Below, piece after piece: positions 1-54,477 of a stretch of 54,477 bases of DNA. A program made the translations under genes and the position numbers. Position 1 is the first letter of the stretch. The number at the start of each line of letters is the position of its first letter. The stretch spans positions 1 to 54,477 of the forward strand of contig JBMNQN010000007.1 in assembly GCA_050944155.1 (NCBI GenBank), given 5' to 3'. The DNA is from Candidatus Methanomethylophilaceae archaeon. Its GTDB lineage: Archaea; Thermoplasmatota; Thermoplasmata; Methanomassiliicoccales; Methanomethylophilaceae. A model generated the notes under the pieces. That model ran no database searches. It had not been told where the DNA came from and saw only the letters and a program-made list of their open reading frames with translations.

Positions 1-252
1 TGCACCGGAACCTTCCGCAAATCCGGCAGGGAAGAACGTTTCGCTCTGCTCAAGGAAAGACTGAAGCACGACGCGGAACTGTTCTGTTCCAAGGACGATC
101 CCGACGCTCTCGTGGACCTTATCGAAGTGGCCCACGCCCTGGGAGTTCTCATGGGATATCCGGAAGAGGAAATAGCGGGAATAAGACGCGTTCTGAAAAA
201 CGAGCGGGGAAGTTATTCCAGAGGCACGGTGTACTGTCCGGGGGCGGAATGA
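1..252 (+). CDS. Partial (5' truncated) all-alpha NTP pyrophosphohydrolase-like protein (MazG/PRA-PH-like, COG4997 type)
   Basis: Frame 1 is open to TGA at 250-252: ...ALLKERLKHDAELFCSKDDPDALVDLIEVAHALGVLMGYPEEEIAGIRRVLKNERGSYSRG, resembling the 'ELADILEVI..L....EEL...R..K..ERGGF' pattern; acidic catalytic residues look degenerate. Confidence 0.55.
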   Translation, partial: CTGTFRKSGREERFALLKERLKHDAELFCSKDDPDALVDLIEVAHALGVLMGYPEEEIAGIRRVLKNERGSYSRGTVYCPGAE

Positions 253-482
253 TGGGAGAGGAATGCAATCCCAAGAAAAAACATCTTCACGAAGGTATGC
301 AGTATTCCTGGTGCAGATGCGGCCTGAGCAAAAACGGTCCCTTCTGCGACGGTTCCCACAGGAGCACGGGAATACGGCCCATGCCGTTCACGGCCGAAAA
401 AGACGGCGAAGCCGAACTCTGCACATGTCTGAAAACGTCGACTCCGCCTTACTGCGACAAATCCCGCAGGAACCGTCACTGA
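249..482 (+). CDS. CDGSH iron-sulfur domain protein (two CDGSH-type motifs)
   Basis: WCRCGLSKNGPFCDGSH and LCTCLKTSTPPYCDKSR; ATGA overlap with upstream gene. Confidence 0.9.
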   Translation: MMGEECNPKKKHLHEGMQYSWCRCGLSKNGPFCDGSHRSTGIRPMPFTAEKDGEAELCTCLKTSTPPYCDKSRRNRH

Positions 483-1099
483 TCGCGGATATTCAGTCTG
501 TCGGCGATTCTGTTCAGAAAGTCCTTGATTTCAATGATATCGTTTCTGAGTTCGGATGTCTGAATCCTGAGTGATTCCACGTCCCTTCTCAGATCCGCAT
601 CGGGTTCCGGGCCCTTCGCGTTTCCGGCCTTCATCTCTTCGACCATGTCGCTGCGCCTGGTTCTCAGCGCGGATATGGCCATGGTGAGTTTAGCCTGTTC
701 CGAAGAATCTCCGGAAAGATGGGCTTCTATGAGTCTGAGTTCCAGTTCCGAAATTTCCGACGTTATGGACTCTACGGTTTCTCTCTCCTTTTCCGCCGGG
801 GGAACTTCTTTCTTTGCGGAACAGGAGAATTCCGGCGGTGTCGCCGGAGCGGAAGTTTTCCGTTTCAGTTCGTACAGATATTCTTCCATTCCGTTTTCCA
901 CATAGCTGGTTTCTATTTCGGAATAGCGTTCTGTGAGAAATCTGATTTCGTCTTCGATCTCTTTCCTTCTTTTATCGATAACTTTCGCTTCTTCTTCGTT
1001 ATCGGGCTCGCCGAGAGTTTCGAGCTGCGTATTGAGATATCTGACTTTGCTCCACATGTACTGGAGCTCGCGGTCGTATTTACAGGTGGAAAATGTCAT
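476..1099 (-). CDS. Hypothetical coiled-coil protein
   Basis: Long E/K/R-rich helical ORF; likely start ATG 1099 (MTFSTCK...), ORF extends to 1138. Confidence 0.7.
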   Translation of the reverse strand: MTFSTCKYDRELQYMWSKVRYLNTQLETLGEPDNEEEAKVIDKRRKEIEDEIRFLTERYSEIETSYVENGMEEYLYELKRKTSAPATPPEFSCSAKKEVPPAEKERETVESITSEISELELRLIEAHLSGDSSEQAKLTMAISALRTRRSDMVEEMKAGNAKGPEPDADLRRDVESLRIQTSELRNDIIEIKDFLNRIADRLNIRDQ

Positions 1100-1183
1100 G
1101 TTTGAATCCCCGGGGCCGTTTGTCGGCCCCGGAGGCATCCTGCCGTAACGATTTAACCTTTATCGGAAAAATCTTCGGAGGTT

Positions 1184-1957
1184 TTACTTCTTTTTACCCT
1201 TCTTCTTGCTTTTCTTTTTCTTGTCTTTTTTCTTTTCGGACTTTTTCTTTCCGCTCTTTTTGCTTTTCTTCTTGTCCTTCTTTTTGCCGCCCTTCTTCTT
1301 TTTCTTTTTCTTCTTCCCGTCGTCGAAATCGTCTTCGATGCACTCGTTGAGAAGGTCGACCAGGTCGGGGTCGTAGGTTGCCGCACGGCCGAGTTCGGTG
1401 ACTACGTATTCGCTCATTGCGACCGCGTCCAGAAGATCGTCGTCGGAAAGGATGGTAAGGCCGATTTCGTAGTATCCTTCGTCAAGAGCGGCCTGGTACT
1501 GTTCTTCCCTTATCATCACGGCCACGTCTTCGTTGAACTTGTCTTCCTCGGAGAGGCTGTTGTAATACTCTTCGTAGTAGTCGGGGAATTCTTCGTCGAT
1601 TACATCGGGATCGAAGTCGATATCGGAATCGTGATCTTCGCCGGTCATATCGGAAAGAATGGCACTGTAGAGGTAAACATCCCCGGAAAGGTAGTTGATC
1701 AGGTCGGAATACTTTTTCTTGTTGACATCGGACCTGGCGCGGGAAAGTTTTGCTTTGTATTCCTCGATTTCCGCCAGTTTTCTGGTGATGACTTCCTGGA
1801 GAACTTCCTCGTCGTCGGGATAGTCGACGGAATCTCCGCAGCAGCATCTGTGCTCGTGTCCGCCGCAGCAGCCGTCTTCCTGTGCTTTATCGGATTCTTC
1901 TTCCTGATTGTTGAATTCCTTTTCTTCTTCGTTTACCGTGTTCATATCATCGGTCAT
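1184..1957 (-). CDS. Hypothetical very acidic protein with Cys/His cluster and poly-Lys C-terminal tail
   Basis: 257 aa ORF; CCGGHEHRCCCGD motif; D/E-rich core; tail KKKKKKKKGGKKKDKKKSKK...; GAGGT SD-like upstream. Confidence 0.8.
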   Translation of the reverse strand: MTDDMNTVNEEEKEFNNQEEESDKAQEDGCCGGHEHRCCCGDSVDYPDDEEVLQEVITRKLAEIEEYKAKLSRARSDVNKKKYSDLINYLSGDVYLYSAILSDMTGEDHDSDIDFDPDVIDEEFPDYYEEYYNSLSEEDKFNEDVAVMIREEQYQAALDEGYYEIGLTILSDDDLLDAVAMSEYVVTELGRAATYDPDLVDLLNECIEDDFDDGKKKKKKKKGGKKKDKKKSKKSGKKKSEKKKDKKKKSKKKGKKK

Positions 1958-2059
1958 GTCATACCTCGGGTTGTAATGGAAAAGGGAGTATTATAGCATT
2001 CCCGATACGGAACGTACATACCGGACGGCACCCGGGACAATAAGTACGGAGACAGAAAA

Positions 2060-3309
2060 TCAGTTTTTCAGGCATCCGGCCGAAACCACGTACACTCCGT
2101 CCGGTCTCCGGTAAGAGGGGCCCGTCGAAACGAGCACCGCAAGAAACGACGGTTCTCCGGTTTTTTCGGTGTCCACCATGTCCCTGAGTTTAAGGAGATT
2201 TTTTGCCGCGGTATCCGCTTCCCCGGAACTGAGTTTTACTTCGATTGCTCCCCATCTTCCGTCGGAAAATTCCAGAACGAAATCGACTTCGAAACCGTTT
2301 TTATTGCGGAAGAAATAAACCTCTCCTCCCAGAGATTGGGAATATACGCGCAGGTCTCTGAGGCACAGGGATTCGAAGAGAAAACCGAGAGTGTTGTAAT
2401 CCTTAAGCAGGGCATTTTTATTGATTTGCAGAGCTCCGGCAGCCAGAGACGGATCCGTGAAATGCCATTTGGGCGTAGTTACCAATCTCGTTCTTGAACG
2501 CAGATGCGGATTCCATGCACGCAGATTTTCCGTCAGGAATATGCGTTCCATGGCATCGAGATACCTTTTAACGGTTCCTTCGTTGGTTTCGCCCGCGTCT
2601 CTCATAACGGAGCGGATGCTGGCGGAGGTCGATACGTTCCTGGCCACCGATTCGATTATTTTTGTTGCAACGGAAGGATTTTTTGAACTCCGTCGACTCT
2701 GGAAAGATTGGACATAACTACGGATTTAAGATAATCCCTGACGACCTTATCTGACCTGAAACGGTCATCCGAAACTACCAAGGGCCATCCTCCGCGTAAA
2801 ATAACGTCGGCGAGCTGTTCGATTTTTGTATCGGCATATCCGTCTATTGTCTCCGATTCCAACATTGATTCGAGCGAAACTGAACCATTGGAATCTCCCG
2901 ATTCGAAGAGACTCATTGTCCTCATGCTTATTCTTGCTATCCTTCCGGCACCCGAGTGTCTTAACGGATCTTCGGGAGGGACCGAAGAACCCGTAAGTAT
3001 GAACTGTCCGTTTTCTCTCCTGCGGTCGACCTCGAATCTTATGACGTTCCATATCTCGGGAACATCCTGCCATTCGTCTATAAGCTTGGGCGTTTCTCCT
3101 TCGAGAAAAGCGACAGAACCGCTTTCCGCTGCCAATCTGAGTGATTCTATCTGATTTTTTGAAACAATGTGGATGGAGCTCTTCGAATGCTCTTCCGCGG
3201 TTCTGGTTTTACCGCACCATTTTGGGCCCTCTATAAGCAACGATCCGACACTTTCCAGATATTCGTTTATCTGCGAATCTACGATTCTTTTCAGATAGGT
3301 ATCGTTCAT
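2060..3309 (-). pseudogene. AAA_14/DUF4143-family ATP-binding protein, split by a 1-nt frameshift at an A6 tract
   Basis: Walker A GPKWCGKT, Walker B LIDEWQ, FILTGS, GGWP in 2656-3309; WNPHLRSRTRL..PKWHFTDPS, GFLFE, EVDFV..GAIEVKL in 2060-2647; one extra A at 2679-2684 joins them; collinear with the intact paralog at 49075-50346. Confidence 0.88.
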
Positions 3310-3366
3310 TATACTTTCAGATATGTACCAGTGGCATAATATTTTTTAGATTGAATTAATAGAATA

Positions 3367-3450
3367 ATGAGGTTTGTCCAACTTTCATTATGAGGTTTGT
3401 CCAACTTTCATTATGAGGTTTGTCCAACTTTCATTATGAGGTTTGTCCAA
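3367..3450. repeat. Perfect tandem repeat, 23-bp unit ATGAGGTTTGTCCAACTTTCATT x3 + 15 bp
   Basis: Units at 3367, 3390, 3413 and partial at 3436-3450; no spacers. Confidence 0.97.
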
Positions 3451-3480
3451 GTTATACAATCGGTTCCGTCCGGATTTCGG

Positions 3481-4350
3481 TTACTCTTCCGGAACCTCCG
3501 CCCCGCTGTCTTTGGCAAGATTCATCCACTTTTCCGATTCCGTTTCGTTCTTTTCGGTTCCGTATCCGTCTCTGTAGCAAATAGACACCGCGTACATGGA
3601 ATCCCCTATTCCGTTCATGGCAGCGGAAAGGAACCATCCGAAAGCCTTTTCCGGATCTTCCGGAAGTTCGGGAGAACCGGAAGAATAGAGGATACCCAGA
3701 CGGTACATTGCAAAGGCGTCCCCTTTTCTCGCTCCCTTTTCGTACCATTCCGCCGCGTACTTAACGTCCGCCTCCGTTCCGATTCCGAATTCCAGACACA
3801 CTCCGCACCGGAACATTGCGTTTATGTTTCCCGCTTCGGCTGCGATGCGGTAAAGTCTGAAGGCTTTCTCTTCGTCTTTGGGTACGCCCAGACCTTCCTC
3901 GTAAAGGTGCGCGAGACTGTTTCTGGCTTCCTGTACGCCCGCGTTGGCGGCCTGTCTGAAGAGATTTGCCGCTTCGGCATAATCCGTTTCGCCGGTCAAT
4001 CCGTCCATGAATGCGGTACCCAGGTAGAGTTTGGCTTCGGGAAGTCCTGCTTCGGATGCCGCCCGTGCGTATTCCACCGCTTTTTTCGTTTCCATATGAT
4101 AATATCCAGCGAAGTACATTTTGACAAGGAAAAGCATGGCGTCGTACTGTCCGGCCTCCGCGGCTTTTTCCAGATAACCGTAGCCCTTCTCTTCGTCCGC
4201 TTCGGTATCGAACCCGAGAACCAGAGACATACCCAGAGCGTACATTCCGTCGATGTTTCCCGCTTCCGCCATGGCCTTGACTCCGGCGAAATCCGTTTCG
4301 TACTTCCCGTTCGCGTCTTCGAATACGAAGTTCTTTTCCCTGTTTTCCAT
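3481..4350 (-). CDS. Sel1-like repeat protein
   Basis: Repeated A..LG..Y..G.G...D..KA..WY.KAA..G motifs. Confidence 0.92.
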   Translation of the reverse strand: MENREKNFVFEDANGKYETDFAGVKAMAEAGNIDGMYALGMSLVLGFDTEADEEKGYGYLEKAAEAGQYDAMLFLVKMYFAGYYHMETKKAVEYARAASEAGLPEAKLYLGTAFMDGLTGETDYAEAANLFRQAANAGVQEARNSLAHLYEEGLGVPKDEEKAFRLYRIAAEAGNINAMFRCGVCLEFGIGTEADVKYAAEWYEKGARKGDAFAMYRLGILYSSGSPELPEDPEKAFGWFLSAAMNGIGDSMYAVSICYRDGYGTEKNETESEKWMNLAKDSGAEVPEE

Positions 4351-4396
4351 CGTTACGGAATCTCCTCGCAGATATATCGGAATTCCCCGGATTTTT

Positions 4397-5044
4397 TTAT
4401 TTCTTCATATCGCAGAGGAATTTTTCCGCCTTCTTCCAATATGGGAATTCCCTTTCGGCCATGCGGAATTCCCGGTCGTGGGGACGTTTTCCCGGACGGT
4501 ACCCTCCGCTCAGATGGAGACATTCGTGATATACCACGTAATCGAGAACTTCCTCTGGAACGTCCTCCGAATCCAGGGACGAAGAGACCGATACGACTCT
4601 GAAAACGGTGTTGCAGCTTCCCACTTTGGTGTATCCGGGCCTTTTTGTCCAGGTAAAATAGGAATCCCTGAGCACGGAACCGTCCAAAAATCCCGAAGAA
4701 ATCAGACGGTCCAAAGAATCGTAAAGACTTCTGTGCGTTCCCTCGGGCGATCTCGTTATGTTTCTGCTTCTGGCTATGTACGACGGACGGTTTTCTTCGA
4801 TGAATTCCGGAGAGGAGATCCATCGGTGGTATTCGTACCCGTATTCCTTCCTGTATCCCGCAGATTTGGCAACGACCGCGTCCGTATACGCAAAAAGAAC
4901 GGAATCGGGAGCCCCGGAAAGATAGTCGGTGACTTCGTAAACGAACGAACGTCCTCTGTTATGCCATCGGGTCTTAAAGTTCGCGAAGGGGGCGAATTCC
5001 GCTTCCGTCACGTTTATGCCGTACCGCAGTCCCGACGGTATCAT
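4397..5044 (-). CDS. YgjP/DUF45-like zinc metallopeptidase
   Basis: LDYVVYHECLHL (HExxH) and HDREFR motif; start may be 5071 (see findings). Confidence 0.8.
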   Translation of the reverse strand: MIPSGLRYGINVTEAEFAPFANFKTRWHNRGRSFVYEVTDYLSGAPDSVLFAYTDAVVAKSAGYRKEYGYEYHRWISSPEFIEENRPSYIARSRNITRSPEGTHRSLYDSLDRLISSGFLDGSVLRDSYFTWTKRPGYTKVGSCNTVFRVVSVSSSLDSEDVPEEVLDYVVYHECLHLSGGYRPGKRPHDREFRMAEREFPYWKKAEKFLCDMKK

Positions 5045-5060
5045 GAGTTGCGTAAGCCGT

Positions 5061-6743
5061 TCATCGTACGTGCCTTTCCCTCCGTTTCAGAATAGTATCT
5101 TTCTGCCTCTGTTTTCCTCCGTCGGTGCGTTCGACGAATACCTTCTCCCCGGAGAGGGTTCTTCCGGTGTGATACATCAGAGTCGATTCCGTGGACGGCG
5201 TGGGGGTGAAAATCTGAACCTGTTCCGGGTTGGTTCTCAGTATGTTGCAGAAACGGTTCAGTTCCTCCATTTCCCTCTGTCCGCATCCGGGGTGGGCGGC
5301 CATGAAATAATACGTAAGAAACTGTTTCTTCCCCTGAACTTCGTTGGATTCGTCGAACATTTTTTTGAATTCCAGGAGTTTATCTTTTCCGGATTTTCCC
5401 ATAAGTGCCAGAACCTTGTCCGACGAGTGTTCGGGAGCCACTTTCAGCTGTCCGGAAACGTGGTCGGAAACCAGAGTGTCCACGTATTCTTTTCCGTGTT
5501 CGGAATCCGCCAGAACCATGTCGTAGCGTATTCCGGAGGCGACGAAAACCTTCTTTACGCCGGGTATGTTTTTCACTCTGTTCAGAAGGCGTATCTGAGC
5601 CGAATGATCCACTCCGAGAGACCTGCAGACTTCCGGATAGAGACACTTTTTGTCTCTGCAGTTTCCGTTCTTTTTCTTCGGACAGTCTATTCCGTACATA
5701 TTGGCGGTGGGTCCGCCCAAATCGTAGATTATTCCGTTAAATCCGGGACGGGATGCGATTCTTTCCGCTTCTTTCACTATCGAATCTTCGGTTCTGCTTA
5801 TGACCCGCCTTCCCTGATGGACGGAAATGGCGCAGAAGGAGCATTCTCCGTAGCAGCCTCTGTGGGTCGTTATGGAATTTTTAACGGTTTCCGCAGCCTT
5901 TATGTCGCCTTCTTTCAGACACAGCGGATGCACTTCGTACTCGTAATCCATGAGATGGATGAAATCCAGTTCTTCCGGCGTAAGGTCCCTCTGGGGCGGA
6001 TTGTGCACGAGATAACGGTTCCCGTGCTTCTGAATCAGCCCTCCCGACGTAACCGGGTCGCATCCGTTTCTGAAAATACGGAATGCTTCCGCGTAAGCGG
6101 ACAGGTCGGAAAGGCATTCTTCGTAAGAGGGCATTTCCGTGTATCCGGGAACGGGATCTTTGGATATCCTGCATATTCCCCGTATGTCGTCGCAGGACTT
6201 TCCGTCCCGCACGGCTTCGGCAAGTGCCAGATTGGAAAGTTCCGCCATTCCGTACGTTATGTAATCGGCCTTGGAATCGAAAAGAATGCTTCTTCTCACC
6301 GTGTCCGTCCAATAGTCGTAGTGGGCGAATCTTCTCAGGGACGCTTCGATGCCCCCCAGAACTATGGGCTTCCCTTTGTCGAAGCTCTTAATCATGTTGG
6401 AATACACTATACTGGCTCTGTCAGGGCGTTTCGTATTTTTACCGCCCGGCGTAAAGTCGTCGTACCCTCTTTTCCTCCCCAGGGGATTCCTGTTGGCAAC
6501 CATGGAGTCGACGCATCCGGCGGACACCGACCAGAACAGATCGGGTTTTCCGAGCCTCCGTATATCGTCTCCCGTAGGCTGGGGAATGATACCGACCCTG
6601 AATCCTTTGCTTATGAGCCAGTGACCTATAACTGCGCTTCCGTCGTAAGGCGTGTCGTAATAGGCGTCCCCGGAAACCAGGATGATGTCCAGACTGTTCC
6701 ATCCTCTTTTTTCCGCTTCGGACAGCGTGGCGGGTATGAACAT
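5061..6743 (-). CDS. YgiQ/UPF0313 family radical SAM protein
   Basis: ILVSGDAYYD, VSAGCVDSMVAN, GGIEASLRRFAHYDYW, HRGCYGECSFC, GGPTANMY, QVQIFTPTP. Confidence 0.93.
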   Translation of the reverse strand: MFIPATLSEAEKRGWNSLDIILVSGDAYYDTPYDGSAVIGHWLISKGFRVGIIPQPTGDDIRRLGKPDLFWSVSAGCVDSMVANRNPLGRKRGYDDFTPGGKNTKRPDRASIVYSNMIKSFDKGKPIVLGGIEASLRRFAHYDYWTDTVRRSILFDSKADYITYGMAELSNLALAEAVRDGKSCDDIRGICRISKDPVPGYTEMPSYEECLSDLSAYAEAFRIFRNGCDPVTSGGLIQKHGNRYLVHNPPQRDLTPEELDFIHLMDYEYEVHPLCLKEGDIKAAETVKNSITTHRGCYGECSFCAISVHQGRRVISRTEDSIVKEAERIASRPGFNGIIYDLGGPTANMYGIDCPKKKNGNCRDKKCLYPEVCRSLGVDHSAQIRLLNRVKNIPGVKKVFVASGIRYDMVLADSEHGKEYVDTLVSDHVSGQLKVAPEHSSDKVLALMGKSGKDKLLEFKKMFDESNEVQGKKQFLTYYFMAAHPGCGQREMEELNRFCNILRTNPEQVQIFTPTPSTESTLMYHTGRTLSGEKVFVERTDGGKQRQKDTILKRRERHVR

Positions 6744-6765
6744 CGGTTCTCTATAGGGTGGGGAG

Positions 6766-8115
6766 TTAATGTTTCTTTGCGGAAAGAGGGAACTCCATGA
6801 CGTAATCGTCCATGACGAATCCAGAACCTATGTCCGTGACTTTCTCTTCCTTCTTTACGAATCCCCACTTTTCGTATACCGAAACCGCGTGGGTGTTTTT
6901 CCTGTTGACCGTAAGGTACACGGAATCCGTACCGGCGTCTTCCGAGACGTTGGAGACTCTGCGGAAAGCGAAGGAAGAGAGTCCCGTGTGCCTGTACTCT
7001 TTAAGAACGTACATCTTGCTGAGGAACATCTTTCTGCCCTCTTTTCTGTAGGCGACGAACCCGGCTTCCTTTCCTTCCTGCAGAAGGAATTCGAAAACGG
7101 TTCCTTCGGAGATCTGTTTCATTACGGAATCGGCGGAGAGGAATTTTTTCAGCATGTATTTCCGCTGTTCTTCGCTTATGATTCCTTCGTAAGCGCTTTC
7201 CCAGATGACGGAAGCCATCTTTTCGATGCGTTCCGCATCCTTTTTCGTTTTTACCGGGGAAACCGAACAGACTTTTTTCACTCTGGAACCGAATCCGCTG
7301 AGGCTCTCTTCGAAGTTGACGCCGTCTTTTATGTCGTCTCCCGCTTCGTAGGTTCTCTTTATGGCGGAAACCGAGAGATCCACGGCTATTTCGACGGCCT
7401 CGGAAAGTTCCCATCCGTTCGTCAGTGCGGAAACCAGACCCGACCCGAATATGTCCCCAGTTCCGTGATAGGAACCCGGGATGCGGTCTCTCATGGTGTA
7501 TCTTATCTTTCCGGTCCTGCAGTCGTAGGACGCGGCGCCCAGTTTTCCTTCGGTGAAATACACGCCCGTGAGAACGATCTGTTCCGCTCCGAGGGATTCT
7601 GCGTCTTTCAGAAGACCGCGTATGTACTCTTCGGTGTACGGCCCCTCTTCGTAGGGCTTTTCGAGCATCAGAGTCAGTTCCGTGATGTTGGGAATGATGA
7701 TGTCGGCATCTCCGCAGAGTTTCTTCATCTCCGCCGGGAAATCTTCTCCGAAAACGGGATAGAGCTTTCCGAGATCCGCCATGACCGGGTCGACGTAAAC
7801 TTTCGTGTCCGGTCCCTTAACGGTCCTTATAGCCTTGCGGACCACTTCGATCTGATCTTTGGAGCCGAGGAATCCTGTGTAAAATGCGTCAAAGGAGAAT
7901 CCCATCTTCTTCCAGTGTTCCACCGTGGGCATTATGTCTTCGGTCATGTCCCTGTAGGTGAAACCGGGAAAAGGTCCCACGTAGGTCGACAGCACGGCGG
8001 TCGGTATGACGGGAGTGTTGATTCCCGCGGCCGAAAGAATGGGCAAGGCAACGGTCAGCGAACATCTTCCGTAACAGGATATGTCGTGGACTGCCACCAC
8101 TTTTTTCTGTACCAT
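6766..8115 (-). CDS. pdxK: Pyridoxal/pyridoxamine kinase fused to C-terminal GNAT acetyltransferase
   Basis: HDISCYGRCSL, YTGFLGS, VDPVMAD, PNITE, HGTGDIF; C-terminal LSKMYVLKEYRHTGL..YLTVNRKN..YEKWGF..GFVMDDYVME. Confidence 0.88.
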   Translation of the reverse strand: MVQKKVVAVHDISCYGRCSLTVALPILSAAGINTPVIPTAVLSTYVGPFPGFTYRDMTEDIMPTVEHWKKMGFSFDAFYTGFLGSKDQIEVVRKAIRTVKGPDTKVYVDPVMADLGKLYPVFGEDFPAEMKKLCGDADIIIPNITELTLMLEKPYEEGPYTEEYIRGLLKDAESLGAEQIVLTGVYFTEGKLGAASYDCRTGKIRYTMRDRIPGSYHGTGDIFGSGLVSALTNGWELSEAVEIAVDLSVSAIKRTYEAGDDIKDGVNFEESLSGFGSRVKKVCSVSPVKTKKDAERIEKMASVIWESAYEGIISEEQRKYMLKKFLSADSVMKQISEGTVFEFLLQEGKEAGFVAYRKEGRKMFLSKMYVLKEYRHTGLSSFAFRRVSNVSEDAGTDSVYLTVNRKNTHAVSVYEKWGFVKKEEKVTDIGSGFVMDDYVMEFPLSAKKH

Positions 8116-8158
8116 TGGCACGGCGAATCGGGTTGAAGCGTTTAAATGTTACACGGAA

Positions 8159-8512
8159 TCAGCCGGTAATCTTCAGGCCTATGACTCCCGCGATTATCAG
8201 CATCAGAGCCAAAGTCATGGACAGGGTTATCGTTTCTATGCCGAGAGCCGCCGAGGTGATTATGGTTCCGACCACTCCGATACCTATCCAAACCGCATAC
8301 GCCGTACTCATCTGTATTCCGGCTTTCATTCCCCAGGACAGGCACATCATGCTGATTATCAGAAACACTACGACGATTATATCCCACACTATTACGGTGA
8401 AACTGTCCGTATATTCCAGACCGATGGCCCAAACAATCTGAAACGCCCCGCCCAGAATTATCCAGAGCCATCCGATTGCCGCGCTTTTCTGACTTTCCGC
8501 GTGTTCGGTCAT
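8159..8512 (-). CDS. SMR family multidrug/cation efflux transporter subunit
   Basis: 4 TM helices, STAYAVWIGIG motif; Gln at the conserved TM1 Glu position. Confidence 0.88.
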   Translation of the reverse strand: MTEHAESQKSAAIGWLWIILGGAFQIVWAIGLEYTDSFTVIVWDIIVVVFLIISMMCLSWGMKAGIQMSTAYAVWIGIGVVGTIITSAALGIETITLSMTLALMLIIAGVIGLKITG

Positions 8513-8841
8513 ATTATCCCTCCCGAAGTAAGACGGACGCCTATGATGCCGAGGATCACCAGCGCTATGAACAGTATTCTCTTAAGGGACACCTGCTCGC
8601 CGTAAAGAAAGTATCCCGCTACCACTACGCCCACGGCACCGAATCCCGCGAGTATCGTGTACGAAACGCCCGGGCCTATCCCCGCAACGGCAAGTGCCAA
8701 AAGGTAGAGACACAGCATGACTGATACCACGGTAAAAACCGCCCATTTGATGTTTTTGAAGCCCTCGGATTTCTCCAGAGCTATCACCCAGACCACTTCA
8801 AGGAGGCTTGCGGCAAGAAGGTAAATCCATGCTGCGTCCAT
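8509..8841 (-). CDS. SMR family efflux transporter subunit
   Basis: AWIYLLAASLLEVVWVIALEKSEGF; 4 TM; ATGA-coupled to the next SMR gene. Confidence 0.9.
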   Translation of the reverse strand: MDAAWIYLLAASLLEVVWVIALEKSEGFKNIKWAVFTVVSVMLCLYLLALAVAGIGPGVSYTILAGFGAVGVVVAGYFLYGEQVSLKRILFIALVILGIIGVRLTSGGII

Positions 8842-9044
8842 GTAAATTTAACGATTTTTCATTATTTATAAATTTCCATTAGTTTTTAAAAGCATGGTTA
8901 TAACTTGCATACTGTCCGTAACGATAATAAATATACTTTTCGAAATCTACTATAATACAACTTTACAGGACGAAATCCCGATCCGGCCGTATGCTGCACG
9001 GACGTCCGAACGGTCTTCTTAATACGGCGGAAACGTTACCGGAT

Positions 9045-9929
9045 ATGATGAACCCCGCATCGGACAGACATCTCGAAGAATCTCTGAAAGATTTCAACGA
9101 CAGAGTATCCGAATACGAAACCGAAGGAACGAACGCGCAGCTTCTCGACGCGTACGTGAACAGAGGATGCGTCCTTTCCATGATGGGTTCCTACGTTTCG
9201 GCCCTGGATGATTTCGACGAAGCCGATCTGCTTATCCGTATCATGGAATCCGCCGGAGAATCCGCGGATGCGGGAGTTTTCGTTAAAACTTACATTTCCA
9301 GGGGAGAACTCAGGGCGGAAAACGATGCTCCCGGAATGGCCGAAGATTATGCCAGAGCCGCGGAACGGATAGACGAAGCGGATTCCGGAAACGGAAGGTT
9401 CGACGGAAAAACACTGGTAAACGCCTGTCTCGGCTGCTGTGCGGATCTTCTCGAAGCGGGCTACCCTTCCGGGACAATCCCCTTCACGGAAAAGGCGGAA
9501 AAAATCCTGGCGGGAAAAAACGACGTCTGGTCTCTGAACCGTTACGTGGAAACAATGAATACGGCGGGACAGGCCGCTTTGGACCTGGGGAATCCTGAAC
9601 TTTCCCTGGAATATCTCGACAGGGCGATTTCCGTGTGCGGAAGACTCATGTCCGAAGAAAAACTGGAAGACGTGATGTCCGCCGTGTCGGTCATGGTTTC
9701 CAGGGGAGACGCGCATCTGGAACTCGGCCGCAAAGAAGATGCCGTGAAAGATTTCGAGGGTGCCGTGACTGCTTTGGAGATACTTTACGAACAGGGCAGG
9801 GAAGATGCAGGGGAACTTCTGATCGGATTCCACCGGGACGTTGCCGAAATTCTCATGAGTCTGTCGGAAACGGAAAAAGCCGAAGTCCATCTCATAAAAG
9901 CCCTGAAAATAAGCGCCGGAGAACGCTGA
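9045..9929 (+). CDS. Tetratricopeptide-repeat-like protein
   Basis: AYVNRG..L..MG.Y..ALDDF and SRGDAHLELGRKEDAVKDFE TPR-like units; start uncertain (8991/9045/9048). Confidence 0.75.
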   Translation: MMNPASDRHLEESLKDFNDRVSEYETEGTNAQLLDAYVNRGCVLSMMGSYVSALDDFDEADLLIRIMESAGESADAGVFVKTYISRGELRAENDAPGMAEDYARAAERIDEADSGNGRFDGKTLVNACLGCCADLLEAGYPSGTIPFTEKAEKILAGKNDVWSLNRYVETMNTAGQAALDLGNPELSLEYLDRAISVCGRLMSEEKLEDVMSAVSVMVSRGDAHLELGRKEDAVKDFEGAVTALEILYEQGREDAGELLIGFHRDVAEILMSLSETEKAEVHLIKALKISAGER

Positions 9930-9984
9930 TTCACTTTCGGCGACCCCCCGGGAACGGTTATAACGGCCACTGCGATTAGGCTTC

Positions 9985-12084
9985 ATGCAAAGTCTGTTCT
10001 GTAAAAGGTGCAGAAGCCTCAATCTCCCCGGAGCCGAAAGGTGCAAAACCTGCGGAGCGCCCCTCGGCGCGGAATCCGTGAGCAGACAGAGCTCTCTTTA
10101 CGTCCGGGAAGAACGGCCCTCCTACGACCTGGAAGAGGAGATGTTCTCCGAACCGGAGACGGACGAAAGCCTCAAACCTTTCGTGGAAGAAGAAAACGCG
10201 GAAGCCCCGTATCTTCCCTACGTCCCCCGTCCCGGACAGCTTACCATAATAAAAGAAATCAAGGAGTGTCTCGACGGAGGACACCACATCGTGATGGAAT
10301 CCGGTACCGGGACCGGAAAAACCATTGTTTCGTTATCCGCTGCGCTGGCACATGCGAAAACCTCCGGAAAAAAGGTCGTATATCTCACAAGAACGGTGTC
10401 CCAGAGCAACCAGGTCATGAGAGAACTCAGAGCCATAAACAAAATAAAATCCGTATCCGGACTCCCCATAACCGGACGGGGGAGATCCTGTATTCTTTTC
10501 CGCAGCAAGCCCGGTTACGAAGCCCTTCCCCCCAACGTTCTTTCGAATCTGTGCGAAAGCCGCAAACGGGGCAAAGGCGGAAACTGCAGTTATTTCTGGC
10601 GAACCAACGAACTCGTCGACAATGTATGGAACTACTGTCTCACGGAGTTTCCCGAATCGGATAAACTGGACGCTTTCTGCGAAAACCTGGGCGTGTGCCC
10701 CTACGAAATAAAGAAGATGATGATGAAAACCGCCGACGTCGTCGTCGCGCCGTACATACACATCCTGTCCGACGACATAAGGGACACGTTTCTGGGAAAC
10801 ATGGAAGCCGAACCGAAAGACATCGTCGTCATCGTGGACGAAGCGCACAATATCATAGACGCTGCCAGAGAACAGGAAAGTTTCCGCATATCCGTACGCA
10901 TGGTGGACGCCGCCATAGACGAAAGCACAACGTTCAGATCCGTTTCGATAGGCGAAGGAATAAAACTGGAAGACTTTCTGAAACAGATAAAAAGCATAAT
11001 CAAAAACACCGCGGCGGAGAAGCTGGGTCTCGGAGAAAAAGAGGCCATACTGCGCGGCGACGTACTGAGCGATGGCCTCACTTCGAAGTACGGAATAAGC
11101 ATGACATCTCTGGACGCGGCGGTCTCCAGAATGGCCGACATAGGTCTCGAAAGAACCAAACTCATGTCGGAAAGAAACGAAGAACGGGTGTCGGACATAG
11201 ACACTCTTGCCGTATCTCTCAGAAACTGGATGGGAGCCACCGGTTCCAACTACATAAAATCGGTGAAGGCCTCCGAAGAAAGCGAGTATCTCTACGCGGC
11301 ATGCATAGACCCCACCGGAATTTCCGAATTCATGGGGAGTCTGAACGGCGGGGTGCACATGTCCGGCACCCTGCGCCCTCTGGACCAATACGTGAAAACT
11401 ATGGGGCTTCCTCCCGGAACGGTTTCCAAACACTACCCATCCCCGTTCCCCAAGGAAAACCGTCTGGTGGTCTACATGAACGACGTGACCACGAGATACG
11501 ACGACATGAGAAAGGACCCGAGCATATTCTCCAGGATAACCAGGCGCACGGCGAAACTGTGCAACGCTGTGAACAAAAACACTCTGGTGTTTTTCACTTC
11601 CTACGGAATGATGGGAAAAATGCGTCCGTTTATGGAAAGGGACATAAAACGTCCCATGTATTGGGAATATTCCGGACAGCCCAAGAGAACGATGGAGGAA
11701 CTGGCACAATTCAAAAACGGAAGAGACGGGGTGTTTTTCAGCGTCATGGGAGGTTCCGTTGCGGAGGGCATGGATTTCCCCGGAGACGAACTTTCCCTGG
11801 CGATAATCATAGGAATTCCGTATCCGCCTCCCTCACTGGAAGGAAGCGCTCTTTCCGAAATGTACGACCTGAGGTTCGGAAGAGGTTCCGGATGGAAATA
11901 CGTAAGCGAGGCTCCGGCCACCAGGAAGATAAAACAGGCAATCGGACGTCTGATAAGAACCGAAACGGACAGGGGGATGTGCGTGATATTGGATAAAAGA
12001 GCTTCCCGCTACGCTTCGGATCTCGATGCGACGGCAACCAAAGACCCCATCGCGGACGCGAAGAAGTTCTTCGGCAAAGATTAA
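9985..12084 (+). CDS. xpd: XPD/Rad3/DinG-family Fe-S DNA helicase with N-terminal zinc ribbon
   Basis: ESGTGTGKT, DEAHN, MSGTL, EGMDFPG, QAIGRLIR; Fe-S Cys incl. CPYE; N-terminal CxxC...CxxC. Confidence 0.92.
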   Translation: MQSLFCKRCRSLNLPGAERCKTCGAPLGAESVSRQSSLYVREERPSYDLEEEMFSEPETDESLKPFVEEENAEAPYLPYVPRPGQLTIIKEIKECLDGGHHIVMESGTGTGKTIVSLSAALAHAKTSGKKVVYLTRTVSQSNQVMRELRAINKIKSVSGLPITGRGRSCILFRSKPGYEALPPNVLSNLCESRKRGKGGNCSYFWRTNELVDNVWNYCLTEFPESDKLDAFCENLGVCPYEIKKMMMKTADVVVAPYIHILSDDIRDTFLGNMEAEPKDIVVIVDEAHNIIDAAREQESFRISVRMVDAAIDESTTFRSVSIGEGIKLEDFLKQIKSIIKNTAAEKLGLGEKEAILRGDVLSDGLTSKYGISMTSLDAAVSRMADIGLERTKLMSERNEERVSDIDTLAVSLRNWMGATGSNYIKSVKASEESEYLYAACIDPTGISEFMGSLNGGVHMSGTLRPLDQYVKTMGLPPGTVSKHYPSPFPKENRLVVYMNDVTTRYDDMRKDPSIFSRITRRTAKLCNAVNKNTLVFFTSYGMMGKMRPFMERDIKRPMYWEYSGQPKRTMEELAQFKNGRDGVFFSVMGGSVAEGMDFPGDELSLAIIIGIPYPPPSLEGSALSEMYDLRFGRGSGWKYVSEAPATRKIKQAIGRLIRTETDRGMCVILDKRASRYASDLDATATKDPIADAKKFFGKD

Positions 12085-12109
12085 ATTTCAATCCGTTCTG
12101 AGGCTGTCG

Positions 12110-13048
12110 ATGGCACCGGCGGAACTGCTTACGGATTTGCGGATCTGGATTATACTGGGTCTTTTTGCGGGACTCGCCGTCGGTCCCCTCGGAGAACACG
12201 TTCCCCTGATTATCATGGCCGTTCTCATCGTACAGATGAGCATATCTCTTGAAGGAACGGAATATACGGAAGGAAGCCTGAAAAAATACGGAAAATCCGT
12301 CCTTGCGGGAATAGCATGCTGTTTCGTCGTCAACGCGGGAATAGTCCTCCTCACGGGTTCTCTTTTCATACCCCGCAGTACCGCGGTCTGGTACGGCTGG
12401 GTCGTTCTCGCTTCGGTGCCTTCGGCCATAGCCGTGGTTTCCGCCCCTCTGTACATAGGAGGAAAAACCGAAGAATCTTTTCTGATCACGGTCGGAATTT
12501 ATTTAACCGCGCTGATAGCGACCCCGCTGATTACGTGGACTTTCATAGGCGCCGCGGCGGATCTCCTGGAAATTCTGAAATACATAGTTCTGTTCATCGC
12601 CGTTCCTTTCGCCGCATCCAGAGCCGTGACGGCTCTGTCTCCGAAGAAATCCGTCAAAGTGGTTTCGATCAACATTCTTTTCTTCCTGTTGCTGTTTCTT
12701 TCCATCGGTTCCAACAGGGAATTTCTGTTCGGAGAACCCGAAACTGTGTTTCTGATAATAATCGCCTGTTTCGTCAGAATATTCGTTTTCAGCACCCTGA
12801 TGATTCTGATTCTGAAGAAAACGGGAATTTCCCGGGAAAGGGGAATAACGTACGTTCTGTTTTCCACCTGGAAAAATTCCGGAATGTCCATTTCCCTGTG
12901 TATGATTCTTCTGGCGGGAATGTCCGAAGCCGCGGTACCCTGCGTCATATCGCTGATTGTGGAAACCCTTTGGTTTTCTTTGTTTACGAAGTACAACGGA
13001 AAGCTGTGGCCTGATTCGTATAACGTATCCGCGGACAAAACCGGTTAA
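12110..13048 (+). CDS. Bile acid:Na+ symporter-like membrane transporter
   Basis: About 9-10 hydrophobic segments, VPSAIAV and KNSGMS motifs. Confidence 0.7.
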   Translation: MAPAELLTDLRIWIILGLFAGLAVGPLGEHVPLIIMAVLIVQMSISLEGTEYTEGSLKKYGKSVLAGIACCFVVNAGIVLLTGSLFIPRSTAVWYGWVVLASVPSAIAVVSAPLYIGGKTEESFLITVGIYLTALIATPLITWTFIGAAADLLEILKYIVLFIAVPFAASRAVTALSPKKSVKVVSINILFFLLLFLSIGSNREFLFGEPETVFLIIIACFVRIFVFSTLMILILKKTGISRERGITYVLFSTWKNSGMSISLCMILLAGMSEAAVPCVISLIVETLWFSLFTKYNGKLWPDSYNVSADKTG

Positions 13049-13074
13049 ATAAGGGAGCTTTATTATTCATCCGA

Positions 13075-13159
13075 GCGGAGGTAGCTCAGCCTGGACCAGG
13101 GCGCCGGTCTTGAAAACCGGTGGCGCTTCGCCACGGGGGTTCGAATCCCTCCCTCCGCG
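13075..13159 (+). tRNA. tRNA-Ser(TGA)
   Basis: Acceptor GCGGAGG/CCTCCGC, anticodon arm CCGGT-CTTGAAA-ACCGG, long variable arm, GGTTCGAATCCC, G73; CCA not encoded. Confidence 0.95.
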
Positions 13160-13175
13160 CTTTTACGAAATTCCG

Positions 13176-13775
13176 TTATGCGTCGCCGTATCCCTTCGCT
13201 CTGCGGTATGAAGCAACGGACAGAACTGCAACCCATATCAGAAGACATATCACGCCCAGGGCTTCGAAAAGAGGCATGGGCATAAGTGCCAGAGACACGG
13301 GAATGTACACCGCGGGTACCGCATTCACGATTGCCATAAATTTGGATCCGCGGAAAAAATCTCTGAAGGAGAGGATGACCATGGAAATCCATGTCAGTAT
13401 GAAAAGAGATATCGCGGAGGGTGTGTGGTACGGCGTGTGTTCGTTGAAAATTCCCACGAACATCAGCATAACCGCCGCCAAGCACATTACGGAAAAGGCA
13501 ATTTTCCCGTATTTTTCTTCGGAACTCCGTGTCATAAACAGAAAACACATGAAACCGAAAAATCCGGATATTATGCATCCCCATCCGAAGACATAATGCG
13601 CGTAGGTTTCCGAAACTCCCAAATCGCTTATCATATCCGCTCCGAAAACCCAGTTTCCGTCCGCTGCCGCGCCTATTACCCAGATTAACGAAAACGTGAC
13701 TGCCATCAGAAGTCCGAATATCAGTGCGTAAGTAATCGGATGTTTGGCCGGAATTCCGGGGACTCGGATATCCAT
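13176..13775 (-). CDS. DUF998-like membrane protein
   Basis: W.FG.DMISDLGVS motif, VGIFNE..H, about 6 TM. Confidence 0.75.
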   Translation of the reverse strand: MDIRVPGIPAKHPITYALIFGLLMAVTFSLIWVIGAAADGNWVFGADMISDLGVSETYAHYVFGWGCIISGFFGFMCFLFMTRSSEEKYGKIAFSVMCLAAVMLMFVGIFNEHTPYHTPSAISLFILTWISMVILSFRDFFRGSKFMAIVNAVPAVYIPVSLALMPMPLFEALGVICLLIWVAVLSVASYRRAKGYGDA

Positions 13776-13891
13776 GATACACAGAACGGGTTTTCGGTAT
13801 ATTACTGACGGTTCGGAAACACCGGAGTCGCGAAACTCCGTTAGGCGCCCGTAATGGTTATTCCTTTTTACCAGGAAGACATTCCCGTTTT

Positions 13892-14461
13892 ATGAACAAA
13901 GTCACCGAGAACATATACACCCGCGTATCCGTCAGAAATTTCAAAGACGAAAAAGTCCCCCGCGATACTGTTATGGCGATTCTCGACGTGGGATGCCACG
14001 CGCCCAGTTCCATGAACAGACAGGCTCTGGCTTACGGGATAGTAGAGAACAAAGAAAAGGCGTACGAATATTCCGAAAGGGCAAAAAGACTCAGAGTGGA
14101 AGGGGAGGAAATGAAGGGCAACCCCAATTCCTACGTTATCGAGAAGCTGTCCGATCCCGACTACAACATATTCTTCAACTCTCCCGTACAGATATTCATC
14201 TTCGCTTCTCCGGAAGCCACCGCTCCCATCGAAGACGGATCCATGGCCGCCCAGAACATGATGCTCGCGGCCCATTCGCTCGGATACGGAACCTGCTTCA
14301 TAGGATTCGCGCAGGGTCTCGGAAGAGACACCGAATTCAGGAACGATCTGGATATCCCCGAAGATTACACTTACGTGGGAGCCCTGGTGCTGGGACGTCC
14401 CGCAGAATCTACGGAACCCAGGCCCAAAAAGAGTCCCAGAATCACCCGCTGGATTCAATGA
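13892..14461 (+). CDS. Nitroreductase family protein
   Basis: RVSVRNF, APSSMNRQ, AAQNMMLAAHSLGYGTCFIG. Confidence 0.92.
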   Translation: MNKVTENIYTRVSVRNFKDEKVPRDTVMAILDVGCHAPSSMNRQALAYGIVENKEKAYEYSERAKRLRVEGEEMKGNPNSYVIEKLSDPDYNIFFNSPVQIFIFASPEATAPIEDGSMAAQNMMLAAHSLGYGTCFIGFAQGLGRDTEFRNDLDIPEDYTYVGALVLGRPAESTEPRPKKSPRITRWIQ

Positions 14462-15165
14462 AATACGAAAATATTACGGTCGGCACATTCGTAAGCAGAC
14501 CGAACAGATTCATTGCCGACGTGAAAATCGCCGATACGGACGGATCGGAACGCACGGTGAAATGCCACGTTAAAAACACCGGAAGGTGCAAAGAGATTCT
14601 TGTACCGGGCGCAAAATCGGTACTCAGCGGAAGCAATAATCCGGAAAGAAAAACGAAATTCGATCTCGTATCGGTCTACAAAAACGGAATGCTGATCAAC
14701 ATAGATTCCCAGGCTCCCAACGACATATTCGGAGAAGCTCTTGCCGAAGGGAAAATATTCGGTCCGGAACCGAAAATCAGAAGAGAAGTGAAGCACGGAG
14801 ATTCCCGCTTCGATTTTTACGTGGAAACCGAAGGCAGGAAAATCTTTGCCGAGGTAAAAGGAGTTACGCTGGAGAACGACGGAATAACCATGTTTCCCGA
14901 CGCTCCGACCGTCAGAGGCGTTAAGCATGTCAACGGTCTGGCACAATGCATCGAAGAAGGTTTCGAAGCTTATGCCGTGTTCGTAGTTCAGATGGACAGA
15001 GCGGAATATTTCACTCCCAACTACGAAATGCACGAAGAGTTCGGTCTCGCCCTGGAAAGAGCGTCGGACGCGGGCGTGAAAACCCTTGCTTACACGTGCT
15101 CGGTGAAGGAGGATTCCGTCACCCTGGCACATCCTCTCGAAATCAGGCTCGGCCGATCCCGATAA
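14458..15165 (+). CDS. sfsA: DNA/RNA nuclease SfsA
   Basis: ATG 14458; F.SRPNRF, HVKNTGRCKE, SRFDF, EVKGVTL, FPDAPTVRG.KH. Confidence 0.93.
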   Translation: MKYENITVGTFVSRPNRFIADVKIADTDGSERTVKCHVKNTGRCKEILVPGAKSVLSGSNNPERKTKFDLVSVYKNGMLINIDSQAPNDIFGEALAEGKIFGPEPKIRREVKHGDSRFDFYVETEGRKIFAEVKGVTLENDGITMFPDAPTVRGVKHVNGLAQCIEEGFEAYAVFVVQMDRAEYFTPNYEMHEEFGLALERASDAGVKTLAYTCSVKEDSVTLAHPLEIRLGRSR

Positions 15166-16090
15166 TCTCCCTGATTCTCTCCTGGGTCTCTTCGGCTTTG
15201 GATGTCGTGTTCACCAAAAACGTTCTGCAGCTTCCGAAATATTTTCTTAAGAATTCGGTACGGAGTTTCATTTTGTCTTCCGTTCTTATCAGCTGATGAG
15301 GGTTGCAGAAATCGTTTTTCAGCATGTATTCCACTGCCTCTTCGGTACTCAGCTCCCTGCAGAGTTCCGGGTCCGAATAATCCCGTTTCAGAAGAATTAC
15401 CGTTCTCATCGATGCGGAAGGAATTACCACGGATTCGCCCTGAACCCACCTTATGTTCGCCACGTAGCGTCCCTTGTTGTCGAACTCCGTGTTCTTTACG
15501 AGAGGTTTGTATTCTTCCCATACGTCTCCGATGTCCGCGTCGATGTAACAGTTCTTTTCGGATCCGAGGACTTTGGGTCTCCGTTCTCCGGGAATCACGA
15601 AGTACCAGTCGTCGGAAATCAGATGAGAATACGGCAGTCTGAGAAGACCCCAGGACTGGGTTGTTTTCCCGGTTTTGGACGGGGCAATCAGCGTCACTCC
15701 GTGACCGTCGATATCCAGGGCCGCGCCGTGTATCGAATAGATTCCGTGAACGTCTTCCAGAAGGTTTCCCGTGATTCCGAGAGCTATGCTCTTCACCCAT
15801 CCGTAATAATCGAAATTGAAAATGAACGCGGTTGCGGAAACGGGGTCGTATTCCACGTAAGATTCCTTTTCCGAATCGTCGACGACATAGATTCTTGCGT
15901 GCGACCGGACCATTTCGCTCATGGCATAGAAATTTTCCACCCACATTTCTATGTACGAACGGTTCTCGGTGTACATCTGGATACATACACCGCAGATGTC
16001 TGCTTTTGCGGTGTAGAATTTTCGGTCGGAATATTTCTGTTTGAGTTCTCTTACTCTTTCCGTGGAAACTATCTCGGTCCGGTATCCCAT
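15143..16090 (-). CDS. HPr kinase/PEPCK-like P-loop protein
   Basis: IHGAALD..GVTLIAPSKTGKTT..LISDDW. Confidence 0.75.
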   Translation of the reverse strand: MGYRTEIVSTERVRELKQKYSDRKFYTAKADICGVCIQMYTENRSYIEMWVENFYAMSEMVRSHARIYVVDDSEKESYVEYDPVSATAFIFNFDYYGWVKSIALGITGNLLEDVHGIYSIHGAALDIDGHGVTLIAPSKTGKTTQSWGLLRLPYSHLISDDWYFVIPGERRPKVLGSEKNCYIDADIGDVWEEYKPLVKNTEFDNKGRYVANIRWVQGESVVIPSASMRTVILLKRDYSDPELCRELSTEEAVEYMLKNDFCNPHQLIRTEDKMKLRTEFLRKYFGSCRTFLVNTTSKAEETQERIREIIGIGRA

Positions 16091-16131
16091 TTCTATCGCC
16101 CGTGTATATACCGACGGTTATAAAAACGGCG

Positions 16132-16506
16132 TTACGCGAATCGTTCGGAAACCGGTTTTTCTTCGGCGTTCCCGATAGTGATGACGTTGATGTACATGTA
16201 TTTCAGTCCCCATTCCGCAATCGCCGAAAGCACGGGAATCAGGGACTTTCCTTTGGACGTTAAGGAATACTCCACCTTTACGGGTTTTTCTCCGGTTTCA
16301 TTTCTGGATACCACTCCGTCCCTTTCCAGCTCTTTCAGCTGTTTGGACAGAATTCTCGGGGAAATACCTGTGATTTTTCTCTGGAGTTCGGAGAATCTCA
16401 GCGTTCCGTTTCTGCTCAGAAGACACAGTATCGTAGACTTCCACCGGCCTCCGATTACGGACATCGTTGCGTCGGCGGCACAGTCCAAACTCGGTCTTTC
16501 GGTCAT
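16132..16506 (-). CDS. HxlR-family transcriptional regulator
   Basis: C....TMSVIGGRWK..IL..L..GTLRFSELQR.I.GISPRILSKQLKELE..VEYSLT.KG. Confidence 0.92.
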   Translation of the reverse strand: MTERPSLDCAADATMSVIGGRWKSTILCLLSRNGTLRFSELQRKITGISPRILSKQLKELERDGVVSRNETGEKPVKVEYSLTSKGKSLIPVLSAIAEWGLKYMYINVITIGNAEEKPVSERFA

Positions 16507-16579
16507 GGCCGATGTTAGTAACAAAAGGATATTAAACGATTGCCCGATACTCCCTAAGCAGAGATCCACGGGTGAAAAA

Positions 16580-17137
16580 GTGTCCGAAATAATAGCGATA
16601 ATCAGCAGTCCCAGAAAGGGCGGAAACAGCGAAACGATTGTGAAAGCGGTTGCGAAAGGTGCGGAATCGGAAGGAAAGAAGACGAAGTTCGTTTACCTGA
16701 GAGACCTGCCCGCCGCTCCGTGCAAAGCTTGCGACTACTGCAAGAAAAACGACAGGTGCATAATGAAGGACGAAATCGCCGATCTGATCGAAGACATCAG
16801 AAAGTGCAGCGGCCTTATTCTTTCCGCTCCGCTTTATTTCGGCCATGCGTGCGCCCAGTACAGAATATTCGAGGACCGTCTTTACAGCGGAGCGGGACCC
16901 AGGGGAAGCAACATCCCTCCCGGAAAGAAGGTCGTTTCCGTCGTGACCTGCGGTTCCATGACCGAGGCTTCGGAAAAACTTGCCGAAGACATGAACTACG
17001 TTTTCGTCAGATATTTCGGAGGCGAAGCTTTGGGAACAATCGTGTTTGCCGACGAGGGAAGAAAGGATGCCGCCGCAGGAAACGCGGAAATTCTGAAAGA
17101 AGCGGAAGAACTGGGTAAAAAATTCCGAGTGATATGA
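16580..17137 (+). CDS. Flavodoxin family / iron-sulfur flavoprotein
   Basis: GTG start after GGTGA; SSPRKGGNS, CKACDYC..C, SAPLYF; divergent from hxlR. Confidence 0.88.
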   Translation: MSEIIAIISSPRKGGNSETIVKAVAKGAESEGKKTKFVYLRDLPAAPCKACDYCKKNDRCIMKDEIADLIEDIRKCSGLILSAPLYFGHACAQYRIFEDRLYSGAGPRGSNIPPGKKVVSVVTCGSMTEASEKLAEDMNYVFVRYFGGEALGTIVFADEGRKDAAAGNAEILKEAEELGKKFRVI

Positions 17138-17532
17138 TGAACACGGCAGTCATATATACATCGAAATTGGGAAGAACCAGGAAAACCGCGAAATACATAG
17201 CGGAATCCGTGGGCGCGGACATATTCGACCTCAAAGAGCAGTCTGTCATAGATCTTTCCCGTTTCGACAGAATTCTCATCGGCACGGGCGTTTACGGCGG
17301 ACGTCCCGCCAGCGCCGCCCTGGAATTCGCGGAGAGGAACAGGGGGCAGATGTCCGGAAAGGACGTGAAACTGTTCGTATGCTGCGTGAAAAAGAACGAA
17401 GAAGGAGATGCACAGCTCAGGAAAATTTCCGAAATGTTCGGAATAAGCGATGCCGTCTATTTCCCCTCTTCCAGAAAGAAGAACGAAGCGGGAGTGACCG
17501 CTTCGGTGGACGATTACATAAAAACGCTCTGA
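17134..17532 (+). CDS. Flavodoxin-domain protein (HemG-like)
   Basis: VIYTSKLGRTRKTAKYIA, IGTGVYGG. Confidence 0.82.
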   Translation: MMNTAVIYTSKLGRTRKTAKYIAESVGADIFDLKEQSVIDLSRFDRILIGTGVYGGRPASAALEFAERNRGQMSGKDVKLFVCCVKKNEEGDAQLRKISEMFGISDAVYFPSSRKKNEAGVTASVDDYIKTL

Positions 17533-17557
17533 ACTTCCGAACTTCTTACTCTTGGTT

Positions 17558-18514
17558 TTACTCTGCCGAAGAGAGTTTAGAAGCGCAGATTTTCCTCACG
17601 TCCGTTTCCGTTCCCTTATGTCCCAGCAGTACGACTCTGCTGTCTTTTCTGCTTTTCAGAATTTCCGTTCCCGTCTCCTCCCCTATACGCAGGGAAAATC
17701 CGGTTATGTCTTCGAAAGAAGGCATGTTGGTTATGGAAAGTCTCTGTCGGGAACCTCCCACGAAAACGTATCCTTTCGGTTCGATCAGGTCCGGATCGGC
17801 GATTCTGTCCAGCGCGGCGTATCCTTCGGGGTCGAAGAAATTCAGACCCTCCACCAGGGTATGCCTTATAACCGTTCTGGTGTCAAGGGAGGGCAGAAGT
17901 TCCAGAGTTTTCATTATCTTTTCCCACCCGTCGTTTATTTTCGGTCTGCACACTTCGGCATAGGTTTTTCTGTCCGGAGCGGCGACGGTGACGTAAGTCT
18001 GACAGGGAAGTTCGTCAAGTTCTTCCATTCTTTCGGGATACGTTCCGTTGGTCACAAGGAAAGTGGTCATTCCCCTTCTGTGGCACTCTCTGAAAAAATC
18101 CGAAAGGTACGGGTACGTTATGGGTTCTCCCGCCAGCGATACGGCAACCTGATCGGGATTCGAGGCCTCCTCGAAACGTTCCGGAGTGACTCTCGGGTCG
18201 CCTTTGAACCCGGTGATCAGCATCCTCTGATTGTGTATCAGACAGTCAAGCATCTCCTTGGGTTCCATCCAGTCTCTGACTTCGTAATCCCTTCCCTGAA
18301 TGCGCCAGCAGAAAGAACAGCGGTGGCTGCATTCGTTTATGGCCGGAGTCATCTGAAGACACCTGTGGCTCGTAATACCGTAGAAGTCCTGTTTGTAGCA
18401 GTGCCTCCTGCCGGTTATGGATTCTTTGGCCCAATGGCACAGTTTCACCGCCGCGTGTTCCCCGCAGAGGCGGTACTGCTGTTTTTCCAGAAGCTCTCGG
18501 TATTCGGAATCCAT
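17558..18514 (-). CDS. taw1: 4-demethylwyosine synthase Taw1/TYW1 (radical SAM)
   Basis: HAAVKLCHWAK, CYKQDFYGI.SHRCLQMTP, CSHRCSFCWR, SLAGEP, TFLVTNGT. Confidence 0.95.
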   Translation of the reverse strand: MDSEYRELLEKQQYRLCGEHAAVKLCHWAKESITGRRHCYKQDFYGITSHRCLQMTPAINECSHRCSFCWRIQGRDYEVRDWMEPKEMLDCLIHNQRMLITGFKGDPRVTPERFEEASNPDQVAVSLAGEPITYPYLSDFFRECHRRGMTTFLVTNGTYPERMEELDELPCQTYVTVAAPDRKTYAEVCRPKINDGWEKIMKTLELLPSLDTRTVIRHTLVEGLNFFDPEGYAALDRIADPDLIEPKGYVFVGGSRQRLSITNMPSFEDITGFSLRIGEETGTEILKSRKDSRVVLLGHKGTETDVRKICASKLSSAE

Positions 18515-18515
18515 A

Positions 18516-19946
18516 TCAAAAATCGAAAAGGCTTTTCTGCCCGCCTTTCGGGGACGGTTTTTCTGAATCCGTTTTTTTAACGGTCACTTCTTTGGCGTAT
18601 TCTTCTTTCAGCGCCGTCTTTCCCGGTTCCGGTCTTTTGGGTTTGGAAGCGTCCGCTCCCAGGACGGCTTCGGCAACTTCCGGGGAATCCGTTTCCTTTC
18701 CGATCAGAAAAGCCAGTTCCTCTGCGTCGAGACCGATTTTTATCAGATACGTTCTCACTGCCGCATCGTTTGCCGCTATAATCTTCAGTACGGGCATTAC
18801 GTCGGTTTCCACTCTTTTCGTCGACGTGTGCAGACTGACCGCCAGTTTGGCGCATATTCCCGCTTTCAGAGTCCTGACGCCCTTGGAACGGGACATTTTA
18901 GTCAGATACGCGGGAAACCGTATCCGTCCCGAAGCGTAAAGATTGGAACGCCTGGCGGAAGCGACTCCGGCGGTCATCATGTCTCCGGCGTAAGACCAGA
19001 AACCGTAATACTGACGTCTGCGGACCCTTCCCAGGTATATGTCCGCACGGGACAGTTTTTCGTATCCGCGCACCAAATCTCCTCTGTCGATGTATTCGAA
19101 CGGCATGTTTTCGTCGACCCACAGGGATGCGTTTTCGGGTTCGGTATCGGATTCGGAAAGAATTCTTCTTGCGGCAAGAGGGTTGTTTTTCCTGAAAATC
19201 GCATAAACCATGTCGTACATGGATTTTTTTCCGTCCCTTTCGGAAAGATAACCGGGGGGAAGGGACATCAGACGGTCCTTTCCTTCGGCGGATGCCTGGA
19301 AATCTCTGACTGCGGCGCGCATGTCCCCTTTGGCGTTGGCCGCCAAATCGCTTATGACTTCGGGACTTACCGTAATCCCTTCTTTTTCCGCGACGCTTCT
19401 CAGCATTCTGGAGACGGATGCCGCCTGAGGTTTCTTGAAAGTTATCTGTTTCGTGAGAGTTTTTATGGCCGGGTTTTTCTTGGTCAGTCCGTAAAAATCG
19501 TTCACGATGAGAATCATGGGCTGTTTTGTTTCTCTTACCGTTTTCACTATCGCGGGCACGGCCTGCCTGTCCTGATTCCCGAAGAGATTGTCCGCTTCGT
19601 CCAGAATTATCAGTTTTCTGCCGCCTTCGGCGGCCCTGAGATATTCCCCTTCCGGAGTAAATGTGTTGAAAACCGCTCCCCTGAGGGCTATGTCTTCGAT
19701 GTCCCGTCCGGTTCTCTGGTCGGAAGCGTTCATTTCGACCGCGTCCCACCCCATATCGTTAGCCAGAGCAAGGGCGGACGAAGTTTTTCCCACTCCCGGC
19801 GGACCTATGAGAACGACCGCGCGTTCTTTCGGAATCCCGTCGTTCCATGATTCGGCCCATCTTTTCAGCTCGTCCGCCGCACCCGGATTTCCCATAACGT
19901 CTTTGAGCGATCGCGGCCTGTATTTTTCGGCCCAGTCTCCGGACGC
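18516..19946 (-). CDS. rfcL: Replication factor C large subunit
   Basis: DWAEKYRPRSL, GPPGVGKT, EMNASD, LDEADN, GDMRAA, C-terminal PIP box QKSLFDF; first ATG is 19895, inferred start 19946. Confidence 0.92.
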   Translation of the reverse strand, partial: ASGDWAEKYRPRSLKDVMGNPGAADELKRWAESWNDGIPKERAVVLIGPPGVGKTSSALALANDMGWDAVEMNASDQRTGRDIEDIALRGAVFNTFTPEGEYLRAAEGGRKLIILDEADNLFGNQDRQAVPAIVKTVRETKQPMILIVNDFYGLTKKNPAIKTLTKQITFKKPQAASVSRMLRSVAEKEGITVSPEVISDLAANAKGDMRAAVRDFQASAEGKDRLMSLPPGYLSERDGKKSMYDMVYAIFRKNNPLAARRILSESDTEPENASLWVDENMPFEYIDRGDLVRGYEKLSRADIYLGRVRRRQYYGFWSYAGDMMTAGVASARRSNLYASGRIRFPAYLTKMSRSKGVRTLKAGICAKLAVSLHTSTKRVETDVMPVLKIIAANDAAVRTYLIKIGLDAEELAFLIGKETDSPEVAEAVLGADASKPKRPEPGKTALKEEYAKEVTVKKTDSEKPSPKGGQKSLFDF

Positions 19947-19947
19947 G

Positions 19948-20433
19948 TCAACCCCTCCCGTAGGCCATCATGGTGGTCTCCGAAGCCTGTCTGAAGAAAA
20001 CGAACAGAGAGATTATCATCACTGCCGTAACGAAACTTCCGGATCCGATGTAAATGTACCAGATGACGGCGGACATTGCGAGGTACATCAGCCCTCTGGA
20101 CCACCTCTTCATCACAAGGTGTCCTATCCCGTATATTCCGAAAAAACCCATCAGGAACGAGAGGGCTATTGCCAGCGTTCCGTTCTTCACGGGTTTCGGG
20201 GGCATCATGAAGTACGGTGCGGACTGTTCCCCTGCGGATTCGCGCTGCGTCCCGCACCGGCCGCAATATAGAGCGCCGTCTTCGACGGGGGCTCCGCACT
20301 CCGAACACACCTCCTGATGCAGCAGATTTCCGGAGTCGTTCACTCCGTACGCTTTCTTCTTGTCGCACCCGCAGTGGTAGCAGAAATCCGAATCGGGAGG
20401 TATTTCGCTTCCGCATTCGGAGCATATGTACAT
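19948..20433 (-). CDS. Double zinc-ribbon membrane protein
   Basis: CSECG..FCYHCG and CSECG..YCGRCG followed by 3 TM helices. Confidence 0.82.
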   Translation of the reverse strand: MYICSECGSEIPPDSDFCYHCGCDKKKAYGVNDSGNLLHQEVCSECGAPVEDGALYCGRCGTQRESAGEQSAPYFMMPPKPVKNGTLAIALSFLMGFFGIYGIGHLVMKRWSRGLMYLAMSAVIWYIYIGSGSFVTAVMIISLFVFFRQASETTMMAYGRG

Positions 20434-20435
20434 GG

Positions 20436-21227
20436 TCACTCGTCCAGCTCCATCGTGTATATTCCGTTAGCGCATTTAACCTTAATAGGTTCGCCGAAGA
20501 GCCCGCTCACTTTTTCCGAAACGAGAACCTCTTCCTTGGGGCCGTCCGCGTACACCTTTCCGTCCTTTATCATTATCACTCTGCGCACCGAAACGGGAAT
20601 GTCGCTCAGGTCGTGGGTAATCATGGCTATGCTCACCCCGGATTCCGCCATTATGTCGAACATTCTGCGGAATTTGGAACGCATCACTATGTCCAAACCG
20701 GTCATCGGTTCGTCCAGAACCAGCATTTTAGGTTCGAACACCAGGGCTCTGGCTATGAGAACTCTGCGCATTTCGCCCAGAGAAAGACCGTGAAGGGTCC
20801 TTTCCATGAGATGTTCCACTCCCATGTATTCCGCGGCCCTCAGGGCTCCGGCTTTCATGGAGTCGGTCACGTCGTGATTCCTGAAAACATCCAGACTTCC
20901 GAAGAATCCGGAAAGTATGACGTCCCCCACAAGGGTTTCTTCTCCGAACATGGACTGGAGATCCATGGAAACCGTTCCTATGCGTTTTTTTATTTCGGGA
21001 ACCGACCAAAGGTTCTCTCCGAAAATCTTCATGGAAGCGGGATTTTCTTCGTCGAAATAGGGATAGATTTCCCCTCTCAGCAGTTTGATTAACGTGGTTT
21101 TTCCGGAACCGTTGGGTCCGATTACGGCGACGTTCTCTCCCGCATCTATATCCAGATTAACGGAATCGAGTATGCGTCTGCCGTCTCTGACGACCGATAC
21201 GTTCCGAAGTTCCATCGCCTTTTCCAT
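20436..21227 (-). CDS. ABC transporter ATP-binding protein (ModF-like)
   Basis: GPNGSGKTT, LSLGE, LVLDEP, ITHD; start ATG 21227. Confidence 0.9.
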   Translation of the reverse strand: MEKAMELRNVSVVRDGRRILDSVNLDIDAGENVAVIGPNGSGKTTLIKLLRGEIYPYFDEENPASMKIFGENLWSVPEIKKRIGTVSMDLQSMFGEETLVGDVILSGFFGSLDVFRNHDVTDSMKAGALRAAEYMGVEHLMERTLHGLSLGEMRRVLIARALVFEPKMLVLDEPMTGLDIVMRSKFRRMFDIMAESGVSIAMITHDLSDIPVSVRRVIMIKDGKVYADGPKEEVLVSEKVSGLFGEPIKVKCANGIYTMELDE

Positions 21228-21350
21228 GACCGTGTCAGAGTCCTTCTCGTACCTAAATATGGCGGAACTTTTTCCGACTTTCGCGTCGGAGAAACATAGG
21301 GCGCATCCGCTCTTTTTAATTAAGATTAGTGGATTGCATAGAGTGTGCGC

Positions 21351-22334
21351 ATGATCAGATTCCGGGGGACGGACGTATCTCCCGTGGGCATAGGCACCGC
21401 CGCCTGGGGAACCGGTATCAACGGCGGCGAACAGATGTACGGGAGGACCGTTTCGGAAGTCGATCAGAGCTATGTATTCAGACAGGCCGTCGCCCACGGA
21501 ATCAACATTTTCGATACGTCCCCTTCCTTCGGTTCCGGAGAAAATTCTCTGGGGCGCGCAAGCCAATTCAACAAATCCGTCTCGTTTTCCACCAAGTTCG
21601 TACCTACCGGGCTGCAGAGAAAAAACGCTATGAAAAAGTCGCTGGCGGCAAGCATGAGAGAACTGGGAGCCGAGAGCATAGATTTCTACTGCATACAGTC
21701 TCCCGCGAACGTGGAAAGATGGACTGCGGAACTGATTCCCCTTATGGACGAGGGCCTGATAAGATTCGCAGGGGTGGCCAACCACAGTCTTTCCCAGATT
21801 ATAAGGGCACAGAACGTTCTGGAAGAGGCGGGAAAATCCCTTGGATTCGTGCAGAACCATTACAGCCTGCTCAGCCACGAAGAAAAGGACGACGGAATAA
21901 TTCAATGGTGCAAAGACAACGGCGTTCTTTTCATGTCCTACATGGTGCTGGAACAGGGCGCTCTCACCCGGAGATACTCGTCCCAGACGCCTTTCGAACC
22001 CGCCAGTTTCCGCGGGAAAACCTACACTCCCAAAGTTCTCAGGGCTCTGAGACCTCTCAAACTTCTGATGAGAAAAATAGCCGAAGAATATTACGTGTCG
22101 GAGGCGCAGATTGCGATGGCCTGGTGCATCGGAAGGGGTGCTATACCCATTGTGGGAGCCACGAAATCATCCCACATAGGCGGAATCATGTCTTCCCTGG
22201 ATTTCAAGCTGGACGACGAGGATCTTCGGAAACTGGAAGAAACCGCCGACGGAATAGGGATAAGAACATACGGATTTTGGGAGCGGGACGGGGAGGATCC
22301 CCCTCCCGTTCCCCGTAAAAAGCGTTTCTTCTGA
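21351..22334 (+). CDS. Aldo/keto reductase
   Basis: GIGTAAWG, GINIFDTS, STKF, GVANHS, VQNHYSLL, PIVGAT; catalytic Tyr and His positions appear substituted. Confidence 0.85.
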   Translation: MIRFRGTDVSPVGIGTAAWGTGINGGEQMYGRTVSEVDQSYVFRQAVAHGINIFDTSPSFGSGENSLGRASQFNKSVSFSTKFVPTGLQRKNAMKKSLAASMRELGAESIDFYCIQSPANVERWTAELIPLMDEGLIRFAGVANHSLSQIIRAQNVLEEAGKSLGFVQNHYSLLSHEEKDDGIIQWCKDNGVLFMSYMVLEQGALTRRYSSQTPFEPASFRGKTYTPKVLRALRPLKLLMRKIAEEYYVSEAQIAMAWCIGRGAIPIVGATKSSHIGGIMSSLDFKLDDEDLRKLEETADGIGIRTYGFWERDGEDPPPVPRKKRFF

Positions 22335-22335
22335 C

Positions 22336-23964
22336 TCATGCGGGGGACGGTTTCGCGGAAACATGCCTGTTTATCAGAATTCCGGCCGCAAGAATCAATG
22401 CCGACAGGGGCAGGGCCACCACGGTGGGATCTATTCCCGCTACGGTTCCTAGGAACAGAACGTTCTTTCCCGTGAGAATTTTACACACAGGTATGAAGGC
22501 TGCCGTTCCCGCGTGAACGAAGAGCCCCCATACGAGATATGCGGCCGTACCGACGGCTATGCTGGCTTTTGCCGCCGATGCGTCGGGATTCTTCGAATAC
22601 AGCCCGTGGGTGTACGCGGGAAGAAGCGCCGCCGCCGTTATCCCCATGAATACGGAGGTTGCCTTCGCGATTATGTCCTTGGGCATGATGTAACAGTATA
22701 CCACCACGACCACCAGCATAACCATGGTGAACGTGCGGTTTACCCTCACGGACTGGGAATCTCTGTTTTCCCCGTATCTTCTGTTTTCCGCCAGCGTATA
22801 GAGGTCGTATCCTCCGGCAACCCCTATCGTATGCATAAGGGCGCTCAGCGTGGATATCGCCGCGCTGACGAGAGCCAGAAGGAACAGGGATATGAAGAGA
22901 TCTCCGAAGGTTACGGCGGCGAACATCTCCGTCAGGAACTGGGGTATTATGAAATCCGTTCCCAGACCGAGAGACGTGATGTACTCGTAGGACCCGACGC
23001 CGTGGGTGTCGAAGAAGAACACGTTGCTCAGAGGCCCCACCGTGTAGGCGGCTCCGACCACGACGAACATGAATATGCTCCCGATGACCATGGATTTTCT
23101 CAGGGTTCTGTCGTCTTTGGCGGACATGTATCTCACGACCAGCTGCGGCTGGGTAAGGGAACCTATTCCCACTCCGGTTAAGAACGTGGTTACCACCAGC
23201 ATCCATTCGGGAGTTCCGAATTCGGAGAACGAAGTCCATCCCCTTGCTCCGCTCAGAGTTCCCGCCTGTTCCGCCAGACCCATGTTCCAAATGTCGGAAA
23301 GCTGGGTGTTCGCGGAAGTCACTCCGCCCATGGTCGCGTAGGTTACGACAAGGATGACCGTCATGCCCAGAAACATTATTCCCGCCTGGAAAGCGTCGTT
23401 GTACATGACGGCTATGATTCCCCCGTACACCACGTAGATTGCCACGACCAGCGCAACGACGATGAGAATCAGGTCGTAATACTGGGTAAGCCCGGTGATT
23501 ACCGCCACGGAGTTAACCGCCCCTTTGAGAACAGCGGCGCAGTAGATAGGCATCATCACTATGATCAGCATAGCGGTGAAACCGCGGATTCCTTTGGATT
23601 TGTATATCTTTCCGAGAAGATCCGCAAAGGTGGACGCACCGAGTTTCTTGCCCAGACGTCGGGTTCTGGGACCGAACACGATGAAGGACACCGCAAGTCC
23701 TATGAACAGATTGAGAAAACACAGCCACATTATCGACATGCCGTGAACGGCGGCCTGTCCTCCGAAACCGATGATGGCGGACGCGCTCAGGAACGTGGCG
23801 CCGTACGAAAGCGCTATGACCACCGTATTGGTCTTGTTGCGTCCCAGCATAAACTGTTCGCTGTTTCTTGTGTGTTTGTACCCGTAATAACCGAGAATCC
23901 CGGTGACCACGGCGAAAACCGCGGTCATGGCTCCGAATATGGCGAAGTTTATGCCTTCACTCAT
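22336..23964 (-). CDS. Sodium:solute symporter family protein
   Basis: LSYGATFLSASAIIGFGG, GGIIAVMYNDAFQ, QPQLVVRYM, SAAISTLS. Confidence 0.93.
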   Translation of the reverse strand: MSEGINFAIFGAMTAVFAVVTGILGYYGYKHTRNSEQFMLGRNKTNTVVIALSYGATFLSASAIIGFGGQAAVHGMSIMWLCFLNLFIGLAVSFIVFGPRTRRLGKKLGASTFADLLGKIYKSKGIRGFTAMLIIVMMPIYCAAVLKGAVNSVAVITGLTQYYDLILIVVALVVAIYVVYGGIIAVMYNDAFQAGIMFLGMTVILVVTYATMGGVTSANTQLSDIWNMGLAEQAGTLSGARGWTSFSEFGTPEWMLVVTTFLTGVGIGSLTQPQLVVRYMSAKDDRTLRKSMVIGSIFMFVVVGAAYTVGPLSNVFFFDTHGVGSYEYITSLGLGTDFIIPQFLTEMFAAVTFGDLFISLFLLALVSAAISTLSALMHTIGVAGGYDLYTLAENRRYGENRDSQSVRVNRTFTMVMLVVVVVYCYIMPKDIIAKATSVFMGITAAALLPAYTHGLYSKNPDASAAKASIAVGTAAYLVWGLFVHAGTAAFIPVCKILTGKNVLFLGTVAGIDPTVVALPLSALILAAGILINRHVSAKPSPA

Positions 23965-24088
23965 TGCAGGCATCCTCCTCTTCTTCGGAGCCCCTGTTTC
24001 TCGTAAGGCCGTAAACTATGCAGAACGCCGTGTTGATTATGCACGCGGCGTAGGCTCCCCAGATATACGGGTCTGTCAGTCCGAACAT
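23957..24088 (-). CDS. Symporter small accessory protein (43 aa, not in ORF track)
   Basis: MFGLTDPYIWGAYAACIINTAFCIVYGLTRNRGSEEEEDACNE*, overlapping the symporter start. Confidence 0.82.
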   Translation of the reverse strand: MFGLTDPYIWGAYAACIINTAFCIVYGLTRNRGSEEEEDACNE

Positions 24089-24255
24089 TTTTTCTTTCTC
24101 CGAGTTACGTGCTAACATGTAGCACGGTAAAACGGGTTATGAATACCGCATATATAATGTATTCTGAAAAAACGGTGTACGGAAAGACGGGGAACCCCCT
24201 TGTTCCTGCCGTAAATGCTCAAAAATGATTAATATGCCCCTGCCGTTAAACCAAC

Positions 24256-24561
24256 GTTTGGCTTGACCGGGGAGCTTGGCGTGCCCTGATACCTGAAATC
24301 GTCAATACGCTGGGGTGACAGCACGGGGCGGCCCGGATGAACGTTCAAGCCCGTAACGGGACAATGAGATCTTGTCCTGCAGAGTCGGAGTACGACAGAA
24401 AACCGGCCGGAGGGTCGGCAGATGGTAATAATCGGGGGAACCGGGCCAGGTCCTGACGGGAGCAGCCTTACCCCGAACTACCGACGTTTGCGGGATTGCA
24501 GGGTCGAGAAACGGTACGGCAAACTTGAATCGGGATTCCGGGACAACCCGTGCGGCCAGAC
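24256..24561 (+). ncRNA. ffs: Archaeal SRP (7S) RNA
   Basis: About 306 nt; 5' GTTTGGC pairs with 3' GCCAGAC; helix 6 CCGGCC-GGAG-GGTCGG; helix 8 GGCCAGGTCC-TGAC-GGGAGCAGCC; T-rich tail; ends approximate. Confidence 0.9.
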
Positions 24562-24564
24562 ACT

Positions 24565-25542
24565 TTATCTTTTCTTCTTCGGACGGCATCCCGTTATTAT
24601 ATCTTCGGAAAAGTCGTAAAGAACCCTGGTTTCTTTGCCGTCGGTGAGTTTCATAACGGAAGTGGAATCCACTTTTCCCACCGCCGCGCCGGCGACGCCC
24701 TTCTCCGAAAACAGTTTAATGAGCTCTTCGGTGTTTTCCGGAGGGCAGGCGAACACGAAACCGAATCCCTGGTACGCCAGACACCACTGGACGAAATCAA
24801 TGCCTTCCGGTCTGGGAATTTTGGTTATGTCCACGGTGCCTCCCGCGGAAGAGGATTCCAGCATCATTCCCAGAGTTCCTATGCACCCGGGGTTGCTCAT
24901 GTCTTTTCCGGAACTGACCAATTTCCGTATCCCCACCTCGTGGAGCAGCGCAATCTGTCCGCGGACGGTCTTTCCGTCTTTGCGGGTGGTGGTATCCCAT
25001 GCGTAAGGCAGTTTTTCGGGGAAAAATCCGTCCAGATCCATTACGAACACGATGTCGTCCCCGTCCTGGGCGGTTGTGCTGCGGATGAGCCCTTCTTTGC
25101 TCACCGAACCCATTATGGATATTTCCAAGGAGTTGAATTTACTGTCCGGATTCGTGTGTCCTCCGACTATGGGAACGTTGAACTTCTTAACGCCGGCTTC
25201 CAGGCCTTCGAGGATTTGGGAGCATACTTTCCGGTTCTTTATGGAAATGACGTCGACCATTGCCACGGGAGTGCCCCCCATGGCAGCTATGTCGCTTACG
25301 TTGACCAGAACGGCGAAATATCCGGCGTAGAACGGGTCCGCCTCCATGAGAGACCCCATGATTCCGTCGGCGGCCACCAGAAGATATCCGTCTCCGTATT
25401 CCACGGCCGCCGCGTCCTCACCTTCGGAAGCCGCGACCTGAGGGAATCCGTCCAAAGGCAGACAGCCCATTATTTCGCGTATGGGATTTTTCCTGGTTAC
25501 CCCCGGATAATTGCGTATTGCGTCGACGAGCCCGTCAAGCAT
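24565..25542 (-). CDS. Methanogenesis marker protein 2 (AIR synthase/SelD-like)
   Basis: GVTRK, GEDAAA, AADGI..L..DPFYAGY..VLVNVSDIAAMGG, GGHTNPD, KDMSNPG.IGTLGMMLE. Confidence 0.9.
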   Translation of the reverse strand: MLDGLVDAIRNYPGVTRKNPIREIMGCLPLDGFPQVAASEGEDAAAVEYGDGYLLVAADGIMGSLMEADPFYAGYFAVLVNVSDIAAMGGTPVAMVDVISIKNRKVCSQILEGLEAGVKKFNVPIVGGHTNPDSKFNSLEISIMGSVSKEGLIRSTTAQDGDDIVFVMDLDGFFPEKLPYAWDTTTRKDGKTVRGQIALLHEVGIRKLVSSGKDMSNPGCIGTLGMMLESSSAGGTVDITKIPRPEGIDFVQWCLAYQGFGFVFACPPENTEELIKLFSEKGVAGAAVGKVDSTSVMKLTDGKETRVLYDFSEDIITGCRPKKKR

Positions 25543-25713
25543 AGACGCCCACATGCGCTTCGTTCTTAAAATAACTATCAAGCTCCGCGGGAAAACATTC
25601 CGAATAGGCCGGGCGGAACCGTATATTCGGCCAATGCTATACCGACTTTTAGAAATAATATATACTTCCGGATTTCCCGCATGAAAATCGCAGATGTTTA
25701 AAACGAAAAAAAA

Positions 25714-26277
25714 TCAGATCAGACGGGTCTGCTTCGTAGCCATGACGAGGTGCCTGGAATCGGTAACGTCTAGAACGATTTCCGAAAGAATATCGCACAT
25801 TTCCGCCGAGTAATCCCTCCGGGGGAAATACGCATCCGCGGACGGAACGGTGTTTCCCGCCCTTTTCAGAATTTTTCTGCATTCGGCGATTTCGTTCGCC
25901 TCGGCGGAACGTCCTCCCGGACGGGAGACTCCTGCCATACGAAGTTCCGAATCGAAAACCGGACGGCGGAACAGTCTGCTGAGAACGAACAGAATGAGTT
26001 CGTCGTCTCCGGGAAAATTTTTTCTGCAGATTCTTCCCACCGTTTCGTATATGTTTTCGGGCGGCCCCTTAACGACGGAATATATTTTCGACGGAGGAAC
26101 GGATCTTTCCCTCAGAATGTTCGTATCCGTGAGAGCGCGCAGATATCCGGTGAGAATCAGCCGGTGATGTTTGAATCCCATGGATTCCAGTTCTTTGGAA
26201 AGAGCGCTGATGGATTTTCCGTCCTTCCCCAGACACGAAAGAAGCAGACGGTGGAAATCCTTTTCCGGATTGAACAT
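25714..26277 (-). CDS. Hypothetical winged-helix protein
   Basis: KSISALSKELE..GF..HRLILTGYLRAL...ILRE..VPPSKIYS resembles wHTH. Confidence 0.7.
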   Translation of the reverse strand: MFNPEKDFHRLLLSCLGKDGKSISALSKELESMGFKHHRLILTGYLRALTDTNILRERSVPPSKIYSVVKGPPENIYETVGRICRKNFPGDDELILFVLSRLFRRPVFDSELRMAGVSRPGGRSAEANEIAECRKILKRAGNTVPSADAYFPRRDYSAEMCDILSEIVLDVTDSRHLVMATKQTRLI

Positions 26278-26623
26278 AGAACTGGTAACAAACTCGGTAA
26301 ATTAATAGATGCCGTGGAAAAGGTTTTACGGTGCCGGATTATCTCCTGCTATCTCATTTTTTATCCGTGCTGTGCGGCGGATGTCTGCGGAAACCCTGTT
26401 GCGGCGAATCGGAAAATTCAGCGGATTTTCCGGCTTTCGATGCGGATGAACAGAACGATACATTAGTGCGAAAATTTATGTTTTAAAATATCTGGCCAAT
26501 CATTATGTAACAGATATGATAACAAATATGGTAATAAATAATGGTTTGTATTTTACCGATTATAGTTCCAAAAATTGTTTATATCCTCAAGCACAACAAC
26601 GATAGCCAGCCGATTTCAGAAGG

Positions 26624-28723
26624 ATGGGATCACACATGTTCACCGAATCAGACAATTTGCTCAAGGGAAGTCCGGAATCCACGGACATCGGGCTCTTCGT
26701 CAGATCTTCCGACGAGGACCTTAAAAAGTGGGATAAGAAGAGAATCTACAGCACGCTTCTGCGCGAAACCGAAATCACGGAACTCAACGCGATGCTCATC
26801 GCCAATGACGTCGACCGTATGGTGAAACAGCTTGATATACGGTATATTACGGCGCCCCTCATACGCGAACTTACCAATGCAAAACTTATGGAGAGGGGTC
26901 TCGAAGACATAAGAAAACAGCACACTCGTCTGGGAGTTCCCATCTACGATGCCAGAGAAATCATCGTGTCTCCCAACAAAGAGAATGCCAACGTGCCCCA
27001 CGGCCCCGAAGCCACGAATCTCACCCTGGCGGAGAACATCAAGAAAGAATTCGCCCTTCTGGAAGTTTTCACCCCCGACGTAGCCGACGCACACATGTCC
27101 GGACTGATTCACCTTCACGACCTGGGGATGATCGACCGCCCCTACTGCAGCGGGCAGTCCATAGAATACGTGAAAAAATTCGGTCTGAACCTTCCCAACG
27201 CAATGTCCATAGCGAAACCCGCCAAACATCCCGAAGTCCTGATAGAACAGGTTATCAAATTCTCCGCAGCCCTGCAAGGCCACTACGCCGGCGCAATAGG
27301 ATGGGACGCGGTCAACATGTTCCTTTCCCCCTACCTCGCGGGAGTCGATGACGCGAGAATGCATCAACTCGCGCAGATACTCGTCTACGAATACGCCCAG
27401 CAGGCGGTCGCCAGAGGCGGCCAATCCATATTCAGCGATCTGAACATATACTGGGAAACGCCGAAACACTTCGTCGGAGTTCCCGCGATAGGTCCGGGCG
27501 GAGAATACACCGGAAAGAACTACGAGGATTACGAGACAGAATCCCAAAGGTTTGCCATGGCACTCATGGACGTTTATCTCGAGGGCGACGCAAACGGAAG
27601 ACCGTTCTTCTTCCCCAAACCGGAAGTCCACATCACCGACAGGTTCTTCCAGACTCCCGGCCACGAAGAGTTCATGGAGAAAGTCTGCAGACTCTCCGCC
27701 GAGATGGGGAACACGTACTTCGTGTTCGACAGGGGAGATACCGCAAGAGTATCCGAATGCTGCAGGCTTTCGTTCAACCTCGACGAACAGGATCTCGAGG
27801 ATGCCAAAACACCGTGGAAAATGCGTTTCTCCGCGATGCAGAACGTTACTCTCAACCTTCCCCGCATAGCATACATGGCGGACGGAAACGACGAAAAGCT
27901 GTTCGCGGGAATAACGGAGGCCATGGAACTCGCCGTGAAAGCCCACGGTCAGAAGAAAGAATTCATAAAACAGCTCATGGACATGGGCAACAGCGGACCC
28001 CTCGGCCTGCTTTCCATGGACCTCGACGGGGAACCGTATTACAGAATAGAAAAATCGTCCTACCTGATAGGCATACTCGGACTCAACGAGATGATTCAGT
28101 ACCACACAGGAAAAGAGCTTCACGAGTCCGACGGTGCCGTGAAGTTCGGGCTGAAAGTCATAGCTTATATGCACAAAGAAGCACAGAGATTCTCCGCCGA
28201 AACCGGACTGAAGATTTCTCTGGAACAGACTCCCGCCGAATCCACCGCGTACAGGTTCGCCAAACTCGACATGCGGGACTTCAGGCAGAAGGCTTCCGAA
28301 GTCGTGAAAGGAAACCGCGGCACCGGAGAAATATACTATACGAATTCCACGTACCTCAACGTGGGAGCGGACGTGAGCCCCGTGGAACGGGTCAGAATCG
28401 AAGGAATGTTCCATCCCATCATCGATGCCGGCGCGCTAACCCACGTGTGGCTGGGAGAATCGAAACCTTCTCCGGAGAGCATAGCTGCTTTCGTTAAAAC
28501 CACGTTCGAAAAGACTCAGAACGGACAGATTGCGTTCAGCCCCGATTTCACTTCCTGCCTGGACTGCGGAAAGACTTCCCGCGGACTCTCCGAAAACTGC
28601 CCCAGCTGCGGTTCTCCGCACACCGAAGGCATAACCCGCGTCACCGGATTCTATTCAAAGATTTCCGGATGGAACAAGGGCAAAAAGGGAGAACTGGCAG
28701 ACAGAGTCAGATATGGAATATGA
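26624..28723 (+). CDS. nrdD: Anaerobic (class III) ribonucleoside-triphosphate reductase with ATP cone
   Basis: AHMSGLIHLHDL, PYC, CCRL, NLPR, EQTPAESTAYRFAK, YYTNS, CxxC..CxxC, glycyl radical ITRVTGF; start 26624 or 26636. Confidence 0.96.
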   Translation: MGSHMFTESDNLLKGSPESTDIGLFVRSSDEDLKKWDKKRIYSTLLRETEITELNAMLIANDVDRMVKQLDIRYITAPLIRELTNAKLMERGLEDIRKQHTRLGVPIYDAREIIVSPNKENANVPHGPEATNLTLAENIKKEFALLEVFTPDVADAHMSGLIHLHDLGMIDRPYCSGQSIEYVKKFGLNLPNAMSIAKPAKHPEVLIEQVIKFSAALQGHYAGAIGWDAVNMFLSPYLAGVDDARMHQLAQILVYEYAQQAVARGGQSIFSDLNIYWETPKHFVGVPAIGPGGEYTGKNYEDYETESQRFAMALMDVYLEGDANGRPFFFPKPEVHITDRFFQTPGHEEFMEKVCRLSAEMGNTYFVFDRGDTARVSECCRLSFNLDEQDLEDAKTPWKMRFSAMQNVTLNLPRIAYMADGNDEKLFAGITEAMELAVKAHGQKKEFIKQLMDMGNSGPLGLLSMDLDGEPYYRIEKSSYLIGILGLNEMIQYHTGKELHESDGAVKFGLKVIAYMHKEAQRFSAETGLKISLEQTPAESTAYRFAKLDMRDFRQKASEVVKGNRGTGEIYYTNSTYLNVGADVSPVERVRIEGMFHPIIDAGALTHVWLGESKPSPESIAAFVKTTFEKTQNGQIAFSPDFTSCLDCGKTSRGLSENCPSCGSPHTEGITRVTGFYSKISGWNKGKKGELADRVRYGI

Positions 28724-28749
28724 ATCCGGGCGCGGAAAACCGCGTCCGG

Positions 28750-29697
28750 TTATCTCCACATATTCCGCTTGCGCATGTATTCCACGGCAATAAGACACGC
28801 AACGACCATGACCGCAATAGTTATCCAGAATCCCCATTTGTATCCAAGCAGCGGCATGTTCTCGAAGTTCATTCCGTAAATTCCGGAAAGCATGGTGGGT
28901 ATCGAAATTACCAGAGTTATGGATGTCAGGAACTTCATGACCTGTGCCAGAGAGTTGTTTATGTCGGATTCCACCAGCTGCCTGGTACCTTTTATTATCT
29001 GACTGTAGGTCATGGTCATCTCAAGGGCCTGGTTGGTTTCGATTATCACGTCGTCCATCAAATCCCTGTCTTCCTGTTCGGTTATGAATTTGTACTGTTT
29101 GCTCAGTCTTTCCATGACCGACTGGTTCACGCTCAGAGACGTTTTGAAGTAAACCAGATTTGACTCCATCTCGTGGAGTTCAAAAAGATCGTTTCTCTGT
29201 GTGGTGTTTCTTATGGACGCTTCGATGATCGCCCTCTTCTTTTCTATGACTTTAAGATAACTCTGATACTGCAGAGCGACCCTGAACAGTATCTGCAGGG
29301 CGAAACGGGTTCTCTTTTCCACGTTTATCGTGTTTATCGCTTTCGACTTACCCCCTATCAGGGAACTTACGGCGCTGAGTTTCTGAAGGCAGACGGTCAC
29401 CACAGCGTTGGAGGTCACGGTTATGGAAAGAGGATACGTGGCGTATTCGTCCCGCTGATTCCTCACTTCGGTTGCCGGGGCGTCTATCAGAATCAGGGAG
29501 TAGTCCTCCTGCATTTCCAGTCTGGAACCCTCTTCGTCGTCCAGAGCGGCGGTCAGACATTCCCTGCCGACATTCAGGAAGGCGCACACTTCGTCTATCT
29601 CTTCGGGGGTGGGCCTGACCATGTTTATCCATACGTTGTCTTTCATCTCCTCCGTAGGAACGGGCCTTCCGTCAACCATTTCAAAAACTTCGTACAC
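28750..29697 (-). CDS. corA: CorA family Mg2+ transporter
   Basis: PTMLSGIYGMNFENMPLL with 2 C-terminal TM; GTG start. Confidence 0.93.
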   Translation of the reverse strand: MYEVFEMVDGRPVPTEEMKDNVWINMVRPTPEEIDEVCAFLNVGRECLTAALDDEEGSRLEMQEDYSLILIDAPATEVRNQRDEYATYPLSITVTSNAVVTVCLQKLSAVSSLIGGKSKAINTINVEKRTRFALQILFRVALQYQSYLKVIEKKRAIIEASIRNTTQRNDLFELHEMESNLVYFKTSLSVNQSVMERLSKQYKFITEQEDRDLMDDVIIETNQALEMTMTYSQIIKGTRQLVESDINNSLAQVMKFLTSITLVISIPTMLSGIYGMNFENMPLLGYKWGFWITIAVMVVACLIAVEYMRKRNMWR

Positions 29698-29719
29698 TTG
29701 TCGTCACCCCCTGATTGTT

Positions 29720-31261
29720 TCAGAATATCATAGCAATGACAACCAGTATTAATAAGAATATCATGAAACCGGAGACTGCGCGGGAGATGTTGTCGGCGGT
29801 CTTTTTTCTTGTCTCCTCGTCGCCGTACCCTATTCTTTCGAGGAACTGTCCCGTCCATCCTCTGAAAAGATATCCTCCGTCGAAGGGGATCGCGGGGAGG
29901 GCGTTGGTTATTCCGAGAAGGATATTACACCAGAACATCCAGAAGAAAAGTCCGGCGGTAAGCCAGAAGGCTTCCCCTCCGGGAACGTCGTACCACCAAC
30001 GGAATTCCGAGGGAACCGGAGAATATCCTCCGAAGGCCACCGTCGTATATCCGAGAATTTTGAGCACAGACGGGACGAATCCCGAAACTCCGTAAGCGGG
30101 ATGGGCGGCGGTTCCCAGCACATGTTCCGGAGTAACGATGCTTAATCCGCTGTAGTTCGTGGATATGCCGAAAAATCCTACTCCATCTTTGGAACCCAGT
30201 TCGAATTCTCCGGTCGTCTCTTCGGACATACCGTCGATGTAGGTAACCTTGACTTTCTGTCCCGGGTGAGACGAAGAAACGAAATCCCTGAAGTCGGCCA
30301 CGCCGCCTATGTGCGTGTCGTTTATTCCGGTGATAACCGTTCCCGCCGCAATGCCCGCATCGGCTGCCGGCGAATTGGGAACGACGGATACGACGTAAAG
30401 ACCCAGTATCATATTTTTGATAAACGTTCCGTCCTGTGTGCGGTATTGCACGATATGCTCTCCCGGACCGAAATCCTCTTCGGAGAGGACGAAGAAACCG
30501 TCGTGCTGAACCGTGTAGACGTCTATCCCGTCGATCGATTCGATAATAGCTCCGGCGGGAATTCCCGAAGCGGGAGAATCAGCCGACACGCTGTATACTC
30601 CCGGACTTCCGTTGTCTATGCCGGCGGCCGTTCCCACGGATCCCAGCATCAGAACCGCGAATATCAGGAAAGAAACCACGGCTGCAACAAAATTTACGGA
30701 GACTCCGGCGGAAAAAACGTTCATCTTGCTTTTGTTCGAAGATTTGTCCACGTCTTCGACGTTCATTTCGACGAAAGCACCCAGAGGAACCACCGCGTAA
30801 ATGGCTCCGGAAGACTCCACTCTGATTCCGTTGGCTCTTGCCTGAATCCCGTGCGCGAATTCGTGTATTATCATCGCAACGATGAGGCCTATGACGGCGA
30901 AAACAAGATTTCTCAGAGTCAGTATTCCCGAAACGGAACTGGAAAGAGCCGCCGCGGTCGTGCCGGACGAAAAGGCGGCGGGAAGATTGACCATGGCTGT
31001 GAGCATGAAGAATACCATCACGGCCATGAGAACCGCGGAGACGATTTTGGAAAATAAGCCGAAGGCGGAACATAATCTTTTTTTGGACCCGATTCTGTCC
31101 ATGAAGTCTCTGCCGCGCTGGGTTTTGAACATCACTATCGGACCCCGCAGAGAGAATCCCATTTCCTTGGCTTTGGGCGAACTCATGACCCAAAAGAGAA
31201 TTGGAACGTACGCGACAACCAGTACCGTCAGTACGATCCATGCCGTTCCAATCTGTATCAT
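29720..31261 (-). CDS. Site-2 (M50) intramembrane metalloprotease with PDZ domains
   Basis: IHEFAHG, GAFVE, NALPAIPFDGG; two SPA PDZ-like segments. Confidence 0.92.
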   Translation of the reverse strand: MIQIGTAWIVLTVLVVAYVPILFWVMSSPKAKEMGFSLRGPIVMFKTQRGRDFMDRIGSKKRLCSAFGLFSKIVSAVLMAVMVFFMLTAMVNLPAAFSSGTTAAALSSSVSGILTLRNLVFAVIGLIVAMIIHEFAHGIQARANGIRVESSGAIYAVVPLGAFVEMNVEDVDKSSNKSKMNVFSAGVSVNFVAAVVSFLIFAVLMLGSVGTAAGIDNGSPGVYSVSADSPASGIPAGAIIESIDGIDVYTVQHDGFFVLSEEDFGPGEHIVQYRTQDGTFIKNMILGLYVVSVVPNSPAADAGIAAGTVITGINDTHIGGVADFRDFVSSSHPGQKVKVTYIDGMSEETTGEFELGSKDGVGFFGISTNYSGLSIVTPEHVLGTAAHPAYGVSGFVPSVLKILGYTTVAFGGYSPVPSEFRWWYDVPGGEAFWLTAGLFFWMFWCNILLGITNALPAIPFDGGYLFRGWTGQFLERIGYGDEETRKKTADNISRAVSGFMIFLLILVVIAMIF

Positions 31262-31295
31262 CCTAAGCCCCCAAGGCGTTTACATATAATATTGA

Positions 31296-31961
31296 TTACG
31301 CAAAACGCAGCACAACGTCCGCAGGATTCATTTCCTTTATTATTTTCTCCGCCCAGCGGAGCTTCTTTGCCGAACGTTCCGGGTCTTCCCCTTCTCTCAC
31401 CCTGGGTCTTTCGAAATCGAACCCTTCCAGCATTATCTCTTTAGCACCGAAATGTCTCGCCGTGCACACGGCACGGTCGCCGTCGGTGAATCCCCCGAAA
31501 TTCATCACGATTCCGTAAGGTTTCGACTGCGTCGTCAGTATCACGGGACCTTCGAATCTCCCAGCATATTTTGTTACCAGTTCGGGATTGTCGCCGTGGG
31601 CCAGAATCAGCGTAACGGAGCCCATGGAACTTGCCTCGATCTGCGCTTCCGCGTTTCCATCCAGGTCGGTGACCACGATGTCCGGAACTATTCCCGCGGC
31701 AAGAACTCTCTCGGTGGCGGAGCCGGCGGATATCTGCGTTCCCCTGTGAATGTTTTTTCCGATATCTTTTTCCAAACCGTACGAATCGCCGAAAACCGTA
31801 ACGGTTTTGCCTACCGTCTCTTCGAGAATATCTCCGTCCTGAAGATCGGAATTTAAAGTTACGGCCATCAGGGCCCTTACGGACTGGTCGTCGGAATACG
31901 GGTCGATTCCCAAATCTTCGCATATTTCCAAATAAACGGGTTTCCACTCGGAATATTCCAA
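31296..31961 (-). CDS. mptE: 6-hydroxymethyl-7,8-dihydropterin diphosphokinase MptE-like
   Basis: PDIVVTDLDG, AHGDN, NFGGFTDGDRA, GFDF, KKLRWA; TTG start. Confidence 0.88.
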   Translation of the reverse strand: MEYSEWKPVYLEICEDLGIDPYSDDQSVRALMAVTLNSDLQDGDILEETVGKTVTVFGDSYGLEKDIGKNIHRGTQISAGSATERVLAAGIVPDIVVTDLDGNAEAQIEASSMGSVTLILAHGDNPELVTKYAGRFEGPVILTTQSKPYGIVMNFGGFTDGDRAVCTARHFGAKEIMLEGFDFERPRVREGEDPERSAKKLRWAEKIIKEMNPADVVLRFA

Positions 31962-31963
31962 CC

Positions 31964-33085
31964 TTACGCCTCCGCCGGCGGAACGGACGTTATAACGTAA
32001 CGCTTGAGGTGTCTGCGGAGTATGGAGGAAATAATGGTGAGGCTGACTCCGACCGCGATTTCCGCCGCAATGATTCCGGTGATGTTCAGTCCCGTGCTGA
32101 TGTAGGACATGAAAAGGTCCATGGCCCCTATCAGAACCATTCCGACACCCAGCATGTTTATCGTTCCCGTTATGAAACTGAGTTTAATGCATCCGGACGA
32201 AAGATATTCCTCGATGGCCCCGCCCAATGCGTATACCAGATATCCGAAGATGAACGGCCACACGGTAACCGTTCCGAACCTCAGAACCATCAGGTACAGC
32301 GAAGGGGAGTAATAATCTCTTATCGTCAAAACTCCAAGGACGAGTCCCGACACGATAAGTGCCAGAGCCATTAAAACGAACGTGGTGATCAGACTTCCGG
32401 ATTTGATGCGCTGATACATCTTCGACATTGCGTCGGAAATACGGTCTATCAGACTGTATCCGGAAACAAGAATCATAATTCCTATGATGAGTGCGATAGT
32501 TGCGCCGGATACCCTCTGGAAGTTGCTGGGAGCGAACCCGTACAGATAGAGCATGGGTATTATGTACGCAAGGGCTATAAGAGCCAGCATCCACCCTATG
32601 GGTGTAAAGAATCTCTTCTTCTTGGCCGGATCGCTCATGAGCTTCGAAATAACGTAAACGGTTCCTTCGAGACCCGGGGCCTGTTTGACGAAAACTTTTT
32701 TCACCGAATCGATGGGAACTCTGGACGAAATTATGGGATAGACGTACTCGTCTTCGGCTCCGTCGCCCACCAGAATTACCCGGTCGGGGGAAACTTCCTC
32801 CAGAACCTGATTCAGTTCGTCGATTATGGCGGAGTCCGAACGGTGGCCGATTTTGGGGTTTCCGCATATGAGGGCTATTTCGGCGCCCTTGCCTTCGCCG
32901 ATTATGTCTTTGTAGATGCTTATGGCGGCGAACACCGTGTTGATGTCGGAATCCTCGGGGTCGGCGATTCCCAGAGCGGACGCTGCAACCGAACATGCCT
33001 CGACCCCTATCGCGGGAGATTCCACTCCCGCCTTGACGCCGAAGTCGTCGTCTCTGTCCACAACGAGAACCAACGTCTTCTTCAC
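31964..33085 (-). CDS. DUF373 family membrane protein
   Basis: LVLVVDRDDDFG.K, DPEDSD.N, VGDGAEDE. Confidence 0.88.
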   Translation of the reverse strand: MKKTLVLVVDRDDDFGVKAGVESPAIGVEACSVAASALGIADPEDSDINTVFAAISIYKDIIGEGKGAEIALICGNPKIGHRSDSAIIDELNQVLEEVSPDRVILVGDGAEDEYVYPIISSRVPIDSVKKVFVKQAPGLEGTVYVISKLMSDPAKKKRFFTPIGWMLALIALAYIIPMLYLYGFAPSNFQRVSGATIALIIGIMILVSGYSLIDRISDAMSKMYQRIKSGSLITTFVLMALALIVSGLVLGVLTIRDYYSPSLYLMVLRFGTVTVWPFIFGYLVYALGGAIEEYLSSGCIKLSFITGTINMLGVGMVLIGAMDLFMSYISTGLNITGIIAAEIAVGVSLTIISSILRRHLKRYVITSVPPAEA

Positions 33086-33211
33086 GAACCTTAATGCAGT
33101 CGTTAAGATAAACGCTTTCCTGCTTACAACTGCGTCTCCGTTCCCCGGAAACGTACGGCGGGAAAAAGAATTCCGGAAACAAATCTATATCGGGTATGCG
33201 TTGGACGGTGC

Positions 33212-33856
33212 ATGCTCATCAGATGGCACGGCCACTCATGTTTTGAATTCGGCTGCGACCTCGGTATCCTGGTCATAGACCCCCACGACGGAAAATCCCT
33301 GGGTATCAAACCCCCCTCCCCCGGCAGCGCGGCGGCGGTTCTGATGTCCCACGACCATTACGATCACAACGCTTCGAGAGTCGTAAGCGGAGACCACAAG
33401 GATTTCACCGGGAAAACCGGAAAATTCAAAGCCGGACCTTTCGAAGTGGAGGGTCTCGGAACCTATCACGACGACGAACAGGGCGCCAAACGGGGACTTA
33501 ACTCGATGTATCTCTTCGCCATGGACGGAATTTCCGTCTGCCACTGCGGAGACCTGGGAGCGATTCCTTCGGAAAAAGTGATGAAGAAAATAAAGAACGT
33601 CGACATCCTCTTCGTCCCGGTGGGAGCCAACTATACGATGGACCTTCCCGAGGTGAAAGAGTTCATAGCCGCCGTGGACCCGAAAGTGATAGTGCCCATG
33701 CACTACAGGGTTCTGGGTCTGTGCATACCCATACTCCCGCTGGACGATTTCCTGAAAATGGTTCCCGCGGAAAACGTGGATTACGTGGGAAACGAAATAG
33801 ATCTTTCCTGCGACGAACTTCCCGAACACAGCGAGTGCTGGGTCTTCGACCGTTAA
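33212..33856 (+). CDS. MBL-fold metallo-hydrolase
   Basis: WHGHSCF, SHDHYDH, HCGDLG, VPMHY. Confidence 0.92.
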   Translation: MLIRWHGHSCFEFGCDLGILVIDPHDGKSLGIKPPSPGSAAAVLMSHDHYDHNASRVVSGDHKDFTGKTGKFKAGPFEVEGLGTYHDDEQGAKRGLNSMYLFAMDGISVCHCGDLGAIPSEKVMKKIKNVDILFVPVGANYTMDLPEVKEFIAAVDPKVIVPMHYRVLGLCIPILPLDDFLKMVPAENVDYVGNEIDLSCDELPEHSECWVFDR

Positions 33857-34515
33857 AACAGGTTCAGACCGTCTTCGATTCTTCCCAGTTCCAGAGGCAT
33901 GGTCTGGTCGCCGACGAGGGCTCCCTTTCCGTTGGCGATTATTCCGGAACCGAGGAAATCCACCCCGTGGTTTACGGTGGTGCGCACGGGGCGCACCTTC
34001 AGAAGATCTTCGATAAGTTCGACTTCTTCGTCCGAAGCGTCGGGATGGCAGATGCACCCTTTGTTGGTGACGACGCACACCGAACCCACGGTGCCGATTC
34101 CCGCAACGGATGCTCTCACGCACTCCACGCCGAAAGTGTCGGAAAGTTCGGAAACCGCTTTATCCGAAAGGGAAGGGTTGGCTATGCATCCGTAATCGTT
34201 TACGACTACGTTGTTTCCGGCGGCGTTGAACCTTCCGGAAAGCAGACAGACTTCCTTGCCCGTGAATTCGCGTATTTTGGAAACTTCCGAAGCGGCGGCA
34301 AGGCCGGAAACGACGGTGCCGTTGGAGTTCATGGCCGCCAGGGAACCGACGACGGAGGATCCGGAAACGGAAACCTGCAGCGTCTTTACGCCCAGAACCG
34401 TTTCCAGGTCTCTCAGAAAACCCGGGTCGGCGTCGGTGGCGACCAAAGCGGTTTCCTCGCAGGCGACGGCGTATACGCCGATGTTTGGGTTGCCGCCGTA
34501 GCGGGAAAGCCGCAT
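33853..34515 (-). CDS. eif6: Translation initiation factor 6 (aIF6)
   Basis: NPNIGVY, VGSLAAMNSNG, AGNNVVVND, VGS..VVTNKG..HP, TVNHG. Confidence 0.93.
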   Translation of the reverse strand: MRLSRYGGNPNIGVYAVACEETALVATDADPGFLRDLETVLGVKTLQVSVSGSSVVGSLAAMNSNGTVVSGLAAASEVSKIREFTGKEVCLLSGRFNAAGNNVVVNDYGCIANPSLSDKAVSELSDTFGVECVRASVAGIGTVGSVCVVTNKGCICHPDASDEEVELIEDLLKVRPVRTTVNHGVDFLGSGIIANGKGALVGDQTMPLELGRIEDGLNLF

Positions 34516-34522
34516 CACGGTA

Positions 34523-34783
34523 TCACTCTGCCAGGGTGACTTCCACGAGACCGTCGTCGAATTTGACCGCCCTCACAGCTATTCTGGAGGGAGGGTTGCG
34601 TATTCCGTTTTCCCACAGCTTCTCGTTGAGCGCGGTATCCAGCCATACGTGTTCTTCGTCGACCTTCATGTGTCTCATGATGTTTTCGCGGACTTCCTTC
34701 ACCGCACGTTTGGCACGTTTGGTGCGGGGCGCCTGTTTGGCCGCTCTGAGCGGTATAACAATGATTCTTTCCTCGTCTGCCAC
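34523..34783 (-). CDS. rpl31e: 50S ribosomal protein L31e
   Basis: ERII.IPLR..K.APRTKRAKRAVK...RHMK..LNEKLW..GIRNPP; GTG start. Confidence 0.95.
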   Translation of the reverse strand: MADEERIIVIPLRAAKQAPRTKRAKRAVKEVRENIMRHMKVDEEHVWLDTALNEKLWENGIRNPPSRIAVRAVKFDDGLVEVTLAE

Positions 34784-34788
34784 GGAAA

Positions 34789-34944
34789 TCACTCCTTAAG
34801 TTTTCCTATGCGCCACGATCTCCTCTTGGGGTGGCGGAGGAACTGTCTGTTGGTCCGCATCATGACCCAGGCGGGAACACGGCGGTTCTGGTTGACCCGC
34901 TTGTTAAGCCTTGCTTTCATCGCGGGAGGTTTAGTGCTTGACAT
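34789..34944 (-). CDS. rpl39e: 50S ribosomal protein L39e (51 aa, not in ORF track)
   Basis: [51 protein letters not shown]. Confidence 0.95.
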
Positions 34945-34945
34945 T

Positions 34946-35296
34946 TTACTTCCTCTCTATTTTGATATCTCTTCTTTTGGGTGCGACCTGTCTGAGAAGT
35001 TCTCTTAGCATATCGTCGGTGATGGCCCTCTGAAGCCTTCCGGACTGTGCGAGCTGAATCAGCTGGTTTTCAATCGATTCGGCATGCTGCGGGTCCGCCA
35101 GTTTAACGTTGGCGAGTCTGTCCCTGGCTTCCGGCGTCATAATCTGTCTGAGAATCGCCTGTTTCTGAGCCTCGTACTGTCTCCTCTGTTCCTCTGCCTG
35201 CTGCTGCATGGCATAGTCCTGCTGAGCGGCCGCCTGCTGGTTCTGCATTTCGGCCATCCTTCTTCTTCTGAGCTGTTCGAGTTCAGGGTCATCCAT
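34946..35296 (-). CDS. PDCD5-like DNA-binding protein
   Basis: [41 protein letters not shown]. Confidence 0.92.
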
Positions 35297-35311
35297 ATGC
35301 TTTCTTCCTCC

Positions 35312-35740
35312 TCATGCCTTCATTTCGTCGTAAACCTCTTTCGCCGCATTGTCCAGAAGGGACTGTCCGGCGGGAGATATCGATCTTCCTTCTTTTTCCT
35401 TGGAGACCAGGTATCCTGCTGATTCGAGCTGCATCATGCATTTTCTTACTATGTTGCGGCTTCCTTTCACTGCCCTGTTGGGCATGGATCCCTTGTCCGA
35501 GAATCCTCCGTACTCGGCTGCGAGTTTGGAGGATCCCATCGGGCCCTTTACGTAAAGCTTCCTGAGTATGGACGCGGATCTGGTGTACCACCAGTCGTCC
35601 TGTACGGGAGCTTTTTCTGTGTGCCTGCCCGTCCTCACGTATTCGGCCCACTCGGGAGGCACGATTTTATCGCAGCCCTTGAGTTTTTCGGCCGTCTTTC
35701 TGATGAGTTCTTCGGCAGGGACGTCGTAGACGGTTACCAT
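35312..35740 (-). CDS. rps19e: 30S ribosomal protein S19e
   Basis: MVTVYDVPA, PPEWAEYVRTG, DWWYTR.ASILRKLY, GQSLLD. Confidence 0.97.
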   Translation of the reverse strand: MVTVYDVPAEELIRKTAEKLKGCDKIVPPEWAEYVRTGRHTEKAPVQDDWWYTRSASILRKLYVKGPMGSSKLAAEYGGFSDKGSMPNRAVKGSRNIVRKCMMQLESAGYLVSKEKEGRSISPAGQSLLDNAAKEVYDEMKA

Positions 35741-36010
35741 GTTTGTACCTCATGCGTCCGGCGGGTGCGCGGACAACAGAACTGGTATAAGTGACGTGTA
35801 TAAAAGCATTGCTGGGAAAATAGGAATCTCGGACGCCGCACGTCTTTCAACCCGTGCGGAACGCGGACGTAACATCCGCCACGGCACCTGCCGGGAACCC
35901 GACAGACAAATCCGTGACACTGATTATGCATTCAGATATATGAAACAATCCCGAGGTTTTTCGGAAACCGGGGAATCAAGTATTTAAGACGGGTAGAAGA
36001 TTAAGGAGAC

Positions 36011-36586
36011 ATGGACACCAATCAAGCGTTCTGCACCCAATGCGGTGCGATGCTGGAAGCGAACGATACGTTCTGTCCCAAATGCGGCGCACAGGTCGCG
36101 GAAGCGGACTCTACTTACCGCGGAGAGACGACACCGCAGGGATACGCATACGGAAATATGTCGCTGGAGAAATCCAGAGCGGAAAGCAAAACCTCCAAGG
36201 TCATGATACTTTCGGGAATCTACCTCGTATTCGCAGTAATTATGATAATAGGGTGTTTCTCTTTCGGTTCCGCCGTTCAGGTGTTCGAAGAAAATCCGGA
36301 GCTTCTCGACGACATGGGCCTGACCATGGAGGATGTTCTGGCGCTTGCCGACGTCATGCCATTTGTGGGATACATCTTCCTGGCATCCCTTGTGATGATA
36401 ATAATCGGAATGTATTTCGTTCACAAGAAGGAGAATTTCACGGTTTCCGTGGTGCTCTATGCCCTGGGATCCGCGGTGCTGTTCGGAGCCGCCGCGATAG
36501 GCGGCCTCTCCGAAATGATTCTGGCAATAATCGGGCTCCTGGTAACGTACCTTCTGTACACCGCCAAACCGGCTTTCTCGAGCTGA
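36011..36586 (+). CDS. Zinc-ribbon membrane protein
   Basis: FCTQCG..FCPKCG plus 4 TM helices. Confidence 0.82.
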   Translation: MDTNQAFCTQCGAMLEANDTFCPKCGAQVAEADSTYRGETTPQGYAYGNMSLEKSRAESKTSKVMILSGIYLVFAVIMIIGCFSFGSAVQVFEENPELLDDMGLTMEDVLALADVMPFVGYIFLASLVMIIIGMYFVHKKENFTVSVVLYALGSAVLFGAAAIGGLSEMILAIIGLLVTYLLYTAKPAFSS

Positions 36587-36611
36587 AGGTTCCGCGGAAT
36601 GCCGCGGAATT

Positions 36612-37376
36612 TCAGCTGAAAATTCCGCCGATATAGTTCTTGGTGAGCTCGTTCTGAGGATCTCCGAAGACTCTTTCGGTTTCCCCGAACTCCACCAGCT
36701 CTCCCAGGTACATGAAGGCCGTGTAATCGGCTATGCGCTGGGCCTGCTGCATATTGTGGGTAACTATTACGACGGTGTACTCTTCGGACAGACTTTTGGC
36801 GAGCTTTTCGATTTTCGCCGTGGCTATCGGGTCCAGCGCCGAGGTGGGTTCGTCCATGAGAAGAACTTCCGGATTGATGGACAGGGCACGCGCGATGCAC
36901 AGTCTCTGCTGCTGTCCTCCCGAAAGTTTCATGGCGTAGGAACCGAAACGGTCCTTCACCTCGTCCCAGAGGGCCGCTTTTCTCAGGGACGTTTCCACGA
37001 TTTCGTCCAGTTCCGCTTTGTTTTTGATTCCGTGAATCCTGGGACCGTAGGTTATGTTGTCCCTTATGGTCATGGGAAACGGATTCGGATTCTGGAAAAT
37101 CATCCCTATTTTCTTCCTCAGATCCAGAACGTCGGTTTCGGGGGAGTATATGTTCCTGCCCTCGTACTCTATGGTGCCTTTGACGGTGCACCCGTCCACC
37201 AGGTCGTTCATCCTGTTGATGGACCTGAGAAGGGTGGATTTTCCGCACCCGGAAGGCCCTATGAGCGCGGTGATTTTGTTTTTCCATACGGGCATCGTTA
37301 CGTCGAACAACGCCTGTTTCTGTCCGTACCAGAGGTTGAATCCGCTGATATTCATCGATTTTTCTTTAATTTCCAT
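36612..37376 (-). CDS. pstB: Phosphate ABC transporter ATPase
   Basis: [47 protein letters not shown]. Confidence 0.97.
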
Positions 37377-37381
37377 TGAAA

Positions 37382-39424
37382 TCACCATTTAGTGTTCTTG
37401 GAGTAATGGTGCCTTACCAAGGATGCCAGAAGGAACATGGAAAGCACAAGCATCAGAAGAACCACCGCGACTCCGTAGGCTATGTCTCCCGCGTTGGGAA
37501 CTTCCGTGGCCATGCGGTAGAGGTGGTACGGCAGAGCCATGACCGCGTTTCCGGGGTCCGCGGATATGCTGAACTTCAGGGAAGTGACCGCCGTGAACAT
37601 GATCGGAGCGGTTTCTCCCGCCGCACGCCCTATGGAAAGTATGACTCCCGTGACGACCCCGCCCGCGGCGGCGGGAAGGATTACGTGCACAATGGTTTTC
37701 CATTTGCTCACTCCCATGGCCATGGAGGCCTCCATCATGCTGCGGGGAACCGCCGAAATCGCTTCTTCCGTTGTTTTTATCACAACCGGTAGTTCCATGA
37801 AAGCCAGAACGATGCATCCGGCTATGAGGGAATATCCCCATCCGAACAGAATCACGAACACGGACATTCCGAAAAGACCGAACACGATGGACGGAGTGCC
37901 GTTCAGCGCGTTTATGGCCTGGCGGATCAGCCCCGTCGTTCTGCTGTTCTGTTTAGCATAAAGGGAGAGGCATATTCCGGTGCAAATTCCCAGCGGCAGC
38001 ATTATGAAGGCCATTCCTACCATAAGCTGCACGGTTCCGAAGATGGCGGGGAATATTCCTCCCTGGCGGCCGTTGTCCCTGGGATACTGTGTGAGGAAGT
38101 CCCAGGAAAGCACGGGAAGGCCCCTCATCATCAGATATCCGAGAATGAACACGAGGATTCCGATAACCATAAACATGGACAGTCTGAGAGACCAGAATGA
38201 CGCTTCCTGTTTCGCTTTGCGGTTGACGCGCCTCGAAACCGTGCTCGCAGCCAGGAAGAGGGAAAGCACCGCGAACGCTACGAGGGTCGTGGTTATCACG
38301 TTGGTGAACAGAGACAAAGCCATCCACGTAACTGCAAACACGAACATGGATGCCAGGATTTTTCTCAGAAGGGGTTTGAATCTGCGGTAATTTTCCGAAG
38401 CGGACTGGGGAATGATCTTTCCCATCTTTTCCGAGACGGCAACGGAAAATCTGGACGGGGGAATCGCTCCCATTTTGACCTTGGTCCTTCTGCCTATGTG
38501 GGAAGCAATAAGATTCACCGTCACGACGGATATCATCAGTATGAGTGCGACCGCGAACAGAGACGAATAGTGGGTGCTGCCGAACACGACTTCCGGCATC
38601 TCCCTTACCAGCGTTGCGGTCATGGTTCTCACTCCGGAGAACACGTTCCACAGAGGTTCCGGTATTATCGCGACGCTTCCCGTAACCATAACGACCGCCA
38701 TGGTCTCTCCCATGACTCTTCCGATACCCAGTATGAACGAGGCTATGACTCCCGAAGAGGCTCCGGGCAGAACGACCTGACGGATCGTTTCCCATCTGGT
38801 GGCACCCATGGCGAGAGAAGCTTCGCGGAAGGAACGGGGGACTGCGCGCAGAGAATCTTCGGAAACCGTTATTATCGTGGGCAGAGCCATGATTCCGAGG
38901 ATAATCGAACCGGCAAGCCAGGAAGTGGCATACGTCATCTGATTCGGAAACGTCTTCAGAAGGAAAGGACACAGAACGACCAATCCGAAGAAACCGAAAA
39001 CGATGGAGGGGATTCCGGCAAAAACCTCGCATATAGGCTTCAGTATGTTGCGGACTCTTTCGGAAGCCAGTTCCGAAAGGTATATTGCTGCGGCAAGACC
39101 CAGAGGTATGGAAATGAGCAGTGCGCCCGCGGTTACGAGCAGGGTACCCGCGATAAGGGGAAGAGCTCCGTAGTATTCTATGGACGGAATCCAGTATTCT
39201 CCCGTAAGGAATTCGACGACGCCGACTTCCCTGAACGCGGGGATGCTGAGATACGATATGTAAAGTATTATGGAAAAAACAATGGCCACGGCCGAGAAGG
39301 CTATGACCGCAAGAAAGAGTTTCGGGGCAGTATCCGAATCAAACCTGCGTTTGACGACGGAGTCCGGACTTATTTCCGGCGTTTCGACTGCCGTTTTTTC
39401 GAATACTGCCTCAATGGGATTCAT
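37382..39424 (-). CDS. pstA: Fused phosphate ABC permease PstC-PstA
   Basis: Two permease units in one 680-aa ORF: [15 protein letters not shown] and [19 protein letters not shown]. Confidence 0.92.
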
Positions 39425-39432
39425 ACGACCAC

Positions 39433-40296
39433 TCAGGAAAGGGGCACGAAGCCTTCGCTTTTGATGATCTCCTGTCCGTCTTCTCCGAGAATCCAGTCGA
39501 TCAGAGCTTTGATTTCTCCGGTCGCTTCGCCGTCGGTCACCAGATAAAGGTTCCTGGATATGACGTAGGTTCCGTCAAGGACGGTTTCTTCGGAAGGAGT
39601 AACTCCGCCGATATTAACCGCAGTTCCGTCGGTAAGGTCGCCGACGTACCCCATGCCTATGTATCCGATCGAACCGGGGGTGGTGTTGATCGCGGTCAGC
39701 ATTTCGCCGGTGGTTCCCTTAGAGGAATAGTCGTTCAGTTTCGCCTTGAAATCCGCTTCTTCTTTGCCCGAAACGGGTATCATCTTTCCGTCGATGGTCT
39801 CTCTGGTTCCGGAAGATTCTTCGCGGACCAGGGGTACGATGGCTTTGTCGCTTCCGCCGACCTCGTTCCAGTTGGTGTAGGTTCCGGCATAAATCTTGGC
39901 AACCTGCTCGAGAGTCAGGTCGGTTACTCCGGTTCCGGCTCCGACGGCCACGACAACGGCGTCTTTCGCAATGGTTATGGGTACCATTCCGGCGGCAGTC
40001 TCGCTGGATTTAAGGTCTCTGGAACTCATGGCCATGTCGCAGGTTCCGTTTATGAGGGCGTTGATACCCGTACCGGATCCGTTGGCGGTCATCTCGATGG
40101 TGACGTTGCCTTTTTCGTTCTTGTAGCTCTCCATCACTTTGGACATGATGGGTTCGACGGTAGTAGATCCCTGTACGGTGACAGTGACATTCTCGTCTTT
40201 GTCGTCCATCAGAAAATATGCGCCGGCGCCTACCGCGGCGACAGCGATTACTGCTATCAGGACGATTCCGATTGTTTTGTTATCCAAGGTTAGCAC
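39433..40296 (-). CDS. pstS: Phosphate ABC substrate-binding protein
   Basis: N-terminal TM anchor, QGSTTV, GSGTGI, AMSSR, REESSGTR. Confidence 0.93.
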   Translation of the reverse strand: MLTLDNKTIGIVLIAVIAVAAVGAGAYFLMDDKDENVTVTVQGSTTVEPIMSKVMESYKNEKGNVTIEMTANGSGTGINALINGTCDMAMSSRDLKSSETAAGMVPITIAKDAVVVAVGAGTGVTDLTLEQVAKIYAGTYTNWNEVGGSDKAIVPLVREESSGTRETIDGKMIPVSGKEEADFKAKLNDYSSKGTTGEMLTAINTTPGSIGYIGMGYVGDLTDGTAVNIGGVTPSEETVLDGTYVISRNLYLVTDGEATGEIKALIDWILGEDGQEIIKSEGFVPLS

Positions 40297-40573
40297 CTCG
40301 GTTTGTAAGATTCCGGATGTAGATATATAACTAGTCGAATTATTATATATTTACATATATATCAATATATATCTATCTATAATGTCTGTATAATAAATAT
40401 CCTGTTAATTTCCGCATAGGTGCCAGTATTTTTTATAGAATATATTTCCAAGAGAATGTTTCCGGAATAACGGACACATCAAAAGTATAAATCCGCTTCG
40501 TCCTGCAGCCGATTTATATCATAATTATGACGATTACAATCTATATATAACATATAGATATATACATATTAAT

Positions 40574-41614
40574 ATGGATAAGCTTAAATCCTCTGTAAAT
40601 GTAAAGTCCTCCGTGGACATAAGACGCGTACAGATTACCGGCGGTTCCTCGTTTATGGTGACACTGCCCAAGGATTGGGCGGAATCCGTAGGAATGAAAA
40701 AGAACGATTCCGTGGGTTTGCAGGCTCAGCCCGACGGAAGTATAATCATTTATCCTCAGGGAATCGAAAAAACAGTAGAAAAAACCGTCAAAGTCATCGA
40801 CGTCGATTCGGTGAAGGACAGAGACTTTCTGTACAGACAGCTGGTCGGATCATATATTGCGGGACACAGTTCGATAGAGCTGCGCTCCGAGAGCCATATC
40901 CCCAGTATGGTTGCGGGTGTCGCTTCGGTTTTCACCCAAACCGCAATCGGTCTGGAAATCATAGACGAAAGCGACACCAGAATTCTCATCAAAGATCTGA
41001 TGGACCAGGCAGAGATGAAACCCGTCAAATCCATAGAGCGTCTCAAGGTTCTGATAAAAAATCTGCTGAGCGACATTCTGGACGGGGCGGAAAGCGGAAG
41101 GAAGAACATAGCGGAAAACCTCGTTGAAAAAGACCGCGAAATAGACCGCATAGACTGGCTCATATCCAGACAGGTCAACATCTATCAGAAGGATTACTCC
41201 CTGGCAAGGAAACTCGGAACCAAACTGACCGAGATTTCCGGGTGCAGCACCGCCAGCAGAACCCTGGAACGCATAGGAGACCACGGTCTGATACTGGCAA
41301 AGAACATAGACGTTCTGAACGAAGAACCCGGAACGGCGGAAGTTCTTAAGGAAGTCGTATCCATCGGACGGGAGGTCATGGAACAGGTTTCCATATCCGT
41401 CTCCACCTGGCTGGACAAAGACATGCATGCCGCCAACAAATGCATAGAGGACAGCGCCCGTCTGGCGGAACGCACGAGAATACTCTCCAGAATGGCTTCG
41501 GACCTGAACCAGAACGTGGGAGTCGCCGTCAGTATAATCGGGGGAAGCCTGAGACGTATGGCCGAGTATTCCATGGACCTTTCCGAACTTGCCATAAATT
41601 CGGCCATGGGATGA
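40574..41614 (+). CDS. phoU: Phosphate uptake regulator PhoU with N-terminal AbrB domain
   Basis: RRVQITGGSSFMVTLPKDW, DREIDR, LERIGDH; divergent from pstS. Confidence 0.92.
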   Translation: MDKLKSSVNVKSSVDIRRVQITGGSSFMVTLPKDWAESVGMKKNDSVGLQAQPDGSIIIYPQGIEKTVEKTVKVIDVDSVKDRDFLYRQLVGSYIAGHSSIELRSESHIPSMVAGVASVFTQTAIGLEIIDESDTRILIKDLMDQAEMKPVKSIERLKVLIKNLLSDILDGAESGRKNIAENLVEKDREIDRIDWLISRQVNIYQKDYSLARKLGTKLTEISGCSTASRTLERIGDHGLILAKNIDVLNEEPGTAEVLKEVVSIGREVMEQVSISVSTWLDKDMHAANKCIEDSARLAERTRILSRMASDLNQNVGVAVSIIGGSLRRMAEYSMDLSELAINSAMG

Positions 41615-41660
41615 GACGGGGACCGTCAGGCTTTACTACTGCGGGAACATAGCGGATGCC

Positions 41661-42215
41661 GTGAAGAACGTCGTAGCAATAACCGGAGCTTCCGGAAGCG
41701 TTTACGGAATACGCCTTCTGGAAAAACTTCCCGGAGAGACCGCGCTGGTGATTTCCGATACTGCGAAGAAAATCATTCCCGCCGAGACAGGCATGTCCGT
41801 AGAAGAAGTCGAAGCGCTGGCACATACGGTTTACGATGATTCCGACATGTTTGCTCCCATAGCTTCCGGCAGCTTCTCCTACGACTGTCTTTTCATCGCT
41901 CCGTGCAGCGAATCCACCGTCGGAAGGATTGCCGGAGGAATTGCCGACACTCTGATTTCCAGAGCAGCCGCCGTGCGTCTCAAAGAACGGAAAAATATGG
42001 TGCTGGTGGTCAGGGAAACTCCCAAAAGCCGGATTATGCTGGAAAACGAGCTTAAGCTTGCGGAAAGCGGCGCAGTTATACTGGACGCCAACCCCGGTTT
42101 CTACTCCAAACCGAAAACCGTGGACGACATAATCGATTTCGTCGCGGGAAAGGCCATGGATTCCGCCGGAATCGAAAACAGCCTTTACAGACGGTGGACC
42201 GGCTCATTCCAGTAA
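41661..42215 (+). CDS. ubiX: Flavin prenyltransferase UbiX
   Basis: AITGASGSVYG, APIASGS, APCS, LISRAA, RETP, PGFY. Confidence 0.93.
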   Translation: MKNVVAITGASGSVYGIRLLEKLPGETALVISDTAKKIIPAETGMSVEEVEALAHTVYDDSDMFAPIASGSFSYDCLFIAPCSESTVGRIAGGIADTLISRAAAVRLKERKNMVLVVRETPKSRIMLENELKLAESGAVILDANPGFYSKPKTVDDIIDFVAGKAMDSAGIENSLYRRWTGSFQ

Positions 42216-45071
42216 TATCGCGGGCCTTCCGGGCACGGCCGCCGCGGATTTTCCCTTCGGGTCGTAGACGGAAGAATCTCCCGCCCTGAAGACTTTTACG
42301 GGAAGACCCAGTTCTCCGCTCAGGAACTCCGAAGCTTCGGAAAGTATTCCGTATTCGTCGGAGTTTGCCGTTATGCGGATTGCGGAAGCATCTTTTCTGG
42401 CCCAGTCGGACGCGGTTTTCTTGGCGAGTTCCGAAGCGGCTTTTCCGTTTCCTCTTATTTCGGGGTCGGACATGCACAGCTTCGTCAGACCGGGAACGGT
42501 GAGTTCTCCGGATTCGGCCATGTCCGCCGCATACGAGTATACTTTCCTTTTCCACGGCGCCGCCGTGTACAGAATAATCCTTTCGGCGTCGGCTCCCGCG
42601 ACCTTTTTGATCTGGGCCACGTCGGAAATCACCGAACGTATCAGTTCTTCGCCGTATTCGGCGGCCGCGTCGGTACCTTCCGGCTCGGGATACTCCGCGG
42701 AAGAAACGAGACCTTCGAAGCCCGCGTTCTCCCAAAGCTCCTCGGCCATGTGGGGAGTGATGGGCATCATGCTCCTTATCCATATACCCAGCACTTCTTT
42801 TGCGGTGTCCGGGTCGGACCCTCCGCGTCTGACGTACCAGCGCAGGTCGTTGAACATTTCGTAATAGACCGTGGTTGCGGTCTGTCTCAGATCGTACTTG
42901 TCCATAAATCTCCGGACATCTGCGATGTGGGTCTGGAATCTGGAAATGAGCCAGCGGTCTATTTCCGAGGGTTTTCCTTCGGTTTTCGCAAAGCTTTCCG
43001 CGAAGGAGAAAATCCTTTCCAGCCTCTGCTTGTACATCATGACGTTTTCTTCGTTCCATTCCACGTCCACGAACATGGACGCTATGTGAGAATAATACAG
43101 ACGCATGGCGTCGGTACCGAAGGTCTCTATCGCTCCGGGAATCGGCTGCGCGCCTCCCTTGGATTTGGAAATCTTCGTCTTCTTTCCGGTAACGTACCAG
43201 TTTACGAGAATTCCTCTCGGCTGCATGTTGTCGGGAAGCAGTGCCGAGTGGTTGAACAGGAACACGGGAAAGTGGACGGTCATGTGTTCTTTACCGCCCA
43301 GATTGATGTCCAGGGGATACCAGTATTCGACGTCCCCGCGGATGTTCTCCAAAAGAGGTATACCCAGTTTGGTGGACTCGGACACGTCGGACACGTTTCC
43401 TTTTCCCAATATTACGTAATCGAAGAACTCTTCGGTCATGTTCTCGGGTTTTATGTTTCCGCTGTTGGCGTATATCGATATTACGTAATACAGAGGATAG
43501 AGGGTGGAATCGGATATCGCTTCGATTATCCACTTGTCGTCGAAGGGGAATTTGGTTCCCAGCCAGTTGCCCTGTCTTACGCAGGCCCTCTCCCTGAACC
43601 AGTCGAGAACCTGGTTCACGTTTGAAGCGTATTCGGCGGGATAGATTTCCATGTCTCCGGTGTGTTTTTTGGTCTTTTCCGTTAAGTCTTCCCTTCCGTA
43701 GTCTATGAACCACTGGTCGTCCACTCTCTTGATGCGGACGCCGCGTCCGCATCTGCAGACCACTTCTTCGGAAAGATCGTAGAGAACTTCCGCCTCTCCG
43801 GTTTTTATCATGGTTTCTTTGATTTTTTCTTTGGCTTCGTCCACCCTCATGCCGGAGAAGGGACCGCAGGAGTCCTTCATGCGCCCGGTGTGGAACCCAT
43901 CCTTGTAAACCTGTTTCTTGGCGATTTCGAGTTTCGGATCGTCGGCGGAAGTTATACCCAGACTTTCCACGGCATCTTTGGCGGGGAAATCCCCGTAGCC
44001 TTCCATGGAGATAATCGATACGGGTTTGATGTCCGCTATCATTTTTTCGGTAAGACCGTATCTGGCATATTCTTCGGGGTGTTCTTTGATGTACTTCAGA
44101 TTGATCCAGTCGTCCGGCGAATCCGAAGGAACCGAAGATACTATTCCGGTTCCCACCGCGGGGTCGCAGAAGGCCGCCGGAAGAACCCTTACGATCCTTC
44201 CCACCATGGGCGCCCGGCAGGTCCATCCTATTATGTCCCTGCCCTGAAGGGTTCCCACGGCTTCGATGCCGTCGAACTGAAGAGTCAGTTTCTCGAGTGC
44301 CTGGGAGGAAACCACCCATTTTTCCTTTCCGTGTTTGACTATGGCATATTCCGTGTCGGGATTGACCCAGACGCAGACCTGCCCGAAAACCGTCTCGGGT
44401 CTAAGAGTTGCCGCGAGAAGCTTGAACTCTCCCAGGTCGAATTTCAGAAGAGTGAATTCCTGGACTTCCGCGTTTCCGCCTTTGGACAGATCCGTTTCGG
44501 ACTGGTCCACGGCGACGGGGCCGCAGTCGGGACAGAAGGGGGCGTAATAGGGTTTCTGAATCAGCAGCCCTTTTTCGTTAAGTTTTCTGAACTGCCATTC
44601 CACGAACTTTCCGTAATCCGGGTATACGGAACAGGTGAATCTGCGCCAGTCTGCAAGGAATCCGAATCTCTTCCAATAATCGTTCACGTATACATCATTG
44701 AAAAATTCCACCACCGCGTGGGGATCCGTAAGTTCCTTGAGTTTGTCTTTGGGGCAGCCGTTGGCTTCCATGTATTCGATGATTCCGGGGTCGCCTCTCT
44801 GGATTTTGCGGGCCAGACTTATGGCGCCGTTTCCGGTGGCGTGGGTTCCCACGGGGAACATCACGTTGTATCCGAGCATTCTTTTGTAGCGTCCTATGGC
44901 ATCGGCGTAAGTGTATCCCCTGAGATGTCCGACATGTAGGTATCCCGTGACTCCGGGATATGCGAAAATAATCATGAATTTGGGGCGTTCGTTTCTCGAA
45001 GCGGATCCGAGGTGCTCTTCCGACCACCTGGTCTGCCATTTCTTTTCTATTTGGATATGGTCCTGTGCCAT
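42204..45071 (-). CDS. leuS: Leucine--tRNA ligase (archaeal type)
   Basis: AYPGVTGYLHVGH, ATLRPET, GTGIVSSVPSDSPDD, KISKSKG, PGRPAI; start ATG 45071. Confidence 0.95.
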   Translation of the reverse strand: MAQDHIQIEKKWQTRWSEEHLGSASRNERPKFMIIFAYPGVTGYLHVGHLRGYTYADAIGRYKRMLGYNVMFPVGTHATGNGAISLARKIQRGDPGIIEYMEANGCPKDKLKELTDPHAVVEFFNDVYVNDYWKRFGFLADWRRFTCSVYPDYGKFVEWQFRKLNEKGLLIQKPYYAPFCPDCGPVAVDQSETDLSKGGNAEVQEFTLLKFDLGEFKLLAATLRPETVFGQVCVWVNPDTEYAIVKHGKEKWVVSSQALEKLTLQFDGIEAVGTLQGRDIIGWTCRAPMVGRIVRVLPAAFCDPAVGTGIVSSVPSDSPDDWINLKYIKEHPEEYARYGLTEKMIADIKPVSIISMEGYGDFPAKDAVESLGITSADDPKLEIAKKQVYKDGFHTGRMKDSCGPFSGMRVDEAKEKIKETMIKTGEAEVLYDLSEEVVCRCGRGVRIKRVDDQWFIDYGREDLTEKTKKHTGDMEIYPAEYASNVNQVLDWFRERACVRQGNWLGTKFPFDDKWIIEAISDSTLYPLYYVISIYANSGNIKPENMTEEFFDYVILGKGNVSDVSESTKLGIPLLENIRGDVEYWYPLDINLGGKEHMTVHFPVFLFNHSALLPDNMQPRGILVNWYVTGKKTKISKSKGGAQPIPGAIETFGTDAMRLYYSHIASMFVDVEWNEENVMMYKQRLERIFSFAESFAKTEGKPSEIDRWLISRFQTHIADVRRFMDKYDLRQTATTVYYEMFNDLRWYVRRGGSDPDTAKEVLGIWIRSMMPITPHMAEELWENAGFEGLVSSAEYPEPEGTDAAAEYGEELIRSVISDVAQIKKVAGADAERIILYTAAPWKRKVYSYAADMAESGELTVPGLTKLCMSDPEIRGNGKAASELAKKTASDWARKDASAIRITANSDEYGILSEASEFLSGELGLPVKVFRAGDSSVYDPKGKSAAAVPGRPAILLE

Positions 45072-45179
45072 AATACTACCCGGTATCGGGCTGAAGAAGG
45101 ACACGCTGATTAAATAGTATTCTGTCCATTGTCTTAGAGAAAGCCGGAACGGAGGGGCCGTAAAGTCTCTTCCGAATGT

Positions 45180-45218
45180 TGTAAGACAATGTCGGACATT
45201 GTCCGACAATTATATATA
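45180..45218 (+). promoter_or_regulatory. Three TGTCnGACA-type palindromes at 10-bp spacing abutting a TATA box
   Basis: TGTAAGACA (45180), TGTCGGACA (45190), TGTCCGACA (45200), then TTATATATA (45210). Confidence 0.6.
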
Positions 45219-45287
45219 CAATCTATTTCATGTTAGTATCAGAGCCAAAAGGGATGGGACTCTGCAAGCTCTAAGCAGGTGAAACGG

Positions 45288-45641
45288 ATGGGTGAAGATA
45301 CTAAGGTCACGCTCAGGATGGGACCCGAAGAAGTCCGGATAATGGACGACTACGTGGATGAGCACCCCGAAATCGGATCCAGGTCCAATTTCATCCGTGC
45401 AGCCGTCCGCGCTTATGTCGGTTCGCGCGAAGCGGGGACGGAAGAGAAAGGCGGAATCTTCGTCCGCTTTTCCGAGGTACAACTGGGCGCTCTGCGCCTG
45501 ATGAAGGAAGAAGGAATCTGTCTGAACGAGGAAGAGTTCGTGAGGAACTGCGTTCTCAGACAGCTCATTTCGGAGGAAACCGCAAAGGAATCCGCCGAGA
45601 ATGCCTTCAGGACAGCCCAGCTTGCCTCGAAAATGAAATGA
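45288..45641 (+). CDS. Ribbon-helix-helix protein (CdrS-like, possibly tandem RHH)
   Basis: KVTLRM...IMDDYV..SRSNFIRAAVRAY; second unit IFVRFS..EEEFVRNCV; upstream of ftsZ-like gene. Confidence 0.78.
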   Translation: MGEDTKVTLRMGPEEVRIMDDYVDEHPEIGSRSNFIRAAVRAYVGSREAGTEEKGGIFVRFSEVQLGALRLMKEEGICLNEEEFVRNCVLRQLISEETAKESAENAFRTAQLASKMK

Positions 45642-45717
45642 AGACGGGATGGGAAAAATACGGCCCCGGCGGAGGGGATGGGACTTGCTCCGCCGGTGTC
45701 CGGAAATAAAAAAGGGG

Positions 45718-46419
45718 ATGCACATGGTCACAGTCAGCACGGCGTGCGGATCGGCGGAAATTCTGCCCCGCACGGCAATCGTAGGAGTCGGAGGCGCGGG
45801 ATGCAGGATTGCCTCGGCGTTTTACGGCAGTCTGACATCCGCCGACATTATCGCAGTCAACACTCACAAAAAATCTCTCGAAGACACCGATGCGGACGTC
45901 AGGATTTTTATCTGCAGGGGCGTCGTTAAGGGAAAAGGCACGGGAGGGGATTCCGCCCTCGGAAGAAAATGTGCCAGAATACATTCCGAAGAAATACGGA
46001 ACGCACTTAAAGGACACGACATCGCCGTTATAGTGGCGGGAATGGGCGGAGGAACCGGATCCGGAGCCGCCGCCGTCGTTGCGGAAATATCCCAGAGTCT
46101 GGGAATAATCACCATGGCAGTGGTTGTGAAACCGTTCTCTTTCGAAGGAAACTCGCGTACCGCGGCCGAAGGACTCAGGTCTCTCAGGGCCGTCTGTCCG
46201 AGTACCATTGCCGTTGAAAACGGCATCATACTGGAAAAATTCCCGGACATGACTCTGAACGAAGCGTTCGGAGCGGTGAACGAAAGCATAGTCGATTACG
46301 TCAAACGCAAAACCGATTTCGCGGCGGAGAACTTCGCTAAAGAACTGAAAAAATCCGGACCCGGAAACCGCACCTCCGGAAGGAACGTACCTGCGGTTAC
46401 CGACGGACTTACTGTCTAA
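45718..46419 (+). CDS. Short FtsZ/tubulin-like GTPase (N-terminal domain only)
   Basis: VGVGGAGCRI, AVNT, GTGGD, AGMGGGTGSGAA, KPFSFEG; ends about 230 aa without FtsZ C-domain. Confidence 0.85.
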   Translation: MHMVTVSTACGSAEILPRTAIVGVGGAGCRIASAFYGSLTSADIIAVNTHKKSLEDTDADVRIFICRGVVKGKGTGGDSALGRKCARIHSEEIRNALKGHDIAVIVAGMGGGTGSGAAAVVAEISQSLGIITMAVVVKPFSFEGNSRTAAEGLRSLRAVCPSTIAVENGIILEKFPDMTLNEAFGAVNESIVDYVKRKTDFAAENFAKELKKSGPGNRTSGRNVPAVTDGLTV

Positions 46420-46439
46420 GCCTGTTTTTCTTCCTCTTT

Positions 46440-46464
46440 GGAGGGGGTTTCCCCCTCCCCTTTT
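46440..46464. terminator. Hairpin between convergent ftsZ-like and iorB genes
   Basis: GGAGGGGG-TTT-CCCCCTCC followed by CCTTTT; T-rich tract upstream. Confidence 0.5.
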
Positions 46465-47065
46465 ACAGGCTGCACTTTCCGGCGCAGTAGGAATATCCCA
46501 GTTCGAAAGCCTTTCTGTTAACCTCGGTGAATTTTTCGGGAACCGTTTCCAGAAGGGTTTCCAGAAGAACTTCCTTTCCGATGGGGAAACCTTCGGCGGC
46601 GGCTGCCGCTCCGATCATCACCGCGTTTGCGGCTACGGCTTTTCCGGCTTTGACCGCAAGTTCGGTCGCATCCAGCGTTATGAGTCTGTTTACGGATTCT
46701 TCCACCGCGGCGACTATGTCGCCGACTTCGGGATAAGTATCGAGTCCGGCCGCGACGGCGGAAGGGAGCACGGGCTCCAGATTCATGATTACCGCCGAGT
46801 CCTTGTTGCAGAGATTGAGATTTCTGCAGGTTTCGGCGGGTTCGAATCCCATGAGAAGATCGGTGTTTCCCGAAGCTTCCAGAGGACTTATCACTCCGTC
46901 TCCGAAACGCACGGTGGAGAGAACGCTTCCGCCCCTCTGGGCCATTCCGTGCACTTCGCTCATGGCCACGCCGTATCCCTGTTTCATGGCGGCGCCTCCC
47001 AGAACCATGGATGCGAGAAGCACGCCCTGTCCTCCCACTCCGACTATCTGAACGGTATACTTCAT
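46463..47065 (-). CDS. iorB: Indolepyruvate:ferredoxin oxidoreductase beta subunit
   Basis: VGVGGQGVLLAS, SEVHGMAQRGGSV, FEPAE. Confidence 0.94.
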   Translation of the reverse strand: MKYTVQIVGVGGQGVLLASMVLGGAAMKQGYGVAMSEVHGMAQRGGSVLSTVRFGDGVISPLEASGNTDLLMGFEPAETCRNLNLCNKDSAVIMNLEPVLPSAVAAGLDTYPEVGDIVAAVEESVNRLITLDATELAVKAGKAVAANAVMIGAAAAAEGFPIGKEVLLETLLETVPEKFTEVNRKAFELGYSYCAGKCSL

Positions 47066-48879
47066 TCCTTCACCTCCAAAGCGCCCTTGGGACATACGTT
47101 GGAACACATTCCGCATCCTATGCACTGAACCGTATCCACGGTCAGCGACCCGTCGGATTTTTTAATCAGCGCGGGACAGGCGACGGATTTCAGACACGTG
47201 TAGCATTTCACGCACTTTGATTGGTCCACCGTACAGGTTTTGCGTACCAGGGCTTTCTGTTTTTTGAGTTCCAGGGGACACGCGCGTTTTGCTATGACTA
47301 CGGCCGTACCGTCGTAATCCAACGCTTCTTCGACCGTTTTGCGCATGGACTTTATGTCGTAGGGGTCGGCGGTTTTCACGAACCCGACTCCTATTCCTTC
47401 GACAAGTTTCGCTATGTCCACCGGTTCAGTGGAAACACCTCCGAAATTCCTGCCGGTGCCGGGGTTGGGCTGATGACCGGTCATGGCGGTGGTGCGGTTG
47501 TCCAGAACTATCATTTTGATTTTATGATTGTTGAATATGGAAGATATCAGAGGCGGGATTCCCGAATGGAAGAACGTGGAATCCCCCATGAAAGCTATGG
47601 GAATCTGATTCGTAACCTGGGAAAATCCTCCCGCGGCACCGGCTCCCCCTCCCATGCACAGCACGAAATCCGCTTCGCGGAACGGAGGCTGGGCTCCGAG
47701 AGTGTAGCATCCGATATCCGAACAGTAAACCACTTCTCTTTTTCCCACGGCGCGTTTGACCGCCGCGAACGTCCCCCTGTGGGGACATCCCGCGCAGAGA
47801 GTCGGAGGCCTTCCGGGAAGGTCGATATTGGCTTTTTCCAGCGGTTTTCCGAATTTCTCCACTTTGACGAGAGAAGAAATGCCGGACAGAATGTCCGGAG
47901 AATATTCCCACTGTCTGGGTAAGTGTCCGGAACGCTTTCCGTAAACCGGGACGTTTATTCCGTTCTGAGCGGATATGCGCAGTACGGCATCCTCGAGATA
48001 CGGTTCCAGCTCTTCCGCAATTATGACGTATTTTTTGTCCCTTACGAAATCGGCGATTTTCTTTTCGGGAAGAGGTGCGGTGAAACCCAGCTTGAGTATG
48101 GAGACGTCGGAAACGAATTCCTTTACGTAAGTGTAGGAAACTCCGGAGGCGATTATTCCCACGTCCCCTTCCCCCTCCACGAAGTTCAGCGGAGAGTTTT
48201 CGGAAAGTTCCATGGCCTTTTTCTGCTTTTCAAGAAGCTTCACCCTGTTGGGTCTGGCATATGCGGGTATGCTGATGAATCTGGCATCGTCCTTTTCGAA
48301 GTGTCCTTTGCCTTCGGTATCATTTATTTCGCCCGTAACGACGATTCCGCGGGCGTGGTTTACTCTGGTGGTGGTTCTGAATATGACGGGAAGTTCCAGT
48401 GCTTCGGATATCCCGTAAGCGGCGGAAATCATGTCCTTGGCTTCGGCCGGAGTGGAGGGCTCCACCATGGGAAGAAGCGACAGTACGGCGTAAGTACGGC
48501 TGTCCTGCTCGTTCTGGGAACTGTGGCAGGACGGATCGTCTGCTGCCATGACGAGCATTCCGGCTCTGACTCCGGAATATGCCAGAGTGTTCATGGGGTC
48601 CGAGGCGACGTTCAGTCCCACGTGTTTCATGAACACAAAAGAACGGACTCCGGAAACCGCGGCGGCTGCGGCGGTTTCGAAAGCGACTTTTTCGTTGGAC
48701 GAGAATTCAAAATACATTCCGTGTTTTTCGGCTTCGGTTTCCAGAATGTTTCCCACTTCAGACGAGGGCGTGCCGGGGTAGGTGGAAGAGAATTTCACAC
48801 CCGCCTCGATAAGACCTCTGGCTATCGCTTCGTTGCCGAGAAGCAACCTCTTTTCTCCGATTTTCTCCGTATCAGACAT
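47062..48879 (-). CDS. iorA: Indolepyruvate:ferredoxin oxidoreductase alpha subunit
   Basis: LLGNEAIARG, YPGTPSSE, MKHVGLNVA, LCAGCPH, GDSTFFHSG, TAMTGHQP, C-terminal 2x[4Fe-4S]. Confidence 0.96.
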   Translation of the reverse strand: MSDTEKIGEKRLLLGNEAIARGLIEAGVKFSSTYPGTPSSEVGNILETEAEKHGMYFEFSSNEKVAFETAAAAAVSGVRSFVFMKHVGLNVASDPMNTLAYSGVRAGMLVMAADDPSCHSSQNEQDSRTYAVLSLLPMVEPSTPAEAKDMISAAYGISEALELPVIFRTTTRVNHARGIVVTGEINDTEGKGHFEKDDARFISIPAYARPNRVKLLEKQKKAMELSENSPLNFVEGEGDVGIIASGVSYTYVKEFVSDVSILKLGFTAPLPEKKIADFVRDKKYVIIAEELEPYLEDAVLRISAQNGINVPVYGKRSGHLPRQWEYSPDILSGISSLVKVEKFGKPLEKANIDLPGRPPTLCAGCPHRGTFAAVKRAVGKREVVYCSDIGCYTLGAQPPFREADFVLCMGGGAGAAGGFSQVTNQIPIAFMGDSTFFHSGIPPLISSIFNNHKIKMIVLDNRTTAMTGHQPNPGTGRNFGGVSTEPVDIAKLVEGIGVGFVKTADPYDIKSMRKTVEEALDYDGTAVVIAKRACPLELKKQKALVRKTCTVDQSKCVKCYTCLKSVACPALIKKSDGSLTVDTVQCIGCGMCSNVCPKGALEVKE

Positions 48880-48979
48880 TTCCGTCCTCTCTGTCGGACA
48901 GGTATGGCAATCTTTTTATTAACTTAGTTGTAAAAACCGTGGAAAACGATAAAAAGAAACTGAGTGTACACGGCAGTGA

Positions 48980-49063
48980 GCGGAGGTAGCCAAGCGGTCA
49001 ACGGCGCAGGACTTAGGATCCTGTCGTAGAAGTTCGTGGGTTCGAGTCCCTCCCTCCGCACCA
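48980..49063 (+). tRNA. tRNA-Leu(TAG)
   Basis: GCGGAGG/CCTCCGC-A-CCA; anticodon arm CAGGA-CTTAGGA-TCCTG; variable arm; GGTTCGAGTCCC. Confidence 0.95.
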
Positions 49064-49074
49064 ATCCCGAAACA

Positions 49075-50346
49075 TCAGTCCCTGAGGCATCCGACGGGTA
49101 CCACGTACGTGCCGTCGGACATCGTATATGCCAGTTCTCCGCCGGTCACAACCATCCTGAATTCCGGTTTTCTGAGTCCCGCTTCTATTATCAGATCTTC
49201 CAGTTTAGAAAGATTTTCCGCGCCCAGTTTTACGTTTGCGGAACCCAGTTTGACCTCTGCTAGACAGTATCTTCCGTCTCTGAGCACGATAACCGCATCC
49301 GCCTCCAGACCGTATCTGTCGCGGTAATAGAAGACTTCGCCTCCGATACCCGAGGCGTATACTTTCAGGTCTCTGAGACAGAGGCTTTCGAACAGCAGAC
49401 CGAACGTACGGAATTCTTCGGTTATATTGTCGGGTGTTATCCCCATGTACAGGGCGGCAATGGACGGGTCTATAAGTTCTCTTTTGGGAGCCGCCCGCAT
49501 AGCTGTTCTGGATCTCACGGAAGGATTCCAGGCAGGGATTTCGTCGATTATGAAAACGTTCTTCAGAGCGTTCATGTAATCGTTGAATTTCGATTCCGAA
49601 ATGGTTACATCATGACCTACAGTATCTTCATAAATTGTTTTTGTATCAGCTAAAGAAGATATGTTTCTTGAATACGAACGTACGATTTTCTTGGCCGTAT
49701 CTACATCTTTAGCGTATTTGGAAAGCGACATATCGTCGCTTTCGTAAATGAGTTCCAGATAGCTTTCCAATTTCAATGCGCATTTACTGTATTCGAGACC
49801 TATGTTTTCCGGCCATCCGCCCCTGCATAAACAATAAGCGATGTCTCTGACCGACAGGGAAGATGTTTTTCCGTCTACTGTTTCTTTACCCGAAAAGAGA
49901 CCGCTTAAGGATACGGTGCCGTTGGAATCACCCGATTCGAAAAGACTCATCGTCCTCATGAACAGGACTCCGATTCTGCCCGCTCCGCTGTGCATATAAC
50001 TTCCCTCAGCAGGAACTCTCGATCCCGTAAGAATATAGAGGCCCGTGCGTTGCTTTTCATCGATTTCCGTACGAACTGCATCCCATATTTTCGGATACGC
50101 CTGCCATTCGTCTATAAGCCTGGGATTTTCTCCGTCCAAAATAAGAGATATGTCCGTCTGCGCAGCCAGAAGATAATCTTCCGACTTTCTCGAATCCTGC
50201 ATCTTTATTACGCTTTTAGCGTGTTTTTCCGCCGTTGTGGTCTTTCCGCACCATTTAGGACCTCTGAGAAGAACTGCACCGAAGGTATCTAAATAGAGCT
50301 GCAGTTGGTCGTCTATTTGTCTTCTAAGATAGACTTTCTTGTCCAT
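49075..50346 (-). CDS. AAA_14/DUF4143-family ATP-binding protein with C-terminal PD-(D/E)XK-like motif
   Basis: GPKWCGKTT, LIDEWQ, YILTGS, GGWP, WNPSVRS, GLLFE, EADAV..LAEVKL. Confidence 0.92.
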   Translation of the reverse strand: MDKKVYLRRQIDDQLQLYLDTFGAVLLRGPKWCGKTTTAEKHAKSVIKMQDSRKSEDYLLAAQTDISLILDGENPRLIDEWQAYPKIWDAVRTEIDEKQRTGLYILTGSRVPAEGSYMHSGAGRIGVLFMRTMSLFESGDSNGTVSLSGLFSGKETVDGKTSSLSVRDIAYCLCRGGWPENIGLEYSKCALKLESYLELIYESDDMSLSKYAKDVDTAKKIVRSYSRNISSLADTKTIYEDTVGHDVTISESKFNDYMNALKNVFIIDEIPAWNPSVRSRTAMRAAPKRELIDPSIAALYMGITPDNITEEFRTFGLLFESLCLRDLKVYASGIGGEVFYYRDRYGLEADAVIVLRDGRYCLAEVKLGSANVKLGAENLSKLEDLIIEAGLRKPEFRMVVTGGELAYTMSDGTYVVPVGCLRD

Positions 50347-50380
50347 TTACAGTGTATATATCTATATCACTACTTATTAT

Positions 50381-50464
50381 TGCTTGTGATTTGTGGTGTT
50401 TTCTGCTTGTGATTTGTGGTGTTTTCTGCTTGTGATTTGTGGTGTTTTCTGCTTGTGATTTGTG
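50381..50464. repeat. Perfect tandem repeat, 23-bp unit TGCTTGTGATTTGTGGTGTTTTC x3 + 15 bp
   Basis: Units at 50381, 50404, 50427 and partial at 50450-50464; no spacers. Confidence 0.97.
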
Positions 50465-50519
50465 ATAGGGATCAGAATAGACTGACAGAATTAAAATCAA
50501 ATACACGGATACGGAAAGG

Positions 50520-51161
50520 ATGATAAAGATAAACCGGGAACTGTGCAACGGATGCGGAGCCTGCGTGAATGCCTGTGCCGAGGGCGCACTGGCACTTGTT
50601 GACGGCAAAGCCAAGCTTGTGAGGGAAGATTACTGCGACGGTCTGGGCGCGTGTCTTCCGGTATGCCCCACGGGTGCGATTTCTTTCGGTGAAGAAGAAC
50701 GGAAACCGTCCGGCCCGAACAACGACATTTCTCTCATACGCAATACAGAATTTATGCCGTTTCCGGACGGGGCCGTTTCCGGAGGAGATCTGTCCAACTG
50801 GCCGATACAGATTAAACTGACCCCTGCCGTCTCTCCCCGTTACAATGAAGCGGATTTGCTGATTGCCGCCGACTGCACGGCATTCGCCTGCGGGGATTTT
50901 CACGAAAAATACATCAGAAACCGTGTCACCCTGATAGGCTGTCCGAAACTGGATTCCTGCGATTACAGCAAGAAGCTTACGGAAATACTGGCACATAACG
51001 ATGTCAGGTCCGTAACTTTGGTCAGAATGGAAGTCCCGTGCTGCGGAGGAATGGCTTACGCCGCAAAGAAAGCCCTGGAAGGAAGCGGAAAGAATCTCCC
51101 CCTCAGGACAATCGTTATTTCCCGGAACGGCACGGTTGTCAAAGAAGAAACCGTAAACTGA
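50520..51161 (+). CDS. 4Fe-4S ferredoxin-domain protein
   Basis: CNGCGACVNAC, CDGLGACLPVCP, LSNWPIQIKL, IGCPKLD, MEVPCCGG. Confidence 0.9.
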   Translation: MIKINRELCNGCGACVNACAEGALALVDGKAKLVREDYCDGLGACLPVCPTGAISFGEEERKPSGPNNDISLIRNTEFMPFPDGAVSGGDLSNWPIQIKLTPAVSPRYNEADLLIAADCTAFACGDFHEKYIRNRVTLIGCPKLDSCDYSKKLTEILAHNDVRSVTLVRMEVPCCGGMAYAAKKALEGSGKNLPLRTIVISRNGTVVKEETVN

Positions 51162-51202
51162 CACGCAGAACCGATTTATCTTCCGTCCGCTTATCGGGGT
51201 GC

Positions 51203-51736
51203 ATGAATATACTGCTCGTAAACGGAAGTCCCAGAAAAGACGGAAACACGTCCGCACTGGTAAATCAGTTCGTAAAGGAAACGTCGGACAGAGAACTTAA
51301 CGTAAAAACGGAATTCCTGTTCGACAAGAACATCAAAGGCTGCTCCAACTGCGGTTACTGCGTCAAACACAAAGGGGAATGCGCCGTAAAGGACTATATG
51401 CAGCCCCTCTTGGAAGAAATCAAAAACGCCGACTTAATCATAATAGCCAGTCCGATCTACATGTGGCAGTTTACGGCCTGCGTCAAAGCCTTCCTGGAGA
51501 GAATACACTGTCTCTCGGGATTCACCGAAGGAAAGAAACTTGCCGTTCTGACGACCATGGGAGACGACGAATTCGTCGCGTCTTACGCCGTAAGCGGAAT
51601 CGCCGATCTGTGCGAATACTACGGCATGAAGTATACGGCGTCCTTCGCCGTACCTTACGCCGACAAAGAACGCGTGACCGGCGAATTGTACTCCGTAATG
51701 CTGAAAGAATTCGCCGAAAGGATTCTTCAGTCGTAA
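51203..51736 (+). CDS. Flavodoxin family / iron-sulfur flavoprotein
   Basis: NGSPRKDGNT, CSNCGYC..C, ASPIY; ATG 51203. Confidence 0.88.
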   Translation: MNILLVNGSPRKDGNTSALVNQFVKETSDRELNVKTEFLFDKNIKGCSNCGYCVKHKGECAVKDYMQPLLEEIKNADLIIIASPIYMWQFTACVKAFLERIHCLSGFTEGKKLAVLTTMGDDEFVASYAVSGIADLCEYYGMKYTASFAVPYADKERVTGELYSVMLKEFAERILQS

Positions 51737-53028
51737 GTGCGCATATCGTTGACGTGGGAAGATTTTCCCTCGAATCTCTCCAGTGTTCCCGGAAGTACCA
51801 GACGTACGGAGGGCTTGATGTTCAGGACGTCCTTCATCCTGGCTTCCACGGCGCGGGTCATCTGTTCCACGGATACCGTGTCTTCGGTGAGACAGTCCTC
51901 CCTCAGTTCGGCTTCGACCACCATCCGGTCCATGAAATTCTCGTTGGTCAGTGTTATGCGGTAGAACGGCGAGACGAACGGAAATTCTCCCAGTACGCCT
52001 TCAACCTGGGACGGGAACACGTTGACTCCCTTCACGATCAGCATATCGTCCGTTCTTCCGGAAATGCGCATGAGTCTCGGGTGGGTGCGTCCGCATTCGC
52101 ATTTCTCCCACGTGAGCGCGGATATGTCCCCGATTCTGTAGCGTATAAGGGGGAAGGCTTCTTTTTGAAGCATGGTTACCACCAGCTCCCCTCTTTCCCC
52201 TTCGGCGCAGGGGTCTCCGTTCTTGTCGAGAACCTCTATGTACGCCAAATCGGCCCAGATGTGGAGTCCGCACTGTTTTTCGCATTCCAGGAACATGGGG
52301 CCGTAGAACTCGCTGGCTCCGTAGCAGTTGTGAACCCTTATTCCGGTTCTCTCCTGGATTTTCTGCCTCATGCTTTCCGACCAGGGTTCCCCTCCGGCGA
52401 TGGCTCTGCGCACTTTGGTGTCTCTTCTTATGTCCACGCCCATGCGGTCACACACGTCGGCTATGTGGAACAGATAAGACGGTGTGCCGGCGAAAGCGGT
52501 TATCGGAAGGTCCTGCATCATTTTGATCTGACGTTCGGTGTTTCCGGTGCTTATGGGAAGAACGGTAACGCCCATCCTCTGGGCGGCGTCGTGGACGCCG
52601 AGTCCTCCGGTGAACAGTCCGTAACCATGGAAATTCTGCAGGACGTCGTCTTTGCTCATTCCGAAAGAAACCATACCTCTGTCCAGAGATTCGGCCCAGT
52701 CGTCGAGATCTTTGCGGGTGTAGCCGACGACGGTGGGATTTCCGGTGGTTCCGGACGAAATGTGCAGACGCACCAAATCCCGATACGGTTTCACGAAATG
52801 ACGGTCGGGGTAGTTGTCCCTCAGGTCCTGTTTCGTCATGAACGGTACCTTCCTGAAATCCTCGAAGGAACCGATGTCTTCGGGAGTCAGTCCTGCGGCC
52901 CTCATACGGCTGTGTATCATCTCGGAAGAATCGTACATTATCTTCAGTCTGTTCTTTAAGAGAGAAAGCTGCAGCTTCTGCAATTCGTCCTTGGGCATCG
53001 TCTCTATTTTTTCGTTCCAGAAAGCCAT
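51727..53028 (-). CDS. paaK: Phenylacetate--CoA ligase
   Basis: HISSGTTGNP, GYGLFTGGLG, YGASE, PLIRYR, GRTDDML..GVNVFPSQ. Confidence 0.92.
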   Translation of the reverse strand: MAFWNEKIETMPKDELQKLQLSLLKNRLKIMYDSSEMIHSRMRAAGLTPEDIGSFEDFRKVPFMTKQDLRDNYPDRHFVKPYRDLVRLHISSGTTGNPTVVGYTRKDLDDWAESLDRGMVSFGMSKDDVLQNFHGYGLFTGGLGVHDAAQRMGVTVLPISTGNTERQIKMMQDLPITAFAGTPSYLFHIADVCDRMGVDIRRDTKVRRAIAGGEPWSESMRQKIQERTGIRVHNCYGASEFYGPMFLECEKQCGLHIWADLAYIEVLDKNGDPCAEGERGELVVTMLQKEAFPLIRYRIGDISALTWEKCECGRTHPRLMRISGRTDDMLIVKGVNVFPSQVEGVLGEFPFVSPFYRITLTNENFMDRMVVEAELREDCLTEDTVSVEQMTRAVEARMKDVLNIKPSVRLVLPGTLERFEGKSSHVNDMRTYD

Positions 53029-53117
53029 CTGACACACGCTCGGCCGTGCTATCAATTAGCACGATATCTGCACTAAAGGAGAACTCCCACTTATATTTTT
53101 AGGTTCGGAACTGCCGT

Positions 53118-54477
53118 TCAGCCGCTTCTCCTGCCGTGCATCATCGTATAAAAATACGCGGAAATGGTAATCAGACAGGCGCACAGTATGTAGATCCACC
53201 AGGAATGGGGTTCCTTCGACATCTGCATGCCGGAGTCGGAATTGCGCACCAATACCGTGATGTTCTTGGCATCGTCCGTTCCGTCGCTCCACTGGTAGTT
53301 GTCCTTATCCAGGAGATTTATCATTCCGCTGTAGGAACCGGGAACGGGGGAACTCAGCACCACTTCGTAAACGTCTCTTCCGGGGAAGTATCCGTTCTTG
53401 ACCTCGTCGGGAGTAAGCACGATGACTCCAGGGGGAACAACCTTGGCCTTGGCAATTTCCCACACTATCTTCCTGTCTCCGAAGGTTCCGTCGGGCCATA
53501 CGTACCCCTCGTCGAGGGTTGCGTACGCTTCGTAGGTTCCGGCATTTGTTCCGGTGATTTCTCCGTAGAGGGAGAATCCTTCCCCATCGAACACTCCGGT
53601 CTGTTCGGTCTTGTTGTACGACAGTCCTCCGACGGGTACTGGCACTTCCGCAACGGTATGGGTCGGGGTCACTGTGAAGGGAGCGAAGTTTTCCGCAACT
53701 GTGTAAGTTCCGTCCGCGGAAACTTCGTTTCCTTCGGCGTCGGTGATTACGTATCCTCCGACCGGCGGGTTTTCGGGAGTTACGGTTATGATTTCTCCGG
53801 TGCTGATTTCGTCGCCGGGCATGATCGGGTTGCCTTCGGCGTCGGCGAGGATTACGTCTCCTATGTCCTGCGGCACCGTTACGGGCACGGATGCGGATTC
53901 TATTTCGAAGGACGCGGAAGATACTGTGCCTTCGTAGTTTCCTGTACCGGTTACAATAATAGAGGCGGTGCCCGGATCGGTGTTGTCGGCGTAGGATACG
54001 TTAAAGTCCTCTGCGGGGACCAGTACGTTTCCGAAACGGTCGGTTACGGTTACTCCGGGCTCTATCGGATGTCCAGTGTATATGTAGGAAGAGGCATCCG
54101 GGACTGTAACGAGCATGCCTTCGTATACGGTTATTACGAAGGTTCCGTTAACGAAAGATACGGCGTAGTTGCCCTGTTCTGCGGCTCCGGACGGGGTTAT
54201 GACGTACTCGCCCACGTTTTCGCCGTCAGTTCTGGTCAGGGTGTAGACTATGGGGTCGTCGTTCAGGTTTCCGGCAACCATTGCAGTGAATTCGGGGTCA
54301 GCATTTCCGTAGGTCTTAGAGACGTCGTCGGCCCTAACGGTCACGGACTTCTTGGATATGACGTAGGCTGCGGTCTGTTCTCCGCTGTAGTTTCCTGTTC
54401 CGGTTACGGTCGCCGTGTAGGTTCCCGCGGCGAGGGGCGTGGCGTTCCAGGATACGGTGTAGTCGACGCCTTCCTGA
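53118..54477 (-). CDS. C-terminal part of a large adhesin-like surface protein (MBG-type Ig repeats, C-terminal TM anchor)
   Basis: VTVRADDVSKTYGNADPEFT..GENVGEYVITPSG..NY.VSFVNGTFVIT; YTG.PI.P.VTV..G.GNY.G repeat; hydrophobic anchor plus basic tail; frame open past the window end. Confidence 0.85.
   Translation of the reverse strand, partial: QEGVDYTVSWNATPLAAGTYTATVTGTGNYSGEQTAAYVISKKSVTVRADDVSKTYGNADPEFTAMVAGNLNDDPIVYTLTRTDGENVGEYVITPSGAAEQGNYAVSFVNGTFVITVYEGMLVTVPDASSYIYTGHPIEPGVTVTDRFGNVLVPAEDFNVSYADNTDPGTASIIVTGTGNYEGTVSSASFEIESASVPVTVPQDIGDVILADAEGNPIMPGDEISTGEIITVTPENPPVGGYVITDAEGNEVSADGTYTVAENFAPFTVTPTHTVAEVPVPVGGLSYNKTEQTGVFDGEGFSLYGEITGTNAGTYEAYATLDEGYVWPDGTFGDRKIVWEIAKAKVVPPGVIVLTPDEVKNGYFPGRDVYEVVLSSPVPGSYSGMINLLDKDNYQWSDGTDDAKNITVLVRNSDSGMQMSKEPHSWWIYILCACLITISAYFYTMMHGRRSG

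Follow-up and report, generated by a model that had tools for sequence, protein, structure and literature searches.

Private 23-bp repeat arrays abut the promoters of PDC-S01 ATPase-nuclease genes in archaea and bacteria

Introduction

In the stretch of DNA analysed here (the window: 54,477 nucleotides, contig JBMNQN010000007.1 of the Candidatus Methanomethylophilaceae archaeon assembly GCA_050944155.1, from a small methanogen), two paralogous ATPase-nuclease genes are each preceded by a perfect tandem repeat with a sequence of its own, which raises the question of what reads these arrays, and to what end. The protein family is already catalogued as candidate PDC-S01, a single-gene phage defence candidate of PADLOC (AAA_14 plus DUF4143; COG1373). 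The 145 PDCs are untested (10.1101/2024.01.29.577857, main text). According to the available portion of PMC12988326, PDC-S01 is abundant and has been transferred between domains on several occasions; there and in the available portion of PMC13356809 it is the fourth most common (candidate) defence in prokaryotes and the top single locus in rumen genomes. Neither an upstream array nor an experimental test of PDC-S01 appears in the main text of the first of these sources or in the available portions of the other two, and no account of such arrays was found in the available text of the matches listed by a literature search whose scope excluded subscription journals and bioRxiv supplements.

Two perfect arrays in the window

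An earlier note on this DNA had claimed, as its core, two 84-bp arrays before two paralogous genes of the same layout, and a window-wide search with Tandem Repeats Finder (TRF) confirmed both the arrays and the layout. Array 1 was found at 3367-3450 (period 23, 3.7 copies, 100% matches, score 168, unit ATGAGGTTTGTCCAACTTTCATT) and array 2 at 50381-50464 (period 23, 3.7 copies, 100% matches, score 168, unit TGCTTGTGATTTGTGGTGTTTTC). As the note also held, arrays are confined to the two ATPase genes, there being no further period-23 TRF row in the window, and array 1 lies 57 nt from its ATG (3309); the corresponding distance for array 2 is 34 nt (ATG at 50346).

3367..3450, minus strand: array 1, perfect, four phased boxes, 23 bp x 3 + 15 bp
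3310..3366, minus strand: promoter region 1, an AT-rich tract from array 1 to the ATG, with an AT-rich 8-mer at the array edge
50381..50464, minus strand: array 2, perfect, four phased boxes, 23 bp x 3 + 15 bp
50347..50380, minus strand: promoter region 2, a TATA-like AT-rich tract from array 2 to the ATG

In gene orientation, array 1 reads TTGGACAAACCTCAT followed by (AATGAAAGTTGGACAAACCTCAT) x 3, and array 2 reads CACAAATCACAAGCA followed by (GAAAACACCACAAATCACAAGCA) x 3. A contig from the RNA-library run X15 stops at 3319, a weak hint of a transcript end.

Public short-read (Logan) contigs break inside the array, as might be seen if the arrays were an assembly artefact. Against this, the array sequence recurs in public runs of 12 studies, and k-mers inside the unit are deeper than the flanks, as those of a true repeat should be. 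A functionless chance repeat is no better supported: five dinucleotide-preserving shuffles of the whole 1.04-Mb genome reached a maximum TRF score of only 59-66, compared with the observed 168, which excludes a chance origin.

Architecture of the encoded proteins

Both domains of the AAA_14 plus DUF4143 architecture, which we required to score above the gathering score and in that order, were found in gene 2 (Pfam: AAA_14 at 41.7 bits with a cut-off of 27, then DUF4143 at 86 bits with a cut-off of 28.1). Gene 1 had been described as a single open frame with these two domains; Pfam recovered the domains, but they are split over two reading frames by a -1 frameshift.

49075..50346, minus strand: gene 2, encoding the intact 423-aa ATPase-nuclease P0001
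2656..3309, minus strand: gene 1, first frame, 217 aa, AAA_14 NTPase part (E 9e-12), with a TAA stop after the frameshift
2060..2701, minus strand: gene 1, second frame, winged-helix part and DUF4143 / PD-(D/E)XK nuclease part (DUF4143 E 5e-33)
2679..2684, minus strand: homopolymer where the frame of gene 1 breaks, T6 on the plus strand and A6 on the gene strand

Amber read-through in gene 1 was ruled out, since the first frame ends at TAA. The T6 tract is also present in contigs of the independent DNA run X3 and of RNA-library run X15, and run X13 carries one extra T (behind 2678) that restores the frame; the frameshift is thus real and polymorphic between populations (T6 or T7).

Full-length matches to PDC-S01 (PADLOC-DB v2) were obtained for both window genes and for two genes on contig C18. 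P0001 matched model PDLC04790 with E 1.7e-57, its residues 5-421 aligning to profile positions 10-417 of 422; the minus-strand paralogue on C18 matched the PDC-S01 model with E 1.3e-59, and the plus-strand gene matched model PDLC04786 with E 1.9e-127. To judge from the available portion of PMC12988326, PDC-S01 and the window genes have the ATPase plus PD-(D/E)XK architecture in common. No NCBIfam family was matched by any of three proteins, and the P0001 sequence yielded one match among PDB chains, at chance level only.

The AF2 model of P0001 (pLDDT 95.6, pTM 0.94) is laid out as an NTPase (residues 1-145), a helical lid (146-211), a winged helix (212-292) and a PD-(D/E)XK domain (293-423). 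The closest structural matches to its first three parts are 2qen_A (Z 14.7, 256 aligned) and 2fna (Z 13.7, 253 aligned), which are the Walker-type archaeal ATPases PABY2304 and SSO1545; both are 15% identical to P0001 and, unlike it, lack a nuclease domain, and we know of no assigned function for either. Residues 1-302 also align to NB-ARC modules of NLRs (Z 11.8-12.3) and to Avs5 (Z 9.6), and the resemblance to MuB and ORC/Cdc6 (Z 8-9.6) ranks below 2qen and 2fna. The predicted order of P-loop NTPase, helical domain and winged helix is that of a STAND or Orc-Cdc6-type module, and conserved basic residues are found in the wing (consensus RS....R..PKR). For the C-terminus, the modelled elements (H312-333, E336-342, E348-355, E360-366, H369-388, E397-401) and the residues D350 and E364-V-K366 indicate, by element order and residues together, a predicted PD-(D/E)XK core (alpha-beta-beta-beta-alpha-beta, with D on strand 2 and (D/E)xK on strand 3), in which D343, E348 and D350 are nearly invariant across 130 sequences. 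DUF4143 is included in the superfamily table of PMC3424549.

Arrays at the promoters of homologous genes

The expectation that arrays would be enriched upstream of family members relative to other DNA was strongly borne out in both bacteria and archaea. A period-23 array centred in the upstream 250 bp was detected by TRF at 67 of the 75 homologous loci in bacteria, where 77 period-23 rows fell in 18.7 kb of upstream DNA and 0 in the other 277 kb, and three of the eight TRF-negative loci retain two boxes at a 23-bp offset. These bacterial loci form 13 protein clusters at 80% identity, 11 of which have the array by TRF. At 50% identity, PDC-S01 comprises 7158 clusters. Among archaeal homologous loci of the same order, arrays of period 23 or 24 were found at 21/26 by TRF, and matches of at least 12/14 at an offset of 22-24 occurred at 24/26, compared with 1/381 control windows. 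The layout is common to relatives in gut bacteria, and in a second subfamily, to which the 450-aa gene on contig C18 belongs, the boxes are instead phased at 32-33 bp, as detected by TRF at 9/22 loci and by eye at 3 more. Phased arrays are a conserved trait that marks this gene family, and these counts, with the shuffled genomes and the read evidence above, refute the view that the arrays are an artefact or a chance repeat.

In both domains of life, the arrays sit directly against the core promoter. In archaea, 21 of 24 arrays have their truncated last box within -6 to +6 nt of an AT-rich, TATA-like 8-mer, the 8-mer lying at a median of 36 nt before the start codon; in bacteria, a TAnnTTTG motif stands 16-45 nt before the ATG in 15/19 representatives, and the array ends at a median of 56 nt before the start. 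The orientation of the array relative to the gene is identical in all arrays. Copy number among relatives ranges from 1.9 to 9.7, and archaeal arrays are nearly perfect (median 98% matches, 9/21 perfect), bacterial ones less so (median 84%). In the 60 non-identical arrays, positions 6-10 of the unit show 0-7% mismatch within an array and positions 13-14 show 3-5%, but the value rises to 17-24% at positions 1, 2, 5, 12, 20 and 23. Prevotella-type loci have two different box types before the same protein, so the protein does not necessarily read the unit's variable middle.

Several of these features are also what a promoter element independent of the ATPase would display, one that acts through some other factor, through DNA shape or through contingency-type switching of repeat number: the copy number varies, the arrays sit at the promoter edge, near-perfect archaeal arrays are expected of recent slippage or unequal exchange, and gene 1 too contains a length-variable homopolymer. 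We nevertheless consider such an element unlikely, given that some unit positions stay constant within arrays while their neighbours drift, that the layout outlasts transfer between bacteria and archaea despite their differing transcription machineries, and that paralogues keep the period with unrelated units, which no single host factor or DNA shape explains.

Units private to each gene

This last point can be put in numbers. The units of arrays 1 and 2 were each found only in their own array across the whole genome at up to 4 mismatches, and in all 16 pairs of co-resident paralogues, whose proteins are 38-53% identical, unit identity is 0.38-0.61, the level of shuffled units (median 0.48). 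Since co-resident paralogues have unrelated units, one shared host factor cannot read them all. Between orthologues the unit is partly retained, the unit of array 2 agreeing at 18/23 positions with that before the 77%-identical orthologue L081.

The note had further suggested a test for co-variation of the repeat unit with the middle domain of its protein, and this test was negative: in a partial Mantel analysis of 47 non-redundant proteins, partial r was 0.03 (p 0.31) for the winged helix, compared with 0.24 (NTPase) and 0.155 (nuclease). The overall unit-protein correlation is 0.46-0.54, a value for which shared descent alone can account. Because a signal specific to the winged helix is absent, we do not claim co-variation as support for any reading. 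The usual role of the winged helix in STAND proteins is that of a structural element of the nucleotide switch, rather than the reading of DNA.

Units private to each gene, unrelated units in paralogues, arrays that abut the promoter in two domains of life and a predicted winged helix lead us to infer that the gene's own product binds the array. The best reading, on which we stand evenly balanced between belief and doubt, is that each array is a private operator, with the product of the adjacent gene as the candidate binder and autoregulation as the result. The Mantel result, the usual role of the winged helix in STAND proteins and the two box types of Prevotella-type loci count against an operator for the gene's own product, and so do two further observations. 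Array 1 is still perfect although gene 1 is frameshifted. In addition, only four period-23 arrays exist in the 1.04-Mb genome; three precede the three members of the subfamily to which the window genes belong, but the fourth, on contig C19, has no adjacent ATPase gene. At the site of this orphan, the genus relatives G001 and G009 have only ~100 bp between the flanking genes, and in the family relatives G043, G046 and G048 the gaps are larger and hold other genes, among which tblastn finds no ATPase homologue.

An insertion beside a tRNA gene

Gene 2 and its array lie in an insertion next to the 3' end of a tRNA gene.

48980..49063, plus strand: tRNA-Leu(UAG), convergent with gene 2; its 3' end marks the insertion site
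49064..50519, no strand: cassette 2 insertion (outer limits only), between the tRNA-Leu 3' end and a ferredoxin-like gene

Only 11 bp separate the 3' end of tRNA-Leu(UAG) from the stop codon of gene 2. In genus relatives, the flanks of cassette 2 are ~50-105 bp apart with no ATPase gene between them, and their intergenic DNA does not align at the cassette junctions. The insertion (~1.4 kb) contains nothing but array, promoter and gene; the array lies outermost and there is no recombinase gene, in agreement with the earlier view of a self-contained single-gene module.

Such a layout invites the reading that the array is the end of a selfish element, either a recombination or transposition site or a set of origin-like iterons, used by the ATPase-nuclease to move or copy its cassette. 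Besides the recombinase-less insertion next to a tRNA 3' end with the array outermost, the tRNA-abutting layout occurs again in the archaeal loci L085 and L086, and the fold has the above-mentioned similarity to MuB and ORC/Cdc6. Tn7 offers a parallel, in that its TnsA is a PD-(D/E)XK nuclease and its ends contain several 22-bp sites. Yet no copy of the box, direct or inverted, was found at the opposite end of three cassettes (11-mers with up to 1 mismatch gave chance-level matches only, inside genes), in every case the array faces its gene and directly adjoins that gene's promoter, a Rep-type protein is lacking, and the copies are dispersed over the chromosome; we therefore hold a selfish-element end to be very doubtful. 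Ends of the Tn7/Mu type, with multiple inverted sites at both ends, were considered separately and rejected, no boxes lying near the 3' end in the three cassettes.

Exact 23-mers of arrays 1 and 2 had 0 matches in the viral_contigs set, and exact-match scans, which are a weak test, gave no sign of orphan viral arrays. A degenerate unit of the Segatella type occurs on one IMG/VR contig, which carries the whole cassette with its ATPase gene.

Discussion

The arrays are readily compared with plasmid iterons, and the earlier note had raised an origin-like or iteron role. Like the iterons of R6K, RK2, pPS10 and P1, they comprise three to five head-to-tail repeats of ~22 bp next to the gene of the presumed binder, and the repeat sequence is private to each element; as element-specific tandem direct repeats, iterons are ~17-22 bp long, and the units here are 23 bp, private and orthogonal. 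One known function of iteron repeats is to let the initiator repress its own rep promoter. However, Rep initiators are WH1-WH2 proteins, whereas the protein here is an AAA+/STAND-like NTPase-nuclease (Pfam: AAA_14 and DUF4143 only), and iterons lie in the origin of an autonomous replicon, whereas these arrays are chromosomal, at several sites per genome and with no recognisable origin context. With no Rep-type protein, no second end and promoter-edge arrays in fixed orientation, the origin-like role was not upheld.

A second comparison is with archaeal Orc1/Cdc6, which bind origin recognition boxes, and with DnaA, which binds arrays of DnaA boxes, including those at its own promoter. In these systems, repeated boxes are the assembly site of an AAA+ NTPase whose helix-turn-helix or winged helix reads DNA, as is proposed for the present protein, and P0001 (residues 1-190/303) matches Cdc6, ORC and DnaA with Z about 8-9, the level of the general AAA+ fold. 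Unlike those of Orc1/Cdc6 and DnaA, the boxes here are strict 23-bp direct repeats, each set belonging to a single gene, and a nuclease is part of the protein.

Each cassette consists of three or four direct-repeat boxes at 23-bp spacing, a core promoter and a PDC-S01 gene, whose single protein is predicted to unite an NTPase of the STAND/Orc-like kind, a winged helix and a PD-(D/E)XK nuclease. Under the private-operator reading, the boxes would form a cis-regulatory array private to that gene, and their most likely binder would be the gene's own product, as a head-to-tail, nucleotide-dependent oligomer at the promoter's upstream edge, which is BRE/TATA in archaea and the -33 element in Bacteroidales. 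Once bound, the protein would control its own transcription, with negative feedback as the most plausible mode, which would keep a potentially self-damaging nuclease low. In archaea, the position directly upstream of BRE/TATA is the usual place of activators too; we infer the direction of regulation, like the identity of the binder and any role in defence. Because operator and regulator would travel together, the cassette would work after transfer between bacteria and archaea, and because their boxes are unrelated, paralogues in one cell would be insulated from one another.

A further possibility, distinctly unlikely in our estimation, goes beyond an operator and makes the array the resting platform and sensor of a candidate ATPase-nuclease, in a one-gene immune module. 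The protein would rest on its own boxes as an inactive, nucleotide-bound filament, which a cue from an invader (competing repeated DNA, a change in the nucleotide pool or DNA damage) would remove or reshape, so that derepression of the gene and release of the nuclease would come from one and the same event. With boxes that diverge rapidly and in a paralogue-specific way, up to seven modules per 1.5-Mb genome would be kept from cross-talk, and the package of operator, promoter and gene would be usable in bacteria or archaea without a host factor. In a bolder variant, protein and array would also mediate the recombinase-less insertion of cassettes beside tRNA genes.

The array at the promoter provides a first concrete handle on PDC-S01. 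It gives every protein a specific predicted DNA ligand, so that binding, regulation and activation can be tested directly, and it is a simple sequence signature by which cassettes can be found and delimited. Private boxes would explain how many paralogues coexist without interference, in a regulatory cassette architecture that has been kept across the divide between bacteria and archaea.

Private 23-bp arrays in a methanogen genome

The two perfect 23-bp arrays that the earlier note had placed upstream of ATPase genes are real: Tandem Repeats Finder (TRF) returns each with period 23, 3.7 copies, a length of 84 bp and a score of 168, against 66 at most in five dinucleotide shuffles of the whole genome. 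Both minus-strand genes downstream contain Pfam AAA_14 and DUF4143, the arrays lie 57 nt (array 1) and 34 nt (array 2) from the ATG, and their units differ from each other. The genome (1.04 Mb, 27 contigs, 92% complete, the window being contig C7) encodes methyl-coenzyme M reductase alpha, and the window itself encodes an XPD-type helicase, a wyosine-formation radical-SAM enzyme and DUF373, among others; judged by these genes, the host is a small methanogenic archaeon.

Cassette features in the window and further 23-bp arrays of the genome
2060-2701, minus: gene 1, second open frame, the remainder of the gene
2656-3309, minus: gene 1, first frame, ending at a TAA stop
3367-3450: array 1, perfect
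48980-49075: tRNA/gene 2 interval; tRNA-Leu and a ferredoxin-like gene are the two flanks of cassette 2
49075-50346, minus: gene 2, intact frame, 423 aa
50381-50464: array 2, perfect
C18:7509-7571: array of a third paralogue, 2.7 copies, 100% matches, 35 nt upstream of the gene
C19:5905-6013 (locus L147:1806-1914): fourth 23-bp array, 4.7 copies, 93% matches, no adjoining ATPase gene

Gene 1 is broken at a T6 run (2679-2684), where one added base would yield a continuous frame. This frameshift is real and polymorphic, because public contigs from landfill DNA (run X3) and from an RNA library (X15) carry T6 (frameshifted), but those of a biogas fermenter (X13) have an extra T (T7, frame intact); the difference represents either a recent, spreading inactivation or an on/off switch. 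Nor is array 1 perfect in every population, since RNA-library contigs of two runs (X15 and X16) show a C-to-T difference at 3402 within one of its units.

Only four of the 31 TRF rows scoring at least 50 in the whole genome are period-23 arrays, and each of the four units is found only within its own array, even with up to 4 mismatches allowed. The C19 array, the sole imperfect one among them, lies between two genes named by N-terminal sequence alone, one for a Hef-like helicase and one for an ATP-dependent DNA ligase-like protein, and two genus relatives (G001 and G009) have just ~100 bp at its position; it may be a remnant after gene loss. Other repeats in the window include a TATGTAACAAA-like 12-bp repeat (26504-26540, 3.2 copies), which may be a regulator site, ~85 bp upstream of an anaerobic ribonucleotide reductase gene (26624-28720), and short AT-rich tandem repeats (40344-40381 and 40543-40575) in the intergenic region that separates phosphate-transport genes from a divergently oriented PhoU/MazE-domain gene (40574-41611).

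Arrays accompany the gene family in archaea and bacteria

Homologues were found in 14 of 41 genomes searched from the host's order (the host included), with at most 7 per genome. TRF arrays of period 23 or 24 precede 21 of the 26 archaeal loci, and in 24 loci the 160 nt upstream show 12 or more matching positions out of 14 at a shift of 22-24, as against 1 of 381 same-locus control windows. The bacterial set comprises 75 homologous loci (Bacteroidales, Treponema and Firmicutes-labelled genomes; 42-67% identity to gene 2). In 67 of them a period-23 array has its centre in the 250 bp that precede the gene, and three of the eight array-negative loci retain two boxes (repeat units) 23 bp apart; TRF gives 77 period-23 rows in 18.7 kb of upstream sequence versus 0 in the other 277 kb. 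These loci are not independent, their 66 complete proteins forming 13 clusters at 80% identity, of which 11 have a TRF array. On these bacterial and archaeal counts, enrichment upstream of family members, on which the earlier note had staked its reading, is clearly positive.

Array orientation relative to the gene is identical throughout. Bacterial units combine a common core (yACCnCAAAA) and a common tail (tAAAA) with a clade-specific middle; the array 2 unit, CACCACAAATCACAAGCAGAAAA in gene orientation, fits this core and equals the array before a 77%-identical orthologue at 18 of 23 positions. Among 60 non-identical arrays, within-array mismatch is 0-7% at positions 6-10 and 3-5% at 13-14, compared with 17-24% at positions 1, 2, 5, 12, 20 and 23, the pattern of a constrained box whose spacer positions are looser. 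Archaeal arrays are internally far more uniform, with a median of 98% matches (9 of 21 perfect), than bacterial arrays, with a median of 84% (3 of 56 perfect). Units of paralogues in one genome are unrelated: in all 16 co-resident paralogue pairs, unit identity (0.38-0.61) is at the shuffled level (median 0.48) despite proteins that are 38-53% identical. At Prevotella-type loci, two box types precede one protein.

All four DUF4143 genes of the host match PADLOC profiles of PDC-S01, a single-gene phage-defence candidate. One of them (C18:4841-6193, plus strand; 450 aa, model PDLC04786) belongs to a second PDC-S01 subfamily and has three AAAACATGCA-type boxes at 32-bp spacing upstream (C18:4715-4788). 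Relatives in many bacterial phyla have boxes phased at 32-33 bp (TRF, 9 of 22 loci; 3 more by eye), and the two subfamilies differ in array period (23 versus 32-33 bp).

Arrays abut the core promoter

The final unit of archaeal arrays breaks off at the very point where an AT-rich, TATA-like element starts, which accounts for the "23 x 3 + 15" form recorded in the earlier note. For 21 of 24 archaeal arrays, an 8-mer containing 7 or more A/T is situated -6 to +6 nt from the array end, and its start precedes the start codon by a median of 36 nt (interquartile range 33-40). Archaeal TATA boxes usually lie ~26 nt before the transcript start, with very short leaders, and the placement of the 8-mer is consistent with this geometry. 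Bacterial arrays end 28-140 nt (median 56 nt) before the start codon, often directly followed by TTTG-containing sequence, and 15 of 19 representatives have the Bacteroidetes -7 consensus, TAnnTTTG, at a distance of 16-45 nt from the ATG. By these predicted elements, bacterial and archaeal arrays alike border the core promoter on its upstream side, although the transcription machineries of the two domains differ. Contigs from two metatranscriptome runs, which carry no transcript-end information and may reflect DNA carry-over, cover the gene body and part of the array, which is no more than a hint of transcription at the locus.

An array just upstream of TATA is consistent with both an activator and a repressor. 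Such a position would also suit repeats whose number tunes the promoter without the protein, an explanation that we consider unlikely.

Cassette 2 is a single-gene insertion

Of 15 genus relatives, at least 13 have only ~50-105 bp between the tRNA end and the start of the downstream gene, with no ATPase match there (for the others, there is too little alignment to judge the site). In the window these flanks are 1.45 kb apart, and the added DNA is exactly gene, promoter and array, with no recombinase gene in it. By this comparison cassette 2 is a clean insertion of all three, its junctions approximate because the relatives' intergenic DNA does not align. With the enrichment and the private units, this insertion bears out the core of the note's proposal, a family-wide, gene-private array in a single-gene module. 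Archaeal loci L085 and L086 have the same layout (tRNA 3' end 27-30 bp from the gene 3' end), and cassettes recurrently stand in convergent orientation to a tRNA gene, at a distance of 11-30 bp from the tRNA 3' end in the window, L085 and L086, and of 245 bp in L083; no integrase gene lies within the fetched ~1.5-kb flanks of these four. At the cassette 1 site, no relative compared has an ATPase gene, and one (G006) has an additional Sel1-repeat gene.

That the array itself has a role in cassette mobility would fit such insertions but seems quite improbable: a search of the far ends of all cassettes found no box copies. The origin-like role that had also been raised for the arrays is not supported.

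A candidate autoregulatory operator

The AlphaFold2 model of the gene 2 protein (130 diverse sequences) is confident (pLDDT 95.6, pTM 0.94) and divides into four parts.

Predicted domains of the gene 2 protein
Residues 1-145: NTPase
Residues 146-211: helical lid
Residues 212-292: winged helix with a conserved basic wing
Residues 293-423: nuclease core, alpha-beta-beta-beta-alpha-beta, with D350 and E364-x-K366

Its closest folds, two Walker-type ATPases of archaea that also carry a winged helix (2qen at Z 14.7, 2fna at Z 13.7), are followed by NLR and Avs STAND modules (Z 9.6-12.3) and, after these, by MuB, ORC/Cdc6 and DnaA (Z about 8-9.6). In STAND proteins, the winged-helix domain need not read DNA.

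The PDC-S01-type family is large (7158 clusters at E <=0.001 in a search of 1.84 billion representatives) and already known: it is catalogued as an untested defence candidate (10.1101/2024.01.29.577857), listed as such in two further papers (PMC12988326; PMC13356809), and appears in a table row of another (PMC3424549). Upstream arrays are not mentioned in the main text of the first or in the accessible parts of the other three, and our literature searches, with subscription journals and bioRxiv preprint supplements outside their scope, found no paper describing them.

The simplest reading, to which we assign about an even chance, is that the ATPase-nuclease would occupy its array as a head-to-tail oligomer and, so bound, would control transcription of its own gene. 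It is suggested by units that are private, unrelated between paralogues, strictly spaced and oriented, constrained at specific internal positions and adjoining the promoter in both domains, with the ATPase as their sole constant companion gene. Points that tell against it or soften it are the optional DNA reading of STAND winged helices, the two box types per protein at Prevotella-type loci, the TATA-adjacent position, which would suit an activator too, and a domain-resolved test of the co-variation that the note had proposed to check, which did not single out the winged helix. On the simplest reading, then, the arrays would constitute a putative autoregulatory direct-repeat operator, laid out like plasmid iterons, on a very abundant, uncharacterised ATPase-nuclease.

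Follow-up and report, generated by a model that had tools for sequence, protein, structure and literature searches.

Iteron plasmids (R6K, RK2, pSC101, P1 and F) carry direct repeats of ~22–23 bp beside the gene of a winged-helix reader, the Rep protein, which controls its own promoter and whose specificity diverges between related elements. ORBs, the sites of archaeal Orc1/Cdc6, have a dispersed or inverted layout at oriC. In restriction-modification systems, C proteins and their C-boxes provide a mobile defence gene with its own operator before its own promoter; each C-box is a short inverted repeat to which a dimer of a small HTH protein binds, and here, as in the immunity groups of phage repressors, operator specificity diversifies, avoiding cross-talk between co-resident systems. 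The direct-repeat arrays of ParR/parC lie upstream of the binder gene and serve as both platform and operator, and the ends of Tn7 contain several 22-bp TnsB sites at a fixed pitch.

The family considered here, PDC-S01, is described in passages of PMC12988326 as an ATPase fused to a PD-(D/E)XK nuclease, very abundant, exchanged between domains of life and not experimentally validated; the same passages rank it as the fourth most common prokaryotic defence system and state that most such defence candidates await experimental validation. An excerpt of PMC13356809 reports the abundance of PDC-S01 in the rumen, and DUF4143/COG1373 is found among the PD-(D/E)XK families listed in a portion of PMC3424549. 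No mention of upstream repeats or of DNA-sequence specificity was found in the accessible parts of the literature on PDC-S01, DUF4143 or COG1373 outside subscription journals, and repeats are not mentioned in the main text of bioRxiv 10.1101/2024.01.29.577857.

The window, the whole stretch of 54,477 nucleotides of archaeal DNA that was analyzed, contains two cassettes in which a 23-bp tandem array precedes a gene of this family. The intact one consists of the following elements.

49075-50346, minus strand: intact gene of P0001, an open frame of 423 amino acids with AAA_14, winged-helix (predicted) and DUF4143 domains
50347-50380, minus strand: gap of 34 nt between array and ATG, putative core promoter
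50381-50464, minus strand: tandem array of 3.65 identical 23-bp units (TRF)

TRF reported a period of 23, 3.7 copies and 100% matches (score 168) for the array, whose 84 bp correspond to 3 × 23 + 15 and end 34 nt before the ATG at 50346, so that both TRF and the sequence itself agree with the original prediction on these points. In the unit register of the family consensus (see below), its sense strand reads as four CACCACAAATCACAAGCA-type cores with three GAAAA-containing linkers between them. On the same strand, the gap opens with a TATA-like ATAATAAG at 50373-50380, directly abutting the last core, and might be the core promoter from which an mRNA with little or no leader starts. The units are contiguous, without spacers. 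A CRISPR array was rejected because the units are contiguous and there are no unique spacers; a coding repeat was also considered and rejected as the identity of the array.

Logan contigs of public sequencing runs were examined as well; they break at the array, and no episomal or junction form was listed among them. In run X17, a collapsed 53-nt repeat contig had a depth of 704 against 204 for the flanks, a ratio that would correspond to an array one unit longer than that of the window, contig depth being an unsound measure of copy number. In the RNA-library run X19, contigs span 49433-49592 and 49804-50338 and leave the array uncovered; they show neither transcription nor its start. An RNA function of the repeats, whether in a 5′ leader or through a small RNA transcribed from them, is extremely improbable: we found no supporting point, a sense RNA would be A/C-rich and unstructured, and an Rfam search of the array regions gave no match on the arrays. 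Moreover, at the archaeal loci the TATA-like box follows the array, so that the sense transcript should start beyond it.

The other cassette of the window is close to its left end.

2060-3309, minus strand: first-cassette paralogue, split into two frames (2656-3309 and 2060-2647)
3367-3450, minus strand: first-cassette array, 3.65 identical units of 23 bp that differ in their middle from those of the intact cassette (TRF)

The two pieces of this paralogue are 50% and 37% identical to P0001. The TRF figures for its array equal those of 50381-50464, and towards the gene, at 3341-3363, one more unit follows in degenerate form (67%); a 17-nt direct repeat (82%) at 2096-2112 and 3465-3481 in this cassette may be due to chance, and a search for border repeats of the intact cassette gave none. 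The two arrays are oriented alike with respect to their genes, copies are identical within each array and divergent between the two (TRF), the two 19-mers compared in the original prediction share 12 of 19 positions, and the TGnGnTTTGT core does occur four times per array. The identical geometry of the two arrays did not hold as a general trait: before a third paralogue (contig C18) the array measures 63 bp (2.7 copies), and contig C19 bears an orphan, gene-less array of 109 bp (4.7 copies).

TRF found four 23-bp arrays in the whole genome of 1,039,042 bases, three of them before the three paralogues and one orphan, an association of arrays with paralogue genes that is far beyond chance. The sole genome location of the 18-nt core of the 50381-50464 array, at up to three mismatches, was its own array; genome-wide, the 18-nt cores of all four arrays were confined to their own arrays except for one three-mismatch match. 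The orphan array is an element that a pure autoregulation model does not require.

P0001 has sequence hallmarks of PDC-S01/COG1373, namely a Walker P-loop domain, a C-terminal DUF4143 domain and a match to the PADLOC profile. Pfam identified an AAA_14 ATPase (PF13173, E 1.4e-10, residues 24-137) and DUF4143 (PF13635, E 3e-24, residues 205-367), besides which it gave only a sub-threshold AAA match, and the PADLOC PDC-S01 model PDLC04790 covers residues 5-421 of 423 (E 1.7e-57, 193 bits). An NCBIfam search returned no family, and a PDB sequence search nothing beyond a spurious weak match. The Walker motifs read GPKWCGKT and LIDEW. Across 18 homologues, G29, G34, K35, D79, E80 and D350 are invariant, and E364 and K366 nearly so (≥90%); D350, E364 and K366 probably belong to the nuclease catalytic motif. 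The best structural matches in the PDB for the AF2 model (pLDDT 87.8) were the archaeal AAA+ ATPases 2qen and 2fna, Orc/Cdc6 and STAND NTPases. A two-copy self-association prediction for P0001 scored 0.00, which is no answer and weighs neither way.

Between the ATPase and the nuclease motif, the model suggests a DNA-binding domain, within which one residue is of particular importance below.

49447-49734, minus strand: part of the gene that encodes residues 205-300, with the predicted winged helix at about 205-295
49591-49593, minus strand: codon of Ser252; among family members, the identity of this residue varies together with unit positions 7-9

The model of this domain (pLDDT 80.1) has the order helix-helix-helix-strand-strand (H11-23, H31-39, H47-59, E63-66, E84-87), and helix 251-263 is the third helix of the domain, immediately before the beta-hairpin wing. 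The top VIA-align matches were Nur/Fur (Z 7.3), the SAMD1 winged-helix–DNA complex (Z 6.9), MepR, MecI and the ORC winged helix, at moderate Z scores of 5.7-7.3, values up to 7.3 being rated by the tool as common range. The top Foldseek rows were Fur, PerR and CzrA, but with E values of at least 0.04. By its fold, the domain is thus predicted to be a winged helix.

We then looked for arrays at homologous archaeal and bacterial loci. Arrays with a period of 22-24 or 45-48 were present no more than 160 nt from the start codon at 221 of 258 loci (147 of 177 in one set and 74 of 81 further loci), while the remaining 683,533 nt of the 177-locus set held 11 such arrays, at least two of which belong to neighbouring paralogues. 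At the 28 loci without any array, 23 was still the best autocorrelation lag (among lags 12-35) in 24; the identical loci L044 and L150 showed neither an array nor a lag-23 signal. Array-bearing loci come from Bacteroidales, Clostridia, spirochaetes, Actinomycetota, Methanobrevibacter and Methanomassiliicoccales-type records. Because the arrays span domains of life with unrelated transcription machineries, their reader must come with the cassette.

The unit has a skeleton common to the family, made of a core C-G-C-C-A-A-A followed by ~6 variable bases and A-A, then an A-rich linker, and the consensus carries 10.9 bits of information against 4.65 in shuffled units. A conserved period and skeleton around a variable middle, which the original prediction had proposed from the two arrays of the window, were therefore recovered across the family. 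Within imperfect arrays, variation was lowest at positions 21-23, 1, 2 and 10 (0.01-0.07), intermediate at positions 3-9 (0.06-0.15) and highest in the linker (0.14-0.28). In most of the 25 related archaeal loci listed, a TATA-like A/T-rich box starts 0-4 nt past the last core. Among all 25, the gap between array and start codon is 19-59 nt, except for one of 134 nt; the median gap is 31 nt at archaeal loci and 53.5 nt at the others.

Copy number ranges from 1.9 to 11.1 (median 3.3), and two loci whose proteins are 99.5% identical have 9.7 and 4.8 copies (L096 and L111, respectively). Four phased sites over 84 bp, or eight helical turns, can consequently not be retained as a design constant, and the oligomer on the array that had been proposed along with them is putative. 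Concerted evolution fared better. Indeed, the unit of the L005 orthologue (77% amino acid identity) is, read by eye, identical to the window unit at 18 of 23 positions, and arrays are internally homogeneous; as copy number is labile, part of this within-array identity is due simply to recent slippage.

These data bear on the idea that no dedicated binder exists and that the array is a slippage-prone VNTR or an intrinsically curved A-tract element whose copy number tunes promoter strength, similarly to phase variation. The copy-number difference between near-identical genes, the 28 of 221 arrays that are perfect, and a sense strand with 47% A and two A-runs per unit spaced about 11-12 bp apart would fit such an element. 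However, it would not keep the non-A positions C22, C23, G21 and T12, which are conserved across domains of life, nor the 23-bp lag, which persists in arrays with units only about 50-65% alike, nor would it co-vary with one residue of the adjacent protein (see below). Copy number thus varies among close strains as in a neutral VNTR, but the unit sequence is constrained, and skeleton and period are common to the paralogues. This explanation is already disfavoured, and we consider it highly improbable.

To relate unit sequence to protein sequence, all 423 × 23 = 9,729 residue-by-base pairs were scanned for co-variation using APC-corrected mutual information. The top three pairs joined residue 252 to unit positions 8, 7 and 9 (about 1.0, 1.0 and 0.75 bits, respectively), and residue 252 opens the predicted recognition (third) helix of the winged-helix domain. 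Loci with K252 had GG at positions 7-8 in 27 of 38 cases (1 of 88 others), those with D252 or E252 had C followed by C or G in 26 of 26 (11 of 100 others), and those with P252 had AA at positions 8-9 in 18 of 21 (7 of 105 others), these rules being derived and first tested on a single set of 126 loci. Lys-G and Asp/Glu-C are chemically plausible pairings for protein-DNA contacts.

The rules were also examined in phylogenetically independent pairs on supported branches, where the K rule gave 6.2 pairs in the same direction and 0 opposite out of 10 (median p 0.031), the D/E rule 8.8 and 0 out of 11 (p 0.004), and the P rule 5.1 and 0 out of 6 (p 0.06). N252 had no significant base association in such pairs. 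In a hold-out of 50 loci less than 90% identical to the training set, and with identities reaching 89.95% not fully independent of it, the K rule was followed in 2 of 2 loci (0 of 48 others), the D/E rule in 16 of 18 (3 of 32 others) and the P rule in 9 of 14 (1 of 36 others). The S, T and G classes showed no clear base rule; P0001 itself has S252, and the first-cassette paralogue has Gly at the equivalent position. At the level of sequence, the top co-variation, the independent pairs and the hold-out support the view that the variable middle of the unit behaves as a specificity determinant of each paralogue, as had been suggested.

We put at roughly 60% the probability that the array is an operator or assembly array, specific to its paralogue and read by the cassette's own protein. 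The array would then be the cognate DNA site of the adjacently encoded protein, and each 23-bp unit would present a core of ~15 bp to a single protomer of the ATPase-nuclease, which would read it through its winged helix. Conserved residues of the protein would recognise the invariant bases C-C-A-A-A and A10, and residues 250-252, in the first turn of the recognition helix, the variable bases 6-9, giving each paralogue a private address; because of such addresses, many paralogues could coexist in one genome. The promoter-proximal core sits directly against the TATA-like box, at the place where an archaeal BRE would be expected. As the last core abuts this box, occupancy of the array would set the transcription of the gene itself, autorepression being the simplest form of regulation, and head-to-tail sites would favour a cooperative, possibly ATP-dependent, loading of several protomers. 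Binding, the pairing of one protomer with one unit, the direction of regulation, any involvement of ATP and the anti-phage action of the nuclease are all what we infer from this arrangement.

The same binding evidence would apply if the array were mainly an assembly or sequestration platform instead of an operator. Head-to-tail sites would then nucleate an ATP-dependent oligomer of the ATPase-nuclease, kept inactive on self DNA, or primed, until infection alters the nucleotide or DNA state, and promoter control would be secondary. The AAA+/STAND-like, Orc/Cdc6-like fold with its conserved Walker and nuclease residues, the fixed 23-bp spacing of the 2 to 11 head-to-tail sites, and the status of the family as a defence candidate (PADLOC match; passages of PMC12988326) are consistent with such a platform. 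However, the exact contact with the TATA-like box points to promoter control, and the anti-phage activity of PDC-S01 is called unvalidated in the same passages. As the main function of the array, we find a platform unlikely.

Under the operator reading, gene, promoter and array would form a single unit of horizontal transfer. On its left, the inserted cassette is bordered by a tRNA gene.

48980-49063, plus strand: tRNA-Leu(tag) (ARAGORN; Rfam tRNA)

The 3′ end of this tRNA is 11 nt from the stop codon of P0001, and at a related locus (L010) the corresponding distance is 27 nt. In two congeners (G001 and G009), the tRNA lies 75 nt from a ferredoxin-like gene with no cassette between them, which shows that the cassette is inserted relative to congeners; the intergenic DNA of the congeners was too diverged for a base-level alignment of empty and filled sites. 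Among relatives, the family has a patchy distribution, with 14 of 41 genomes carrying it, its proteins are about 45% identical across domains of life, and the orphan array sits alone between a helicase and a ligase gene, an insertion present in 0 of 15 congeners.

These observations would suit an array that serves in cis to move or replicate the cassette, similar to an iteron or a transposon end, and is nicked or recombined by the Orc/Cdc6-like ATPase-nuclease, the cassette itself being devoid of a recombinase. Its 22-23 bp pitch also matches that of plasmid iterons and of the TnsB sites of Tn7. Conversely, the array is found at one end of the cassette only, with no inverted or direct copy at the other border, Pfam detected no Rep-family initiator, transposase or integrase domain in P0001, and the phase and distance of the array to the promoter are fixed. 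On balance, a cis site of this kind appears improbable. A bolder variant, which we regard as rather doubtful, is a self-addressed mobile unit without a recombinase, in which an Orc/Cdc6-like ATPase-nuclease on a private iteron-like array would mobilise or copy its cassette, or discriminate self from invading DNA. If this were true, nature would offer, in this family, a library of nucleases in which each promoter reveals the DNA address of its enzyme, and in which changing one or a few residues of the recognition helix re-sets that address.

A conserved cis element together with a readable residue-to-base rule opens PDC-S01, listed as being of unknown function, to direct experiments. Considering these enzymes as predicted sequence-specific DNA readers constrains models of how they sense or cut, and the signature of a 23-bp pitch with a C-C-A-A-A core gives annotators a means to find cassette borders and orphan arrays.

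Compared with the known systems, the locus shares with ParR/parC and Tn7 neither partition nor transposase partner genes, and its repeats are at one border only. It resembles iteron/Rep systems in having direct repeats at a ~22–23 bp pitch beside the gene of the putative binder, but this binder combines an AAA+ ATPase with a PD-(D/E)XK nuclease in one protein and has no Rep domain, and the cassettes are chromosomal single-gene units of both bacteria and archaea, with no origin features shown. With archaeal Orc1/Cdc6 and the ORBs, it has in common an AAA+ domain followed by a winged helix, Orc/Cdc6 being among the structural matches at the level of the fold only, and repeated sites beside the protein's own gene; it differs by the extra nuclease domain, by a family widespread in bacteria, and by contiguous head-to-tail units with several divergent copies in one genome. 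Finally, unlike the C-boxes, the arrays consist of 2-11 direct 23-bp units, and their putative reader is the enzyme itself.

Whole-genome analysis with Tandem Repeats Finder (TRF) of the genome to which the window belongs (1,039,042 bases, 27 contigs, 92% complete) found four arrays of a 23-bp unit, two of them in the window, and no other perfect intergenic arrays beyond this set. The genome encodes McrA and an ATP-dependent DNA ligase and therefore belongs to a small methanogenic archaeon. The features are:

48980-49063: tRNA-Leu(tag), 3′ end 11 nt from the stop codon of the P0001 gene
49075-50346, minus strand: P0001 gene, open frame of 423 aa; ATG at 50346, 34 nt from the array end
50381-50464, minus strand: array of cassette 2, 23-bp unit, 3.7 copies, 100% identity (TRF)
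2656-3309 and 2060-2647, minus strand: open reading frames of the cassette 1 gene, frame shift at 2647-2719
3367-3450, minus strand: array of cassette 1, 23-bp unit, 3.7 copies, 100% identity (TRF)
Contig C18: array before the third paralogue, 63 bp, 2.7 copies, 100%
Contig C19, 5905-6013 (2406-2514 of surveyed locus L295): orphan array, 109 bp, 4.7 units of 23 bp, 93%, without an adjoining DUF4143 gene

The sequences of both window arrays bore out the 12/19 identity claimed between their units and the four TGnGnTTTGT cores in each. The frame of the cassette 1 gene is broken either because the gene is a pseudogene or because the assembly is wrong; the array before it has remained perfect. This cassette is flanked by a direct repeat of 17 nt (82%), with one copy within the 3′ end of the gene (2096-2112) and the other 15 nt past the array (3465-3481), which may have arisen by duplication at the border or by chance. 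On another contig (C3, 53511-54108), a long array of period 72/144/216 (69-74% identity) looks like a coding repeat unconnected with the 23-bp arrays.

Homologous loci were collected from four sources, namely 41 related genomes, 80 species-genome-collection loci, 80 metagenome loci, and 82 loci from three other families. Start codons were placed by script at each locus, and TRF was run on the 400 nt upstream; loci were scored only if at least 150 nt were available, which excluded 10 loci from sets one to three and one from set four. Arrays with a period of 22-24 or 45-48, at most 160 nt from the start codon, were present at 221 of 258 loci (22/29, 66/76, 59/72 and 74/81 in the respective sets), and two loci had an array of another period. 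Lag 23 was still the best autocorrelation (lags 12-35) at 24 of 28 loci without an array. As background, the other 683,533 nt at these loci contained 11 arrays of these periods, at least two of which adjoin neighbouring paralogues on their upstream side. The named hosts, whose homologues are ~45% identical to P0001, include Bacteroidales, Clostridia, spirochaetes, Actinomycetota, Anaerolineae, and Izemoplasmatales, as well as Methanobrevibacter and Methanomassiliicoccales-type MAGs. Since bacteria and archaea alike have retained the array, whatever reads it must be a product of the cassette itself.

Two exceptional loci with identical proteins (L044 and L150) have 150 nt upstream with neither an array nor a lag-23 signal and, by eye, several short palindromes instead. 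Four Methanobrevibacter records (L050, L073, L078, and L082) have period-46 arrays in which two 23-bp unit types alternate, which suggests two site variants per repeat.

The motif proposed for many paralogues was built by rotating 144 consensus units to one register, and a shared skeleton emerged: the sense-strand consensus, AAATTCCAAAATAAAATACCGCC (positions 1-23), holds 10.9 bits, whereas shuffled units hold 4.65 ± 0.05 (10.9 against 5.4 in an earlier run with 74 units). The units are A-rich and G-poor on this strand (47% and 13%), and the strongest columns are C22, C23, A1, A2, A10, T12, and A13-A16. Arrays tend to start and finish on a core (positions 20-23/1-11), so that n linkers (positions 12-19) separate n+1 cores, hence the frequent ".7" copy numbers (60/221). 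Mismatch rates in 120 imperfect arrays were 0.01-0.07 at positions 21-23, 1, 2, and 10, 0.06-0.15 over positions 3-9, which vary across the family, and 0.14-0.28 in the linker; the comparison calls for caution, as the linker is also where array edges lie. In one group read by eye (L172-L182), the four cores are alike save for one base and the linkers differ.

P0001 combines an AAA_14 (PF13173) and a DUF4143 (PF13635) domain, the latter included in a PD-(D/E)XK family table of PMC3424549. The Walker A/B residues, and D350, E364, and K366 of the C-terminal domain, are conserved among 18 homologues. Residues 205-300, modelled separately (pLDDT 80.1), form three helices and a beta hairpin whose top structural matches are winged-helix DNA-binding domains (Nur/Fur, the SAMD1 WH-DNA complex, MepR, MecI, and the ORC WH), with moderate scores (Z 5.7-7.3) and weak Foldseek E-values. 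The third helix of this predicted domain spans residues 251-263, with residue 252 in its first turn.

For 126 proteins, non-redundant at 90% identity, all P0001 positions were paired with all unit positions and scored by mutual information with average product correction. The best three of 9,729 pairs joined residue 252 to unit positions 8, 7, and 9, the link between variable bases and the predicted helix-turn-helix that had been proposed for checking; further high-ranking pairs were S250 and position 9, and E251 and position 6. Independent pairs were drawn on supported branches of a FastTree tree built without columns 244-264. Since the rules were derived from the original 126 proteins, they were also applied to 50 usable loci fetched later, each with under 90% identity to any other and to the training set, though sharing ancestry with that set, and these agreed.

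Association of residue 252 with unit bases
Lys: GG at positions 7-8 in 27/38, all others 1/88; 10 pairs, same direction 6.2, opposite 0.0, median sign-test p 0.031; hold-out 2/2 versus 0/48
Asp/Glu: C7 then C/G8 in 26/26, all others 11/100; 6 pairs, same direction 5.1, opposite 0.0, median sign-test p 0.06; hold-out 16/18 versus 3/32
Pro: AA at positions 8-9 in 18/21, all others 7/105; 11 pairs, same direction 8.8, opposite 0.0, median sign-test p 0.004; hold-out 9/14 versus 1/36, the misses reading mostly T-T-A

Asn252 showed a weak trend only. The three paralogues of the window's genome have Ser, Gln, and Gly at residue 252, and their unit middles all differ.

In the nuclease domain, residues 344-345 (49312-49317, minus strand) co-vary with unit positions 20-23: the bases there are n-G-C-C with K344 and C-n-C-A with R344. 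The signal could come from another site of contact or simply from clade structure, since co-variation with position 23 is seen at many scattered residues. That the array is a platform holding or priming the nuclease is unlikely.

The reading that we prefer, with a probability of roughly 60%, is that the array is a site read by the cassette's own protein and specific to each paralogue. In the most economical model, one protomer would bind each 23-bp unit via its winged helix, with the invariant bases read by conserved contacts and positions 6-9 by residues 250-252; the direct-repeat layout would favour cooperative loading of the AAA+ protein, and occupancy of the promoter-proximal core would control the cassette's own promoter. 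Binding, the number of protomers per unit, whether the promoter is repressed or activated, and a role in defence, if there is one, are all inferred.

By eye, a TATA-like A/T-rich box begins 0-4 nt past the last core at most of 25 related archaeal loci. Archaeal loci have a median of 31 nt between array and ATG, compared with 53.5 nt for the rest. In the window, the order on the sense strand is core, ATAATAAG, 26 nt, ATG. An archaeal promoter usually has its TATA box ~26 nt before the transcription start and the BRE immediately upstream; if this geometry holds, the core nearest the promoter would lie where the BRE is expected, and the cassette 2 mRNA would have little or no leader. That the array acts as an RNA element is extremely improbable. 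For each of the four arrays, the 18-nt core is confined to that array in the 1.04-Mb genome (up to 3 mismatches), except for one 3-mismatch match on contig C26, and the protein is therefore predicted to have no other obvious high-affinity target in the host.

Copy number ranges from 1.9 to 11.1 across the 221 arrays (median 3.3). The class of 3.6-3.8 copies is common (41/221), which makes two 84-bp arrays in one window unremarkable, and the special meaning first given to their identical geometry is not supported. The original prediction had counted unrelated periods among paralogues and freely varying copy number against itself; period and skeleton proved to be shared, but copy number does vary, with 9.7 copies at L096 and 4.8 at L111, whose genes are 99.5% identical. 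A VNTR or curved-DNA element without a binder, with this variation in its favour and the shared skeleton against it, is highly improbable. Amplified arrays were seen at L096 (a Muribaculaceae MAG, 9.7 units) and L109 (a Bacteroidales MAG, 8.8 units), as against 4.8 and 2.4 units in their close or 71% relatives.

The unit of an orthologue with 77% protein identity (L005) is, by eye, identical to that of the window at 18 of 23 positions, and each array is 91-100% uniform internally. Units diverged between arrays and uniform within them are the pattern of concerted evolution by slippage or unequal exchange, and here the earlier proposal held. Under 85% matching was found in 102 of 221 arrays, yet their cores are kept; many arrays are old and diverged.

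In two congeneric genomes (G001 and G009), the ferredoxin-like gene adjoining the cassette in the window starts 75 nt from tRNA-Leu(tag), and this junction lacks the cassette; a unit of ~1.4 kb comprising gene, promoter, and array was therefore inserted here or deleted there. Homologues at E up to 1e-10 occur in just 14 of 41 related genomes, with as many as seven matches in some. At two other loci, a tRNA-Lys 3′ end is 27 nt from the stop codon of the family gene (L010, 1397-1471) and a tRNA-Leu about 240 nt from it (L007, 1170-1256). The patchy distribution and the tRNA-Lys proximity point the same way as a mobile cassette; a search for a repeat flanking cassette 2 found none. An array serving as an iteron-like or transposon-end-like site for cassette movement is quite unlikely. 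The orphan array, which has the family skeleton and is followed by a TATA-like box, lies in a 269-nt helicase-ligase spacer. This spacer measures 37 nt in the 12 congeners whose locus takes in the helicase end, and none of 15 congeners has an array or family gene there. With no DUF4143 gene at this site, array and box exist there without the gene.

The AlphaFold model of P0001 (pLDDT 87.8) resembles the archaeal AAA+ ATPases 2qen and 2fna, Orc/Cdc6, and STAND NTPases. No mention of repeats upstream of PDC-S01/DUF4143 genes was found in the literature searched, which covered sources other than subscription journals. In PADLOC, P0001 is matched along its whole length by the model of the candidate defence system PDC-S01 (E 1.7e-57), which is the fourth commonest defence system in prokaryotes according to one source (PMC12988326) and the single locus met most often in rumen genomes according to another (PMC13356809).
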